Of a DNA stretch of 64,000 nt, positions 1 to 64,000 are shown one piece after another. A model generated the notes under the pieces. The model was not told the origin of the DNA, made no database searches, and was given only the letters and a program-made list of their open reading frames with translations. The stretch is from Kiritimatiellia bacterium (lineage in GTDB: Bacteria; Verrucomicrobiota; Kiritimatiellia; RFP12; UBA1067): assembly GCA_017406465.1 (NCBI GenBank), contig JAFQYM010000004.1, forward strand, positions 10,570 to 74,569, written 5' to 3'. Position numbers and translations under genes: made by a program. Positions within the stretch are counted from its first letter, which is position 1. The number at the start of each line of letters is the position of its first letter.

Positions 1-3000
1 TGTCCGACGCCGCGCAGAAGCGGATTCTCCCTGTCGAACTTGACGAGGTAGACTCCGTTGTCCTTGCAGGGCCTGACGGAAAGCCCCAGCCCCTTCGCAA
101 CTTCATCGTTCGCGACGACAAGCACGTTGGCCCCGCGCCGCGCCGCCGCATTGACGTCCGCTGCGGACATCTTCGCGTCCGAACCGACAAGCAGGAGATC
201 GTCCGACTCGGCCTTGGACTTCCCCGCTACGTGCGCGCCGAGGTCGGAGACGATCTTGTTCGCCTCCGCGCCGACGGCGACGACTCCGCGGATCGCAGGA
301 GCGCCCGCCGTGTCGTGCGCTCCGCCCTGGAAGAGGAAGTCCGCGAAGACGGCGTTGAACGTGCGGTCGACCGCCGCGTCGGATGCGCCGCGCCCGAAGA
401 ACTCGAGGGTGCAGAACTTGACTCCGCCATTTCCATACGCATAGTCGAGAAGTGCCGAGTAGTTGAGGTCGAACTCTCCGTCGATCTGCGGACGGTATCC
501 GACGACGGACGGACTCTTCAGCTGCAGCGCGGCGAGGGACATGTTTCCGTTCCAGCGCGGCTCGTGTCTGGCGTGACCGACGAACTGCTGCGGACCGGCC
601 CCCGACCATTCGCGCAGCGCGTCGTCGTCGATCGCCCTCAGCGCCGGCGAGACGTGGTCGCGGAGGTAGAGGATTCGGCTCGAGCGGTCCTGGACCTCGA
701 AGCCGAATGCCTTCCACGCGTCCGCGGACTGCCTGAGCACGAGCACGCGCAGTCCGTCCTTGACCGCGTCCATCGGAAGAGCCTTGAACCCTCCGTCCTT
801 TGCAAGGGTGTTCGCGCCGACGACGAGGAACTTCGCGCCGTTCGCCGCGGAGAGAGAATCCACGGGCGTGAAGTTGGAGAGTCCGCGCGACTTGAGCTCC
901 GCTGCGGTCTTGCCCTCGGGATCATACAGGGCGAAGGCGGGCGACTTCTGCCACGGGACGGACTTCTTCGCGTACACCTCGAAGTCTACGCTGTCCTCTG
1001 AGAGCTTCTCGCCCTTCGCGTCGTAGAATACGGCGGAAATCGTCCCCTTGCCCTTCTTGGCGACCTTAGGCGCCTCGAAGGCGATCGGCGCGAAGGAAGG
1101 CACGTTCGACTCCAGCTTGCGCTTGACGTCTCCGGAGGCGATGGCGCGTCCGTCGAGAGTCGCGGTCCACTTCGCGGAGAACGAGCGCGAGTCGAATCCG
1201 TCCCAGAGCAGGACGCACTGCTTCTCCACCTTTTCGCCGGAGTAGTACGCATGGCGGCGGTTGACGAAGTCGGGGGATCCGCCGATCCATCCGAGGAAGT
1301 CGAGGTTCGTCTTCCTGTATATGTCCCAGGAAGGGAACGCCCACTCGGGACGTCCCTTCGGGACATCCTCCTCCTTCTTGAAGAAGTTGTACGAGACATT
1401 GTACTTGTTGTAGATCCCGTCGAGCGTCCAGCCCGGCATGCCGAAGCCGTAGTCGAGGTTGAACCAGACGATTCCTGCGTTGATGCCGTATGTCCGCCAT
1501 GCGCGCGTGAGACGAGTGACGAAGTCGTCGGTGAACCGCCACAGGAGCGGATGCTGCAGCCGGCGAATGTAAAGCGACTCGACGTGGCGGTCTGATATCT
1601 TCGCCGGCTCCGTGCGGCACGCCTCCTCGCCGTAGTACGCGGCGAGATGCTCTGTAACGAGATCGCGCCCGTCCTGATACCAGCTGTACTGATAGGGATG
1701 TCCAAACTCGCATGCCTGGAACGGAAACTTCCCCGTCTCGCCGGCCCATGCGCTGGGCCACTCCACGCGCTCCTGCAGGGGGATCCAGTTGAAGTAGAGG
1801 TTGGCGGAGGCGATCTCGCCCGTGGAGCCGTCAGAGTGGGAAAAGTAGAGCACATTCGGATTCGTCTTCTTCGCGGACGCGACGAGGTCCGTCATCATCT
1901 TCGCGAAGTCGCTGTTGTCTCCGCAGCCGAGATATTTCGCCTCGTACGACCATTGCGGGAGGTAGCAGTTCACTCCCATGTAGACCATCGCGACGCACGG
2001 CCAGTTGCGGTAGCGCCGGAGGTTCTTCGCCTGGATGCGCTTGAACTCCTCGCGCTTCTCGCCCGGCTTCAGGAGCGGGACTTTCGTGTTCCAGTCGAAC
2101 GCGCACGTCGGCACTATCGCCGAGATGCCGTTCTCGGACAGGTATTCAAGCATTCCCTCGTCAATCTGCGGATCGAGTTCCGTCCGGTGCGCGAACTGGA
2201 TGCAGTTGTATCCGACGCCCTGCAGGAACTTGGCGCCGTACTTGTTGCATCCGAAATTGTAGGTGACGCGGAACTTCTGCTCGTGTCCGTTCATGAATAT
2301 CTTCTTCTTCTCGCGCCATATCTCGCGGAAGCCGAACCTGACGTCCCTGTACTTGTAGGGCTTTTTGTCAATCTTGACCGTCGTGCGCAGCGTGTACATG
2401 TAGCCGCGTCCGAGCTCCCACGTTATCGGGTCGGCCCAGGCGACGGACGGCTTCAGCACGTTCTCCCCCTTCTCGAGGTCGAACTTGCCGGAGACCTTCT
2501 TGACCACCTTTCCATCGGCGTCGACGACTTCCGCGAGCACCTCGGCCTTGCCCTTCTTCGAAGTGGTGACGGTCGTCTCCACCGTCAGCTTCTTCTCGCG
2601 CCACGACGTGTCGGCGAAGACGTCGTCAACCGAGACCGGCGGCTTGACGATGAACATCGGCGGATCCTTCTCCAGCCTGAACCTGCCATTGCCCTTGAGC
2701 AGCATGTGGAACTCGTTCTCTAGTCCGTACTTGACCGCGTCTGTTATATCGAGCGACCCCGACGGGGACTTTATCACGCCGATCTTCTTCCTGTTGACGA
2801 AGAAGGTGACGTCGCATCCCTTGATTCCGTTCTGTTCCACCACGAGGCGGCTTCCGTCGTCATGCCATTCGCGCGGAACGAGGCGCTTCACCCTCATCCA
2901 CACCGCCTTGGGGGAGTCCCAGTGGTTGCCGTAGCCCTTCATGGGCCTGTCCCACGACGGACCGAGCGACTCCTTCTGGAACATCGTCACGGCCCACCAC

Positions 3001-3170
3001 TGCCCGTTCCAGAAATGCCACTTTCCCCACATCTCGTCCGGGGAGTCCGGAATCGTCTCCGACTGGTTGTCCACCGGAATCGCATCCCAGTGCTTCTCTA
3101 TCTTCTCCCTGATCGGCTCGGCGAAAGCCGAGAGGGAGGCAAGTGCCAGCAGCGCGGCAAGTCGTTGCAC
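1..3170 (-). CDS. Secreted glycoside-hydrolase-like protein, 3'-partial (runs off the window). It has a galactose-binding-like jelly-roll, beta-sandwich and TIM-like regions, and a C-terminal ThuA/DJ-1-like region.
   Basis: Absent from the supplied ORF track because there is no stop in the window. My own minus-strand translation from GTG at 3168-3170 (GGAGGA 5 nt upstream) stays open to position 1. It reads VQRLAALLALASLSAFA (signal-like), then WGKWHFWNGQWWAVTMF, CDVTFFVNRKKIG and GYNCIQFAHRTE. Third codon positions are GC-rich like the neighbouring genes. The start lies 10 nt after the stop of the upstream esterase gene. Confidence 0.75.
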   Translation of the reverse strand, partial: MQRLAALLALASLSAFAEPIREKIEKHWDAIPVDNQSETIPDSPDEMWGKWHFWNGQWWAVTMFQKESLGPSWDRPMKGYGNHWDSPKAVWMRVKRLVPREWHDDGSRLVVEQNGIKGCDVTFFVNRKKIGVIKSPSGSLDITDAVKYGLENEFHMLLKGNGRFRLEKDPPMFIVKPPVSVDDVFADTSWREKKLTVETTVTTSKKGKAEVLAEVVDADGKVVKKVSGKFDLEKGENVLKPSVAWADPITWELGRGYMYTLRTTVKIDKKPYKYRDVRFGFREIWREKKKIFMNGHEQKFRVTYNFGCNKYGAKFLQGVGYNCIQFAHRTELDPQIDEGMLEYLSENGISAIVPTCAFDWNTKVPLLKPGEKREEFKRIQAKNLRRYRNWPCVAMVYMGVNCYLPQWSYEAKYLGCGDNSDFAKMMTDLVASAKKTNPNVLYFSHSDGSTGEIASANLYFNWIPLQERVEWPSAWAGETGKFPFQACEFGHPYQYSWYQDGRDLVTEHLAAYYGEEACRTEPAKISDRHVESLYIRRLQHPLLWRFTDDFVTRLTRAWRTYGINAGIVWFNLDYGFGMPGWTLDGIYNKYNVSYNFFKKEEDVPKGRPEWAFPSWDIYRKTNLDFLGWIGGSPDFVNRRHAYYSGEKVEKQCVLLWDGFDSRSFSAKWTATLDGRAIASGDVKRKLESNVPSFAPIAFEAPKVAKKGKGTISAVFYDAKGEKLSEDSVDFEVYAKKSVPWQKSPAFALYDPEGKTAAELKSRGLSNFTPVDSLSAANGAKFLVVGANTLAKDGGFKALPMDAVKDGLRVLVLRQSADAWKAFGFEVQDRSSRILYLRDHVSPALRAIDDDALREWSGAGPQQFVGHARHEPRWNGNMSLAALQLKSPSVVGYRPQIDGEFDLNYSALLDYAYGNGGVKFCTLEFFGRGASDAAVDRTFNAVFADFLFQGGAHDTAGAPAIRGVVAVGAEANKIVSDLGAHVAGKSKAESDDLLLVGSDAKMSAADVNAAARRGANVLVVANDEVAKGLGLSVRPCKDNGVYLVKFDRENPLLRGVG

Positions 3171-3180
3171 GTCTATCCTC

Positions 3181-4512
3181 CTACATCCACTTGACGGCGA
3201 GCTTCTGCCGGGCGGAGGTCATCTTGAGACCTGGAATCGTCACATGGCCGGTCTCGTCGGCAGTGACGGTTCCCTTCTTGCCCGCAAATGACCACTTGGC
3301 CTTGCGTCCGGCCTTGGCGGGGACGCCCTGCACGCGGCGGAGGGTGACATCTGCCGTGGACTCGTCCACTCCGTCCGTCCAGAGGTTCATGACGATACCC
3401 TTCTTCTCGTCCCTCACGTTCTCCCAGCGGAAATACGCGTTGACCTGTCCTGCCGGCTTCGCGCCTGCGGCAATCTCCTTCGGAGAGTCGCCTCGTATGT
3501 CGCCGGCCCATCCGCCCCACGTGTTGACGTTCGGCTTGAAGTTCCTGAACGGCCAGGGCAGCGCGTCGTCCGTCGACGCATTGGTGAACACGGGATAAGC
3601 CGCGTTGCGCCTTATGGAAAGCCAGTCGAAGCGGCCGACCTCGGGATTCTTCGCCTTCGCCTGCGAGACGCTGCCGCAGTGTCCGTAGTCGCCCCAGAGT
3701 CCGAGGAGGAAGTACTTGTGCGCAGCCATGTTGCGGTACAGTATCTCGTGGTCGCGGCTCCAGACGTCGTCGGATCCCGACCAGTCGACGCAGACCGGCG
3801 GATCGGGAAACTTCGACGCGTCAAACGCCGTATCGTCGCTGCCGTCGTCCTTCACGAATCCCATTCGCGCTACGGGGAACCAGATCGTGGCGGGGACGTT
3901 CGCGTTGACCGCGGCAAATATGTCGCCGTGCGGAAGCCCTATCGCAAGCGCGCCCTGTCCGCCCATGGAGTTTCCGCACAGATACACGCGGTCGCGGTCT
4001 ATGGCGTACTTCTCGATCACCCACTCAACCGTCGCGAGCACTCGCTTTTCGCACGACGTGAGTCCCTTGCGGATCCTAGGAACGTCCCCCTTGGCCGGTC
4101 CCGAGAACTTGTGCGAGCCTCCCCACCAGAACTCGTCGTGCGTCTTGTTCGCCGCAACGTCGAAATCCCTCGTTGAGTCGAGCGCCAGCACGTAGAAGTC
4201 GCCGGGGCACGCATACACGCTGTCTGTGTCCGTGCATGTCTTGTAGAGGGAGAGGATTCCGCCATTGGGCTTGCCGCCTCCGCGTCCGTGCAGCTGCACG
4301 AGAAGCGGTGCGCCGTTCCTGTCGCCCGACACCGGACGCGCAACCGTGAACTTGTCCGTGAACTGGCGCGACGCGCCCCAGGCGGGATCCGTGCCATGCT
4401 CGTACCAGACCACGGTCCTCTCCCCTACCTGCTCGGTCTTCGTCTCATGTGGAGCGAACCCGGAAGTCGCGGCGATTACTGCGCAGGCCCCGATCAGCGA
4501 TGCAATATCCAT
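3181..4512 (-). CDS. Secreted alpha/beta-hydrolase (esterase/depolymerase-like)
   Basis: 443-aa ORF with an N-terminal signal-like MDIASLIGACAVIAATSG. It carries an HGRGGG oxyanion-type motif and a GNSMGG nucleophile elbow (G-x-S-x-G). AAGGAAAGGA RBS lies upstream. Confidence 0.8.
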   Translation of the reverse strand: MDIASLIGACAVIAATSGFAPHETKTEQVGERTVVWYEHGTDPAWGASRQFTDKFTVARPVSGDRNGAPLLVQLHGRGGGKPNGGILSLYKTCTDTDSVYACPGDFYVLALDSTRDFDVAANKTHDEFWWGGSHKFSGPAKGDVPRIRKGLTSCEKRVLATVEWVIEKYAIDRDRVYLCGNSMGGQGALAIGLPHGDIFAAVNANVPATIWFPVARMGFVKDDGSDDTAFDASKFPDPPVCVDWSGSDDVWSRDHEILYRNMAAHKYFLLGLWGDYGHCGSVSQAKAKNPEVGRFDWLSIRRNAAYPVFTNASTDDALPWPFRNFKPNVNTWGGWAGDIRGDSPKEIAAGAKPAGQVNAYFRWENVRDEKKGIVMNLWTDGVDESTADVTLRRVQGVPAKAGRKAKWSFAGKKGTVTADETGHVTIPGLKMTSARQKLAVKWM

Positions 4513-4536
4513 GGCATAGTCCTTTCCTTGATGAAA

Positions 4537-4608
4537 TCAGCGGACGGGTTCTGCGGATGCAGCGCCATGCATCAGCAATGCGGCAGCGATGACAAGATGA
4601 GTTTTCAT
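4537..4608 (-). CDS. Tiny 23-aa upstream ORF (MKTHLVIAAALLMHGAASAEPVR), apparently leaderless
   Basis: Its ATG at 4606-4608 lies 6 nt downstream of TGGTAGAAT (4615-4623). The peptide is hydrophobic and signal-like. It stops 24 nt before the esterase start. It is too short to appear in the ORF track. Confidence 0.3.
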   Translation of the reverse strand: MKTHLVIAAALLMHGAASAEPVR

Positions 4609-4614
4609 GCCTAG

Positions 4615-4623
4615 ATTCTACCA
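4615..4623 (-). promoter_or_regulatory. Extended -10 promoter element TGGTAGAAT
   Basis: Matches the TGnTATAAT-type consensus that recurs in intergenic regions of this window. It lies directly after a terminator-like palindrome. Confidence 0.5.
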
Positions 4624-4643
4624 AATCCCACCCCCGAATCAAA

Positions 4644-4661
4644 CCCCCTCCGCGGAGGGGG
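4644..4661 (-). terminator. GC-rich palindrome CCCCCTCCGCGGAGGGGG followed on the minus strand by TTTGATT
   Basis: Perfect 18-nt palindrome read directly from the sequence. It lies downstream of the acyl-CoA synthetase unit and immediately upstream of the 4615-4623 promoter. Confidence 0.45.
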
Positions 4662-4691
4662 TCGGGCCTCCTTGCGACCGGTGTCGGGAAA

Positions 4692-4700
4692 TGCTATACT
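4692..4700 (+). promoter_or_regulatory. Orphan plus-strand extended -10-like element TGCTATACT, with TTGCGA 17 nt upstream
   Basis: Same 9-mer consensus as the minus-strand promoters, but there is no plus-strand gene downstream. It may be a coincidence, or it may drive a small or antisense RNA. Confidence 0.3.
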
Positions 4701-4967
4701 AGCGATGTGACCTCGGCATTGAAGACATTCGCCGCCACCTGCAGATTCCAGATTCGCACGCGATCGTGGTCCGGAGAAAGTCCGCGGCGGACACATTCGA
4801 CGCTCCGGACGTGACGACTCTCGACGGAGTTCCGCCCCTCGAACTCCAGCATCTGGACAGACACGGATTCTCCGGCGTCGACCCCGCCTCCGCGCCGGGC
4901 GTCCTGCAGGGCCACTTCGGACTTCAGGGCATACGGGAGCGCATAGACGCCATAGGTCCGACGCGGT

Positions 4968-6698
4968 TCAGGCGTCGGGCCAGAGCTCGTGCGCCATCTC
5001 GCGGAGCTTGTACTTCTGTATCTTCTGCGACGCCGTCATCGGGAAGACGTCGAGGAAGTGGACGTACTTCGGGATCTTGAACCACGAGATCTTGTCCTTG
5101 CAGAAGGCCTGCACGTCCTCGGGCTTGAGCTCCACGCCGTCCGCCGGGATCACGAACGCCGCAGGCTGCTCGCCGTACTTCTTAGAGGGACAGCCGACTA
5201 CCGCGACGTCCTTCACGCCGGGCATGGTGCCGAGGAAGTCCTCGACTTCCTTCGGGGATATGTTCTCGCCGCCGCGGATGATGAGGTCCTTCAGTCGTCC
5301 GGTGATGTAGTAGTATCCGTCCGCGTCCATCCTGCCGATGTCGCCGGAGTGTAGCCAGCCGCGCTCGTCGATGCACTTCGCCGTCTGCTCGGGCATCTTG
5401 TAGTAGCCCTTCATCGTGTTGAAGCCGCGGCAGCAGATCTCGCCGTCCTGCCCGATCGGCGCGAGCTCCTGCGTCTCGGGGTCGATGATCGCGACCTCCA
5501 CGCCCGGCAGCGCCTGCCCGATGGTCTGGCACTTGCGCTCGATGGACGGCTCGAAGTACCTGGTCATCGTCATCACGGGGCCGGACTCGGTGAGCCCGTA
5601 CGGGTTCGTGATCTCCTTCATGAACATCCTGTCCTGCGCCTGCTGCATGCGGTGCACAGGGCACGCCGAGCCGGACATGATGCCGGTCCTGAGCGACGTA
5701 AAGTTGAACTCCTTGAAGCGCGGGTGGTCGAGCATCGCGATGTACATCGTCGGGACGCCGTAGGTCGCGGTGCACTTCTCGCGCTCGATCGACTTCATGA
5801 CGAGGAGCGGGTCGAACTTCTCGAGGAAAACCATCGTCGAGCCGTGGTTGACGCAGCTCATCACGCCGAGGACGCAGCCGAAGCAGTGGAAGAGCGGGAC
5901 CGGTATGCAAACGCGGTCGCGCGAGGAGAGGTTCTGGCACGCGCCGATCCAGAAGCCGTCGTTCGCGATGTTGCGGTGGGTGAGCTGCACGCCCTTCGGG
6001 AAGCCCGTCGTGCCGCTCGTGTACTGCATGTTCACGACGTCGTTTACGTCGACCGTGGCCTGGCGCTCGATATATTCCTCCTGCGTCACCTCGCAAGCGA
6101 GCGACTTCACCTCGTTGAGCGAGTACATGCCGCGGTGCTTCTTCGGCCCCAAGTAGAACATCCGCTTGAGGTGCGGGTACTTGGCGCTCTTGAGCGCGCC
6201 GCGCGGGCACTCCTTGAGCTCTGGAATAAGCGAGTTGATGACCTCGATGTAGTCGCAGTCGCGGTATCCGTCGATGACGAACAGGTTCTCCGCGTCCGAC
6301 TGCTTGAGCGCAAAGTCGATCTCGGCGGACTTGTAGTTGATGTTGAGCGGCAGGAGTATCGCGCCGATTTTCGCCGTCGCGAACATGAGGACGACCCAGT
6401 GGGGGACGTTCGTCGCCCAGAGCGCGACCTTTTCTCCGCGCTTGACGCCGAGCGCCATAAGTCCCTTGGCAACGTAGTCGACTTCCTCGGAGAACTCGAA
6501 CCACGTGAGGCGGTAGTCGCGGTCTGCATAGACTACCGCGTCGTTCTCGCCGCAGCGCGCGACCGTCTGATCAAGAAGCTGACCGAGGGTGTATTCGCGC
6601 GTGATCGGCAGGTTGTGCCACGGAACGCCCGTCGAGACGGACTGCGTGAACGGCGCCTTGCGGGGCGCTGTTCCAAAAGGATCTGTCAGTTTAAACAT
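4968..6698 (-). CDS. AMP-dependent acyl-CoA synthetase / fatty-acid--CoA ligase
   Basis: 576 aa with the AMP-binding signature YTSGTTGFPKGVQLTHRN and the motif GDIGRMDADGYYYITGRLKDLI. AAGGTG RBS. Confidence 0.9.
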   Translation of the reverse strand: MFKLTDPFGTAPRKAPFTQSVSTGVPWHNLPITREYTLGQLLDQTVARCGENDAVVYADRDYRLTWFEFSEEVDYVAKGLMALGVKRGEKVALWATNVPHWVVLMFATAKIGAILLPLNINYKSAEIDFALKQSDAENLFVIDGYRDCDYIEVINSLIPELKECPRGALKSAKYPHLKRMFYLGPKKHRGMYSLNEVKSLACEVTQEEYIERQATVDVNDVVNMQYTSGTTGFPKGVQLTHRNIANDGFWIGACQNLSSRDRVCIPVPLFHCFGCVLGVMSCVNHGSTMVFLEKFDPLLVMKSIEREKCTATYGVPTMYIAMLDHPRFKEFNFTSLRTGIMSGSACPVHRMQQAQDRMFMKEITNPYGLTESGPVMTMTRYFEPSIERKCQTIGQALPGVEVAIIDPETQELAPIGQDGEICCRGFNTMKGYYKMPEQTAKCIDERGWLHSGDIGRMDADGYYYITGRLKDLIIRGGENISPKEVEDFLGTMPGVKDVAVVGCPSKKYGEQPAAFVIPADGVELKPEDVQAFCKDKISWFKIPKYVHFLDVFPMTASQKIQKYKLREMAHELWPDA

Positions 6699-6707
6699 AC
6701 GACACCT

Positions 6708-6770
6708 TGAACTTTAAACTTCAAACTTCAAACATCAAACTTCAAACTTTAAACTTTGAACTTTGAACTT
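6708..6770. repeat. Tandem heptanucleotide repeat, 9 units (consensus YRAACTT)
   Basis: Read directly: tgaactt taaactt caaactt caaacat caaactt caaactt taaactt tgaactt tgaactt. It fills the gap between the XRE-cupin stop (6775) and the acyl-CoA synthetase start (6698). Confidence 0.95.
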
Positions 6771-6774
6771 CCTC

Positions 6775-7341
6775 TCACACCGGGATGAACACGATGCCGT
6801 AGATCGACGCGGGCTTGCCGCCAATCGCCCTCAGCCCGTGGTTGACGCACGAGTTGTAGTAGGCCGTGTCGCCCGCCTTCAGGACCGTCTTGTCGGGGCC
6901 GTAGGTGAGCTCGACTTCGCCGGAGATGCAGATGATGAGCTCCTCGCCCTCGTGGTGCTGAACAGCGTCAACTCCGTCTGCGGCAAATTCGATGCGGAAC
7001 GGATCCATGTGCCTGTCAGGCTTGCCGAGCGCGAGCGAGTGGCTAGCATAGCCGAGGACGTTCATTCCTTCGCCCGCGACCTTGTTCGACTCTATGTCGT
7101 CGGCGCGGGTGATGATCGGGTCTGGCTTGAACTGGTCGTCCATGAACGTGCCGATCCTGAGGCCGAGGGCACGGGAGAGCTTTACGAGGACGCCGAGCGC
7201 GGGCATTACCTCGCCCTTCTCGATCGCATTGATGACCTTTTCCTCTACGCCGGACTTCTGGGAGAGGTCCCAGATGCTCCAGCCGTGGTTCTCGCGGTAC
7301 ATCTGTATCCGCTTGCCTGCCTTGTTTTCCTTGCTGCTCAT
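6775..7341 (-). CDS. XRE-family HTH plus cupin-domain transcriptional regulator
   Basis: The HTH region is RIQMYRENHGWSIWDLSQKSGVEEKVINAIEKGE. The C-terminal cupin region is HHEGEELIICISGEVELTYG...GDTAYYNSCVNH. I prefer the ATG at 7339-7341 (MSSKENK, 188 aa) over the TTG at 7452 used by the ORF track. Confidence 0.85.
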   Translation of the reverse strand: MSSKENKAGKRIQMYRENHGWSIWDLSQKSGVEEKVINAIEKGEVMPALGVLVKLSRALGLRIGTFMDDQFKPDPIITRADDIESNKVAGEGMNVLGYASHSLALGKPDRHMDPFRIEFAADGVDAVQHHEGEELIICISGEVELTYGPDKTVLKAGDTAYYNSCVNHGLRAIGGKPASIYGIVFIPV

Positions 7342-7383
7342 GTTGCCTTTCGTTTTCCCGGTCCAGAATGTTCTGTCATTGAC

Positions 7384-7420
7384 GAAAAAGCGGACCGCCC
7401 TTTTCCGCGATCCGCTTTTC
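7384..7420 (-). terminator. Terminator- or attenuator-like hairpin in the leader of the XRE-cupin gene
   Basis: The stem AAGCGGA/TCCGCTT (7388-7394 and 7411-7417) is flanked by an A-run and a T-run. On the minus strand it is followed by TTTTC. It lies between the 7533-7541 promoter and the 7341 start. Confidence 0.45.
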
Positions 7421-7448
7421 TCGTGCTTCTTGAGTTGGCCCCTTTCGA

Positions 7449-7523
7449 TCAAACACCGGCCGCCTCAGCGGATCTGCACCCGTTAAGGAGAAGGCTAAGT
7501 CGAAGAAGGACAAACTTGTTCAT
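7449..7523 (-). CDS. Tiny 24-aa upstream ORF (MNKFVLLRLSLLLNGCRSAEAAGV)
   Basis: Its ATG at 7521-7523 lies 9 nt downstream of TGGTATAAT. The peptide is hydrophobic. Its TGA overlaps the TTG at 7450-7452. Confidence 0.25.
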   Translation of the reverse strand: MNKFVLLRLSLLLNGCRSAEAAGV

Positions 7524-7532
7524 TGGCGCGGT

Positions 7533-7541
7533 ATTATACCA
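7533..7541 (-). promoter_or_regulatory. Extended -10 promoter element TGGTATAAT
   Basis: Perfect TGnTATAAT in the intergenic region upstream of the XRE-cupin gene, preceded by an AT-rich run. Confidence 0.55.
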
Positions 7542-7583
7542 AAAATTTTCCGCCATGTGCGCTTGGATATGAAAAAATCTTTT

Positions 7584-7606
7584 GGGGTCAGGAGTCAGGG
7601 GTCAGG
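7584..7606. repeat. Heptanucleotide repeat, about 3 units (GGGGTCA GGAGTCA GGGGTCA GG)
   Basis: Read directly. It is the reverse complement of the CTGACCC family seen at 29316-29371. Confidence 0.85.
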
Positions 7607-7647
7607 CGGTGGAGCGAAGGTCCGAGCGAGGGGATTCGGCGTATTCG

Positions 7648-7676
7648 CCGAGGGCTCCCCGAGGAGGAGCCTTCGG
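7648..7676 (-). terminator. Hairpin just after the malic-enzyme stop codon
   Basis: CCGAGGGCTCC / GGAGCCTTCGG form an 11-bp stem with one mismatch and a 7-nt loop. There is no clear U-tract. Confidence 0.35.
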
Positions 7677-7684
7677 CCACCGCC

Positions 7685-8929
7685 TCACGAACTAAGACGC
7701 GCTACGCCGGTGCGGCGGGCGGCCTCGGCAACTGCGGCGGGAACGATATCCATGAGACGGCGGTCGAACGGCTTGGGGATGATGTAGCCGGTGCCGAACT
7801 CAAGCGTCTCGTCCGGATAGAGCGCCTTCACGTCCTCCGGAACGGGCTCGCGCGCAAGCATCGCAAGCGCGTTCGCAGCCGCAACCTTCATCTCGGTGTT
7901 GATCGTCGTCGCCCTGACATCAAGAGCGCCGCGGAAGAGATACGGGAAGCCGAGCACGTTGTTGATCTGGTTCGGGTAGTCGCTCCTCCCAGTCACCATT
8001 ACGTACTTCCTGCCCTTGAGCGCCTTTGCGACTTCTTCGGGCGCAATTTCGGGATCGGGGTTCGCCATCGCGAAGATTGCGGGGAACTCGCCCATCTTGG
8101 CGACGTCCTCTCCGGAGAGGACATTCGCGGCGCTTACACCGATAAAGACGTCCGCTCCGGCAATCGCCTCCTTGAGCGTCTTCGCCGTAGTGTCGACAGC
8201 ATGCCGCGCCTTGTAGGGATTGAGGTCGTTGCGGTCCTTGCGGATCGTGCCCTTCGAGTCGCACATCGTGACGTCGACCACACCAGCCGCCTTGCACATC
8301 TCGCAGATGCGGATGCCAGCCGCGCCCGCGCCATTCATCACGATCTTGAGGTCCTTAAGCTCCTTCCCGGCGAGCTTGGCGTAGTTCATCACGCCAGAGA
8401 GCGAGATGACGGCCGTTCCCCACTGGTCGTCGTGGAACACGGGGATGTCGAGCGCCTTGTCGAGCTTGTCCTCGATTTCGAAGCAGGCGGGCGCGGCGAT
8501 GTCCTCAAGATTGACGCCACCATACTGGGGGGCGAGGGCCATCACAGCGTCGATGACGCGCTGCGGATCGGTGGGCCCCGTGTCCTTGCCGTCCTTGCGG
8601 CAGTGCGCGAGAGGAACGGGCCACGCGTCCACGTCGGCAAACGCCTTGAAGAGAACGGCCTTACCCTCCATCACCGGAACGGACGCCGCAGCACCGAGGT
8701 CTCCAAGCCCGAGAATCGCAGTGCCGTCCGAGACGACGGCCACGAGATTGCGCTTGGCCGTGACGTCCCACGCCGCGTCCTTGTTCTCCGCTATCGCCTT
8801 GACCGCGTGCGCTACGCCGGGCGTATAGGCGAGACAAAGGTCATCCTTCGTCTTGAGCGGTTTCGGGAGCGCAACCGCGACCTTCCCGCCGATGTGGTAC
8901 TTGAGAACCTCTTCCCTGTCGTATGCCAT
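7685..8929 (-). CDS. NAD(P)-dependent malic enzyme (short form)
   Basis: 414 aa. The sequence [16 protein letters not shown]...[17 protein letters not shown]...[18 protein letters not shown] is typical of malic enzymes. Confidence 0.9.
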
Positions 8930-8931
8930 GC

Positions 8932-10827
8932 CTATAGCTCCTTTTCAGTAAAGTTGAAATGCGTAATCTTCACGCCAGTGGGCACAAGCGTCTTGCGGAT
9001 GACCTTGAGCCAGTCGTCCGTCACTTCGCAGGCGATTACGACTGCGTCCGCGTTGACGCGATTCACGATCTCGGGCGCCTCCATGAGCGTGCCGAGCACC
9101 TTGACGCCGCCGATGAACTGCCCTCGCAGAAGAATGTCGTCGTCGAGAAGACCGACTACGATCCTGTCGTTTGCGGAAGTGCGTCGCACGAGCTCGCGCC
9201 TGAACGAGCGGTAGCGAAGCCCTGCGCCGTAGACGAGCACGCGCGAGACGTCCTTCCGCGCCTTGAGCCGAGAGCAGTCGAGCGTGTAGAAAATGCCGCG
9301 GACGAGCGGACGGAAGATGCGGACGGTCGAAAGGAATACAAAGCAGAGCAGCGGATACATGAGCGTCGCGCCGATGATCTCGGTCGTCTCGATCTGCGGC
9401 GCGTAGTAGACGCCTATAGAACCCGCGAGAGAGCCAGCCGCGCAGGCGAGGAAAAGCCACACGAAGTTTGCAGCCGTCGCGCGCGACCACACGGTCACGT
9501 AGATGCGGAAGAAAACAAGCGCCGCAAATACCGTCGATATCCTGATGGGCAGGCCGATCCGAATGACGGTCTTCGTGACTGGTATCTTCATCGCATAAAG
9601 CATAACGAAGAACGCACCTGTCAGCGCAATGAGGTCGAAAGCGACCAGGAGAGGCACCGCGAGCCGCGCCCAGCGGCGGCGCAGGGCCGTAGACCTGTCG
9701 CGCGCATACGACGAAAGGAGGCGCCCTGCGTCAAAGAGTTCGACACGCGCCATGTCGCGGAAGATGATGACCGCCGCAGCGGCGAAGGCGAAGAGCCAAA
9801 GTCCCGCAGACTTCGACTTGAGCGCCATGCCTGCCAACCCGATCGCGACAGCGCCCAGCGTAAGGAGATAGAGCGTCCAGGCGGCCTTCCGCTGGTTGAG
9901 CCCGACTGATCGAAGAATGCGGTGGTGCAAATGGTCGTGGTCTGCCGTCATCACGCGGTCGCTGTCGCCGTCGGAAAGTTCCGTCGCCATGCGGCGGAAG
10001 ATAAGATGCCGTATGGACCTGCGAAGAATCGCGAGCGCAGTGTCGAAAATCGGAACCCCCATCGCGAGAAGAGGAACGCCAACCGAAACAAGGAACGAGT
10101 TTGCGGCCTGGGTCGCAAGAGGCAGAGTCGCGACGAGGAAGCCGATGAGCATTGACCCCGAATCGCCGAGGAACACCGACGCTGGATTGTAGTTGTACCT
10201 GAGAAAGCCCACGAGCGCTCCGGCAAACGCAAGGTGGAACATGGTCTGGTCTGGGCGGCCCGAGAACGCGAGCGCGCCTGCCATGCCGAGAACTGCAATA
10301 AGCGCGATTCCAGACGCAAGGCCGTCGAGACCGTCGATAAGATTGAAGGCGTTTACCGCGCCTACGATCCAGAACATGGTTAGCGCGCAGTCAAGGACCG
10401 GCGGAATCGACGGCCAGAGAGTATGGAAACCAAGATCAGCCCAGAACCAGGCGAAGAAGGCAACGGCGAGCTGGCCGAGAAGCTTGAGCTTCGGCGGCAG
10501 GTTCCACTTGTCGTCGGCAAGTCCGAGGAGAAACACCGCCGTAGCAAGCACCACAAAGCGCAGAGAATGGGACCCCACACCCGATCCGACCCAGCGGCTG
10601 CCCGTCACGAGGACATAGACGAAAAACGACCCAAAAAGCCCGAGGAAAAGCGCGGCACCTCCGCCGCGGGGAATCGGAACCTTGTTTATGCGACGCGGAT
10701 CTGGCTTGTCGACCATGCCGAGGCGGCGGTTTATCTCGCGCACTATCGGGGTCAGTACGAGCGTCAGCGCAAGCGCCGCAAAGAAGACTATGGCGAACGG
10801 GGCAAGTCTTTCAAGAAGAGCCATCAT
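8932..10827 (-). CDS. Polyprenyl-phosphate N-acetylhexosamine-1-phosphate transferase (GT4, WecA/MraY family) fused to extra TM segments and a WbaP/CapD-type N-terminal Rossmann-like module
   Basis: 631 aa with the NAFNLIDGLDGLASG motif and multiple TM helices. The C-terminus VLVYGAGLRYRSF...VGLLDDD...GGVKVLG...ADAVVIA resembles the CoA-binding-like module of WbaP/PglF/CapD. Its ATG overlaps the exosortase stop (ATGATG). Confidence 0.8.
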   Translation of the reverse strand: MMALLERLAPFAIVFFAALALTLVLTPIVREINRRLGMVDKPDPRRINKVPIPRGGGAALFLGLFGSFFVYVLVTGSRWVGSGVGSHSLRFVVLATAVFLLGLADDKWNLPPKLKLLGQLAVAFFAWFWADLGFHTLWPSIPPVLDCALTMFWIVGAVNAFNLIDGLDGLASGIALIAVLGMAGALAFSGRPDQTMFHLAFAGALVGFLRYNYNPASVFLGDSGSMLIGFLVATLPLATQAANSFLVSVGVPLLAMGVPIFDTALAILRRSIRHLIFRRMATELSDGDSDRVMTADHDHLHHRILRSVGLNQRKAAWTLYLLTLGAVAIGLAGMALKSKSAGLWLFAFAAAAVIIFRDMARVELFDAGRLLSSYARDRSTALRRRWARLAVPLLVAFDLIALTGAFFVMLYAMKIPVTKTVIRIGLPIRISTVFAALVFFRIYVTVWSRATAANFVWLFLACAAGSLAGSIGVYYAPQIETTEIIGATLMYPLLCFVFLSTVRIFRPLVRGIFYTLDCSRLKARKDVSRVLVYGAGLRYRSFRRELVRRTSANDRIVVGLLDDDILLRGQFIGGVKVLGTLMEAPEIVNRVNADAVVIACEVTDDWLKVIRKTLVPTGVKITHFNFTEKEL

Positions 10828-12347
10828 TTTGCGTCACCTCCATCAAGTTCTATCCGCGACAGGAGATAGGAAAGCCCGACGTCGTCGCTACGAGACGCGT
10901 TGACCGTCACCATGACCCAGCGGTCTATGCGGTTGAGGACGCTGCGGTCAACTACGTCGCGGAAGATGCGCGACACGTGGCTTGCCGTCTTGAAGCCCTC
11001 CTGGTTGAAAAAAGTGTAGGCAAAGCCGAATGTCGGGGAGTCCTTCGACGCAAGGTCGATGAAGCGCCAGTCTCGCCCAGCGACGGAGCGGGTGCGCGGG
11101 CGTTCCATGCGAAGCCCCTGCGCAGGGAGGCACAGCTCCGGGCGGTGGATAGAACTCTTGGACTTCCCGCCGATGACGAGAGAGACAACCATCCAGTCGC
11201 CGCTGTCCGCAACATAGCGGCGCTTCTCGATCACCGTGTCGGACGGAAGGACCGTGAGCTCGGCTTCAGACGGCTCGAGAACTTCTGACGAGAAGCCGGG
11301 AATGTCGGCGAGATGAACGTTTGGCGCCTCTGCGACCGTCACGTCAGGGGTCGCCGCCTGGAAGAACATCAACGGAACGACAAGCGCAAAGGCGAGAACG
11401 GCGACGGGCAACGAAGATGAAATCCGCAAACCGGCCGTCGACTGTCGACCATCGACACCTGACTGTCGGCTGTCGGATGCCGGCTGGCGACTGTCGACAT
11501 CCTTTCTCTCGAAGATCCTTGTCACGGCCTCGCCTGTCGCCACCATCAGCAAGATTGCCACTGCAAAGACGACAAAACCAGAGTAATCGTGATAGAAACC
11601 AGTTGCGAAATCCGAAGATGCAAAGTTGGCGACGAGCACAATCGTGAGAATTCGCATCACGTTGCCAAGTATCGCGATAGGCACTGACGCCGCGAAGAGA
11701 ATACCGCGGCGAAGCCACGTTGGCTGAGTGAAATACGCATAGCCCGCAGTCAAGGCCATAAGCGCGAAGAGCGAGCGAAGTCCACTGCAAGGGTCGGCCA
11801 CGTCTATGGAGAACGAGCCGTCGGCCGCGCCGACCATCGTGCCCTGCTGGACGATGTCAGCGCCAACACCGCGCGCAACGGCAAACGCCGTCGAACTCGC
11901 AAGAAGCCGAAGGTGAACAGTCACGACGTCGAGAAACGTCGCAAGCGGGATGCAAAAGAGCAGGAAGAGCGCGGGGAACAGGACGGCTTTCGCCGTTTCC
12001 TTACCGAAAAACGCCCACGGAACGGTTATCAAGAGCCCGACAAACGCGACAATCTCGAAACGGAGCTGCACGCCCCTGACGCCGAGAAAGCCGAGCGCGA
12101 GAAACGGCAACGCCGCAAAGAGCCCAGCCCACGAAGGTGCGCCAAGGGATTCGAGAATCTTCCGCCTCTCGGTCCAAACGACATAGAGCGAAAAAAGCGG
12201 CACATACCACCCGAACGACATATCCTCCTGCGGAGCGCGGAACATGTCGGGCGCATGGTGCAGGATCATTGCCTGAAAACCCCATAGCATGGCGGCAAAG
12301 ACACCCGCCATGAGCGCTATTCTCACATGGAGCCCCCGAACTTTCAT
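10824..12347 (-). CDS. Exosortase (EpsH family) fused to a C-terminal EpsI-family domain
   Basis: 507 aa and polytopic. It has the catalytic-type motif DPCSGLRS. A repetitive linker is followed by an EpsI-like periplasmic domain (...IGGKSKSSIHRPELCLPAQG...). Confidence 0.8.
   Translation of the reverse strand: MKVRGLHVRIALMAGVFAAMLWGFQAMILHHAPDMFRAPQEDMSFGWYVPLFSLYVVWTERRKILESLGAPSWAGLFAALPFLALGFLGVRGVQLRFEIVAFVGLLITVPWAFFGKETAKAVLFPALFLLFCIPLATFLDVVTVHLRLLASSTAFAVARGVGADIVQQGTMVGAADGSFSIDVADPCSGLRSLFALMALTAGYAYFTQPTWLRRGILFAASVPIAILGNVMRILTIVLVANFASSDFATGFYHDYSGFVVFAVAILLMVATGEAVTRIFERKDVDSRQPASDSRQSGVDGRQSTAGLRISSSLPVAVLAFALVVPLMFFQAATPDVTVAEAPNVHLADIPGFSSEVLEPSEAELTVLPSDTVIEKRRYVADSGDWMVVSLVIGGKSKSSIHRPELCLPAQGLRMERPRTRSVAGRDWRFIDLASKDSPTFGFAYTFFNQEGFKTASHVSRIFRDVVDRSVLNRIDRWVMVTVNASRSDDVGLSYLLSRIELDGGDAK
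11435..11497. repeat. Imperfect tandem heptanucleotide repeat inside the exosortase CDS, 9 units (plus-strand consensus CTGTCGA)
   Basis: ccgtcga ctgtcga ccatcga cacctga ctgtcgg ctgtcgg atgccgg ctggcga ctgtcga. It encodes the linker DSRQPAS-DSRQSGV-DGRQSTA, which has 21-nt (7-aa) periodicity. Confidence 0.85.
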
Positions 12348-12359
12348 AGGTGGTTAAAT

Positions 12360-12368
12360 ATTATACCA
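12360..12368 (-). promoter_or_regulatory. Extended -10 element TGGTATAAT, 12 nt upstream of the exosortase ATG
   Basis: Perfect 9-mer overlapping the TAA stop of the oxidoreductase gene. Confidence 0.4.
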
Positions 12369-13695
12369 TAAAACGCGGTCGCTCTTCTTGCCCTTGGCGG
12401 CTGCGTTCGCAGGCAAAGCCCATGACATGGCTTTCGACGCTCGCCTCCAAGCTGGACGAAAGAAGCGAGAAGTCGCGTGTGTCAACGGCCTGGAGGAAGT
12501 CTCGTATAAGCGCAAGGTCGCCGCCCGCGTGGCCGCTTTCCTTGTAGGACTCCCCTTCCGGCGGAACAAACGACCACGGATACGACTTCCCCGTGTCGAA
12601 GCGGTAGAGCGTAAAGGACTTGCCGTCGCCCTCGATGTACCCGAGCGTTCCCATGATGCGCGTGCGCCGTCCGCCCCAGGGCGTGAATGCGTCCATCGTA
12701 AAGCTCGCCGTCACCCCGCCCTCGAAAAGAAGCGTGGCGACGATATGGTCGGGCTGGTCATTGTCCATGCGGTACACGCAGCGTCCGTAGTCGGTCGTCC
12801 GCAGTTTCTCGAGGATCGCCTCGGAAGGACAGTCCTTCTTCAAGTCGAACACGTAGAGAAACCAACGCTTCCTGTCGTAGATGTCAATCGCGGAGTATGG
12901 GCATGTCTTCTCGTGCGGGCAACCGCCCGTGCAGCGAGCCGTCGCGCCTGCCGGCGCCTTGTCAGCGCGAAAGAGCGCAATGCCGCCCTCGGCGCTCACG
13001 CGCACGCACCGCCTGCCGACGAGCCACTTCAGGATGTCGAGGTCGTGACAGCACTTTGCGACAATCATCGGCGTGGTCGCCTTGCTGTCGTGCCAGTTGC
13101 CGCGCACAAACGAGTGCGCCATGTGCGCGTACATCACGGGCTCCTGGTGCTGTATGTTCACGAGTTCGCCGACGAGACCCAAGTCAATCGCCTTCTTGAG
13201 CGCGCGGAAATACGGCGAATAGCGCAGCACGTGCCCGACCGCCACCATGACGCCGGTCTCGCGCTGGCGTGCGAGCAGATCAAGGCACTCGCGCTCGGTC
13301 TGCGCCATCGGCTTTTCGAGAAGGAGATCGTAGCCCTGGCGCATCGCCTCCATCGCGGGCTCGAAGTGCAGGGCGTCGGGAAGCGCCACGAGCATTACGT
13401 CTGCGAGCTTTCCAGACTTCCCCGCTTCAAGCATTTCGTGGTAGTCGCCGAAACAGCGCTCCCGTGGAACGCCCCACTCGTCGCCCATGCGTTCGCGACG
13501 CGAGGCGTCGATGTCCGACACCGCGACGACTTTCATCGTTCCCGGAAACAGCTTTCCGTAGGCGGGATACTCGTTCCCGCGCGACCCCGCGCCCATCACC
13601 GCAACGGTGATTTCGCGGCTTGTCGCGATCTTCAGCGGTTTTACCTCCGCAAGCTCAGCAAATGTCCGTTCAATGTCCATGGTCTTCGTTACCAC
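12361..13695 (-). CDS. Gfo/Idh/MocA-family oxidoreductase
   Basis: It has the Rossmann N-terminus ITVAVMGAGSRGNEY and the motif LLEKPMA. The start is either GTG at 13695 or ATG at 13680 (MDIERTF). Confidence 0.85.
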   Translation of the reverse strand: MVTKTMDIERTFAELAEVKPLKIATSREITVAVMGAGSRGNEYPAYGKLFPGTMKVVAVSDIDASRRERMGDEWGVPRERCFGDYHEMLEAGKSGKLADVMLVALPDALHFEPAMEAMRQGYDLLLEKPMAQTERECLDLLARQRETGVMVAVGHVLRYSPYFRALKKAIDLGLVGELVNIQHQEPVMYAHMAHSFVRGNWHDSKATTPMIVAKCCHDLDILKWLVGRRCVRVSAEGGIALFRADKAPAGATARCTGGCPHEKTCPYSAIDIYDRKRWFLYVFDLKKDCPSEAILEKLRTTDYGRCVYRMDNDQPDHIVATLLFEGGVTASFTMDAFTPWGGRRTRIMGTLGYIEGDGKSFTLYRFDTGKSYPWSFVPPEGESYKESGHAGGDLALIRDFLQAVDTRDFSLLSSSLEASVESHVMGFACERSRQGQEERPRFMV

Positions 13696-13709
13696 CCCTA
13701 CGTGCGGGA

Positions 13710-13718
13710 ATTATAGCA
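13710..13718 (-). promoter_or_regulatory. Extended -10 element TGCTATAAT
   Basis: It sits in the loop of a 7-bp inverted repeat (GTGCGGG 13702-13708 / CCCGCAC 13722-13728), upstream of the oxidoreductase gene. Confidence 0.5.
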
Positions 13719-13772
13719 AAACCCGCACAATCGGGAAATAGCCTGCATCGATGCAGCTAAGGGCCTACCCCG

Positions 13773-13994
13773 CTACTTCATCTCGACCCCGACCGTGAAG
13801 AACCGGTCGAGCGCGTTTGTCGGCGCGTGCCATTCTTCGCCCGACTCCAACCCCGCCCTGCCGTAGATGGTGTACCGCCGCCGCGACTCTTCCGCCACGT
13901 TCAACTTCGGCGACCATTCGACGACCGGCGCGCCGTCGACCATCGTAATCGTCGCGGTAAACACCGAGTTCGTGTCGGTCGATTCCCGCGACAT
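13773..13994 (-). CDS. Hypothetical 73-aa protein, high-GC, at the island boundary
   Basis: The ATG is preceded by GGAAGTGGTAGGG, 17 nt after the stop of the island's last gene. The sequence ends ...EEWHAPTNALDRFFTVGVEMK. No family recognised. Confidence 0.4.
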   Translation of the reverse strand: MSRESTDTNSVFTATITMVDGAPVVEWSPKLNVAEESRRRYTIYGRAGLESGEEWHAPTNALDRFFTVGVEMK

Positions 13995-14011
13995 AACCCT
14001 ACCACTTCCTA

Positions 14012-14896
14012 CTATTTCCGTCCAAATAAAGCATCATGCAACTTGTTAGCATTCTCCAGCGTAAATCCAGTTGCAGAATGAATCTTTTCTCCAGCTTTCG
14101 AGCGCACCTTTATCACCAATTCGTGCCTAGAGGGTTCCGCATTCCAATAACTTGGATGATTTGCTGACAGAACATATCGCATGGCGATTTTCTTTGCGTC
14201 AAGCGCATTCTTAACCTCCTTGAATATCCTACCTCGCACCTTGCTTCCTCCGGTTGTGCATATTACAACCACATCAGTCTTGGGCTCATACACAGAGCCG
14301 AGCCGCGAAATAAACTCATTGAAATAATCGTAATTTTCCCTATGATCCAGAAACAGCTTTTTGACAATTATGTTTTTCCGCTTCTGATTGTCTGGATAGC
14401 CATACAATGGCATCCCGAGAGAACACTGATACTGGATCATATTCATGAATGCGACATAATAGTCCTCGAAATTCTTCTTGAACAACATAGGGAGCAAGTG
14501 TTTTATGTTTCGACCTGTTGCTCCACGAGCAGGAGCGGGCGAAGCATACAAGCCACATTTAAAACCGTTTGAACATTCATCACATCTTGTGACATATTCA
14601 TCCTTATGTGGGGATTCTAATATCAGGATGATCTTGGGCTTGTGCTGCGCCCCTTCCTCGCCATACCAGTCTTGCAGGCTTACTATCTCGTTATTTGCGC
14701 GTGCAACCAACGGGGGCAGACTAAGTCCATCACAACGCCATTCCCCTAACGGCGACAATGATATGGCATCATTGCAAATTTCCGTGTGGCAATCTTTATA
14801 GATGCTCCGGAAGTCTGTGCAATCAATGCACAAGACATCTGAAACATCCTGCGGAAAATCAATCCAGCGCTTACTTTTCATTATACACCCCGACAT
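14012..14896 (-). CDS. Hypothetical protein with an N-terminal Cys cluster and a domain whose motif order resembles the uracil-DNA-glycosylase superfamily
   Basis: 294 aa (alternative ATG at 14881). Motifs: CIDCTDF...CHTEIC, KIILILESPH, ARGATGRNI, FMNMIQYQC, VVVICTTGG, NHPSYW. The family assignment rests on motif resemblance only. Confidence 0.7.
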   Translation of the reverse strand: MSGCIMKSKRWIDFPQDVSDVLCIDCTDFRSIYKDCHTEICNDAISLSPLGEWRCDGLSLPPLVARANNEIVSLQDWYGEEGAQHKPKIILILESPHKDEYVTRCDECSNGFKCGLYASPAPARGATGRNIKHLLPMLFKKNFEDYYVAFMNMIQYQCSLGMPLYGYPDNQKRKNIIVKKLFLDHRENYDYFNEFISRLGSVYEPKTDVVVICTTGGSKVRGRIFKEVKNALDAKKIAMRYVLSANHPSYWNAEPSRHELVIKVRSKAGEKIHSATGFTLENANKLHDALFGRK

Positions 14897-15122
14897 GCTT
14901 TTTAGCTTCCATCAAGCACTTATCGGCCATCTCCTGAAACATGGAAGCACTTTCGAGTTTGGCACACTGGAAGATATAGTTCTTCACCTCTTGTTTCTCT
15001 TCATCGCTGGTCTTGAGTTTCTGCTCTTTTATCATCGCAAGAAAACGATTCCATGCATACTTGTAATACCGACCGTCATATGTCCCTTCTTCATTGGTGA
15101 ATTGCATCAACCAACCATCCAT
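14871..15122 (-). CDS. Hypothetical 83-aa protein (charged, probably helical)
   Basis: Strong GAGGAGGA RBS. It overlaps the downstream ORF. No family recognised. Confidence 0.6.
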   Translation of the reverse strand: MDGWLMQFTNEEGTYDGRYYKYAWNRFLAMIKEQKLKTSDEEKQEVKNYIFQCAKLESASMFQEMADKCLMEAKKHVGVYNEK

Positions 15123-15136
15123 AATCTAATCCTCCT

Positions 15137-15400
15137 CTATTTCTTGATCCGTATCTTTCCATCATACTTTTCACGCGTGTATTCATCTTGAAACCATATA
15201 CTTCCGCATCTCGGGCAATACCAACAATGTCCACTAACCCATTCACCATCAATTTCTGCCGTGCAGTCGGCGTACTTATACTCGCCACGACATGTTGATG
15301 AGGTACAGTATTTTGGCGAATCTACATAGCCGGACGCTATACCATGTGTATATTCCGTCTCACCGAATACAGGGCAACCGTCTTGTTCATCGAATCTCAT
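15137..15400 (-). CDS. Hypothetical 87-aa zinc-ribbon-like protein
   Basis: The ATG at 15398-15400 is preceded by AAAGGAG. The ORF-track TTG at 15442 is less likely. It has the Cys pattern ...C...C....C...HCWYCPRCG. Confidence 0.6.
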   Translation of the reverse strand: MRFDEQDGCPVFGETEYTHGIASGYVDSPKYCTSSTCRGEYKYADCTAEIDGEWVSGHCWYCPRCGSIWFQDEYTREKYDGKIRIKK

Positions 15401-15438
15401 CACGTTCGCTCCTTTCATTAACTTTTTTATATCAAGTC

Positions 15439-16668
15439 TCAATAATAGGTAATTACCAAATCAGCTGGACATCCTTCAAAGACCCCATAATACGAAGACA
15501 TACTCGATCGAAGTGCGGATGGAACATAGGCATGAGTTAAATTACTACAATCCTTAAACGCAAATGGCCCTATGGATTTCACGCTATCTGGTATCGTCAC
15601 ACTAGTAAGACCACTGCAACCAGAGAACGAAGAGCTTCCGATTCGCGTCACGCTATCTGGTATCGACACTCTCGTAAGTCCGCTACAACCAGAGAACGCA
15701 TTATTCCCGATGCTCGTTACGCTGTCAGGTATCGTCATGTTCGCAAGTCTGCTGCAACCGTAGAATGCCGAGTCGTCTATGTTAGTAACACCGCTCCCGA
15801 TAATCACGCTTGAAAGTCCTAAGCAACCATTGAATGCAGAATATCCAATATTTGCTACGCAGTTGCTGATCATCACGCTTATCAACCCGCTACAACCTGC
15901 AAACGCATATTGTCCGATGTTTGCTACGCAGTTACTGATTGTCACGCTTGTCAACCCGCTGCAACCCCCAAACGCATTATCTCCGATGTTCGTCACTCCG
16001 TTGCCTATTGTCACGCTATCCAGATTCGTGCAACCGTAGAACGCTAACTCTCCTATGCTCGTCACGCTGTCTGGAACCGCCAATGCGCCTGTCAACTCGC
16101 CACAAGAGCAGAATGCCCGATCCCCAATGCACATCAAGCCATTCGGCATCGTCACACTCATGAGCCTATCACAAGCACAAAACGCATAAGAACCAATATT
16201 TGTCACACTATTTGGGATATCCACAGCTGTAAGGTTTCTGCAACGTAAAAACACTCTGTCACCAATGTCTGCTATACCATCTGGGATCACTAAACCCGAA
16301 AGGCTCGAACAATCTTCAAATGCTGAATAGCCTATATTTGTGACGCAAGCTGGGATTAGCACACTCGTTAGATTTGTACATCCCAGGAAGGCGTCTGATC
16401 CAATACTAGTCACCGAAGCTGATATGTTTATGTTTGTAAGATTTCTGCAATTGCAGAAAGCATATGGCCCAATGGTCGTAATGGTATTTGGCATCGCAAT
16501 ACTTGTTAGGGTACTGTCACCACTAAACGCGTCCACAATGCCGACAACAGCATACCCATCTACTTTTGCAGGGATAAAAACGTCGCCCGATTCTCCTGCA
16601 CACCATGTTAGTACTGCACCATCATCTTGCAAAACATAATGACATTCATGCCATCTTGCATACAACAC
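15439..16668 (-). CDS. BspA-type leucine-rich-repeat segment, probably the frameshifted C-terminal part of the giant surface protein
   Basis: There are about 15 repeats of the type IPxSVTxIGxxAFxxCxxLTSV. The N-terminal LYARWHE completes the Flg_new repeat that is interrupted at the end of ORF 16608..22118. Confidence 0.8.
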   Translation of the reverse strand: MLYARWHECHYVLQDDGAVLTWCAGESGDVFIPAKVDGYAVVGIVDAFSGDSTLTSIAMPNTITTIGPYAFCNCRNLTNINISASVTSIGSDAFLGCTNLTSVLIPACVTNIGYSAFEDCSSLSGLVIPDGIADIGDRVFLRCRNLTAVDIPNSVTNIGSYAFCACDRLMSVTMPNGLMCIGDRAFCSCGELTGALAVPDSVTSIGELAFYGCTNLDSVTIGNGVTNIGDNAFGGCSGLTSVTISNCVANIGQYAFAGCSGLISVMISNCVANIGYSAFNGCLGLSSVIIGSGVTNIDDSAFYGCSRLANMTIPDSVTSIGNNAFSGCSGLTRVSIPDSVTRIGSSSFSGCSGLTSVTIPDSVKSIGPFAFKDCSNLTHAYVPSALRSSMSSYYGVFEGCPADLVITYY

Positions 16669-19600
16669 CTCGTAGCCTGATTAGTTTCGATGGTATGTTC
16701 ATCAACTGCAAAGCCATCATCTGTATACCAACCTATAAACGCATAGTCGTTGGCATAATAATCTGCTCGCGTTGGAATAGGTAACTCTCCATATGGAGAA
16801 CCATAGGGAACAACCTTGGTTTTAGGGGATACGATTCCTCTATCAACATTAGCATTAAATATAACAGTACATGTGGCAGCAGTCCAGTGAGCATAAACCG
16901 TTATATTTGTCAAAGCCGTAAAAGTTTCATCACTTAAAATTTTGTTCCCGCCTGTTGGAGATGTAAACCACCCTTGGAATATGTGTCCAACCAGTGTTGG
17001 AGTCGGTAGCGCCCCATACGCATATCCATAAGTTACGGTCTGCGACACTATCTCACAACTCCCGCCGTTAGGATCGAAAGTGATAGTGTATGTGTTGGGG
17101 ATCCAGTGGGCGTAGAGCGCGTGTGATGAATTGGTGGTGATGGTGGTTGAGCCAGTCACTTTCGTGCCGCCAGTCGCTTTCGTGTACCAGCCGTCAAAGG
17201 TATGACCTGTACGCGTCGGGGTTGGCAAGGAGCCATACTCGGCATCGCGGTCGACAAGGATTTCGTCAGATGCACCATTAAGACTTCCACCGCCGTTCAA
17301 GCTTAGCGACACGACAGGAACGTCGTCGTAGAAGTCTCGCATCGTCGCACGCAAGAAGAAAGACTCCGCATTTCCGTCTTTGGGTTCGGCTACTATCGTC
17401 GCCTTGCCATCGTTTGGTGCACCAAACGAAAATGTCACATTATCGGAAGAGAAGTCATTGCGGTCAAGTGCTGAAGCACCTTCAATGCCAAATATCTTGG
17501 CAAGATTGGCTGCTGTTGCGTTATCACCAATGTCTACGCCATTGAGTCCGAGTTCGAACAGAAAACCACCTGCCGAGTATGGCGTAAACAAATCAATCGA
17601 CAAATCGTCCTTCCTGAATCGCTTGTCTATAAGCACGCTCGAGTCAAGCGCATACGAAAGCCACGACTTGTGCGCATCTTTGGCAGCTTGATGTTCAAAG
17701 CCTTTTCTATTCACCCAGTCGCGATAGGCATTGTACTCCGTCTTGCTAGTGATGTTCTCAGCAAGGTTGGCATCTACGGAACCTTCGAGGGCTTCGTCAA
17801 CTTCTGAATCTGTGTCGATACGCGGCAACGGGTCTGGCGGACCAGGCGTCCACTGTACCTCATCAATCCAAACGGAGTCCTCGTTCTCATGTCCATGGAA
17901 CGCCCCCTTTGTATAGCGCCAAACGATATCATGGAAATCGTATGTCGTTATCTCATGGACGATATTCGTCCAGTCGGTTTGTCCGGACAACTCGGCTACA
18001 AGCAATCCATCCACAATCAACTGGAATGCAGCATCAGATGCGCTTTCAGCCGTTGAAGTCCGTGCCCAGAAAGACAACGTTCCCACTCCATCAACCTCAG
18101 TCATGAGATCGCTTGTCTGATTGGCTTGAATCATGCCAGCTTTCACGGAGAACGTCTGGTCATGTGCGCGCCACGGATCGACTTGCCAAGATGTATTGCC
18201 GCCAGAAATGTAGGTTAATGAGTTATCGCCTATCGCCTCATTAACTGAAATCGGTTCGCGAACATAAAAAGTTTCATCCGCCCCCAGCAAGCCAGAGCCG
18301 TTCTCGCTATAACGGGCATAAACTCGCACTTCACCTGAAGTAGAGCCTATAGTTAGAAATCCGTCTTCGTCGAGTGTTGCATCGCCCTCGACAAACGCCG
18401 TCGGCAACACCCTTTTGGTCGTTCCATCCGCGTATGTGACGGTAAACACGACTTCAACAGTCCAGCCGGGACAAATCAAATCCTGAGAAACCTCAATTTC
18501 CAAGTTCACAGGCTTTGCTTTGATTTCAATCTCCCGCTCGGCTGTCCACTCCTTGCCATCCACCATACATGATGCGAATACCACTACACTCCCCGCGGAG
18601 TTTCCGGCTGTAACTGAACCTTGGGCATCAACCTCAGCTACCGCCGAATCAGAAATATTCCATGATACAGATTCCGCAGGAACGGAAGTGCCGTCGGAAT
18701 ATAGCAACTGCGCCGAATAGTTAGCGGTATCGCTCGCAAACATTGAGTCATCACCCACGATTTCAAACCCCGTCAAGACAGGTGCACACTTCTGCGTTAT
18801 AAAGCACACTTCACCGGCTATGATGATGCGTCCGACACGATCCTTACCTGTGTCGTTTTCGTCAAGCGTGTACGTCACGGCACCACTGCCAACGCCGCTA
18901 TCACAACCTTCCGCTATCGTAATCCAATCCGAATCAGATACCGCCTCCCAATATTCAATGCCATACCCTGTTGTCACCTGAATTGAACCGCCGGCAGTAT
19001 TCCACTTTGAAGTAACGGCATACGACTCGATCTCTGGGACATAATCACGCTGCACTACATAGAACTTCTGTCCTGACACGGTAATCACACCGACACGGGC
19101 AGACAGGGAGACACCCTGTCCCATTTCATCGACATCAAACTCCATGTCCATGCTTCCATATCCGTCTTCGTCGATTACATACATCCAGTCGTCTGGATAA
19201 TCCTCGACAATCCAATGCGTTTCATCATCGTCTGCGTCAATCGGAACATACATCGTTTCACCATCGTAGTCTGCAACGATCACATCATAAGGAACGGTAA
19301 TTCCGGCTCGGCGCTGATGAATTGTCACGGGAATGCCTCCAATGACGATCACGCCAGTCCTGTCGCTTGTCTCAGGATTTTTGGCAATGGTCAAAGTAAT
19401 CTCAGCGGGACCCGTTCCTGACGAAGGACTCGGCGTAATCCAGTCCACCTGTGACTCTGCCGTCCATGCGATATTTGGCGCCGGCAGTGACAGAGAAACG
19501 GTCTTTGAAGTGCGCTTTGAAGAATATTCAATGGTCGTGTCGGAAAGTGTTGCCGGAGCGATCCCTTGAGTAATCATCAATGTGCGTTTCAGTGGTTTTT

Positions 19601-22118
19601 CAATGTTGTAGATCTCGTTGATCTGATCCGTCGTTAGGCACGATGTAAATGTCTTGATGTCGTCAAAGACAATCTTACCACCATTGCCGTATGCGCACCA
19701 GGAATCAAGGCAGAAATAATCATACCCACCGGCAAGAGCCATCGTGCCGATGTCCTCGCCGTCAAGGTACATCGTCATTTTTGAACCGTTCGAAGTGACG
19801 GTCAACATGTGCCATTTACCCTGCTTCAACTTGTCGCCGCCAAAGTCGGCGGATTTGATGGAGTTCTCAACAAAACTGAAGCCGTTGGAGGAGACTTGCA
19901 ATAGGTAGGCCTCGTTTCCTTTGTCAAGTTGTGCCGCATCATAACTGGAATAGGGAGATCGCGTTCTCCTCACGGCCTTTGTGCGTAAAGCATAAAACAA
20001 TGGCGTTGGAACATCTGCCAAACCATCACTCTTTATCCAGAAATTCCACGAACACTTATTGCTCAAAAATACATCATTCACATTGATTCCCCACGACCAT
20101 ACTGCTGTCAGGTAATAGTAATTATCCCATTTTTTATATAAGGATTCTTTCGTGGAGCCAATGTCGGAAACGAGTTCTACTTTTTTTTCGTCGGCAGCTG
20201 CATGATAATCCGCATCCGTGTAAACTCCACTTTTATATCTGGCATATTCGAAATACGCCACAACACCAAGCTGATGAAGAGGCTGTATTTTACTCCCCGA
20301 TAGTCCGCTATGGTTAAGCCTCTCACGCCCTACTGTCACGATAACGTTTGATGCCGACAACATCTCTTCTGTTCCATCTGCCTTTCGCACGCGGAAACGA
20401 TCCATCGGTGCGTGGCTATAAAGCGTTGAATACACATCGCCTGAAACAGGTGGTATACGTGGCGCTTCTGATGGAAAGTTCAGCAATTCGGTTTCTGTCA
20501 ACGGACGGTTCCAGAAGTAATACGCCTGCGTCGAGGCATCGCCCTTGACAAGCCAGTCTTCGGACGGCTTAGTAGTGTGCTTGTAATTTGTGATGCGCAG
20601 CGAACAATTGTCCGTGTAAAGATGCCGATAGACGCCGCTGTCGTGAATGCCGCCGAAAAACGATGTCGTTGTCGGCGTCGTCACAAGGAAGAGATCGTAT
20701 GTGACATTGGTCGCAACGGAGAATCCGAGATCAACGATGTTGCCGTCGGGAGCATCATATACAAGACGGTTCTGGAATTCCTGGACGTAGAGCGATGCCG
20801 CGCCATTGTTTAAGTCGAAAAGGCGATTAAGTGCATTCGTTTCAGTTACACGAAACCAAACACCTTCCGTGCAACCCTGAACGTCGGCATCTCGCACGGA
20901 CGGATCATTGAAAGCCGTCCACTTAAGCCAATTCTCATTTTTCCATTGCGTCAATCCTCGCGCCATGTCGATTTCCGGATATGGGACCCATGCCTCGACT
21001 TCAATCTCGGCAGTGCGCTCCTGCAGGGTCGGGTTCGCGCTCACAACATATCTCACGTTCCCCGAACCGGCGCCAGAACTACCAGATGTGATCCTTACCC
21101 ACGGCATGGAACTTTTGGCCGTCCAAGACATGTCTTGCGAGGCCGTTACGGAAACATTCGAAATAGCCCCACCATAGGAAAATGTAGAAACCTGCGGATT
21201 AAGCGCCAGCTCGAAGTCGGTCGTTCCTCGTTGTATGACCGCCAGTTCGGCATTGTTTACGGTTATCTTGCCAGACCGCGACAAGACGCTCCGGTTCTCA
21301 GGCAACGACACGTGCATGACGCTACTGCCTGTTCCTGTCTTTGAAGTCGTAATCACGATCCACTCCGCATCTGACGCAGCAGTCCAATTGACATCCTCGC
21401 CCGCAACCAGCGACACATCAAATTCCTTTGCAGGGCATGGCCAAGTTATCGCAGTCTCTGGAACAAGCCAAACCTTGTTGGCGTCAGGATCGACCACTTC
21501 CGCCCCGCTTTGCGTGAGCAAGATTTGCTGTCCGGCAATTGTCAATGTAGCAATGCGCTCAGATTCGGAAGTATTCTCGTCCACGCTGTAGTAAACCGTA
21601 CTGTCGCCATCGCCCCTTGTTGGCCTGACGGTAACCCAGTCAGAATCGGATGAGGCAGTCCATGCGATCTCTTTCGCGCCATCCGTTGCAGGCTCTATTG
21701 AGAATGATATCTGCCCTTCTGCGATTGTTCCTGAAGCGGGGATGGAGACATTGCCTGATGGGGATAGCGTTGCCCCATATCCCAGCTGCGTAACAGTATA
21801 TGTCAACCCATTGATGTAGATATGCCCTATCCGAGTATCGGTAGAGTAATTGTGAAGAACCTTATAGGTTGCTGGCCTTGAACAATCAGTCCACTGCTTG
21901 CGGCGAAGATTTATCCACCCACCATCAGCGGAAGGAACGTCAGTCGTGGCCGTCCAAGCCTCATCACCAGATAGCTGTATCTCAAAAACCGCTGCCGTAT
22001 CATCATTTTGAACTATGCGTGCCCCAGTTTCCCCATCGGCAAAATCAAATGCGGCAAGCGCATGCGAAGAAGCAAAGCTCATCAAACAGAGCGACAATAC
22101 GGCAAGCGGTCTTCTCAT
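16608..22118 (-). CDS. Giant secreted surface/adhesin-like protein (BACON-like, LamG, Big_2 and Flg_new domains); N-terminal part of a frameshifted gene
   Basis: 1836 aa with the signal peptide MRRPLAVLSLCLMSFASSHALA. It has repeated W..(S/T)D..W(I/V)... G.G ...V.QxG BACON-like modules, LamG-type modules (KWHMLTVTSNGSKMTMYLDG) and Big_2-like modules. It also has three LPTPTR.GH.F.GW(Y/F)T...YAHW repeats. Confidence 0.85.
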   Translation of the reverse strand: MRRPLAVLSLCLMSFASSHALAAFDFADGETGARIVQNDDTAAVFEIQLSGDEAWTATTDVPSADGGWINLRRKQWTDCSRPATYKVLHNYSTDTRIGHIYINGLTYTVTQLGYGATLSPSGNVSIPASGTIAEGQISFSIEPATDGAKEIAWTASSDSDWVTVRPTRGDGDSTVYYSVDENTSESERIATLTIAGQQILLTQSGAEVVDPDANKVWLVPETAITWPCPAKEFDVSLVAGEDVNWTAASDAEWIVITTSKTGTGSSVMHVSLPENRSVLSRSGKITVNNAELAVIQRGTTDFELALNPQVSTFSYGGAISNVSVTASQDMSWTAKSSMPWVRITSGSSGAGSGNVRYVVSANPTLQERTAEIEVEAWVPYPEIDMARGLTQWKNENWLKWTAFNDPSVRDADVQGCTEGVWFRVTETNALNRLFDLNNGAASLYVQEFQNRLVYDAPDGNIVDLGFSVATNVTYDLFLVTTPTTTSFFGGIHDSGVYRHLYTDNCSLRITNYKHTTKPSEDWLVKGDASTQAYYFWNRPLTETELLNFPSEAPRIPPVSGDVYSTLYSHAPMDRFRVRKADGTEEMLSASNVIVTVGRERLNHSGLSGSKIQPLHQLGVVAYFEYARYKSGVYTDADYHAAADEKKVELVSDIGSTKESLYKKWDNYYYLTAVWSWGINVNDVFLSNKCSWNFWIKSDGLADVPTPLFYALRTKAVRRTRSPYSSYDAAQLDKGNEAYLLQVSSNGFSFVENSIKSADFGGDKLKQGKWHMLTVTSNGSKMTMYLDGEDIGTMALAGGYDYFCLDSWCAYGNGGKIVFDDIKTFTSCLTTDQINEIYNIEKPLKRTLMITQGIAPATLSDTTIEYSSKRTSKTVSLSLPAPNIAWTAESQVDWITPSPSSGTGPAEITLTIAKNPETSDRTGVIVIGGIPVTIHQRRAGITVPYDVIVADYDGETMYVPIDADDDETHWIVEDYPDDWMYVIDEDGYGSMDMEFDVDEMGQGVSLSARVGVITVSGQKFYVVQRDYVPEIESYAVTSKWNTAGGSIQVTTGYGIEYWEAVSDSDWITIAEGCDSGVGSGAVTYTLDENDTGKDRVGRIIIAGEVCFITQKCAPVLTGFEIVGDDSMFASDTANYSAQLLYSDGTSVPAESVSWNISDSAVAEVDAQGSVTAGNSAGSVVVFASCMVDGKEWTAEREIEIKAKPVNLEIEVSQDLICPGWTVEVVFTVTYADGTTKRVLPTAFVEGDATLDEDGFLTIGSTSGEVRVYARYSENGSGLLGADETFYVREPISVNEAIGDNSLTYISGGNTSWQVDPWRAHDQTFSVKAGMIQANQTSDLMTEVDGVGTLSFWARTSTAESASDAAFQLIVDGLLVAELSGQTDWTNIVHEITTYDFHDIVWRYTKGAFHGHENEDSVWIDEVQWTPGPPDPLPRIDTDSEVDEALEGSVDANLAENITSKTEYNAYRDWVNRKGFEHQAAKDAHKSWLSYALDSSVLIDKRFRKDDLSIDLFTPYSAGGFLFELGLNGVDIGDNATAANLAKIFGIEGASALDRNDFSSDNVTFSFGAPNDGKATIVAEPKDGNAESFFLRATMRDFYDDVPVVSLSLNGGGSLNGASDEILVDRDAEYGSLPTPTRTGHTFDGWYTKATGGTKVTGSTTITTNSSHALYAHWIPNTYTITFDPNGGSCEIVSQTVTYGYAYGALPTPTLVGHIFQGWFTSPTGGNKILSDETFTALTNITVYAHWTAATCTVIFNANVDRGIVSPKTKVVPYGSPYGELPIPTRADYYANDYAFIGWYTDDGFAVDEHTIETNQATRCCMQDGMNVIMFCKMMVQY

Positions 22119-22154
22119 TGCATTTCTCCTTAATTATGGCGCGATCACCCGCGA

Positions 22155-23642
22155 TCACTTCCCCTTCCCGAACTCCGGCACCTTCTCATGGCCTTCGTTG
22201 AGGGAGGTGATGATTTCGGCGTGGGAGAGGGCGCGGGTGTAGACGCGGACTTCATTGTAGGTCGGGGCGACAAATCCGCCTAGGATGAGCATCGGTGGCT
22301 TCTTCCACGCAGACTTGCTTGTGCGTTCGCCGAAGCAGGTGTCGTCCTGGTAGAACTTGAGCAACATGCCCCCGCCGTTCTTCTCACCCGTAATGGTGTA
22401 GAGGTGGATTTTCCCGTCAACAAGCAGTTTCCCGTGGCCTACGGCCTTGCCTTCGCCAAACGCACAAATCATCGACACCCACTTGGTTTTCGCCCTCCAT
22501 GTCCAGAATACGCTGTCATCCTTGCTGTCGGGTTTGGACGCGATCTTGAAGATGTAATCGTCCTCCGAGCCAAGGCCCTTGTCCGTAGCAGAAGCCCAGA
22601 CCTGGACTGTGAACGGGGCGAGCGGGACGGTTCCGGCAGGGAACTCCAGCGGCGAGCCGGACTGAAGCGCAACAACGCCGTTCTCCGCCTTGGCATTGCC
22701 GTATTTGGACGGCGCGACGTTTCCGATTGAATCGGCGAAGCCGTTCGTGAAGGACCAGCGATGGACGATGCCAGAGGAATTCGGGGCGCTCGGTGATCGC
22801 CCCCTACCGGTGTCGGACGACGCGACGGGGCCGTCCTGCGATGGCGAAGGCACCGTCGCTACATCTGGCATGGAAAGCGTTGCGAGGCGCTGTTCGACAA
22901 GCCTGCGCTTGAGCCCGTCAAGCTTGCCGTCGGCTATCGCCTTACGGTAGTAGTTGGCTGCGCGCTCGCGGAAGGCCGGCTCACCACCAGTGTAACTCGT
23001 CTTGTAGTCCCACCAGAAGTCGCCAAGTTCTGCGGTACCCGCCGTGCCGTCTGCATCACCCTTTGCCAGCCGTCCGACTTCTCCGCTCACCTTCGAGAAC
23101 TCGGCAAGAGCACCCTTCCAATCCCCCAGAAGCGCCAGTGTCTCAGCATACTGACGCAGAACAGGATCTGTCTTTACCTGTCTGAGTTGGGACAAAAGCT
23201 TGCGAGAATCCTTGGCGGCCCTTACCTGCGCCTGCGCAAGCTGAAGCTGGGAGTTGAGACGCGGTGCCTTGCGCGCGTTTTCCTTACTCAGCGCCGATGA
23301 AATAATATCGGCGATGTCGGACGGAGGGACGCCCTTGATATTTGTTTTTATCTGCTCGATCGTGTCAGCAGCCTTGCCGAAGTTGCCATCCTTGATGTAG
23401 TAGCCCACAGCACCGCGAAGAAAGAGATATTTCACCGCCTCGCCTTTTGCAGATTCCGAAAACTGAATCGACGCTTCGGCGACTTCTGCAGCAGTTTTTG
23501 TCTTGTTCTTGTATTCCGTCAGGACAGGATTCATTAGTTCTGCAACAAGCGGTCTTGCCTCGGCAAGTTCCGGTTTGGTGGGATATGCAATGGCAACCCC
23601 GGTGATGAGTGAAGCGAACGCCGCGAAACCTATCTTCTTCAT
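22155..23642 (-). CDS. Secreted protein with a helical N-terminal domain and a C-terminal LamG-like jelly-roll (Laminin_G_3-type)
   Basis: 495 aa with a signal peptide. The C-terminus reads IVHRWSFTNGFADSIGN...NEVRVYTRALSHAEI. AAAGGAAAG RBS. Confidence 0.8.
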   Translation of the reverse strand: MKKIGFAAFASLITGVAIAYPTKPELAEARPLVAELMNPVLTEYKNKTKTAAEVAEASIQFSESAKGEAVKYLFLRGAVGYYIKDGNFGKAADTIEQIKTNIKGVPPSDIADIISSALSKENARKAPRLNSQLQLAQAQVRAAKDSRKLLSQLRQVKTDPVLRQYAETLALLGDWKGALAEFSKVSGEVGRLAKGDADGTAGTAELGDFWWDYKTSYTGGEPAFRERAANYYRKAIADGKLDGLKRRLVEQRLATLSMPDVATVPSPSQDGPVASSDTGRGRSPSAPNSSGIVHRWSFTNGFADSIGNVAPSKYGNAKAENGVVALQSGSPLEFPAGTVPLAPFTVQVWASATDKGLGSEDDYIFKIASKPDSKDDSVFWTWRAKTKWVSMICAFGEGKAVGHGKLLVDGKIHLYTITGEKNGGGMLLKFYQDDTCFGERTSKSAWKKPPMLILGGFVAPTYNEVRVYTRALSHAEIITSLNEGHEKVPEFGKGK

Positions 23643-23869
23643 CAGATTCTTTCCTTTCTTTACCTTCTACAGTTTGACCGCGACGGCGTCCAAAAGAAAG
23701 ACGCCCCCGCGCGCGTACCGCAGAGGCGACTGGTATGCCCGAAAGGAAACGCGACGCGGGGACGAAATCGACATAGTGCGCCCAGAGGACGCACCAAGAC
23801 AATCTGTCTTTGCGTTGTGCCTTCCTTCCAGATGATTACCAGTCTTCCTGCGGATCGGCAACTGACAGT

Positions 23870-23878
23870 ATTATAGCA
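23870..23878 (-). promoter_or_regulatory. Extended -10 element TGCTATAAT, about 225 nt upstream of the LamG gene
   Basis: Perfect consensus 9-mer in the intergenic region after the sigma-factor gene. Confidence 0.5.
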
Positions 23879-24002
23879 AAATTCACCGCTTGTGCGCGGA
23901 GAAAGTTCGCTTTTCGCCGCCAGCCGCCCCTTTCGGACAACCAGTCACCACATTATCACACGCAGAGGCGACGGGTGAATGACAGCGGAAAATTAAAAAA
24001 TA

Positions 24003-24611
24003 TCAAAACTCTGCCTCTATGGCGGCGATCATGCGCTCGACGCGTGTCTTTATCTGCGAGACGGAGTTGCGCGAGATGTTGAATTCGGCGGCGACTTCGC
24101 CTATCGGGCGCTCGTCTATGACGTAAGCCTGGTAAACAGCCTTCGACTGCGCCGAAAGCGCCGTCTTGGTAAGCGCCCATTCAACCGCCGCCCTGCGCCG
24201 CGCAAGCCGCCATTTCACGTCCACAATCGCCGCAGCATCTGAATCGACAGACGCCTCCACTCCCGAACCGGGATCGTCGAGCGAAACACTCGCCCCCTCT
24301 CCGCGGGACTGGCGCTTGCGCCATCGGCTGACGAGTTCATTGCGGACAAGCGTAGCGAGATACCGGCGGAACTTCCCCGCATCTCCGCCGACTTTCACGC
24401 GGCCGTCGCGAAGCACCTCCACGAGCCGCATGAAAATCTCCTGCACGACGTCTTCGCTCTCGTCTTCGCTTCCGCGCTCCTCGGCAAACGCCCTGATCGC
24501 CGGTGCATACAGCTCGAAGAGCCGCGTCCAACCGGCTTCGTCGCGAATGCCGGTCCTGTCCGATGCGAGACGGACAAGCAGTGAAACTGGAGTATCGGGA
24601 AAGTTCGCCAT
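24003..24611 (-). CDS. ECF-type RNA polymerase sigma factor
   Basis: I prefer the start MANFPDTP at 24609-24611, which overlaps the kinase stop (TAATG). The sigma-2 region is DVVQEIFMRLV. The sigma-4 HTH is IGEVAAEFNISRNSVSQIKTRV. Confidence 0.85.
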   Translation of the reverse strand: MANFPDTPVSLLVRLASDRTGIRDEAGWTRLFELYAPAIRAFAEERGSEDESEDVVQEIFMRLVEVLRDGRVKVGGDAGKFRRYLATLVRNELVSRWRKRQSRGEGASVSLDDPGSGVEASVDSDAAAIVDVKWRLARRRAAVEWALTKTALSAQSKAVYQAYVIDERPIGEVAAEFNISRNSVSQIKTRVERMIAAIEAEF

Positions 24612-26215
24612 TACTCCTCCCCCAGCGCGAGCCTCAGCGTGGTGTTCCATCCCCACTCTCCGACAAGCGAGCGTTCGGCAATATCGTCAGGTCCAAGCTG
24701 AACGTGCTTCAGCCTGCCCTTTTCATCCGTCCCTTCCGTCTCGCGGCAGATCGTCCGCCCCTGCCCGACGACATCGTAGACGCCCCACGCGTTTGGGTTC
24801 TTCGTCCGCACCCGACACGGCATCTTCGCCATAACGCTTTCCCACTTTACGCCCTTCTCCGCGGCGAGCGCTTTCTTGTCCGCGACCGACGGGCCCTTCA
24901 CGCCGAGCGCCGACGCATCCGCCGCGTTCGCGTCGCCCGCCGTCGAGGCAGTTACGAGTTCATTCGTCGACGGAAGCCTGAAGCGCGTTCCGCGCGGCAG
25001 ATGTGCCGCGAATCGGCGGTTGAGCTCGGCGATGAACTTCGATACGTCGTTCATCGACATGGCAACGGCAGGTTCGTCATCCGCGCCATCACGCTTGTTG
25101 CCCGTGACGCGCAACCACTCGCCGTTCGTAACGTGGCTTGCGCCGATCCAGAATGGCGCGGCAGACGTGCCGCGGCATTCGACCATCTCGATGCTGACGC
25201 CATCGCCAAGGTCGAAGGTGAGGGGGATGGGGTTTAGCCGTGTAGAACGTGTAGATCGTGTAGATGTCGGGGTTGGGGGTTGCCGTGTAGAACATGTAGA
25301 ACGTGTAGAATAGAGCAACCATGTCGACACGATTACGGCGCAGAGGCAACCAATAATTGCGAGGCGAGGAAAAACTGTCCTGCGCGGGCGAGTGGCATTC
25401 ATCTGTGCCTCCCGCAGAAACTCGACAAGCTTCACCGGCCTTTTTGCAGGGTCGGCGGCGAGCATCCAAGGGAGAATTCTGCTCCATGGGCCTTCAATCG
25501 GCTCGAGAAGCCGCAAGGCGTCCGTACCGGGCTCGTACCAGATTCCGGTCAGGAGGCGGAAGAACACGACACCGAGCGAATATACATCGGATGCCGCGCT
25601 CGCCTCTCCGCCCTTCCTGATTTCCGGAGCGAGATATCCGCCAGTTCCCATGACGAGCCGACGCGCCGATTCTTCATCACCTGCGACGACGGTCTTCTCG
25701 ACTCCGATCTCGCGCTTGATGCGTCCGTGTTCGTAGCGCGATATTCCAAAGTCGACAAGCACGGCATCGTTCTTCGCGTTGAGCAAGATGTTCGACGCCT
25801 TGACGTCGCGGTGTACTATTCCTTCGGAATGGATGCAGTCAAGCGCTGATGCGATAGACTCCATCCAGCGCAGACGGTCGGAGTCGGTGAACTCGTCCGG
25901 CGAAATATCCGCGAGCGTGCGCGGCTCGCCGTTCGCGTCAAGCACAAGGTCCATGACGAAATAGGCTGTCCCGTCCGGCATGACGCCGAGATCAAATACA
26001 CGCGCGACGTTCGGATGCTCAATGCGCGCGATGGCGCGGCCTTCGGCAAGGAATCGCTCGCGCAGAAATGCGGCGTCGCCGTTTTCAAGGACGAATGTCT
26101 TCAGCGCATAGCGCGTCCCGAGCGCGAGATGCTCAACCTCATACACCTCGCCCATTCCGCCGACGCCGATGCGCCGGACGATGCGGTAGCTGCCAACTGT
26201 TTCGCCCTGTTTCAT
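24611..26215 (-). CDS. Ser/Thr protein kinase with a TM segment and a C-terminal FGE-sulfatase (SUMF1-like) domain
   Basis: Kinase motifs GVGGMGEVY, ALK, HRDVKASNILL and DFGISR. An STR/PT-rich linker follows. The C-terminus reads FWIGASHVTNGEW...NAWGVYDVVGQG. Confidence 0.9.
   Translation of the reverse strand: MKQGETVGSYRIVRRIGVGGMGEVYEVEHLALGTRYALKTFVLENGDAAFLRERFLAEGRAIARIEHPNVARVFDLGVMPDGTAYFVMDLVLDANGEPRTLADISPDEFTDSDRLRWMESIASALDCIHSEGIVHRDVKASNILLNAKNDAVLVDFGISRYEHGRIKREIGVEKTVVAGDEESARRLVMGTGGYLAPEIRKGGEASAASDVYSLGVVFFRLLTGIWYEPGTDALRLLEPIEGPWSRILPWMLAADPAKRPVKLVEFLREAQMNATRPRRTVFPRLAIIGCLCAVIVSTWLLYSTRSTCSTRQPPTPTSTRSTRSTRLNPIPLTFDLGDGVSIEMVECRGTSAAPFWIGASHVTNGEWLRVTGNKRDGADDEPAVAMSMNDVSKFIAELNRRFAAHLPRGTRFRLPSTNELVTASTAGDANAADASALGVKGPSVADKKALAAEKGVKWESVMAKMPCRVRTKNPNAWGVYDVVGQGRTICRETEGTDEKGRLKHVQLGPDDIAERSLVGEWGWNTTLRLALGEE
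25238..25311. repeat. Nonamer (CGTGTAGAW) repeats within the kinase linker
   Basis: Two clusters of 9-nt units encode STRSTCSTR...STRSTRSTR. Confidence 0.7.
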
Positions 26216-26308
26216 TTCCTTCTATTCGAAAACCGACTGAAGGCACTTAGGCGCGATCTGTTGTGGCGGCACCAAAACCAGTTGAAACGAGTTTTTGAAC
26301 GCGCAGAA

Positions 26309-27193
26309 TCAGTATACCTTGATGTAGGTCTCGGACTTGAGGCGGTCGATCCACTCGCGGTAGCGCTTGTCGGCGATCTCCTTGCGGACGTTCTCTGCAA
26401 CTGCGTCGTACGCCTCCTCGAAGGACATCTTCGCGCCAGCCGTCTCGTCGTCCTTGCGAATGAGGAAGTTCCATCCGTCCAGCTCTATCCACTTCGAAGT
26501 CTCGCCCTTCTTCATCTTCACGATCTCGGCGCATATCTCGGGTCTGAACACGTCTTCGGGCTTCACGTCCTTCCACTGTCCGCCGTCCTTCGCGCGCGCA
26601 TCGGAAGAATACTTCTTCGCGACCTCTCCGAACGGCTCGGCCTTCAGCGCCTCCTCGATCTCGGGCTTCTTCTCGGCGTCGCCTGGACCCACGAGGATCG
26701 CAGAGACCGTGACGCGGCTGTCCCTCACGTAGCGCTCGGGGTGCGCCTCGTACTCCTTGCGCATGTCGGCCGGATTCGCGGTGACGTTCTTGTCGATCGT
26801 CTGCCAGCGCATCGCGGCGACGACCATGTCGTCCTTGAGACGCTGCCGCCATTCGGGGAACGTAACGCGGTCCTTCGCGAGCGTGGCCTTGAACCTGTTC
26901 ATGTCGCCGCCGAAGACGCGCGTGACGATTTCGCGGATGCGGTTCTCGACGACCCAGTCCTGCATCTGGAGCTTCGCCGCAGCAGCGGCCTTGAGCATCA
27001 GTTCTCGCTCGATCATTTCGCCGCGAACCATGGCATACCTGTCGGGACCGACGCCCGCGCGGCGCATCTCGCCGATGACGTCGCTCTTGAGGATAACGGA
27101 CGAGCCGACCCGTGCCGCTATGCCGTCAACCTCTACGGCAAAGGCGGACAGCGCCAAGAATAGCGCCGCCGCCACTGAAAATGCTTTCTTCAC
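26309..27193 (-). CDS. Periplasmic peptidyl-prolyl isomerase (SurA N-terminal-like plus parvulin/PpiC domain)
   Basis: 294 aa with the signal peptide MKKAFSVAAALFLALSAFA and a parvulin-type region ...SAILVGP...GGQWKDV... Confidence 0.75.
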   Translation of the reverse strand: MKKAFSVAAALFLALSAFAVEVDGIAARVGSSVILKSDVIGEMRRAGVGPDRYAMVRGEMIERELMLKAAAAAKLQMQDWVVENRIREIVTRVFGGDMNRFKATLAKDRVTFPEWRQRLKDDMVVAAMRWQTIDKNVTANPADMRKEYEAHPERYVRDSRVTVSAILVGPGDAEKKPEIEEALKAEPFGEVAKKYSSDARAKDGGQWKDVKPEDVFRPEICAEIVKMKKGETSKWIELDGWNFLIRKDDETAGAKMSFEEAYDAVAENVRKEIADKRYREWIDRLKSETYIKVY

Positions 27194-27202
27194 TTTTTCT
27201 CC

Positions 27203-28516
27203 TTAGAGCATCGCCGCAATCGCCGCGCCGACCATCGGGGCGTCGTCGACCTGGGGCGTGATTGCGTAGTGGACGTTGCGACGCTGGACGAGCATCTCGT
27301 CGAGCTCGCGGCGCACAGTCGCGTCAAACGGAATCGCGCGCGTCTTGTAGTAGGTCGAGCCGTCGGCATTGATCGCGACGGGGGCGGAAGGATCAGCGCC
27401 CTCGCCCGACTTGATGACGAACGCCGCAAGCTGTACCGCCGTGAGGACGGCCGCACGCTCGAAGACGGGAAGGCCGAGGCGCTTCGCCTGCTTCGCGTCG
27501 TCGGGATCCGCAAAGATCGTATCGAGCACATTGTCGCGCCCTTCCTTTTTGAATCCAGCGCAGAAATTGTCGAAGTCCATCGTCTCCAAGGAGCCGAGCC
27601 CGCTGAGCGCAGCGATCGCCTCCTTAGAGAAGAACCCGCCGGTCCCGTCGTCATTGCGGGGTCCTAGCTTCGCAGCGGCCTTGTAGATCTCGAGGCCGAC
27701 GCCGCCGAGATATGCACCCGCTATCATCTTCTCGAGAAGGCCAATCCCCGGGTTGCCGGTCTTCGCGTCTGCCGCCTCGTCGAACTTGCTGCGTGGCGCC
27801 TTGTCGAACGCGCCCGACTCAGCGTTGATGATCATAGAGCCCTCGGGATCGAGGCCGGACATCTTGAGGATGTTCTTGTTCTTCTCGACGTATGCCGTGT
27901 TCGTGCCGGTGCCGAGAATGAAGCCGATGTAGGAGGAGTATGTCTTGTTGCCCTCGGTCGCCTTCGCCGCAAGAAGAGTCGCGACCGTGTCGTTCACGAC
28001 TGCAATCCCCTCGCCGCCAGTGCGCTTCAGGAGTTCCTTGCCGACAAACTGGCCGACGATCGCGGGCGCCTTGATGTTCTTCGTCCAGCGGACGAGTTTC
28101 GCGTCGAGGTCTTTCGTCGCCTCCGCCGGGTAGGAGAAGCACCAGCCGAGCTTCTTGCAGCTGGGCTTGCCTTCGAGACGCTTCACTTCGGACGCAAACG
28201 CGTTGTAGAACGTCTCCTCGTCGACTTCGCCCTTCGTGCCGGGCATCGGCTGGTTCTGCTTGTCGGAAATTTTCGGGGGAATCGAGACTATTGCGCCGCG
28301 GAAGTTCGTGCCGCCCGCATCGAGGACTGCGGCGGAAGAACCCTCGGGAATCTTGCCGTTCACACCGACGAACGTCGGAATCATCATAAGAGACGAGGGC
28401 TCGCCCTTCAGCCCCTTCTCCATCTCGGAAATGAACGCGGAGAGAAGCGCGGCGCGGTCAAGATCGGCCGCGGCGACAAATCCATTCTCCTCAAGAAACT
28501 GTTCTGGAGTCTTCAT
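27203..28516 (-). CDS. Hexokinase-family sugar kinase
   Basis: 437 aa. The sequence SSLMMIPTFV...LDAGGTNFRGAIV...GFILGTGTNTAY is typical of the hexokinase fold. Its start overlaps the rsmA 3' end by 26 nt. Confidence 0.85.
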   Translation of the reverse strand: MKTPEQFLEENGFVAAADLDRAALLSAFISEMEKGLKGEPSSLMMIPTFVGVNGKIPEGSSAAVLDAGGTNFRGAIVSIPPKISDKQNQPMPGTKGEVDEETFYNAFASEVKRLEGKPSCKKLGWCFSYPAEATKDLDAKLVRWTKNIKAPAIVGQFVGKELLKRTGGEGIAVVNDTVATLLAAKATEGNKTYSSYIGFILGTGTNTAYVEKNKNILKMSGLDPEGSMIINAESGAFDKAPRSKFDEAADAKTGNPGIGLLEKMIAGAYLGGVGLEIYKAAAKLGPRNDDGTGGFFSKEAIAALSGLGSLETMDFDNFCAGFKKEGRDNVLDTIFADPDDAKQAKRLGLPVFERAAVLTAVQLAAFVIKSGEGADPSAPVAINADGSTYYKTRAIPFDATVRRELDEMLVQRRNVHYAITPQVDDAPMVGAAIAAML

Positions 28517-29315
28517 TTTCTGCTATTCCTTTCGATAGGTTTATCCAGTCTTCGTTTGTGAGCTCTTCAGCCCGTGCTGATGATTGTATCAAATCCTTGA
28601 ATATGCTGCCAAGCTGTTTGCGGCGATGTTCAAACGCTTTTTTAGTCAAACGATGAAAAATATCGCGTTCTCTGTCGGAAAGTGCAATATTTCTCTCGTG
28701 CTTGGTAAGCGTGACAACCGAAGATCCAATTTCGGGGCGCGGCCAGAAACAACTCGCCGCGACTTTCCGCACAATTTTTACATCGTAGTCAAGCTGCGCC
28801 CAAACGCCAGCAAGACCCCGCGTCTTCGACCCTTCCTTTGCTGCAAGTCGTTCGGCTACCTCGGTCTGCACGAGCACTGTCATCGACGGAATCTCCCGCC
28901 GCTGTACAAGTTCAAGCAGGATGCGCGTCCCCGCCTGATAGGGCAGATTCGACACCATCGCGGCGAACCGAGCGCCCGCCGCGTCTTCAATCCAATCGAG
29001 TGCGTCGGTTTCAACTACGCTTAGGTTCGGAGGGTTGCCGAGCGATTCCGCTAGCCGAGCAGCAAGGACGGGATCCTTCTCGACCGCCGTCACGGAGCAG
29101 CCGCGTTTCAGAATTTCCTCGGTTAAAACACCGAGCCCCGGGCCTATCTCGAGGATTGCCGCGCCGCTGTCCTTCGCGACACCGGCAAGCCCGGCGTCTA
29201 CAATGGTCTCAAGCGCGTTGCGGTCAATGAGGAAGTTCTGTCCCAACACCTTGTTCGGGTGGAAGCCGTTCTCAATGCACCACGCCTTAACCTGGCTCGG
29301 ACTCGTAAGATTCAT
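28491..29315 (-). CDS. rsmA: 16S rRNA (adenine1518/1519-N6)-dimethyltransferase
   Basis: Has LGQNFLIDRN, the SAM-binding EIGPGLGVLT and a KsgA-family C-terminus. Confidence 0.9.
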   Translation of the reverse strand: MNLTSPSQVKAWCIENGFHPNKVLGQNFLIDRNALETIVDAGLAGVAKDSGAAILEIGPGLGVLTEEILKRGCSVTAVEKDPVLAARLAESLGNPPNLSVVETDALDWIEDAAGARFAAMVSNLPYQAGTRILLELVQRREIPSMTVLVQTEVAERLAAKEGSKTRGLAGVWAQLDYDVKIVRKVAASCFWPRPEIGSSVVTLTKHERNIALSDRERDIFHRLTKKAFEHRRKQLGSIFKDLIQSSARAEELTNEDWINLSKGIAENEDSRTVS

Positions 29316-29371
29316 CCTAACTCCAACTCCTGACCCCTGACTACTGACCCCTGACCCCTAACTACTGACTC
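29316..29371. repeat. Tandem heptanucleotide repeat, 8 units (consensus CTGACCC/CTRACTA), occupying the entire intergenic gap
   Basis: cctaact ccaactc ctgaccc ctgacta ctgaccc ctgaccc ctaacta ctgactc. It is bounded by the rsmA ATG (29315) and the AsmA-like stop (29372). Confidence 0.95.
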
Positions 29372-31222
29372 CTACAATATCCTGTCCAAAACGCTTATGT
29401 AGTTCCACTTCGGATCTTCTGCCGACCCAGTCACCTTGAACTCCAAGAGAAGCTTAGTGAATGGGAACATCACGGGGTGGACAAGTTTTCCAAGGAAGGA
29501 GTCGTTCTTAAGGAGCTGCAAGCGCACAGTAAAATCAAGCTTGTCCGCCGGAATGTCGTAAGTGCCAGAGGCCTTGATTGAAAACACGCCGCCTTCAATA
29601 AAAATGTTGTTGGAAGCAAAGACACCGTTCGTGATCGTGTAGTCGAGAGACGCCTGCGACTGGTTGACAAGCGACGCGACGCCGGGCACATTCGCCGCGA
29701 GGTAGTCGGTTAGCCCCATGAAAAGCTTCATCTGCGCAATTCGCCCTTCCGTAACACGAACCCTGCCGCGACCGTTGACATGCGAATACAGATTGGTCGA
29801 TATGGGGCCGGTCACTTCCGCTTCGCTGTTGACAACGCCCTGCCTGCCGCCGAAGTCGCTGCCAAGGGCCTCGGCTATCTCTCCGAGCGACCCGTCGCGG
29901 CACGAAAACGACATCGAGAACGACGCCGAGTCCGGATCGGATGCCGGGACATGGAGCTTCGCCTTGCCAGTGTAGCGGCCACCCTCCTTGCCGAGCATAG
30001 ATATGTTGTCGAACGATATCGTGTCGCCGACATAGGCATAGGAAAAAGCCACGTCTTCAACGGGCGACTCGAAGAAAACTCCTCGCTTGAACGCGACGGT
30101 GCCGTGTAGGTTGTTCTCTGACTGCCTCGCGGGGTCAGGCATGAGAGTTCCCGCAACAGTGATCTCAGGCGGCGTCTCGCAGGAGACGCAGTCGAGCGTC
30201 CCGTCGTTTAGACAGTCGGCTATCGAGAGGATATCCTTGAGCTCAAGTCCTGACTTCACATCGAAGTCGAGGGCTACACATTCGTTCGTAACGGCAACGA
30301 CAAGCCGGCCGTCAAGTGGACGGCCCTTGGGATCTAATGCGGAAAGAGGACCTATCGTAGTCACGCAATTGAGGTTAGTCCCACGTGTACAGGCAGAGAA
30401 TGCGAGCTCGCCGTCGACTCGGCGCATCGGGACGCCGTTATAGCGGCCAAGCTGCGGATGCAGGTCGAGATGCATCAGGAAGTCACAGTTGACGAGATTG
30501 ACATCCCACTTTGCCGAAACGGGAATCGGCTCGGTGATGCCGGTAAACGCGTCCATATAGCGAACCGCCACCGGTACGTCGAGCGCGACAAGAAGCGGAC
30601 GTATGTGAGACTGGCGTGCTTCGCCGCGAGCCTCGGCGTGAAAACGCTGCGTCTCAATGTCGAGACGGGCGACGCCTCCGATGGACATGGCGCGGTCCAT
30701 GTCTGGCCAGACGACGCGGACATCCCCAAACTCGATGCGCCGGGGATTGGACTTCACAATGGCATAGACATGTTCAGGAGCTATGCCGAAGATGTCGGGA
30801 CGGACGAGCGAGATGGAAAACGACGGCAGATCGGGAAACTCCAGATCCATGCGCTCGTTGCGTTCGCTGTTGCCCGGGAGGTAATAGCCGTCATGCAGAC
30901 GCGGGATCCTGAGCGCGACTATGCGAACACGACGGAGGAAGAAGTCGACCGACACGCTGTCGGCGCTAAGAACGGCCTCCACGGGGTTGGAGCGTTCGCG
31001 GTCGTAGAGCCGAACGCCGCGCAATCTTGCGCCGCGGCGGAAACCAAACGAAGCGGAATCGCACTTGAACACGATGTTCGACGGGACGTGCGAGCTAACG
31101 GCTGAGGCGATCCAGTCAGCGGATATCCGCTGCTCGCGGAAGAACAAGCTCCCCAGAAATACACAAAAAACGATGAAGATCCACTTCACCGTCTTCACAA
31201 GGAATCTCACCGCTTTCTTCAC
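29372..31222 (-). CDS. AsmA-family membrane-anchored protein
   Basis: I prefer GTG at 31220-31222 (MKKAVRFLVKTVKWIFIVFCVFLG, a TM anchor). The ORF-track extension to 31387 runs through two tRNA genes. The C-terminus ...FIEGGVFSIKASGTYDIPADKLDFTVRLQLL...VTGSAEDPKW is AsmA-like. Confidence 0.7.
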   Translation of the reverse strand: MKKAVRFLVKTVKWIFIVFCVFLGSLFFREQRISADWIASAVSSHVPSNIVFKCDSASFGFRRGARLRGVRLYDRERSNPVEAVLSADSVSVDFFLRRVRIVALRIPRLHDGYYLPGNSERNERMDLEFPDLPSFSISLVRPDIFGIAPEHVYAIVKSNPRRIEFGDVRVVWPDMDRAMSIGGVARLDIETQRFHAEARGEARQSHIRPLLVALDVPVAVRYMDAFTGITEPIPVSAKWDVNLVNCDFLMHLDLHPQLGRYNGVPMRRVDGELAFSACTRGTNLNCVTTIGPLSALDPKGRPLDGRLVVAVTNECVALDFDVKSGLELKDILSIADCLNDGTLDCVSCETPPEITVAGTLMPDPARQSENNLHGTVAFKRGVFFESPVEDVAFSYAYVGDTISFDNISMLGKEGGRYTGKAKLHVPASDPDSASFSMSFSCRDGSLGEIAEALGSDFGGRQGVVNSEAEVTGPISTNLYSHVNGRGRVRVTEGRIAQMKLFMGLTDYLAANVPGVASLVNQSQASLDYTITNGVFASNNIFIEGGVFSIKASGTYDIPADKLDFTVRLQLLKNDSFLGKLVHPVMFPFTKLLLEFKVTGSAEDPKWNYISVLDRIL

Positions 31223-31263
31223 AGTCGCCGCAGGTCCTGGGTAGTGTTTGGCAGTTTTCCGTT

Positions 31264-31338
31264 TGGCAGCCCCTAGGAGAGTCGAACTCCTCTTGCCTGG
31301 ATGAGAACCAGATGTCCTAGCCGATAGACGAAGGGGCC
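31264..31338 (-). tRNA. tRNA-Glu (anticodon CTC)
   Basis: Hand-folded. The acceptor is GGCCCCT/AGGGGCT. The anticodon loop is TTCTCAT. The T-arm is AGGAG-TTCGACT-CTCCT. CCA is encoded. Confidence 0.9.
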
Positions 31339-31345
31339 AGCTTCT

Positions 31346-31430
31346 TGGTGCACCTGGTGGGACTTGAACCCACAAGCCTTGCGGCACTAGAACCTGAATC
31401 TAGCGTGTGTGCCAATTTCACCACAGGTGC
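31346..31430 (-). tRNA. tRNA-Leu (anticodon CAG), class II with a long variable arm
   Basis: The acceptor is GCACCTG/CAGGTGC. The anticodon stem-loop is CTAGA-TTCAGGT-TCTAG. The T-loop is GGTTCAAGTCC. CCA is encoded. Confidence 0.9.
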
Positions 31431-31442
31431 TAACGGGTGGGT

Positions 31443-31451
31443 AGTATACCA
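31443..31451 (-). promoter_or_regulatory. Extended -10 element TGGTATACT, 8 nt upstream of the tRNA-Leu 5' end
   Basis: Consensus 9-mer. It would start the tRNA-Leu/tRNA-Glu transcript almost at the mature 5' end. Confidence 0.55.
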
Positions 31452-31487
31452 AATGTCAGATACGCGCGCAAGGGGGGGTATTGTTTA

Positions 31488-31496
31488 TGATATAAT
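31488..31496 (+). promoter_or_regulatory. Extended -10 element TGATATAAT, 7 nt upstream of the GH16 ATG (leaderless)
   Basis: TGATATAAT-TTTCCCC-ATG with no SD possible. Confidence 0.55.
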
Positions 31497-31503
31497 TTTC
31501 CCC

Positions 31504-32361
31504 ATGAGAAAGATACTCACAATCTGTGCTGCAATCACAGCACTGGCATGCGCTTCGGCATGTTTCGCGGCGAAACCAGCGCCCCAGAAGTCCGGCGGCG
31601 CGACGCCTGTACCTGTCGTCTGGAAGCTCAAGTTCACCGAGAACTTCAAGGGCAACAAGCTGAACGACAAGATCTGGACGCGCATAGGACCGGGGACTTC
31701 AGACTGGAACAGGAACATGTCCGAACGACCAGACCTCATTGCGGTCAAGGACGGGCAGCTCCATGCCTACGGAGTGAAGAACGACGATCTTACCGCGGAC
31801 AAGCGCAGTGTCCTCACCGGAGGTGTCTCGACCCACGGGCATCTCGCCGTCAAGTACGGAAAGGTCGAGATCCGCTGCAAGCTCGAGCCCCAGAAAGGCG
31901 CGTGGCCGGCGATATGGATGATGCCTGAAAAGCCAAAGGCGAGATGGCCAGATTGTGGAGAGATCGACATAATCGAGCGGCTGAATTCCGACAGCTTCGT
32001 CTACCAAACCGTCCACTCTGGCTGGACCGCCGAGCACAAGAACGACCCGCCAAGCGGCGGCAAGGGAGACATAAAGCCAAACGACTGGAACATATACGCT
32101 ATCGAGTGGACGCCTGAGAAAATCACATGGACCGTTAACGGAAAGGCGACCCACTCTTACGCCAAGGTAGGAGACGATCCGAAGCGCTATCCATGGACCG
32201 AGCCCTTCTACTTGATGATAGACATGCAGCTCGGCGGCCAATGGGTCGGCGCAATAGACGAATCGACGCTTCCGACGGCGATGCACGTCGACTGGGTGAA
32301 ATTCTACTCCGGCTCCCGCAACGGAAAGACCTTTACCGAATTCCTGAAGCCGACGAAGTAG
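31504..32361 (+). CDS. Secreted glycoside hydrolase family 16 (beta-glucanase/laminarinase-like)
   Basis: Start MRKILTICAAITALACASACFA at 31504. It has the GH16 catalytic motif E-I-D-I-I-E (GEIDIIE). The ORF-track start at 31345 overlaps the tRNAs. Confidence 0.9.
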   Translation: MRKILTICAAITALACASACFAAKPAPQKSGGATPVPVVWKLKFTENFKGNKLNDKIWTRIGPGTSDWNRNMSERPDLIAVKDGQLHAYGVKNDDLTADKRSVLTGGVSTHGHLAVKYGKVEIRCKLEPQKGAWPAIWMMPEKPKARWPDCGEIDIIERLNSDSFVYQTVHSGWTAEHKNDPPSGGKGDIKPNDWNIYAIEWTPEKITWTVNGKATHSYAKVGDDPKRYPWTEPFYLMIDMQLGGQWVGAIDESTLPTAMHVDWVKFYSGSRNGKTFTEFLKPTK

Positions 32362-32454
32362 CGTTAGAGCGCGAAACGGTCTTGAAACACCCTTCGTGAG
32401 GCGGCGGCCGAATGCCATCCCCGCCAAGTTTCCACGCCTTAATGGCCAGAGAAT

Positions 32455-41770: not shown

Positions 41771-42961
41771 TCAGTCGCCTTGACGAAGCTTGTCTCGATG
41801 CGCGAAGAATATCCTCGTCTTGTTCGCAAGAGACTGCGCCTCGGGGAAGTTCTTCGGCGTAGACATCTTCTGGAACTCCTCGAGCGCCGCGCGCTGCTTG
41901 CGGTCGAGATTTGCAGGGACTTCAAAGACTATGCGTGCGTGCAGGTCGCCCGACGAACCGCCGCGCAACGACGGAACGCCCTTGCCGCGCAGTCGGAACA
42001 CCTTGCCGTTCGGCGTTCCGGCGGGAAGCGTTAGCTGCGCCGTGCCCTGAGGCGTAGGAACGTCTACCGTTCCGCCAAGAGCCGCAAGGACAGGCGAAAC
42101 TGGAATGTCTACGCCGAGATCAAGACCGTCGCGGTCGAAGATGTCGCTTTCCCTTACGCCGATATGCACGTAGAGATCGCCGTTCTCTCCGCCACGAAGC
42201 CCGCCGCCGCCCTTCCCTGCAAGCCGGAGACGCGAGCCGTTGTCGATACCGGCGGGAATCTTGAGCGAAATCTGCCGCCTGTTCGTGACATGCCCTGTAC
42301 CTCGGCACGCGCGGCACGGCTTTTCAAGGACAGATCCCTCGCCGCCGCAAGTCGGGCACGTCTGGCGCACCTGGAAGAACCCCGAGCCGCCGATTACGAC
42401 ACCATGCCCGCCGCACGTCTTGCAAGTCACGCGCTTCGAGCCCTTCGCGGCACCGGTTCCATGGCACTCCTCGCACTGCTCGGGAAGCGTGATGTCTATC
42501 GTGCGCGTCGAGCCGAAAAGCGCCTCGTCAAAGTCGACGTCGAGACGGAAAGTCATGTCATCGCCGCGCCGCGGAGCATTTGGATTCGCCGCCCTGCGCG
42601 ACCTGCCGCCGCCGAAGAGATCCTCAAAGCCGCCAAAACCACCGCCGCCGTGTCCGCCGAAAAGATCGCCGAAAGCCGCGAAGATGTCGTCCATGCTCAT
42701 GCCGCCAGCACCATAGCCGCCGCCGGCGCCGCCCTCAAACGCCTGATGTCCGAACTGGTCGTAGCGCTGGCGCTTCTCGGGGTCGTGAAGGACGTCGTAG
42801 GCCTCGGCCGCCTCCTTGAACTTCTCCTCGGCCGCCTTGTCGCCTGGATTGCGGTCGGGGTGGTACTTCATCGCAAGCTTGCGGTAGGCGGACTTTATCT
42901 CGTCCGCCGTCGCAGTCTTGGCAACTCCAAGCACCTCGTAATAATCTCTTTTATCCGCCAT
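41771..42961 (-). CDS. dnaJ: Molecular chaperone DnaJ
   Basis: The J-domain is DYYEVLGV...YHPDRNP. It also has a G/F-rich region and four CxxCxGxG zinc motifs. Confidence 0.95.
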   Translation of the reverse strand: MADKRDYYEVLGVAKTATADEIKSAYRKLAMKYHPDRNPGDKAAEEKFKEAAEAYDVLHDPEKRQRYDQFGHQAFEGGAGGGYGAGGMSMDDIFAAFGDLFGGHGGGGFGGFEDLFGGGRSRRAANPNAPRRGDDMTFRLDVDFDEALFGSTRTIDITLPEQCEECHGTGAAKGSKRVTCKTCGGHGVVIGGSGFFQVRQTCPTCGGEGSVLEKPCRACRGTGHVTNRRQISLKIPAGIDNGSRLRLAGKGGGGLRGGENGDLYVHIGVRESDIFDRDGLDLGVDIPVSPVLAALGGTVDVPTPQGTAQLTLPAGTPNGKVFRLRGKGVPSLRGGSSGDLHARIVFEVPANLDRKQRAALEEFQKMSTPKNFPEAQSLANKTRIFFAHRDKLRQGD

Positions 42962-42967
42962 ACCTAA

Positions 42968-43609
42968 TCACTTTTCCCCGCCGGGCTTGCCAGACGACAC
43001 AACGACCTGCGCGGCCCGCAGGACCTTGTCCTTCAGCATCCAGCCCTTCTTCGACTCGATCGAGACCTTGCCCTCGGGGACATCGGGCGACGGGAGCGTC
43101 GCAATCGCCTCCATCTTCTCGGTGTCGAGCTCCTTGCCAACAGAATCGAACGGCTCTGCGCCATGATCCTTGAGCGACTTGAGAAGCGTGTCGTATACGA
43201 GCTGAACGCCCTTGACGAAGGGATCGTCAGACTTCTCCTTGGCGTTCGCAAGCGCGAGCGCGAGATTGTCCACAACTGGGAGAATGTCCTTGAGGATATC
43301 CATCTCGGCATAGCGGTAGGTGTCTTCGCGGTCGCGCGCCGCGCGCTTCTTGTAGTTGTCGAAGTCGGCGAGAGTGAGCGCATAAAGCGCCTTCCAGTCG
43401 GGCTCTGCGGGCTTTTCAGGGTCGGCCGGTTTTTCGGGCTCCGCGGGCTTCTCCTCGGCCGGCTTTTCGGCTTCGCCTGGCTTTTCGGCCTCGTCGGCCT
43501 CGCCGGTCCCTTCACCCTCTGCGGGCGGGACGGGCGTTTCCGGCGGGACAGGCGTCTCGTCGGACTCAGCCGCCTTTTCGACTTCTTCTTTTTTCTTTTC
43601 TTCAGCCAT
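42968..43609 (-). CDS. grpE: Nucleotide exchange factor GrpE
   Basis: I prefer the start MAEEKKKEE at 43607-43609. The GrpE core is DFDNYKKRAARD...VVDNLALAL. Confidence 0.9.
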   Translation of the reverse strand: MAEEKKKEEVEKAAESDETPVPPETPVPPAEGEGTGEADEAEKPGEAEKPAEEKPAEPEKPADPEKPAEPDWKALYALTLADFDNYKKRAARDREDTYRYAEMDILKDILPVVDNLALALANAKEKSDDPFVKGVQLVYDTLLKSLKDHGAEPFDSVGKELDTEKMEAIATLPSPDVPEGKVSIESKKGWMLKDKVLRAAQVVVSSGKPGGEK

Positions 43610-43640
43610 GATACCTTCTACTTTTCGCAGGGTGGACGTT

Positions 43641-43735
43641 CGACAACCGACTGCCGACAACTGCTGCGACTTACGACTTTACGACAACCGCCCTCTGCGA
43701 GAAACTTTACACTTTACACTTTAAACTTTAAACTC
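43641..43735. repeat. Two adjacent heptanucleotide repeat blocks: CGACAAC-type (43641-43688) and TAAACTT/TACACTT-type (43701-43735)
   Basis: First block: cgacaac cgactgc cgacaac ... cgactta cgacttt. Second block: gaaactt tacactt tacactt taaactt taaactc. The second block starts at the argG stop codon. Confidence 0.9.
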
Positions 43736-44960
43736 GAATCTGCCCTGCCTTGGCGAGCATCTTGGCCTCGACCGACTGAATCTCGGCAAAGCCCTGGGAG
43801 CTGTGCGGGTTCAGGCCGTTCGACGCTTCCATGGAGCTGTCGGCTTCGTTGTAGATCGTCGCCTTGAGACCCTTGAGTGCCTCAAAGAAGATGTTACCCT
43901 TGTAGAGCCCGAGCGTGACGTCGGCCGTCGCCTTGTCGGCCCACACCTGAATCGCCGCGCGCGCCGCCTGCGTTGCAGGGTCGAACCAGCGACCGTCGTA
44001 GATCTGATCTGCGACGAACTTGGAGAGCTCCTGGAACATCTTCGTGGAACGACGGTCCATGATTCCCTCGTAGATGAACTTGAGGCCCCACGAGAGGACT
44101 TCCATTCCGGGCGCCTCGTAGACGCCGCGCGACTTCGTGCCAATAATGCGGTTCTCAAGTGCATGCTTCATGCCAATACCGTTGCGACCGCCAATCTTGT
44201 TCGCCGCAAGCATGACCTGGTAGGGCGTCATCTTCTTGCCGTTGATCGCGACGCAGCGGCCCTTGACGAATGAAAGCCTGATCTTCTCAACCTTGTTCGG
44301 CGCCTGCTCGGGCCACACGCCCATCGTGGGCTTCACGATGCGCATCGAAGTCTCCATCGATTCGAGGTCTTCCGCCTCGTGCGAGAGCCCCGCGAGGTTA
44401 GCGTCGGTAGAGTATTTCTTCTTCGTGCCGACAAACGCGACGATGCCGCGCTTCGCGAGGAACTCGACCATCTGCGTGCGGCCGGGGAACTTCGCGAGGA
44501 GGTCGGCGTCGCGCCACGGAGCGTAGACGCCGAACTTCGGGTCCATAACGTTCGTGTAGCGCTCAAAGCGCATCTGGTCGTTGCCGCGGCCCGTCGCGCC
44601 GTGGACGAGGGCGACGCAACCCGCCTTCTTCATCGCGGGGAGGAGCTTCTGCACAGTGACCGCCCGCGCGATGCCGGTCGAGTTCCAGTAGCCGCCGTCG
44701 TACATCGCCTGGCACTTCACCGTCTCAAAGCAGATGTCGGCCATTTCCTTCGTAACGTCGACGATCGTCGTCTGGACGCCCGTGGGCGCCATCTTCTTCT
44801 TGATGTCGTTGATATTCTTTTCGTCGGGCTGGCCGACGTTCGCGCTGAACGCCTTGACCTTGACGCCCGCGTCCTTGAGGACGCAGCAGATTGTCTTCGA
44901 GTCGAGTCCGCCCGAAACGCAGACACCGACAGTCTTCCCCTTGAGATCAGCAAGTTTCAT
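43728..44960 (-). CDS. argG: Argininosuccinate synthase
   Basis: I prefer the start MKLADLKGKTVGVCVSGGLDS at 44958-44960 (GGAAGGAGAG RBS). The ATP-PPase motif SGGLDS is present. Confidence 0.9.
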   Translation of the reverse strand: MKLADLKGKTVGVCVSGGLDSKTICCVLKDAGVKVKAFSANVGQPDEKNINDIKKKMAPTGVQTTIVDVTKEMADICFETVKCQAMYDGGYWNSTGIARAVTVQKLLPAMKKAGCVALVHGATGRGNDQMRFERYTNVMDPKFGVYAPWRDADLLAKFPGRTQMVEFLAKRGIVAFVGTKKKYSTDANLAGLSHEAEDLESMETSMRIVKPTMGVWPEQAPNKVEKIRLSFVKGRCVAINGKKMTPYQVMLAANKIGGRNGIGMKHALENRIIGTKSRGVYEAPGMEVLSWGLKFIYEGIMDRRSTKMFQELSKFVADQIYDGRWFDPATQAARAAIQVWADKATADVTLGLYKGNIFFEALKGLKATIYNEADSSMEASNGLNPHSSQGFAEIQSVEAKMLAKAGQIRV

Positions 44961-44993
44961 AGTTTTGTCTCTCCTTCCGAAATTTGAACGAAT

Positions 44994-45002
44994 ATTATAC
45001 CA
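44994..45002 (-). promoter_or_regulatory. Extended -10 element TGGTATAAT upstream of argG
   Basis: Perfect 9-mer about 35 nt upstream of the argG ATG. Confidence 0.55.
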
Positions 45003-45048
45003 CAATTTTGCGCACTTGGCGCAAGGGCAACCATAACTATCAAGGATT

Positions 45049-45096
45049 ACAAATGATGCGCCCGTCACGGCTTCGCCGCGCCGGCGCATCATTTGT
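45049..45096 (-). terminator. Perfect 14-bp inverted repeat (ACAAATGATGCGCC ... GGCGCATCATTTGT) with a 20-nt loop
   Basis: Read directly. It lies between the rsmD stop and the argG promoter and could be a terminator or an operator. Confidence 0.35.
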
Positions 45097-45181
45097 GTAC
45101 GTGTTTTTATGCCGCCGCCGAACAAACTACATCTATGCTAAATGTCGACGATGCCGCCGCCGAGGGCCTTGTAGAGCGCAA

Positions 45182-45760
45182 TCAGGTTGACGGTAATCTG
45201 GCCGCGGGCTGGTCGACGAGGCGCCAGACGCAGATGCGTGTGCGGCCGTAGGAACGGTCGCGAAGAAGCTCCCAGCGCGGCGCATCTGCCACGGACTGCA
45301 CTGCCGTCATTTCGGCGGCGAAAAGCCCGCCTGGGCGGACGACTCCGCGAGCGGCAAGAGTCTCAAGAACAGACGCATACCCCTTCTCTTCGCCAAGCGC
45401 ATACGGCGGGTCGGCATACACGACGGAAAAGCCGGGGCCGGAATAGGCGGCGATCCACCGATATACATCGGCAAGGATGCAATTTGCAGTCGTGATGCGC
45501 AAGGTGGAAAGGTTTTCCTTTAGGACCGCCATGTGGCGGCGGTCTTGCTCGACGAATGTCGCGGACTTAGCGCCACGCGAGAGCGCCTCTATGCCTACCG
45601 CGCCGGAACCCGCGAAGAGATCGAGAAAGTCAGACCCTGGAACTTCGCACTGGATGATATTAAAAAGCGCCTGCCTCACGCGGTCCTGCGTCGGGCGAAC
45701 GGCGTCCGTTTTCGGGACCTTCAATATCCGCCCGCAGAACTCGCCGCCCGTGACCCTCAT
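45182..45760 (-). CDS. rsmD: 16S rRNA (guanine966-N2)-methyltransferase
   Basis: I prefer the start MRVTGGEFCGR at 45758-45760, which overlaps the queD stop (ATGA). Motifs are DLFAGSGAVGIEALSRG and VYADPPY. Confidence 0.85.
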   Translation of the reverse strand: MRVTGGEFCGRILKVPKTDAVRPTQDRVRQALFNIIQCEVPGSDFLDLFAGSGAVGIEALSRGAKSATFVEQDRRHMAVLKENLSTLRITTANCILADVYRWIAAYSGPGFSVVYADPPYALGEEKGYASVLETLAARGVVRPGGLFAAEMTAVQSVADAPRWELLRDRSYGRTRICVWRLVDQPAARLPST

Positions 45761-46173
45761 GGCTCCCTGCACTCCGCGCAGCTGTCGGCCGTCTCCCAGA
45801 CCTTCACGGCGAAAAGTCCGGGGATCCGCGACTTGAGCTCGCCGAAGAAAAGCTTCGCGAGGTTCTCGGCAGTGGAGCGGAAAGGTATCGCCGCCGTGCG
45901 CATGCCGTACCGCTCGACGACAGCGGCAATCTCGCGCTCGCCCTCGCTCTCGGTGTTGTAGATGAACGCGTGGTCAAAGCGCTCGCAGACGACCTCGGTT
46001 GCGATCCTCTTGAGGTCCTTGAAGTCGATCACCATGTCCTTAGTGTCGCCTGCGGGCTGCGCGACCGTCACGTCCACGCGGTAGGTGTGGCCGTGCAGGT
46101 TCTTGCAAAGCCCCTGGTGGTTCGTGAGAACGTGCGCGGCGTCGAACTTGACAGTCTTCGTTACAGTAACCAT
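45757..46173 (-). CDS. queD: 6-carboxy-5,6,7,8-tetrahydropterin synthase
   Basis: 138 aa. The sequence FDAAHVL...CKNLHGHTYRVDVTV is typical of QueD. Confidence 0.9.
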   Translation of the reverse strand: MVTVTKTVKFDAAHVLTNHQGLCKNLHGHTYRVDVTVAQPAGDTKDMVIDFKDLKRIATEVVCERFDHAFIYNTESEGEREIAAVVERYGMRTAAIPFRSTAENLAKLFFGELKSRIPGLFAVKVWETADSCAECREP

Positions 46174-46179
46174 GACAAA

Positions 46180-46188
46180 ATTATACCA
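46180..46188 (-). promoter_or_regulatory. Extended -10 element TGGTATAAT, 6 nt upstream of the queD ATG (leaderless)
   Basis: TGGTATAAT-TTTGTC-ATG with no room for an SD. Confidence 0.6.
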
Positions 46189-46190
46189 TT

Positions 46191-47258
46191 TTACGCGAGG
46201 CGGCGCGACGCGAACATCGAAAGCGACACGGCGAGAAAGACGAGGACCGCACCAGCAAAGAGGAATGCGGCGAAATGCTCGTCCCAGCGGTCGTAGGCGT
46301 CGGCGTCAAGCTTCGTCGTCTCAAGCTGGTCGATCTCGGCAAGCGCCTTCTCGAGCGAGTCGCGGTCATTGACCGGGAAGTACATCGCGCCTGTCGCGGC
46401 GGCGATTCCCTTGAGCTGGCGTTCGTCGAAAGTCATGCGGTCGGCGACGACTCCGTAGCGACCGTAGCCGTCGCGCACGAGGCGTGGCGTGCGGCGCAGA
46501 GCAGTGCCGATGCCGATGCAGTAGACCTTGACGCCCATCTTTGCCGCGGTCGCCGCGGCGTCCTTCGGCTCGACGACGCCGGTGTTCGATACGCCATCGG
46601 AAAGAAGAATCACGATCTTCGACTTCGGCTTTGCGTCCTTGAGACGCAGAAGCGCCGTTGCGAGACCGTCGCCAATCGCAGTGTTCGCCTCGTCCTCTCC
46701 GCCGATTGCGTTGCCCTGCGCATCGAAGACTGTCGAGGGAATCTCGACGCCCTTGAGCGCATGTAGCAGCATTTCGTGGTCCATCGTAAGCGGCGCGACG
46801 GTCGTTGCATAGGTGCCGAACGAGACGAGGCCGATCAAGTCGTCCGGACGCTTCTCGACGAACTCGGCAAAAAGCCGCTTAACCACCGAAAGGCGCGTCC
46901 ACTCTTCAAGCTTCTTCGATGGGTTCCTGAAGTCGGTGCCGGACGGCGCGAGGTCCAGGGCGTCCATCGATCCCGAGACGTCGACGGTCATCGCAATTGC
47001 AATCGCGTCGATAGACTTCTTGTCATGCGCCAGTGGAGTGCGAGGACGTGCCGCGGCGACGATGAGCAAGGCGAGTCCCGCAAGGAGGATAAACGGCGTG
47101 AGCGACGCGAGCTTCGCGCGCCAGCCCGCCGTCTTCGCGGGAAGGCGAGAGGTCGCAGAGAACCTTATCCCCGAACGCCGACCACGACGCAGCAGCCGCC
47201 ACGCGGCAAGGCCGAGCGGTAGCAGAAGAAGCAACATCCATGGAGTCGCAAAAGACAT
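46191..47258 (-). CDS. VWA-domain membrane protein (BatA-like)
   Basis: I prefer the start MSFATPWMLLLLLPLGLAAW at 47256-47258. The VWA MIDAS region is DVSGSMD. A C-terminal TM segment is present. Confidence 0.8.
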   Translation of the reverse strand: MSFATPWMLLLLLPLGLAAWRLLRRGRRSGIRFSATSRLPAKTAGWRAKLASLTPFILLAGLALLIVAAARPRTPLAHDKKSIDAIAIAMTVDVSGSMDALDLAPSGTDFRNPSKKLEEWTRLSVVKRLFAEFVEKRPDDLIGLVSFGTYATTVAPLTMDHEMLLHALKGVEIPSTVFDAQGNAIGGEDEANTAIGDGLATALLRLKDAKPKSKIVILLSDGVSNTGVVEPKDAAATAAKMGVKVYCIGIGTALRRTPRLVRDGYGRYGVVADRMTFDERQLKGIAAATGAMYFPVNDRDSLEKALAEIDQLETTKLDADAYDRWDEHFAAFLFAGAVLVFLAVSLSMFASRRLA

Positions 47259-47265
47259 GTTCTGT

Positions 47266-47274
47266 ATTATACCA
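47266..47274 (-). promoter_or_regulatory. Extended -10 element TGGTATAAT, 7 nt upstream of the BatA-like ATG (leaderless)
   Basis: TGGTATAAT-ACAGAAC-ATG. Confidence 0.6.
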
Positions 47275-47308
47275 CAGCGCGGCGTCGCTGCCAATGCCGC
47301 CTATCCAG

Positions 47309-47340
47309 ACAAAAAAGGCGCGGCAAATGTGCCGCGCCCT
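47309..47340 (-). terminator. Rho-independent (bidirectional) terminator ending the ribosomal protein operon
   Basis: The 9-bp GC stem GGCGCGGCA/TGCCGCGCC has a 4-nt loop. It is flanked by A6 on one side and a T-run on the other, and lies 23 nt after the rplO stop. Confidence 0.8.
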
Positions 47341-47362
47341 TTTTCTTGGATCGAGAGATGGC

Positions 47363-47800
47363 TTAGGCAACAGAGCCGCCGGCCTTCTCGATCTTCGCCT
47401 TGGCGGAGGCCGAGCAGGGAACCTTGACGGTGAGCTTCTTGGTGAGCTCGCCGTTGCCGAGGATCTTGATCTTCGGACGCTTGTTGTCGGAGAAGCCGGC
47501 CTTGGCGAGCGTCTCGACGTTCACCTCGGCTCCCGCCTCGAACTTCTTCTCGAGGTCGGAGACGTTGACGGCGAGCGCCTTGGCGTTGAAGCGGGCGTTG
47601 TTGAAGCCGCGCTTCGGCAGACGACGGACGAGCGGCATCTGGCCGCCTTCGAACGTCAGCTTGTGCTTGTGGCCCTTGCGAGCGCCCGCACCCTTGTGTC
47701 CGCGGGTGGAGGTCTTGCCCATGCCCGAACCGCAGCCGCGGCCGACGCGCTTCCTGCGCGAGCGGGCTCCGGGGGTGTTAGTCAAGTTATGCAGTTCCAT
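47363..47800 (-). CDS. rplO: 50S ribosomal protein L15
   Basis: Sequence GARSRRKRVGRGCGSGMGKTSTRGHKG and its position after S5. Confidence 0.95.
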   Translation of the reverse strand: MELHNLTNTPGARSRRKRVGRGCGSGMGKTSTRGHKGAGARKGHKHKLTFEGGQMPLVRRLPKRGFNNARFNAKALAVNVSDLEKKFEAGAEVNVETLAKAGFSDNKRPKIKILGNGELTKKLTVKVPCSASAKAKIEKAGGSVA

Positions 47801-47816
47801 CTTGTGATTCCTTTCC

Positions 47817-48308
47817 TTACGCGCGGATCGCCGCGATCTCCTCGGCCGAACGCAGCTTCGAGAGAGCGTTCATGGTGGCCTTGACCACGTTGAGCCGGTT
47901 CTTCGAGCCGAGGGACTTGCCGACCGCGTCGCGGATGCCGGCCGCCTCGAGGACGGGGCGCATGCCGCCGCCGACGATAAGGCCCGTGCCGTCCGGAGCG
48001 GGCTTCAGGATCACGCGGCCGCCATCGCAGACGCCTTCGACGTCGTGCGGGATGGTCTTGCCCTTCATGGTGATCTTGTGCATGTCCTTGCGGGCAGCCT
48101 CGCCGCCCTTGCGGATCGCGTCGGCGACCTCGTTGGCCTTGCCGAAGCCGACGCCGACCTTACCCTCCTTGTCACCGACGACGATGACGGCGGAGAAGCT
48201 CATGCGGCGACCGCCCTTGACGGTCTTGGCGCAGCGGTTGATGAACACTGTGTGCTCGTCGAGCTCGTCGCCCTGTTCCTGCGGACGCTTGTCACGATTC
48301 ATAGCCAT
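47817..48308 (-). CDS. rpsE: 30S ribosomal protein S5
   Basis: Sequence VFINRCAKTVKGGRRMSFSAVIVVGD and conserved gene order. Confidence 0.95.
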   Translation of the reverse strand: MAMNRDKRPQEQGDELDEHTVFINRCAKTVKGGRRMSFSAVIVVGDKEGKVGVGFGKANEVADAIRKGGEAARKDMHKITMKGKTIPHDVEGVCDGGRVILKPAPDGTGLIVGGGMRPVLEAAGIRDAVGKSLGSKNRLNVVKATMNALSKLRSAEEIAAIRA

Positions 48309-48310
48309 GG

Positions 48311-48670
48311 TTACTTGTCCTCCTTCTTCGCGCTGACGGAGAGACCGGCCTCGACGGCCGACTCGACGATAGCCGCGACGCGGCCCGTGTACTTGAAGCC
48401 GCCGCGGTCGACGACCACGGTCGAGATGCCGGCGGCCTTCGCGGCCTCCGCGGCCTTCGCGCCGAGCGCCTTCGCGACTTCGGTGTTGGCCTTCTCGTCC
48501 TTGAGCGTGTTCGCCTGTGCGAGGGTCTTGCCCGCATCGTCGTCGATGAACTGGACGTACATGTGCTTGTTCGTCACGCAGATCGACATGCGCGGACGCT
48601 CCGCGGTGCCGACTACGCGCTGACGGAGGCGCAGATGGCGCTTCTGACGCTGAACTTTGCGATTGAACAT
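48311..48670 (-). CDS. rplR: 50S ribosomal protein L18
   Basis: Sequence RLRQRVVGTAERPRMSICVTNKHMYVQ...VVDRGGFKYTGRV. Confidence 0.95.
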   Translation of the reverse strand: MFNRKVQRQKRHLRLRQRVVGTAERPRMSICVTNKHMYVQFIDDDAGKTLAQANTLKDEKANTEVAKALGAKAAEAAKAAGISTVVVDRGGFKYTGRVAAIVESAVEAGLSVSAKKEDK

Positions 48671-48693
48671 ATCTTAGCTCCTTGCGCCCTTGA

Positions 48694-49230
48694 TTAGGCG
48701 ACCTTCTTGCCCTGTTTGCGGCGGATGTGCTCGCCGACGTACTTGATGCCCTTGCCCTTGTAGGGCTCGGCCGGGTAGTACGAGCGGATGCGGGCGGCTG
48801 CTTCGCCGACCAGCTGCTTGTCGATGCCCTTGACCGTCACCTGCAGACCGTCGTTTTCGACCGTCACGGTGAGGCCTTCGGGGATCGCGTACACCTTCGG
48901 GGAGGCGAAGCCGAGCGAAAGCGCGAGCTCCTTGCCCTTCAGGACGGCCTTGAAGCCGGTGCCCTCGATCGAGAGCTGCTTCTGGTAGCCAGCGGACACG
49001 CCGATCGCCATCGAGTTGATCAGCGCGCGTGCGAGACCGTGGAAGTTGCCGTGAAGCTTGTCGTCGTCGCATTCGACGATGACCTTGCCGGCCTCCACCT
49101 TCGCCGTGATGCCTTCATGCATCGTGTAGGAGAGCTCTCCGAGCTTTCCCTTGACCGTCACCTTCTGCCCGTCGACCGTGGCTGTGACGCCATCGGCGAG
49201 CTTGACGGGTTCTTTACCGATTCGAGACAT
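48694..49230 (-). CDS. rplF: 50S ribosomal protein L6
   Basis: I prefer the start MSRIGKEPVKL at 49228-49230 (CAGGAG RBS). The C-terminus is EPYKGKGIKY. Confidence 0.95.
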   Translation of the reverse strand: MSRIGKEPVKLADGVTATVDGQKVTVKGKLGELSYTMHEGITAKVEAGKVIVECDDDKLHGNFHGLARALINSMAIGVSAGYQKQLSIEGTGFKAVLKGKELALSLGFASPKVYAIPEGLTVTVENDGLQVTVKGIDKQLVGEAAARIRSYYPAEPYKGKGIKYVGEHIRRKQGKKVA

Positions 49231-49246
49231 TGTCTTTGGCTCCTGA

Positions 49247-49639
49247 TTATGCAACTGTGCAGATTACCTCGCCGCCGAGCTTCTCCTTCTTGGCCTGGGC
49301 GCCGCTCATGACGCCCTTGGAGGTCGAGAGGATGACGAGCCCCATTCCGTCGAGGACGGAGGGGATCTTGCTGACGGGAGCGTAGCGACGAAGACCCGGC
49401 TTCGAGACGCGCTTGAGCTCCGTGATGGCGGGAACCGCCTTGTCGGAGTACTTGAGCGTGATGACGAGCTTCTTCGGGAATTCGGTCGTCGTGACGGCGT
49501 CGGCGATGTAGCCAGACTCCTTCATGACGCGGGCGATCTCGCCCTTGAGGTTGCTCGCGGGTGTCGCGACGGAGTGAAGGCGGGCCTTCTGTCCGTTGCG
49601 GATGGTCGTGAGCATGTCGGAAATGGGATCCATTGTCAT
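49247..49639 (-). CDS. rpsH: 30S ribosomal protein S8
   Basis: I prefer the start MTMDPISDMLTTIRNG at 49637-49639. The ORF-track N-terminal extension is an Arg-rich artefact. Confidence 0.95.
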   Translation of the reverse strand: MTMDPISDMLTTIRNGQKARLHSVATPASNLKGEIARVMKESGYIADAVTTTEFPKKLVITLKYSDKAVPAITELKRVSKPGLRRYAPVSKIPSVLDGMGLVILSTSKGVMSGAQAKKEKLGGEVICTVA

Positions 49640-49662
49640 TTCGGTGATTCCTTTCCTTTTGA

Positions 49663-49848
49663 TTACCACGAGGCCTTCGTCACGCCGGGGATGAGGCCGG
49701 CGACGGCGAGTTCGCGGAAGCAAAGACGGCAGACGCCGAACTTGCGGAGATACGCGTGACGGCGACCGCAGCGCTGGCAGCGGTTGTACGCGCGCACCTT
49801 GAACTTGGGCGTCCTCTTCTGCTTTTCAATGAGACACTGCTTTGCCAT
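49663..49848 (-). CDS. rpsN: 30S ribosomal protein S14, zinc-binding type Z
   Basis: 61 aa with [20 protein letters not shown]. Confidence 0.95.
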
Positions 49849-49851
49849 GGC

Positions 49852-50385
49852 TTAGTTCCTTCCTGCGAACGGCATTCCCATGGAGACGAGAAGCTCCTTG
49901 GAGGCCTTGTTGTCGGTGGAGCTCGTCACGAACGTGATGTCCATGCCGGAGTGCGCCGAAGACTCGACGAGCTCGGGGAATATCGTGTGCTCCTTGATGC
50001 CGAGCGTGTAGTTGCCGCGCCCGTCGAAGCCCCTGTTGGAGACGCCGCGGAAGTCGCGGATCCTCGGAAGGGCCGCCGAGATGAGGCGGTCTGCGAACTC
50101 CCACATGCGCTCGCCGCGCAGCGTGACCTTCGCGCCGATGACCATGCCCTCGCGGAGCTTGAAGTTCGAAATCGACTTCTTCGCCTTGCAGAGCAGGGGC
50201 TTCTGGCCGGTGATTGCCGCGAGGTCGTCGACGAGGGTCTTCTGCTCGTCCTTGGAGACGATGCCGAAGCCCATGTTCACGACGATCTTCTGGAGGCGGG
50301 GAACGAGCATCCTGTTCGTGGTGCCGAGCTTCTTCTCGAGCTCGGGAACCATGCGGCTCGCGTATTCGTCCTTTAGTCTTGCCAT
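49852..50385 (-). CDS. rplE: 50S ribosomal protein L5
   Basis: Sequence MARLKDEYASRMVPELEKKLG... and conserved gene order. Confidence 0.95.
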   Translation of the reverse strand: MARLKDEYASRMVPELEKKLGTTNRMLVPRLQKIVVNMGFGIVSKDEQKTLVDDLAAITGQKPLLCKAKKSISNFKLREGMVIGAKVTLRGERMWEFADRLISAALPRIRDFRGVSNRGFDGRGNYTLGIKEHTIFPELVESSAHSGMDITFVTSSTDNKASKELLVSMGMPFAGRN

Positions 50386-50402
50386 GATGATTCGTTCCTT
50401 CC

Positions 50403-50714
50403 TTAGAGGGCCTTGCCGCTCTTGACCGAGATGCGGGCCTTCTTGCCGTCCTTCTCGCCGGTCCTGACGCGGACGCCCGCCTTCTTCTCGGCGTCGTAGG
50501 GCATCAGCTTGCAGAGGCGGATGGGCAGTTCCTTGTCGATGAGTCCGCCGGCGGTCTTCTCCGTGCGGCGCATCGCCTTCTTGTGGACATTGACTCCGCC
50601 TACAACGGCGGTGCCCTTCTTGGGATCCACGCTGATCACCGTTCCCGTCTTCCCGGCGTCGTTGCCGCTGATGACGATGACGGTGTCGTTCTTCTTGATA
50701 CGTGCGATAGCCAT
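50403..50714 (-). CDS. rplX: 50S ribosomal protein L24
   Basis: The KOW motif IKKNDTVIVISGNDAGKTG. Confidence 0.95.
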   Translation of the reverse strand: MAIARIKKNDTVIVISGNDAGKTGTVISVDPKKGTAVVGGVNVHKKAMRRTEKTAGGLIDKELPIRLCKLMPYDAEKKAGVRVRTGEKDGKKARISVKSGKAL

Positions 50715-50729
50715 TTTAAGAGCTCCTTC

Positions 50730-51125
50730 TCAGACAACTTCCGGCGCGAGCGACAGGATCTTCATGTAAAGACCGTGCACGGCGTCGTTGTCCTTGTTGA
50801 TTTCGCGCAGTTCGCGCGGAACGGGGCCGAACACACGCGAGCCGATCGGGTTCTTCTTGGAAGAGTCGAGGAGCACGCACGCGTTCTGGTCGAAGCGGAC
50901 CGACGAGCCGTCCGCGCGGCGGATCGGGTTGCCGGTGCGGATGACGACCGCGGTCGCAACCGAGCCCTTCTTGACTGCGCCCGTGGGGGACGCTTCCTTG
51001 ATGGCAACGCGGATGAAGTCGCCGAGGTGGGCGTACTCCTTGCGCTGCCCGAGGATGCGGAAGCACATGGCGCGCTTGGCGCCGGTGTTGTCCGCGACTA
51101 CGAGGTTGGAGAGTTCCTGAAGCAT
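50730..51125 (-). CDS. rplN: 50S ribosomal protein L14
   Basis: Sequence [19 protein letters not shown]. Confidence 0.95.
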
Positions 51126-51135
51126 GACCTACTCC

Positions 51136-51387
51136 TTACTTCACGATGCGCCAGCGCTTCGTTGCGCTGAGCGGACGCGTTTCCATGATTGTGACGGTGT
51201 CGCCGACCTTGGCGTCGTCGGCCTCGTCATGCGCATGGTAGTTCTTGGTGCGCGTGACGACCTTGCCGTACACGGGGTGGATTTCGCGGTACGAAACCCG
51301 TACTTTGACGGTCTTCGCGCCTGACTTCGAGACGACGACGCCCTTGCGGACCTTGCGCGCGCCGCGGGTTGTGTTTTCCGTGCTCAT
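51136..51387 (-). CDS. rpsQ: 30S ribosomal protein S17
   Basis: I prefer the start [20 protein letters not shown] at 51385-51387, which overlaps the rplP stop (TAATG). Confidence 0.95.
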   Translation of the reverse strand: MSTENTTRGARKVRKGVVVSKSGAKTVKVRVSYREIHPVYGKVVTRTKNYHAHDEADDAKVGDTVTIMETRPLSATKRWRIVK

Positions 51388-51809
51388 TAGATCTTGACTC
51401 CTGCGCGGGTGATGAATTTCGAGTGGATTCCGATCTTGGTCGCCGCGAGACGGAGGCACTCCTTCGCGACTTCCTCGCTCACGCCGCCGACCTCGAAAAG
51501 GACCTTGCCGGGGAGGATGACGGCCGCCCAGAACTCAGGGTTGCCCTTTCCTCCGCCCATACGGACTTCGATCGGCTTGCGTGTCACGGGCTTGTCGGGG
51601 AACACGCGGATCCAGAGCTTGCCCTTGCGCTTCATTTCGCGGTTGATCGCGACGCGGCAGGCTTCGATCTGGGTTGCGGTGAGAAGCCCGCGGGTGAGCG
51701 CCTTGAGGCCGAACTCGCCGTACGCGAGCTCAGTGCCCGACGTGGCGTATCCGGCGCGGCTGCCCTTCGAAACCTTGCGGTACTTGACTCTCTTAGGCAT
51801 CAAAGGCAT
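51387..51809 (-). CDS. rplP: 50S ribosomal protein L16
   Basis: Sequence [17 protein letters not shown]...[10 protein letters not shown]. Confidence 0.95.
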
Positions 51810-51812
51810 GGC

Positions 51813-52508
51813 TTACTTCCCTTCCTTGCGGTCCCCGCGCTCGCGACGCTCGCCACGGCGTTCGCCGCGCGGCTGACGGGCCTGGAAACCCTCTTTCTTG
51901 CAGATCCACACCTTGATGCCGATCTTGCCGGCGGTGGTGTTGGCCTCGGCGAAGCCGTAGTCGATGTTCGCGCGGAGCGTGTGCAGCGGCACCTTGCCCT
52001 CGCGGGACCACTCGACGCGCGCGATTTCCGCGCCGTTGATGCGGCCGCCTGCGTGGACCTTGATGCCGTCGACGCCCATGTCCATCGCGACCTTCATCGC
52101 GCGCTTCATCGCGCGCTTGAGGGCGATGCGGCGCTCGAGCTGCTGGGCGATGCCCTCGGCGACGAGCTGCGCGTCCGCGTCGGCTCCCTGGACTTCCTTG
52201 ATCTCGATGTAGACTTCCTTCTTGGTCATCTTCTCGAGCTCGGCGCGGATCGCCTCGACGTCACCGCCCTTGTGGCCGATGATCACGCCGGGGCGTGCGC
52301 TGAACAGCGTCACGCGAACGCGGTTCGCATAGCGCTCGACGAGGATCTTGGATATCCCAGCCTCGGCGAGGCGCTTCTTGCAGACGTCGCGGATCTTCTG
52401 ATCCTCGACGAGGAACGCGCCGAACATCTTCTTGGGCGCGAACCAGCGGCTGCCCCAGGCGTGCGTGACGCCTACGCGGAAGCCTACGGGGTTTACTTTC
52501 TGTCCCAT
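51813..52508 (-). CDS. rpsC: 30S ribosomal protein S3
   Basis: I prefer the start [13 protein letters not shown] at 52506-52508. The ORF-track extension overlaps rplV. Confidence 0.95.
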
Positions 52509-52509
52509 A

Positions 52510-53007
52510 TTACTTCGCTCCCTTCTTGGCCTTCTTCGCCGCGGCGAGAATGACCTTGCAGTGGCACATGCGGCGGGCGATCGGATGAGCCGAGCCACGC
52601 GCGGTCGGCCAGTAGCGGCGCATCCTGACGGACTCGTCGAGGACGCAGAGCTTGACCGTGAGCCCCGCGGCATCGGCCACGGAGTCGTTGTTCTTCGCGT
52701 TCGCGAGTGCGCTCAGGATCGTCTTCTTGATGATCTGGGCGGCCTTCTTGGGCGAGAACTCGACGAGCTTGAGCGCCTCGGAAGCGGGAAGCCCCTGGCA
52801 GGCGCCGGCAAGCGGACGGCCCTTGAACGCGCTCATCCTGGTGTTGCGGATCGTCGCGACGTAGACCTGCTCGAGCCCAAGCACCTTGACGCCGGAGCCC
52901 TTCGGGAACTTGGCGTCGAGCTTGGCCTTGGCCTCGGCCTCGTCGGAGGCGGTGATGCACCCCTCGGCGGTCGCGCCCTTCTTGTTGATCGTGTAGAGGA
53001 ATGTCAT
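52510..53007 (-). CDS. rplV: 50S ribosomal protein L22 with an N-terminal extension of about 47 aa
   Basis: The core is [14 protein letters not shown]...[21 protein letters not shown]. The ATG at 53007 has a GGGGAG RBS 14 nt after the rpsS stop. Confidence 0.9.
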
Positions 53008-53021
53008 TGATGGATCTCCCC

Positions 53022-53303
53022 TTACTTGGCTTCGGCCTTGGCAGCGGAGTTGCCGTGCGCCTTGAACGTGCGCGTGGGGGCGAACTCGCCGAGCCTGTGG
53101 CCGACCATGTTTTCAGTTATGAACACCGGCATGTGCTGGCGGCCGTTGTGGATGGCGAACGTAAGCCCGACAAACTCCGGGAGCACCATGGAACGACGGC
53201 TCCAGGTCTTGATCGGCTGCTTCTTGCCGCTCGCCTGCATCTTCTCGACCTTGCGGAGGAGGCTTTCCTCCACATAGGGTCCCTTCTTAAGAGAACGCGA
53301 CAT
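53022..53303 (-). CDS. rpsS: 30S ribosomal protein S19
   Basis: Sequence [16 protein letters not shown]...[16 protein letters not shown]. Confidence 0.95.
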
Positions 53304-53306
53304 GGA

Positions 53307-54131
53307 TTACTTCCTCCTCTTGACGATGATCTTGTTGGAAGCCTTGCGCTTCGCGCGGGTCTTGCCGCCCTTGGCGAGCTTGCCCCACGGAGAACGCGGA
53401 TTGGAGCCGCCGGACGTGCGGCCTTCGCCGCCGCCCATCGGGTGGTCGACAGGGTTCATGGCGACGCCGCGCACCGTCGGACGGATGCCGAGGTAGCGCT
53501 TGCGGCCGGCCTTGCCGAGCTTGATCGAGCCCCAGTCCTTGTTGCCGACCGAGCCGACCGTGGCGAGGCAGCGGCCGTTGAAGATGCGGACTTCGCCCGA
53601 AGGCATCTTGAGCGTCACCCTGCTGCCGTCGCGGGCCATGACCTGGCACGAGTTGCCGGCGCTCCTGGCGACCGCCGCGCCCCTGCCGGGCACGAGCTCG
53701 ACAGCGTGGACGAAGAGCCCGAGCGGGATCTGCGAGAGCGGCAGGCAGTTGCCGACGGTGGCCTCGGCCTTGGCGCCGTTCATTACCTTCATTCCCGGCT
53801 TCAAGCCCTCGGGCGCGAGAATGTAGCTCTTGACGCCGTCGGTGTACTCGATGAGCGCGAGGTAGGCGCTGCGCGTAGGATCGTAGGCGATGTCCTTGAC
53901 CGTCGCCTCGACGTCGAACTTGTTGCGCTTGAAGTCGACGATGCGCATGCGCTGCTTGGCGCCGCCGCCGTGGTGGCGCGTCGTGATGCGGCCCTGGTTG
54001 TTGCGTCCGGCGGTCTTGCGGACTGCCTTGGTGAGGCGCTTCACCGGCCTTTTCTCGGTGATTTCCTCGAACGTGGCGGACTCGCGGAAGCGCATGCCGC
54101 ACGAACGGGGTTTGTATTTCTTGAGTGCCAT
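53307..54131 (-). CDS. rplB: 50S ribosomal protein L2
   Basis: Sequence TRHHGGGAKQRMRIVDFKR...MNPVDHPMGGGEGR. Confidence 0.95.
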   Translation of the reverse strand: MALKKYKPRSCGMRFRESATFEEITEKRPVKRLTKAVRKTAGRNNQGRITTRHHGGGAKQRMRIVDFKRNKFDVEATVKDIAYDPTRSAYLALIEYTDGVKSYILAPEGLKPGMKVMNGAKAEATVGNCLPLSQIPLGLFVHAVELVPGRGAAVARSAGNSCQVMARDGSRVTLKMPSGEVRIFNGRCLATVGSVGNKDWGSIKLGKAGRKRYLGIRPTVRGVAMNPVDHPMGGGEGRTSGGSNPRSPWGKLAKGGKTRAKRKASNKIIVKRRK

Positions 54132-54146
54132 ATCGTTAAGTCTCCC

Positions 54147-54449
54147 TTACGCGAGCTCGATGCGCTCGCCCTGCTTGACGGTCACGATCGCCTTCTTCCA
54201 GGTCGGTTCCGTTACCGCGCGGCGGGTGCCGCGGATGTACCTGAGGCCGCCCTTCATGTTGGCGGTCTTGACCGCGAGAACGTGGACGCCGAAGGCCTTC
54301 TCGGCCATCGCCGCGATCACGGGCTTGCGGGCGTCGGGCGCGACCTCGAGGAGGTAGCGGTTCTCGGCGGAAAGGCGCGAGCCCTTCTCGGTGATGAGGA
54401 CGTTGAGGATCACGCCCTCGGTCTTTTCCTTGAGTTCCTTGATCGTCAT
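54147..54449 (-). CDS. rplW: 50S ribosomal protein L23
   Basis: I prefer the start MTIKELKEK at 54447-54449 (100 aa). The ORF-track extension overlaps rplD. Confidence 0.9.
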   Translation of the reverse strand: MTIKELKEKTEGVILNVLITEKGSRLSAENRYLLEVAPDARKPVIAAMAEKAFGVHVLAVKTANMKGGLRYIRGTRRAVTEPTWKKAIVTVKQGERIELA

Positions 54450-54459
54450 GACGTCCTCC

Positions 54460-55053
54460 TTACTTGGCGATGCGCGCCATGAGCGCGTCGAAACCGTCCT
54501 TGTCGCAGACGAGCTTGCGGTTCGCGAGAACCGTGTAGACGTCAAGCGCCTGGGCGGTCGAATAGTCGACGGTGGGGATGTTGCTCGCCGCGAGCACGAC
54601 GGTATCGTCGACGTCCTTCTGGACGATGCACGCGGTGCGCTCGACACCGAGCTCCTTGAGGAGCTTGACCATGAGCTTCGTCTTGGGCGCCTCGAACTTG
54701 AACTCGTCGAGGACGATGACGTCGCCAGCCACGAGCTTGTCGGAGAACGCACGCGCGAACGCGAGCTTCATCACCTTCTTGTTGATCTTCTGCTCGTAGG
54801 AGCGCGGATGAGGGCCGTGCGCGACGCCACCGCCACGCCAAACAGGCGACTGGCGGAAGCCAGCGCGGGCGTTGCCCGTGCCCTTCTGCTTCCACGGCTT
54901 CTTGTTGGAGCCGGCGACCTCGCCCTTGGACTTGGTGGACGCCGTTCCGGCGCGGAGAGCGTTGCGGATGGCGGTGACCGCGTCCTTGACGGCCTGCTCG
55001 CCCTTGTCGAGCGTAAGCTGGGCCTGGTCGAAAGCGACTTCGATCTTCTTCAT
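54460..55053 (-). CDS. rplD: 50S ribosomal protein L4
   Basis: Sequence KPWKQKGTGNARAGFRQSPVWRGGGVAHGP. Confidence 0.95.
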   Translation of the reverse strand: MKKIEVAFDQAQLTLDKGEQAVKDAVTAIRNALRAGTASTKSKGEVAGSNKKPWKQKGTGNARAGFRQSPVWRGGGVAHGPHPRSYEQKINKKVMKLAFARAFSDKLVAGDVIVLDEFKFEAPKTKLMVKLLKELGVERTACIVQKDVDDTVVLAASNIPTVDYSTAQALDVYTVLANRKLVCDKDGFDALMARIAK

Positions 55054-55054
55054 A

Positions 55055-55708
55055 TTACTTCGCCCCCTTCTTCACGTTGTTCCTGAGGGACTTGCGGACG
55101 ATCACGATGCCGTTGCGGGCACCGGGAATCGAACCCTTGACGAGGAGCGCATTGTCCTCGGGACGGACCGCGACGACCTCGAGGTTCGTCGTGGTGCGGG
55201 TGACCGCGCCCATGTGGCCGGGCATCTTCTTGCCCTTCTCGATCCAGCCGGGGAGGTCGCGCGCGGCGAGACCGCCGGTGCGGCGCTTGGAGTGGCCGCC
55301 GTGGGTCATGTTGCCGCCGGCAAAGCCGTAGCGCTTGATGACGCCCGCGAAGCCCTTGCCCTTGGTGACGCCCGTGACGTCAACGTACTTGACGCCTTCG
55401 AAATTGCCAACGGTGAGGACGTCGCCGACCTTCACCTCTTCGCCCGCGTCGGGAGCGAACTCCTTGAGGACCTTGAGGCCGCCTTCCTGGCCGCCGGTCT
55501 TCTTGAGGTGACCCGCGACAGCCTTGGAGAGGCGCTTGACCTTCTGCTCGCCGAAGCCGAGCTGAGCGGCGACATAGCCGTCCTTCTCGGCCGTCTTGAG
55601 CTGAACGACGGGGCAGGGCCCGACCTCAATGACGGTAACGCAGGTCCTGACGCCATCGGCGTCGTAAACCTGCGTCATTCCAACCTTCTTGCCTATCAAA
55701 CCTTCCAT
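55055..55708 (-). CDS. rplC: 50S ribosomal protein L3
   Basis: Sequence GLIGKKVGMTQVY...KGKGFAGVIKRYGF. Confidence 0.95.
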   Translation of the reverse strand: MEGLIGKKVGMTQVYDADGVRTCVTVIEVGPCPVVQLKTAEKDGYVAAQLGFGEQKVKRLSKAVAGHLKKTGGQEGGLKVLKEFAPDAGEEVKVGDVLTVGNFEGVKYVDVTGVTKGKGFAGVIKRYGFAGGNMTHGGHSKRRTGGLAARDLPGWIEKGKKMPGHMGAVTRTTTNLEVVAVRPEDNALLVKGSIPGARNGIVIVRKSLRNNVKKGAK

Positions 55709-55720
55709 GTCGACCTCCTA

Positions 55721-56029
55721 TCAGACCTTGATGGTGATGTCGACGCCAGCGGGAAGATTGAGCTTCTTGAGCTCGTCGATCGTCTGGGCGGTCGGGTTGA
55801 CGATGTCGAGAAGGCGCTTGTGCGTCCTCATCTCGAACTGGTCCATCGACTTCTTGTCGACGTTCGGCGAGCGGTTCACCGTGAAGCGCTCGACGCGCGT
55901 GGGGAGCGGAATAGGCCCCACAACCTGCGCACCCGTGCCGCGGGCCGTGTCGATGATGCCACCGACGGCCTGGTCAAGCACACGGTGATCGTATGCCTGG
56001 AGGCGGATGCGGACTCTCTGCTGCTGCAT
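55721..56029 (-). CDS. rpsJ: 30S ribosomal protein S10
   Basis: Sequence [14 protein letters not shown]...GPIPLPT...[12 protein letters not shown]. Confidence 0.95.
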
Positions 56030-56257
56030 TGTCTTTTCCTTTTTCTTCTTTTCTGTTTCGACTCGGGCTCGAACCTTTCTTCTCGCCTTCGTCCCTTCGT
56101 TCCTGTGCCTAGACGGTCGCGACTTCCGCGCGCGCCTTACCGCTTTCGCAGTCTCTCGGCGTCGACGCGTGAGGCCCGTTGGGCGCCTCGCTCGCGACTG
56201 GGTTTTGGCCCAGTTCGTCGCGCCATAACCCGCAGGGGTGACGGCGGACTATCCCCG

Positions 56258-56296
56258 CAAAAACAAGGCTCGCGACCGCTTTTCGCGACCGCGAGC
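56258..56296 (-). terminator. Attenuator-like intrinsic terminator inside the S10-operon leader
   Basis: Minus strand: GCTCGCG-GT-CGC-GAAAA-GCG-GT-CGCGAGC, followed by C-TTGTTTTTG. It lies about 105 nt after the predicted transcription start and about 225 nt before the rpsJ ATG. Confidence 0.5.
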
Positions 56297-56371
56297 TTGG
56301 AACTCAACGGTCACGACGCGACGGGATATACTCGCCCGTATCGCGACCCTTCTCTTGCGAGAATTGTGGAT

Positions 56372-56401
56372 AGTATATCAAAAACCCCTCGCTATGCGCA
56401 A
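56372..56401 (-). promoter_or_regulatory. S10-operon promoter: TTGCGC (-35), 18-nt spacer, extended -10 TGATATACT
   Basis: Read directly. It overlaps the upstream terminator hairpin. Confidence 0.55.
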
Positions 56402-56405
56402 GGGG
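56380..56405 (-). terminator. Rho-independent terminator after the hydrolase gene
   Basis: Minus strand CCCCTTGC-GCATA-GCGAGGGG (8-bp stem including one G-U pair) followed by TTTTTG. It lies 70 nt after the stop at 56475. Confidence 0.6.
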
Positions 56406-56474
56406 GAAAATTTAGTTTTTTGCGTCTGGAACGAACTTCATTTCGTTTATGGTAAGCCGGCCTCTCGGCAACCG

Positions 56475-57977
56475 TCATTTCGGCTCCAACTTGCAGCCGT
56501 TCATCGCCCAAAATTCGCCCGAAGCGCCCTTGTCTGGGGACACGGAGAGGTCGATATGGCCGGTGTCGCCGATTAGGTATATCCGCGCGGAGAGCGTGCC
56601 GTCAGCACCGACTCCGGCCGAAGCCGCAGTCCTGTGGACGCCAATATAGGCGCCGAGGAACTCGTAGTCCTGCACGTCGAAGCGCATCTCGCCCTTTTTC
56701 CACTCGCCGACGCCGACAGGTATCTTCTGCTCGCCCGCGGGAACCTTGAGGACGCAGACAAGGTTGCCGCCATCCCTCTCGAAGCGGGCGGACTCGATTC
56801 CGCGATGGTTCGACTTGAAGTCATAGGTCTTGCCAAGGAAGCCGTCAAGCCCTGAGGTGCCACCAACCGTCGGCGGGATCGCAAGCGCGTCGATGCGTCG
56901 GCGCAGGCATGCAAGCACCTCGCCCCTAGCGGCGAGCGGCGCGTCCTTCACCCCCGGAAGAAGATGATCCCAGACGAGCGAGAGCTCCGTCTGTATGTTG
57001 CTGAGCCCCGCGTGTGCCGAAACGACCATGTCGAGTTCGGGCATGACGACGGTAATCTGCCCTGCCGCGCCGTCGGCGCGATACGCCCCGTGGTGGCAAC
57101 GCCAGAACTGGAAGCCATAGCCCTGCTCCCAGTCGCTGCCCTCGCCGAGCGCCTTTACCCCGACATTGCGCCATCCGCTCCATGTGTGGCGCGTAGTCGC
57201 AAGCGCGACCCAACTCGGAGAGAGGATGTATTCTCCGCCCCACTTGCCATGCTGGAGATAGAGCTGGCCGAAGCGCGCAAGTTCGCGCGTCGTCATGTTC
57301 ATGCCCCAGCCGCCGCAGGCAATCCCCTGGGGCGAGGTAGTGGACCAGGCCGACGTGATGCCGATCTTGTCGAACATGCGCTCCTTGAGGAAGTCCATGA
57401 GCTTGCGCCCTGTTCGCTTCTCTACGATCGCCGCGAGCATGTAGGTCGCGTCGGAATCATAGTGAAAGCCGGTGCCGGGCTTCTTCTCGAAGTCCTTGGA
57501 GAGGAACTCCCTGACCCAGTCGCCGCCGTCCCTCAAAAGATGGTCCTTCTTGCCGACGTTCATCGTGAGTAAGTCGCGCACGCGAAGCTGGCGGAGATTG
57601 TCGGACGGATTCGCCGGAAGCTCGTCCGGGAATATGTCGACTATCCGCTCGTCGAGGTCGATCTTTCCGTCGTCCGCGAGAAAGCCGACTGCGGACGAAG
57701 TGAAGCTCTTCGAATGGGAGTAGAGCATGTGGGGCTCGTTCAGCGTGTCGAAGGGTTTCCAGCTGCCCTCGGCTATCGTCTTGCCATGGCGGACGATGAC
57801 AAAGCCGTGGATGCGCCCTTCCTTCACGCCGTCGAACGTCTTTTCGCAGGCGTCGATCCAGTTCAGGATCGCCTGCGAGTCGACTCCCTGCGACTCAGGG
57901 GTCGCGTATTCCATCTCGGCCATGCACACCGCGGCGGCGAAAACGCAGCCGAGCGAAATGACGGTCTTTGCGTTCAT
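56475..57977 (-). CDS. Secreted serine hydrolase of the beta-lactamase / PBP (class C-like) family
   Basis: 500 aa with a signal peptide and the S-x-x-K motif in YSHSKSFTSSAVG. Confidence 0.8.
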   Translation of the reverse strand: MNAKTVISLGCVFAAAVCMAEMEYATPESQGVDSQAILNWIDACEKTFDGVKEGRIHGFVIVRHGKTIAEGSWKPFDTLNEPHMLYSHSKSFTSSAVGFLADDGKIDLDERIVDIFPDELPANPSDNLRQLRVRDLLTMNVGKKDHLLRDGGDWVREFLSKDFEKKPGTGFHYDSDATYMLAAIVEKRTGRKLMDFLKERMFDKIGITSAWSTTSPQGIACGGWGMNMTTRELARFGQLYLQHGKWGGEYILSPSWVALATTRHTWSGWRNVGVKALGEGSDWEQGYGFQFWRCHHGAYRADGAAGQITVVMPELDMVVSAHAGLSNIQTELSLVWDHLLPGVKDAPLAARGEVLACLRRRIDALAIPPTVGGTSGLDGFLGKTYDFKSNHRGIESARFERDGGNLVCVLKVPAGEQKIPVGVGEWKKGEMRFDVQDYEFLGAYIGVHRTAASAGVGADGTLSARIYLIGDTGHIDLSVSPDKGASGEFWAMNGCKLEPK

Positions 57978-57989
57978 GGTCAGCTCTCC

Positions 57990-58970
57990 TTAAGACATTA
58001 GAAACGCCGTTTCGCCGGGGACGAGCTGGCGACCGCGGCAAAACGCGCCGCCGTCCATGCAAGACGAGCCCTCGGGCTTTACTTCAAGAAGCTGGAGAGC
58101 CGTGTCGTGGCAGCGCACTATCGGGCCCGACTTGTCGATCTTTACGACAGTGCCGGGAGCGGCGCTTTTCCAAGACGGCTCGAGTTTGGCGACGCGGGCG
58201 CGCAAAATGACGACGCGCCCCGTGGTGCCGCGCTTGCGCATGTTCTCGGGGAGAAAGGTATAGCAGCAAGGCCAGGGATTGTAGGCGCGAATCCTACGCT
58301 CGATCTCGATCACCGGCTGGTCCCAGTCGATAAGCCCGTCCGTCTTCTTGAGCTTGCGCGCGTAGGTCGCGGAGCCCTCGTCCTGCTTGACCTCAGGGGG
58401 AAGCGCGTTTGCACCGAGAAGCCGAAGCGCCTTTGCAAGCGTGACGCCGCCGGCAATTGCGAGGTCGTCCATCAGCTGGCCGCCAGTCGTGTCGGGGTAT
58501 ATCGGCTCAAAGCTCTGGAGCATGATCGGCCCGTCGTCAAGCCCAACTCCCATCTTCATAACGGTGACGCCCGTCATCCTCTCGCCCGCCTCGAGGGCTG
58601 CAACGACAGGAGCCGCGCCGCGGTACTTTGGGAGAAGCGAGAAATGGCAGTTGACGCAACCAAAGAGAGGCAGGTCGAGAAGCGGCTTTTTAAGAATCTG
58701 GCCGAAGGCGACCACTACGACGACATCTGGCTTCCACGCGCGAATCTTCTCCATTGGCTCTGGGTCGTTGACGCGCTCTGGCTTTATGATGTCGCGAAGC
58801 CCCATGTCGGCGGCGTATTTCGCGAGGGCGCACGGCGACAAGACCTTGCCGCGGCCCGTAGGGCGGTCTGGCTGGGTTACAACCCCGACGATCTCGAACT
58901 CCCTTTCGCGCAAAAGCGCGTGGAGGCATTCGGCAGACGCCGAGGACGAACCCATGAAGACTACGCGCAC
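57990..58970 (-). CDS. fmt: Methionyl-tRNA formyltransferase
   Basis: I prefer GTG at 58968-58970 (MRVVFMGSS), 4 nt after the infB stop. The sequence VVTQPDRPTGRGK...NCHFSLLPKYRGAAP is typical. The ORF-track extension overlaps infB. Confidence 0.9.
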   Translation of the reverse strand: MRVVFMGSSSASAECLHALLREREFEIVGVVTQPDRPTGRGKVLSPCALAKYAADMGLRDIIKPERVNDPEPMEKIRAWKPDVVVVVAFGQILKKPLLDLPLFGCVNCHFSLLPKYRGAAPVVAALEAGERMTGVTVMKMGVGLDDGPIMLQSFEPIYPDTTGGQLMDDLAIAGGVTLAKALRLLGANALPPEVKQDEGSATYARKLKKTDGLIDWDQPVIEIERRIRAYNPWPCCYTFLPENMRKRGTTGRVVILRARVAKLEPSWKSAAPGTVVKIDKSGPIVRCHDTALQLLEVKPEGSSCMDGGAFCRGRQLVPGETAFLMS

Positions 58971-58974
58971 GAAA

Positions 58975-64000: not shown

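What the first reader, a model, noticed from the sequence alone, without database searches (positions are those of the whole stretch)
14012..15400. Tightly coupled three-gene cassette (Zn-ribbon 87 aa, 83 aa, Cys-cluster plus UDG-fold-like 294 aa) that I cannot assign to any described system
**Seen**
- Three minus-strand ORFs directly follow the LRR ORF at the AT-richest end of the island.
- 15137-15400: ATG preceded by AAAGGAG; HCWYCPRCG plus upstream cysteines suggest a zinc ribbon.
- 14871-15122: GAGGAGGA SD; the protein is charged and looks helical.
- 14012-14896: ATG at 14896 or 14881, either way overlapping the end of the previous ORF.
- A 14-nt gap and then an overlap imply co-translation.
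- The 294-aa protein has an N-terminal CxxC...CxxxxC cluster. It then has motifs in the same order as the uracil-DNA-glycosylase superfamily:
  - KIILILESPH (compare GQDPY/GEAPG after strand 1)
  - ARGATGRNI (compare G-x-PF-x-G-x-AG)
  - FMNMIQYQC (compare N-x-x-K-C)
  - VVVICTTGG
  - NHPSYW (compare HPSPLS/HPAA)

**Established knowledge**
- DNA glycosylases are known anti-phage effectors (Brig1-type).
- Small genes placed after giant surface proteins can be toxin/immunity modules.

**Inference**
- This may be a glycosylase-like effector with two small partners, acquired horizontally.
Basis: partly seen in the sequence, partly recalled or inferred. Interest (0 to 1): 0.7.

Follow-up and report, generated by a model that had tools for sequence, protein, structure and literature searches.

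The report
Uncharacterised glycosylase-like gene with two small partners
Three tightly packed unnamed genes in a rumen Kiritimatiellae genome are real; the largest founds a widespread, unnamed protein family that most likely has the fold and active-site layout of uracil-DNA glycosylases and usually sits among defence and toxin-antitoxin genes, so it is a good but unproven candidate for a new DNA-base-excising defence enzyme.

Summary
Three coupled minus-strand genes, A (87 aa), B (83 aa) and C (289/294 aa), lie at the AT-richest end of a low-GC block. All are 'hypothetical protein' in a Kiritimatiellae MAG.

C belongs to an unnamed family of at least 241 clusters at 50% identity, spread over many phyla. 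It has no Pfam, NCBIfam, PADLOC or PHROG match. The invariant motifs are LESPH..E, PA.G.TG, N..QYQCS and HPS.W.

Two AlphaFold models give UDG-superfamily proteins as best structural matches: SMUG1, family-4 UDGs and BdiUNG, with Foldseek probabilities up to 0.98. E-values are only 7e-3 to 2e-2. The profile-profile alignment to family-4 UDG is collinear motif by motif but weak (P=0.02). I rate the UDG-like fold likely (about 0.75-0.8), not proven.

The A-B-C trio recurs in three further diverged Kiritimatiellae-type loci. The B-C pair recurs more widely, in either gene order and always coupled. Most family members stand alone, next to TA, restriction-modification, Abi, PARIS-like or reverse-transcriptase genes.

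In this lineage the cassette always follows a giant BACON/LamG/LRR surface-protein gene. It always precedes a detached 3' fragment of another giant gene. That points to a cargo hotspot, not a toxin/immunity pair.

Best reading: a new Brig-like glycosylase variant with lineage-specific partners. The function is untested.

The parts
15137..15400 (-). Gene A, 87 aa, a small Cys/His-rich (probably Zn-binding) protein. SD AAAGGAG lies 8 nt upstream. In-frame alternative starts are at 15418 and 15442.
   Evidence: Invariant C32, C37, C46, H58, C59, C62, C65 in 4 diverged copies. Only a weak YgiT zinc-finger hit, E 0.018. Found only in A-B-C loci. dN/dS 0.3-0.6. MBQ2623642.1.
14871..15122 (-). Gene B, 83 aa, a partner translationally coupled to C. 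SD GAGGAGGA lies 7 nt upstream.
   Evidence: 11 homologues at 65-94% identity. B-like 88-aa genes lie immediately downstream of C in the P0013/P0014-type loci and L108. dN/dS 0.13-0.30. No family or PDB match.
14012..14896 (-). Gene C, 294 aa from the ATG at 14896, or more likely 289 aa from the ATG at 14881. Founder of the 'ESPH' family, a probable UDG-superfamily-like enzyme.
   Evidence: Family. Motifs. Models with pLDDT 86-87.5. Structure matches to UDGs. hhalign. No library hits.
13773..13994 (-). 73-codon high-GC ORF starting 17 nt after C. It is a detached copy of the C-terminal domain of giant surface proteins, i.e. a scar marking the right edge of the inserted block. It is probably not part of the system.
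   Evidence: Homologues lie downstream of C in all related loci. The same domain forms the last ~70 residues of intact ORFs of at least 1700-2070 aa in L101, L105 and L110. GC changes at about 14000.
15439..16668 (-). LRR_5 (BspA-type) repeat ORF of 409 aa. It is the frameshifted C-terminal part of the giant gene.
   Evidence: Pfam LRR_5 at 1.4e-112. It is collinear with the single 2208-aa ORF of L090, with a frame change at about 16671-16677. The same split appears in 4 independent assemblies.
16608..22118 (-). Giant surface-protein gene body of 1836 aa (BACON, Laminin_G_3, Flg_new). It is the upstream neighbour in every close C locus.

Best explanation
A-B-C is a small operon carried as cargo at the 3' end of a giant adhesin-like gene in a rumen Kiritimatiellae bacterium.

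C is the working enzyme. It belongs to a large, unnamed, phylogenetically scattered family ('ESPH family'). Its alpha/beta core most likely has the uracil-DNA-glycosylase superfamily fold, with conserved residues at the UDG active-site positions:
- E94-S-P96-H after strand 1, matching the GE(A/G)PG loop;
- P-A-x-G-x-T-G at the N-terminus of helix 1, matching PFVGxAG;
- N152 at the end of strand 2, the base-recognising Asn;
- H247-P-S after strand 4, the HPS motif.

Inferred mechanism: C flips out and excises a base from DNA, leaving abasic sites. The base is probably non-canonical or modified. The reason is that the stacking Phe of family-4 UDGs is an invariant Ala here, and the glycine-rich loop is replaced. 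By analogy with Brig1 and Brig2, the target would be invading phage or plasmid DNA.

B is a stoichiometric partner specific to the clade with the Cys-loop and terminal extensions, acting as a regulator, inhibitor or adaptor. A is a narrower, probably Zn-binding accessory.

Shown: the genes, their coupling, the family, its motifs, its distribution and its neighbourhoods. Likely: the UDG-like fold. Inferred: glycosylase chemistry, defence role, and the roles of A and B.
For: **Genes and coupling**
- ORFs and coupling.
- Purifying selection and recurrence on many contigs.

**Family**
- 36 word-indexed hits and 241 representative clusters at E<=1e-3.
- 69 loci in species genomes across Pseudomonadota, Bacillota, Bacteroidota, Lentisphaeria, Cloacimonadota, Thermotogae and Myxococcota.
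- Invariant or nearly invariant polar residues in 149 members: D43, E94, S95, P96, H97, E100, T127, N152, Q157, C158, S159, R198, T215, H247, W251. This is the pattern of an enzyme.

**Fold**
- Window-protein model (pLDDT 86): the top four PDB matches are SMUG1.
- In BFVD the top matches include phage PolA proteins and annotated UDGs, with probability up to 0.85.
- Compact-member model (pLDDT 87.5): the top matches are T. maritima family-4 UDG (prob 0.94, TM 0.40/0.43), BdiUNG (prob 0.98) and T. thermophilus UDG (prob 0.91).
- hhalign aligns 126 columns collinearly. E94 pairs with E41, P96 with P43, G125 with G56, N152 with N80, C158 with C84 and H247 with H155 of 1UI0. P=0.02, against P=0.65 for the reversed control.

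**Context of distant members**
- A type I R-M HsdR subunit lies adjacent.
- AbiLi x4, AriA x3, WYL, PycTM and Type I S/M.
- A 1077-aa RT protein, TPR-CHAT, T5orf172-helicase and an ArdC polyvalent protein.
- HicAB and RelB/ParE pairs, and TA genes on a Cupriavidus plasmid.

**B-C link**
- The two genes are adjacent and overlapping in both orders, B-C and C-B.

**Precedent**
- Brig1 is a UDG-like protein of 261 aa. Its best structural match is a family-4 UDG, and it is gene c of a three-gene operon (PMC11078745).
- Brig2 and 11 further clusters of UDG-like integron proteins are described in 10.1101/2025.10.29.685425.
Against: - No statistically firm link to UDG exists. No Foldseek E-value is below 1e-3, and TM-scores are 0.26-0.43.
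- hhalign probability is about 2%, and the Viterbi core is only the 12-column HPS motif.
- PF03167 did not hit the window protein and was not among the 25 most-matched Pfam families of the 149 members; 64 families matched in all and the other 39 were not shown.
- PDB profile searches found no UDG.
- Conserved residues at the C-terminal ends of strands are generic to doubly wound alpha/beta enzymes.
- PADLOC has no hit, although its 2023 release predates Brig1.
- Only about a quarter of distant loci show defence or TA neighbours, and no control set was run.
- In the window's own lineage the neighbours are surface-protein genes, not defence genes.
- There are no phage hits and only 5 hits in 2.9 million viral contigs. 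That is neutral for a defence role.
- Nothing here tests enzymatic activity.
- The roles of A and B are guesses. Neither has any family or structure match.
Confidence: 0.5

Rival explanations
1. A toxin-antitoxin-like addiction module. C damages the host's own DNA by base excision. B, and perhaps A with its weak similarity to the MqsA/YgiT zinc finger, neutralises it. This would stabilise the horizontally acquired block.
For: - A small gene overlapping a larger one, in either order, is typical of type II TA pairs.
- B evolves faster than its neighbours. Against L090 it is 70% identical, compared with 93% for A, 89% for C and 98.5% for the LRR part.
- Distant members sit among TA pairs.
- A has a weak YgiT-type finger hit.
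- In L095/L096, C is frameshifted while A and B stay intact.
Against: - Most family members (about 200-260 aa) stand alone with no conserved small partner. The enzyme is therefore not intrinsically in need of an antidote.
- B has no similarity to any antitoxin family.
- B is near-neutral in charge by residue count, so it is not an obvious DNA mimic.
Confidence: 0.15
2. C is a doubly wound alpha/beta enzyme that is not a DNA glycosylase. It might be a nucleotide-, cofactor- or metal-dependent enzyme. The UDG resemblance would then be convergent or generic. In this lineage it could serve the giant surface protein, for example in modification or maturation.
For: - All UDG links are statistically marginal.
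- Flavodoxin-like, GTPase and CARF folds also appear among the weak matches.
- Linkage to giant surface-protein genes is strict in the clade at 37% identity or more.
- One Bacilli member lies 14 nt upstream of a Flg_new/collagen protein.
- In Acutalibacteraceae the domain is fused to a B12-binding radical-SAM domain.
- In Methylobacter it sits inside the suf operon.
Against: - UDG-superfamily proteins are the top-ranked matches in three separate searches with two models. Probabilities of 0.91-0.98 stand well above the next matches, which are at 0.23 or less.
- Four motifs align in register.
- The giant-gene linkage is explained by the hotspot: other cargo sits at the same scar in L103.
- The suf insertion is accompanied by HicAB and RelB/ParE, which makes it an accessory islet.
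Confidence: 0.2
3. C is a mobility or homing enzyme. It would be a sequence-specific base-excising nuclease equivalent, in the manner of R.PabI. The lesion it makes would promote recombinational insertion of its own cassette at particular sites, here the 3' end of giant genes.
For: - C, or C plus one small gene, is always the last gene before the detached giant-gene fragment.
- The fragments differ in length (62-116 codons) and match different intact genes. This suggests repeated events.
- The gene is inserted between sufB and sufC in Methylobacter.
- In the P0002-type loci a weak GIY-YIG/DUF123-like gene lies just upstream.
- Y1-transposase-like genes are flanked by copies of the fragment.
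Against: - The same scar hosts unrelated cargo without C (L103). The hotspot therefore does not depend on C.
- No terminal repeats flank the window block.
- No precedent exists for a UDG-fold homing enzyme.
- Most distant members lie in ordinary accessory regions.
Confidence: 0.07
4. An immunity/toxin module belonging to the giant surface protein, in the style of polymorphic toxins.
For: Position directly after a giant secreted-type protein.
Against: - The giant protein ends in LRR_5 repeats with no toxin domain recognised.
- The C family is mostly found without such proteins.
- The conserved catalytic-type residues fit an enzyme rather than an immunity protein.
Confidence: 0.03

Closest known systems
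Family-4 (and family-3/SMUG1) uracil-DNA glycosylases, Pfam PF03167
   Same: - Predicted strand-helix order, with conserved motifs after strand 1, at the end of strand 2 and after strand 4.
- These align to GE(A/G)PG, PFVGxAG, N..KC and HP(S/A) of 1UI0.
- They are the best structural matches.
- C158 aligns with the Fe-S ligand C84.
   Different: - No PF03167 hit was seen for the window protein or among the 25 most-matched families of the members scanned.
- The motif is LESPH instead of the glycine-rich GExPG.
- The stacking Phe is an invariant Ala (A123).
- Only two of the four Fe-S cysteine positions are conserved.
- There are extra invariant residues (Q157, S159, F195, R198, T215, W251) and an N-terminal 'CPD' element.
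- The distribution is sporadic and accessory-genome-like, not housekeeping.
Brig1 / Brig2 UDG-like anti-phage DNA glycosylases (PMC11078745; 10.1101/2025.10.29.685425)
   Same: - Single-domain proteins of roughly 200-290 aa that escape sequence annotation.
- Their nearest structural relatives are family-4-type UDGs.
- They have a scattered phyletic distribution in AT-rich, acquired regions near defence or mobile genes.
- Brig1 is also the third gene of a three-gene operon.
   Different: - Sequence relationship could not be tested, because no Brig sequences were available here.
- 'ESPH' and 'QYQCS' strings are absent from the held supplements.
- Brig1's key residues (Y121, E147) have no obvious counterparts: the position aligned to the stacking Phe of family-4 UDG is Ala here.
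- Here there is a conserved coupled partner (B).
- In this lineage the location is a hotspot behind giant adhesin genes rather than a classical defence island.
- No phage phenotype is known.
Type II toxin-antitoxin pairs (e.g. MqsRA, HicAB)
   Same: A small gene overlapping a larger one, with the order reversible between lineages. The pair co-localises with bona fide TA pairs in other genomes.
   Different: There is no homology to any TA family. The large gene usually occurs alone.

Membership tests
UDG superfamily (fold level) | Alpha/beta/alpha sandwich with a four-stranded parallel sheet, recognised by structure comparison | tested here: inconclusive
   UDGs are the top matches for both models. 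SMUG1 gives E 0.019-0.07. 1vk2, 5gn2 and 1ui1 give probabilities 0.94, 0.98 and 0.91, E 7e-3 to 2e-2 and TM 0.37-0.43. Viral UDGs and PolA proteins reach probability up to 0.85. No match reaches E<1e-3. Sheet order could not be read because no coordinates were available.
UDG superfamily (fold level) | Motif A (water-activating loop, G-[QEIM]-[DNA]-P-x) immediately after strand 1 | tested here: inconclusive
   An invariant L-E-S-P-H follows predicted strand 88-93. It aligns to G-E-G-P-G of 1UI0, with Glu and Pro matched. The glycines are absent.
UDG superfamily (fold level) | Motif B (H-P-S/A...) after the last core strand, and Asn at the end of strand 2 | tested here: met
   H247-P248-S-x-W251 follows strand 242-246. 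N152 ends strand 147-152. Both are at least 90% conserved in 149 members and align to H155 and N80 of 1UI0.
UDG, Pfam PF03167 (sequence family) | Match to the Pfam model at or near the gathering score | tested here: not met
   The window protein has no PF03167 hit at E<=1. PF03167 is not among the 25 most-matched families when 149 members are scanned; 64 families matched in all and the other 39 were not shown. Genuine family-4 UDGs carry PF03167. PDB profile searches find no UDG.
Family-4 UDG | Four-cysteine 4Fe-4S site (C13, C16, C84, C100 in 1UI0) | tested here: not met
   Only C41 (N-terminal 'CPD') and C158 (aligned to C84) are conserved family-wide. The window clade has additional Cys at 104, 107 and 113 whose ligand role is unknown.
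DNA glycosylase (activity) | Hydrolysis of the N-glycosidic bond in DNA | not testable with these tools
   Needs a biochemical assay.
Brig1/Brig2-type defence glycosylase | Sequence or profile homology to Brig1 (OR880862; WP_129427366.1) or Brig2 | not testable with these tools
   Sequences were not retrievable. The supplements are truncated. PADLOC 2023 has no hit, but that release predates Brig1.
Brig1/Brig2-type defence glycosylase | Location in defence islands or near mobile elements | tested here: inconclusive
   Defence, TA or MGE genes lie within two genes in roughly a quarter of about 45 distant loci, with no background control. In the window the neighbours are surface-protein genes. 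The region is AT-rich and acquired-looking.
Brig1/Brig2-type defence glycosylase | Protection against phage with modified bases | not testable with these tools
   Needs plaque assays.
Polymorphic toxin / immunity | C-terminal toxin domain on the large protein, followed by a cognate immunity gene | tested here: not met
   The giant proteins end in LRR_5 with no toxin domain on record. The C family is mostly unlinked to such proteins.
Zinc ribbon (gene A) | Two CxxC-type knuckles, with a match to a Zn-ribbon family | tested here: inconclusive
   Invariant C32-x4-C37, C46 and H58-C59-x2-C62-x2-C65. The only hits are TIGR03831 at E 0.018, below cutoff, and LIM domains at E 0.4.

The most novel reading that the evidence does not exclude
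The ESPH family is a new, mechanistically distinct branch of base-excision enzymes. It has Glu/Ser/His chemistry in place of the glycine-rich UDG loop and no stacking Phe, and it recognises an as yet unknown modified base. In Kiritimatiellae it works as a two- or three-component system in which B, and A, gate or target the enzyme. Alternatively, it acts as a lesion-making 'homing' enzyme that drives cassette insertion behind giant adhesin genes.
Probability: 0.12. Interest if true: 0.85.

Novelty: new variant of a known kind. Interest (0 to 1): 0.55.

Why it matters
UDG-fold glycosylases that attack modified phage DNA (Brig1, Brig2) were recognised only in 2024-2025, and they escape sequence-based annotation.

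This finding defines a large family of at least 241 clusters at 50% identity across many phyla. No library names it. It carries an unusual motif set at the UDG active-site positions.
- If it is a glycosylase, it adds a new specificity class and a ready set of mutational targets (E94, N152, H247).
- The coupled partner B would be the first dedicated accessory protein for such an enzyme.

The work also exposes a cargo hotspot at the 3' end of giant adhesin genes in rumen Kiritimatiellae. That hotspot is useful for mining further accessory genes.

Tried and rejected
- **Library scans.** Pfam, NCBIfam, PADLOC and PHROG scans of A, B and C found nothing above noise. RRG7 at E 0.22 is dismissed.
- **Pfam scan of 149 family members.** It gave only scattered chance hits among the 25 families shown.
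- **PDB profile searches.** The only notable hit was the vaccinia VITF-3 small subunit (E 0.008 over 63 residues). VITF-3 is a TBP/TFIIB-like factor (PMC12917281), so I treat this as chance.
- **Richer family-4 UDG profile.** A 117-sequence profile did not improve hhalign beyond P=0.02. Global mode fails.
- **Brig1 and Brig2 sequences.** I could not obtain them. The supplements are truncated or contain no sequences.
- **Phage genomes.** No match.
- **Plasmids.** Two 'hypothetical protein' hits.
- **Viral contigs.** Five hits.
- **A and B against the PDB.** Nothing significant.
- **Promoter and terminator scan.** At or below the shuffle expectation.
- **Repeat search.** No flanking direct or inverted repeats that could be att sites.
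- **Rfam.** Only three distant tRNAs.
- **Large alignment as a search query.** The 149-sequence alignment was too diverse for the search for related loci.
- **The 97-aa gene after C in P0020-type loci.** It is not a B homologue.
Full report

Yes. On the minus strand, the ORF listing finds 15137-15442 (ATG at 15400 gives 87 aa), 14871-15122 (83 aa) and 14012-14896 (294 aa).

The sequence shows three features:
- AAAGGAG lies 8 nt before the ATG at 15400.
- GAGGAGGA lies 7 nt before the ATG at 15122, and the A-B gap is 14 nt.
- Two in-frame ATGs for C, at 14896 and 14881, both lie inside the end of B.

GC is 0.44 over 14001-17000 and 0.48-0.53 over the giant gene, against about 0.62 in the flanks. 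The jump is at about 14000.

Exact look-ups place the three proteins in a Kiritimatiellae MAG. They are MBQ2623642.1, MBQ2623641.1 and MBQ2623640.1, all 'hypothetical protein'. GenBank calls C at 289 aa, meaning the 14881 start, which the homologues also use.

Diverged copies show purifying selection: dN/dS is 0.3-0.6 for A, 0.13-0.30 for B and about 0.2 for C.

No promoter or terminator signal above the shuffle expectation separates these genes from the upstream gene.

**2. What C is at the sequence level**

C has no hit in Pfam, NCBIfam, PADLOC or PHROGs. It nevertheless has a family:
- 36 proteins in the word-indexed search.
- 241 representative clusters (50% identity) at E<=1e-3 in the exhaustive search. 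Most are stand-alone proteins of 200-260 aa.
- 69 loci in species-representative genomes spanning many phyla.
- Two RefSeq plasmid copies, both 'hypothetical protein'.

Across 149 members, E94, S95, P96, E100 and S159 are invariant. The following are at least 90% conserved: D43, L93, H97, P122, A123, G125, T127, G128, N152, Q157, C158, F195, R198, T215, H247, P248 and W251.

The insert C104-x2-C107-x5-C113 is specific to the clade at 44% identity or more.

**3. Is it UDG-like?**

The AlphaFold model of the window protein has pLDDT 86 and pTM 0.87. It shows a strand-helix alternation:
- strand 88-93, followed by the ESPH motif;
- helix 126-138, starting at the TG motif;
- strand 147-152, ending in N152;
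- strand 209-214;
- strand 242-246, followed by the HPS motif.

Foldseek against the PDB ranks SMUG1 structures first to fourth. The numbers are weak: E 0.019-0.07 and TM about 0.3. Against BFVD, the top matches include phage PolA-type proteins and annotated UDGs, with probability up to 0.85 and E 0.035-0.2.

A second model, of a compact 209-aa member, has pLDDT 87.5. Its top matches are:
- 1vk2, T. maritima family-4 UDG: E 7e-3, prob 0.94, TM 0.40/0.43;
- 5gn2, BdiUNG: prob 0.98, rmsd 5.2 over 147 columns;
- 1ui1, T. thermophilus UDG: prob 0.91.

The next-best matches are MutS chains at probabilities of about 0.1-0.23.

For the profile-profile test I recovered real family-4 sequences from PDB alignments, then 113 further homologues. 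hhalign aligns 126 columns collinearly. ILILESPH..E falls on MIVGEGPG..E, PA.G.TG on PFVGKAG, N152 on N80, C158 on C84 and HPSSW on HPAYL. The statistics are poor: P=0.02-0.03 and probability about 2%. The reversed control gives P=0.65.

Sequence-only searches never reach UDG.

My reading is that the UDG-superfamily fold is likely (about 0.75-0.8). Three structure searches agree on the same top-ranked superfamily, and four motifs fall in register at the known active-site positions. Every single statistic is marginal, though, and the family fails the PF03167 and Fe-S criteria.

Established knowledge of UDGs assigns roles to three positions: the motif-A loop, the strand-2 Asn and the motif-B His. 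Here they are E94/S95/H97, N152 and H247. The stacking Phe (F54 in 1UI0) is an invariant Ala. I infer from this a different, probably bulkier or modified, substrate.

**4. Do the three genes go together?**

Partly.

The full A-B-C order recurs after a giant gene in three diverged locus types:
- L090-92: A 93%, B 70% and C 89% identical to the window proteins.
- L093-94: 94%, 78% and 87%.
- L095-96: 74% and 74% for A and B. Here C is broken into two ORFs.

B-like 88-aa genes lie immediately downstream of C, with a 1-nt gap or an 11-14 nt overlap. This is seen in the P0013/P0014-type loci (C 43-46% identical) and in L108. Adjacency and coupling that survive a change of gene order argue for a physical partnership.

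The pairing is not universal:
- A was not found outside A-B-C loci in the DNA fetched here; no database-wide search for A was run.
- In loci whose C is 91% identical (P0002 type), A and B are replaced by a 132-aa protein with weak DUF123/GIY-YIG similarity (E 8.5e-4) and a 273-aa protein.
- In P0020-type loci C directly follows the giant gene and is followed by an unrelated 97-aa gene.
- Distant members have no conserved neighbour.

A and B match no family or solved structure. A keeps six Cys and two His invariant, so metal binding is plausible.

**5. Surroundings and the 'scar'**

In every locus with C at 37% identity or more, the upstream gene is a giant BACON/Laminin_G_3/Flg_new/LRR_5 protein.

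In the window that gene is split by a frameshift at about 16671-16677. The split produces the 1836-aa ORF and the 409-aa 'LRR ORF'. The region is collinear with the single 2208-aa ORF of L090, and the split is present in four assemblies.

Upstream lie a LamG protein, an ECF sigma factor and a Ser/Thr kinase-FGE protein, as in L001.

Downstream of C, starting 17 nt after its stop, is a 73-codon high-GC ORF (13773-13994). Homologues follow C in all related loci. A metagenome scan shows that this sequence normally forms the last ~70 residues of intact ORFs of at least 1700-2070 aa, as in L101, L105 and L110.

It is therefore a detached 3' fragment of a resident giant gene. It marks the edge of the inserted low-GC block.

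Three further observations bear on this:
- The fragments vary from 62 to 116 codons.
- They are often duplicated around Y1-transposase-like genes.
- In L103 the same upstream flank and scar enclose entirely different cargo.

So this is a cargo hotspot. The giant-gene linkage of C need not be functional. No att-like repeats bound the window block.

**6. Context of the wider family**

Neighbours within two genes of distant members include:
- a type I R-M HsdR subunit;
- AbiLi (4 members), AriA/AAA_21 (3), type I M/S subunits, WYL and PycTM;
- a 1077-aa RT protein, TPR-CHAT, T5orf172-ResIII and an ArdC polyvalent protein;
- TA genes on a Cupriavidus plasmid.

In eight Methylococcales loci (seven labelled Methylobacter, one unclassified) the gene sits between sufB and sufC; in L056 it is accompanied by HicAB and RelB/ParE pairs. 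In Acutalibacteraceae the domain is fused to a B12-binding radical-SAM domain.

The family is absent from phage genomes and rare in viral contigs.

This is the profile of an accessory gene associated with defence or TA genes. I ran no background control, so it is suggestive only.

**7. Comparison with what is known**

C 'works like' these only by inference. Membership could not be tested, because no Brig sequences were available.

C is not a member of PF03167 or of family-4 UDGs by their sequence and Fe-S criteria.

The toxin/immunity idea for the giant protein is not supported.

**8. Verdict**

The genes are real and coupled. C founds a large unnamed family that is probably a divergent UDG-superfamily enzyme. 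The glycosylase and defence reading is the best-supported mechanism (about 0.5) but is untested.

The trio is lineage-restricted: the B-C pair is the conserved unit, and A is an add-on.

I rate it a new variant of a known kind, with interest 0.55.

Noticed in passing
window 13773-13994 (-); L101 6005-6215, L105 4971-5179, L110 6001-6216: The 73-codon ORF just after C is a detached copy of the C-terminal domain (...GTDPTDTNSVF...RFFxVGVE) that ends intact giant ORFs of at least 1700-2070 aa elsewhere. Fragments of 62-116 codons mark the downstream edge of variable cargo in many loci.
   Followed up: yes
L103 1-4579 versus window 23680-23846 and 13771-13982: A metagenome contig shares the window's upstream flank and the scar. 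Between them it carries quite different cargo: a 1136-aa repeat protein, two small CxxC proteins and a small membrane protein. The site is therefore a cargo hotspot that does not depend on gene C.
   Followed up: partly
L001 9428-11169; L005 9282-10857; L099, L101, L102, L104 (two copies each): The scar sequence is often present twice, 0.7-1.5 kb apart. In L001 and L005 the two copies flank a 359-370-aa gene with weak IS200-like Y1 transposase similarity; a related 408-aa gene lies downstream of C in L013.
   Followed up: partly
window 16608-16680: The giant surface-protein gene is frameshifted in this strain into an 1836-aa and a 409-aa ORF. It is a single 2208-2462-aa ORF in relatives. The split is reproduced in four independent assemblies, so it is not a read error in one assembly.
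   Followed up: yes
window 14871-16668 versus L090: Adjacent genes differ sharply in divergence from L090: the LRR part is 98.5% identical, A 93%, B 70% and C 89%. dS is 0.06 for A, 0.55 for B and 0.28 for C. This suggests mosaic recombination or fast evolution of B.
   Followed up: partly
L095 and L096, 6243-7113: In one trio locus gene C is broken into two ORFs while A and B remain intact.
   Followed up: no
L045, L046, L048, L051, L056, L061, L064, L069 (Methylococcales, mostly Methylobacter): A family member is inserted between sufB and sufC of the Fe-S assembly operon. In L056 it is accompanied by HicA/HicB and RelB/ParE pairs.
   Followed up: partly
L027 8252-10564; L034 8258-10570: In Acutalibacteraceae the C-type domain is the C-terminal part of a 770-aa protein. 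The N-terminal part is a B12-binding radical-SAM enzyme.
   Followed up: no
L009-L012 (e.g. L010 3343-4590): Where C is 91% identical to the window protein, A and B are replaced by two other genes. One is a 132-aa protein with weak DUF123/GIY-YIG and AbiJ-NTD5 similarity. The other is a 273-aa protein with no family.
   Followed up: partly
PDB 8p0j chain I versus family profile positions 99-161: The family profile hits the vaccinia VITF-3 small subunit at E 0.008, over the TG...N..Q..CSL stretch. VITF-3 is described as TBP/TFIIB-like, so this is probably chance.
   Followed up: partly
window 22155-26215 (-): Upstream of the giant gene lie a LamG-domain protein, an ECF-type sigma factor and a Ser/Thr kinase fused to an FGE-sulfatase-like domain. 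The same kinase-sigma pair precedes the giant gene in L001 and L002.
   Followed up: partly
window 15579-16202: Tandem 69-nt units at 61-80% identity. These are the 23-residue LRR_5 repeats of the giant protein's C-terminal part.
   Followed up: no
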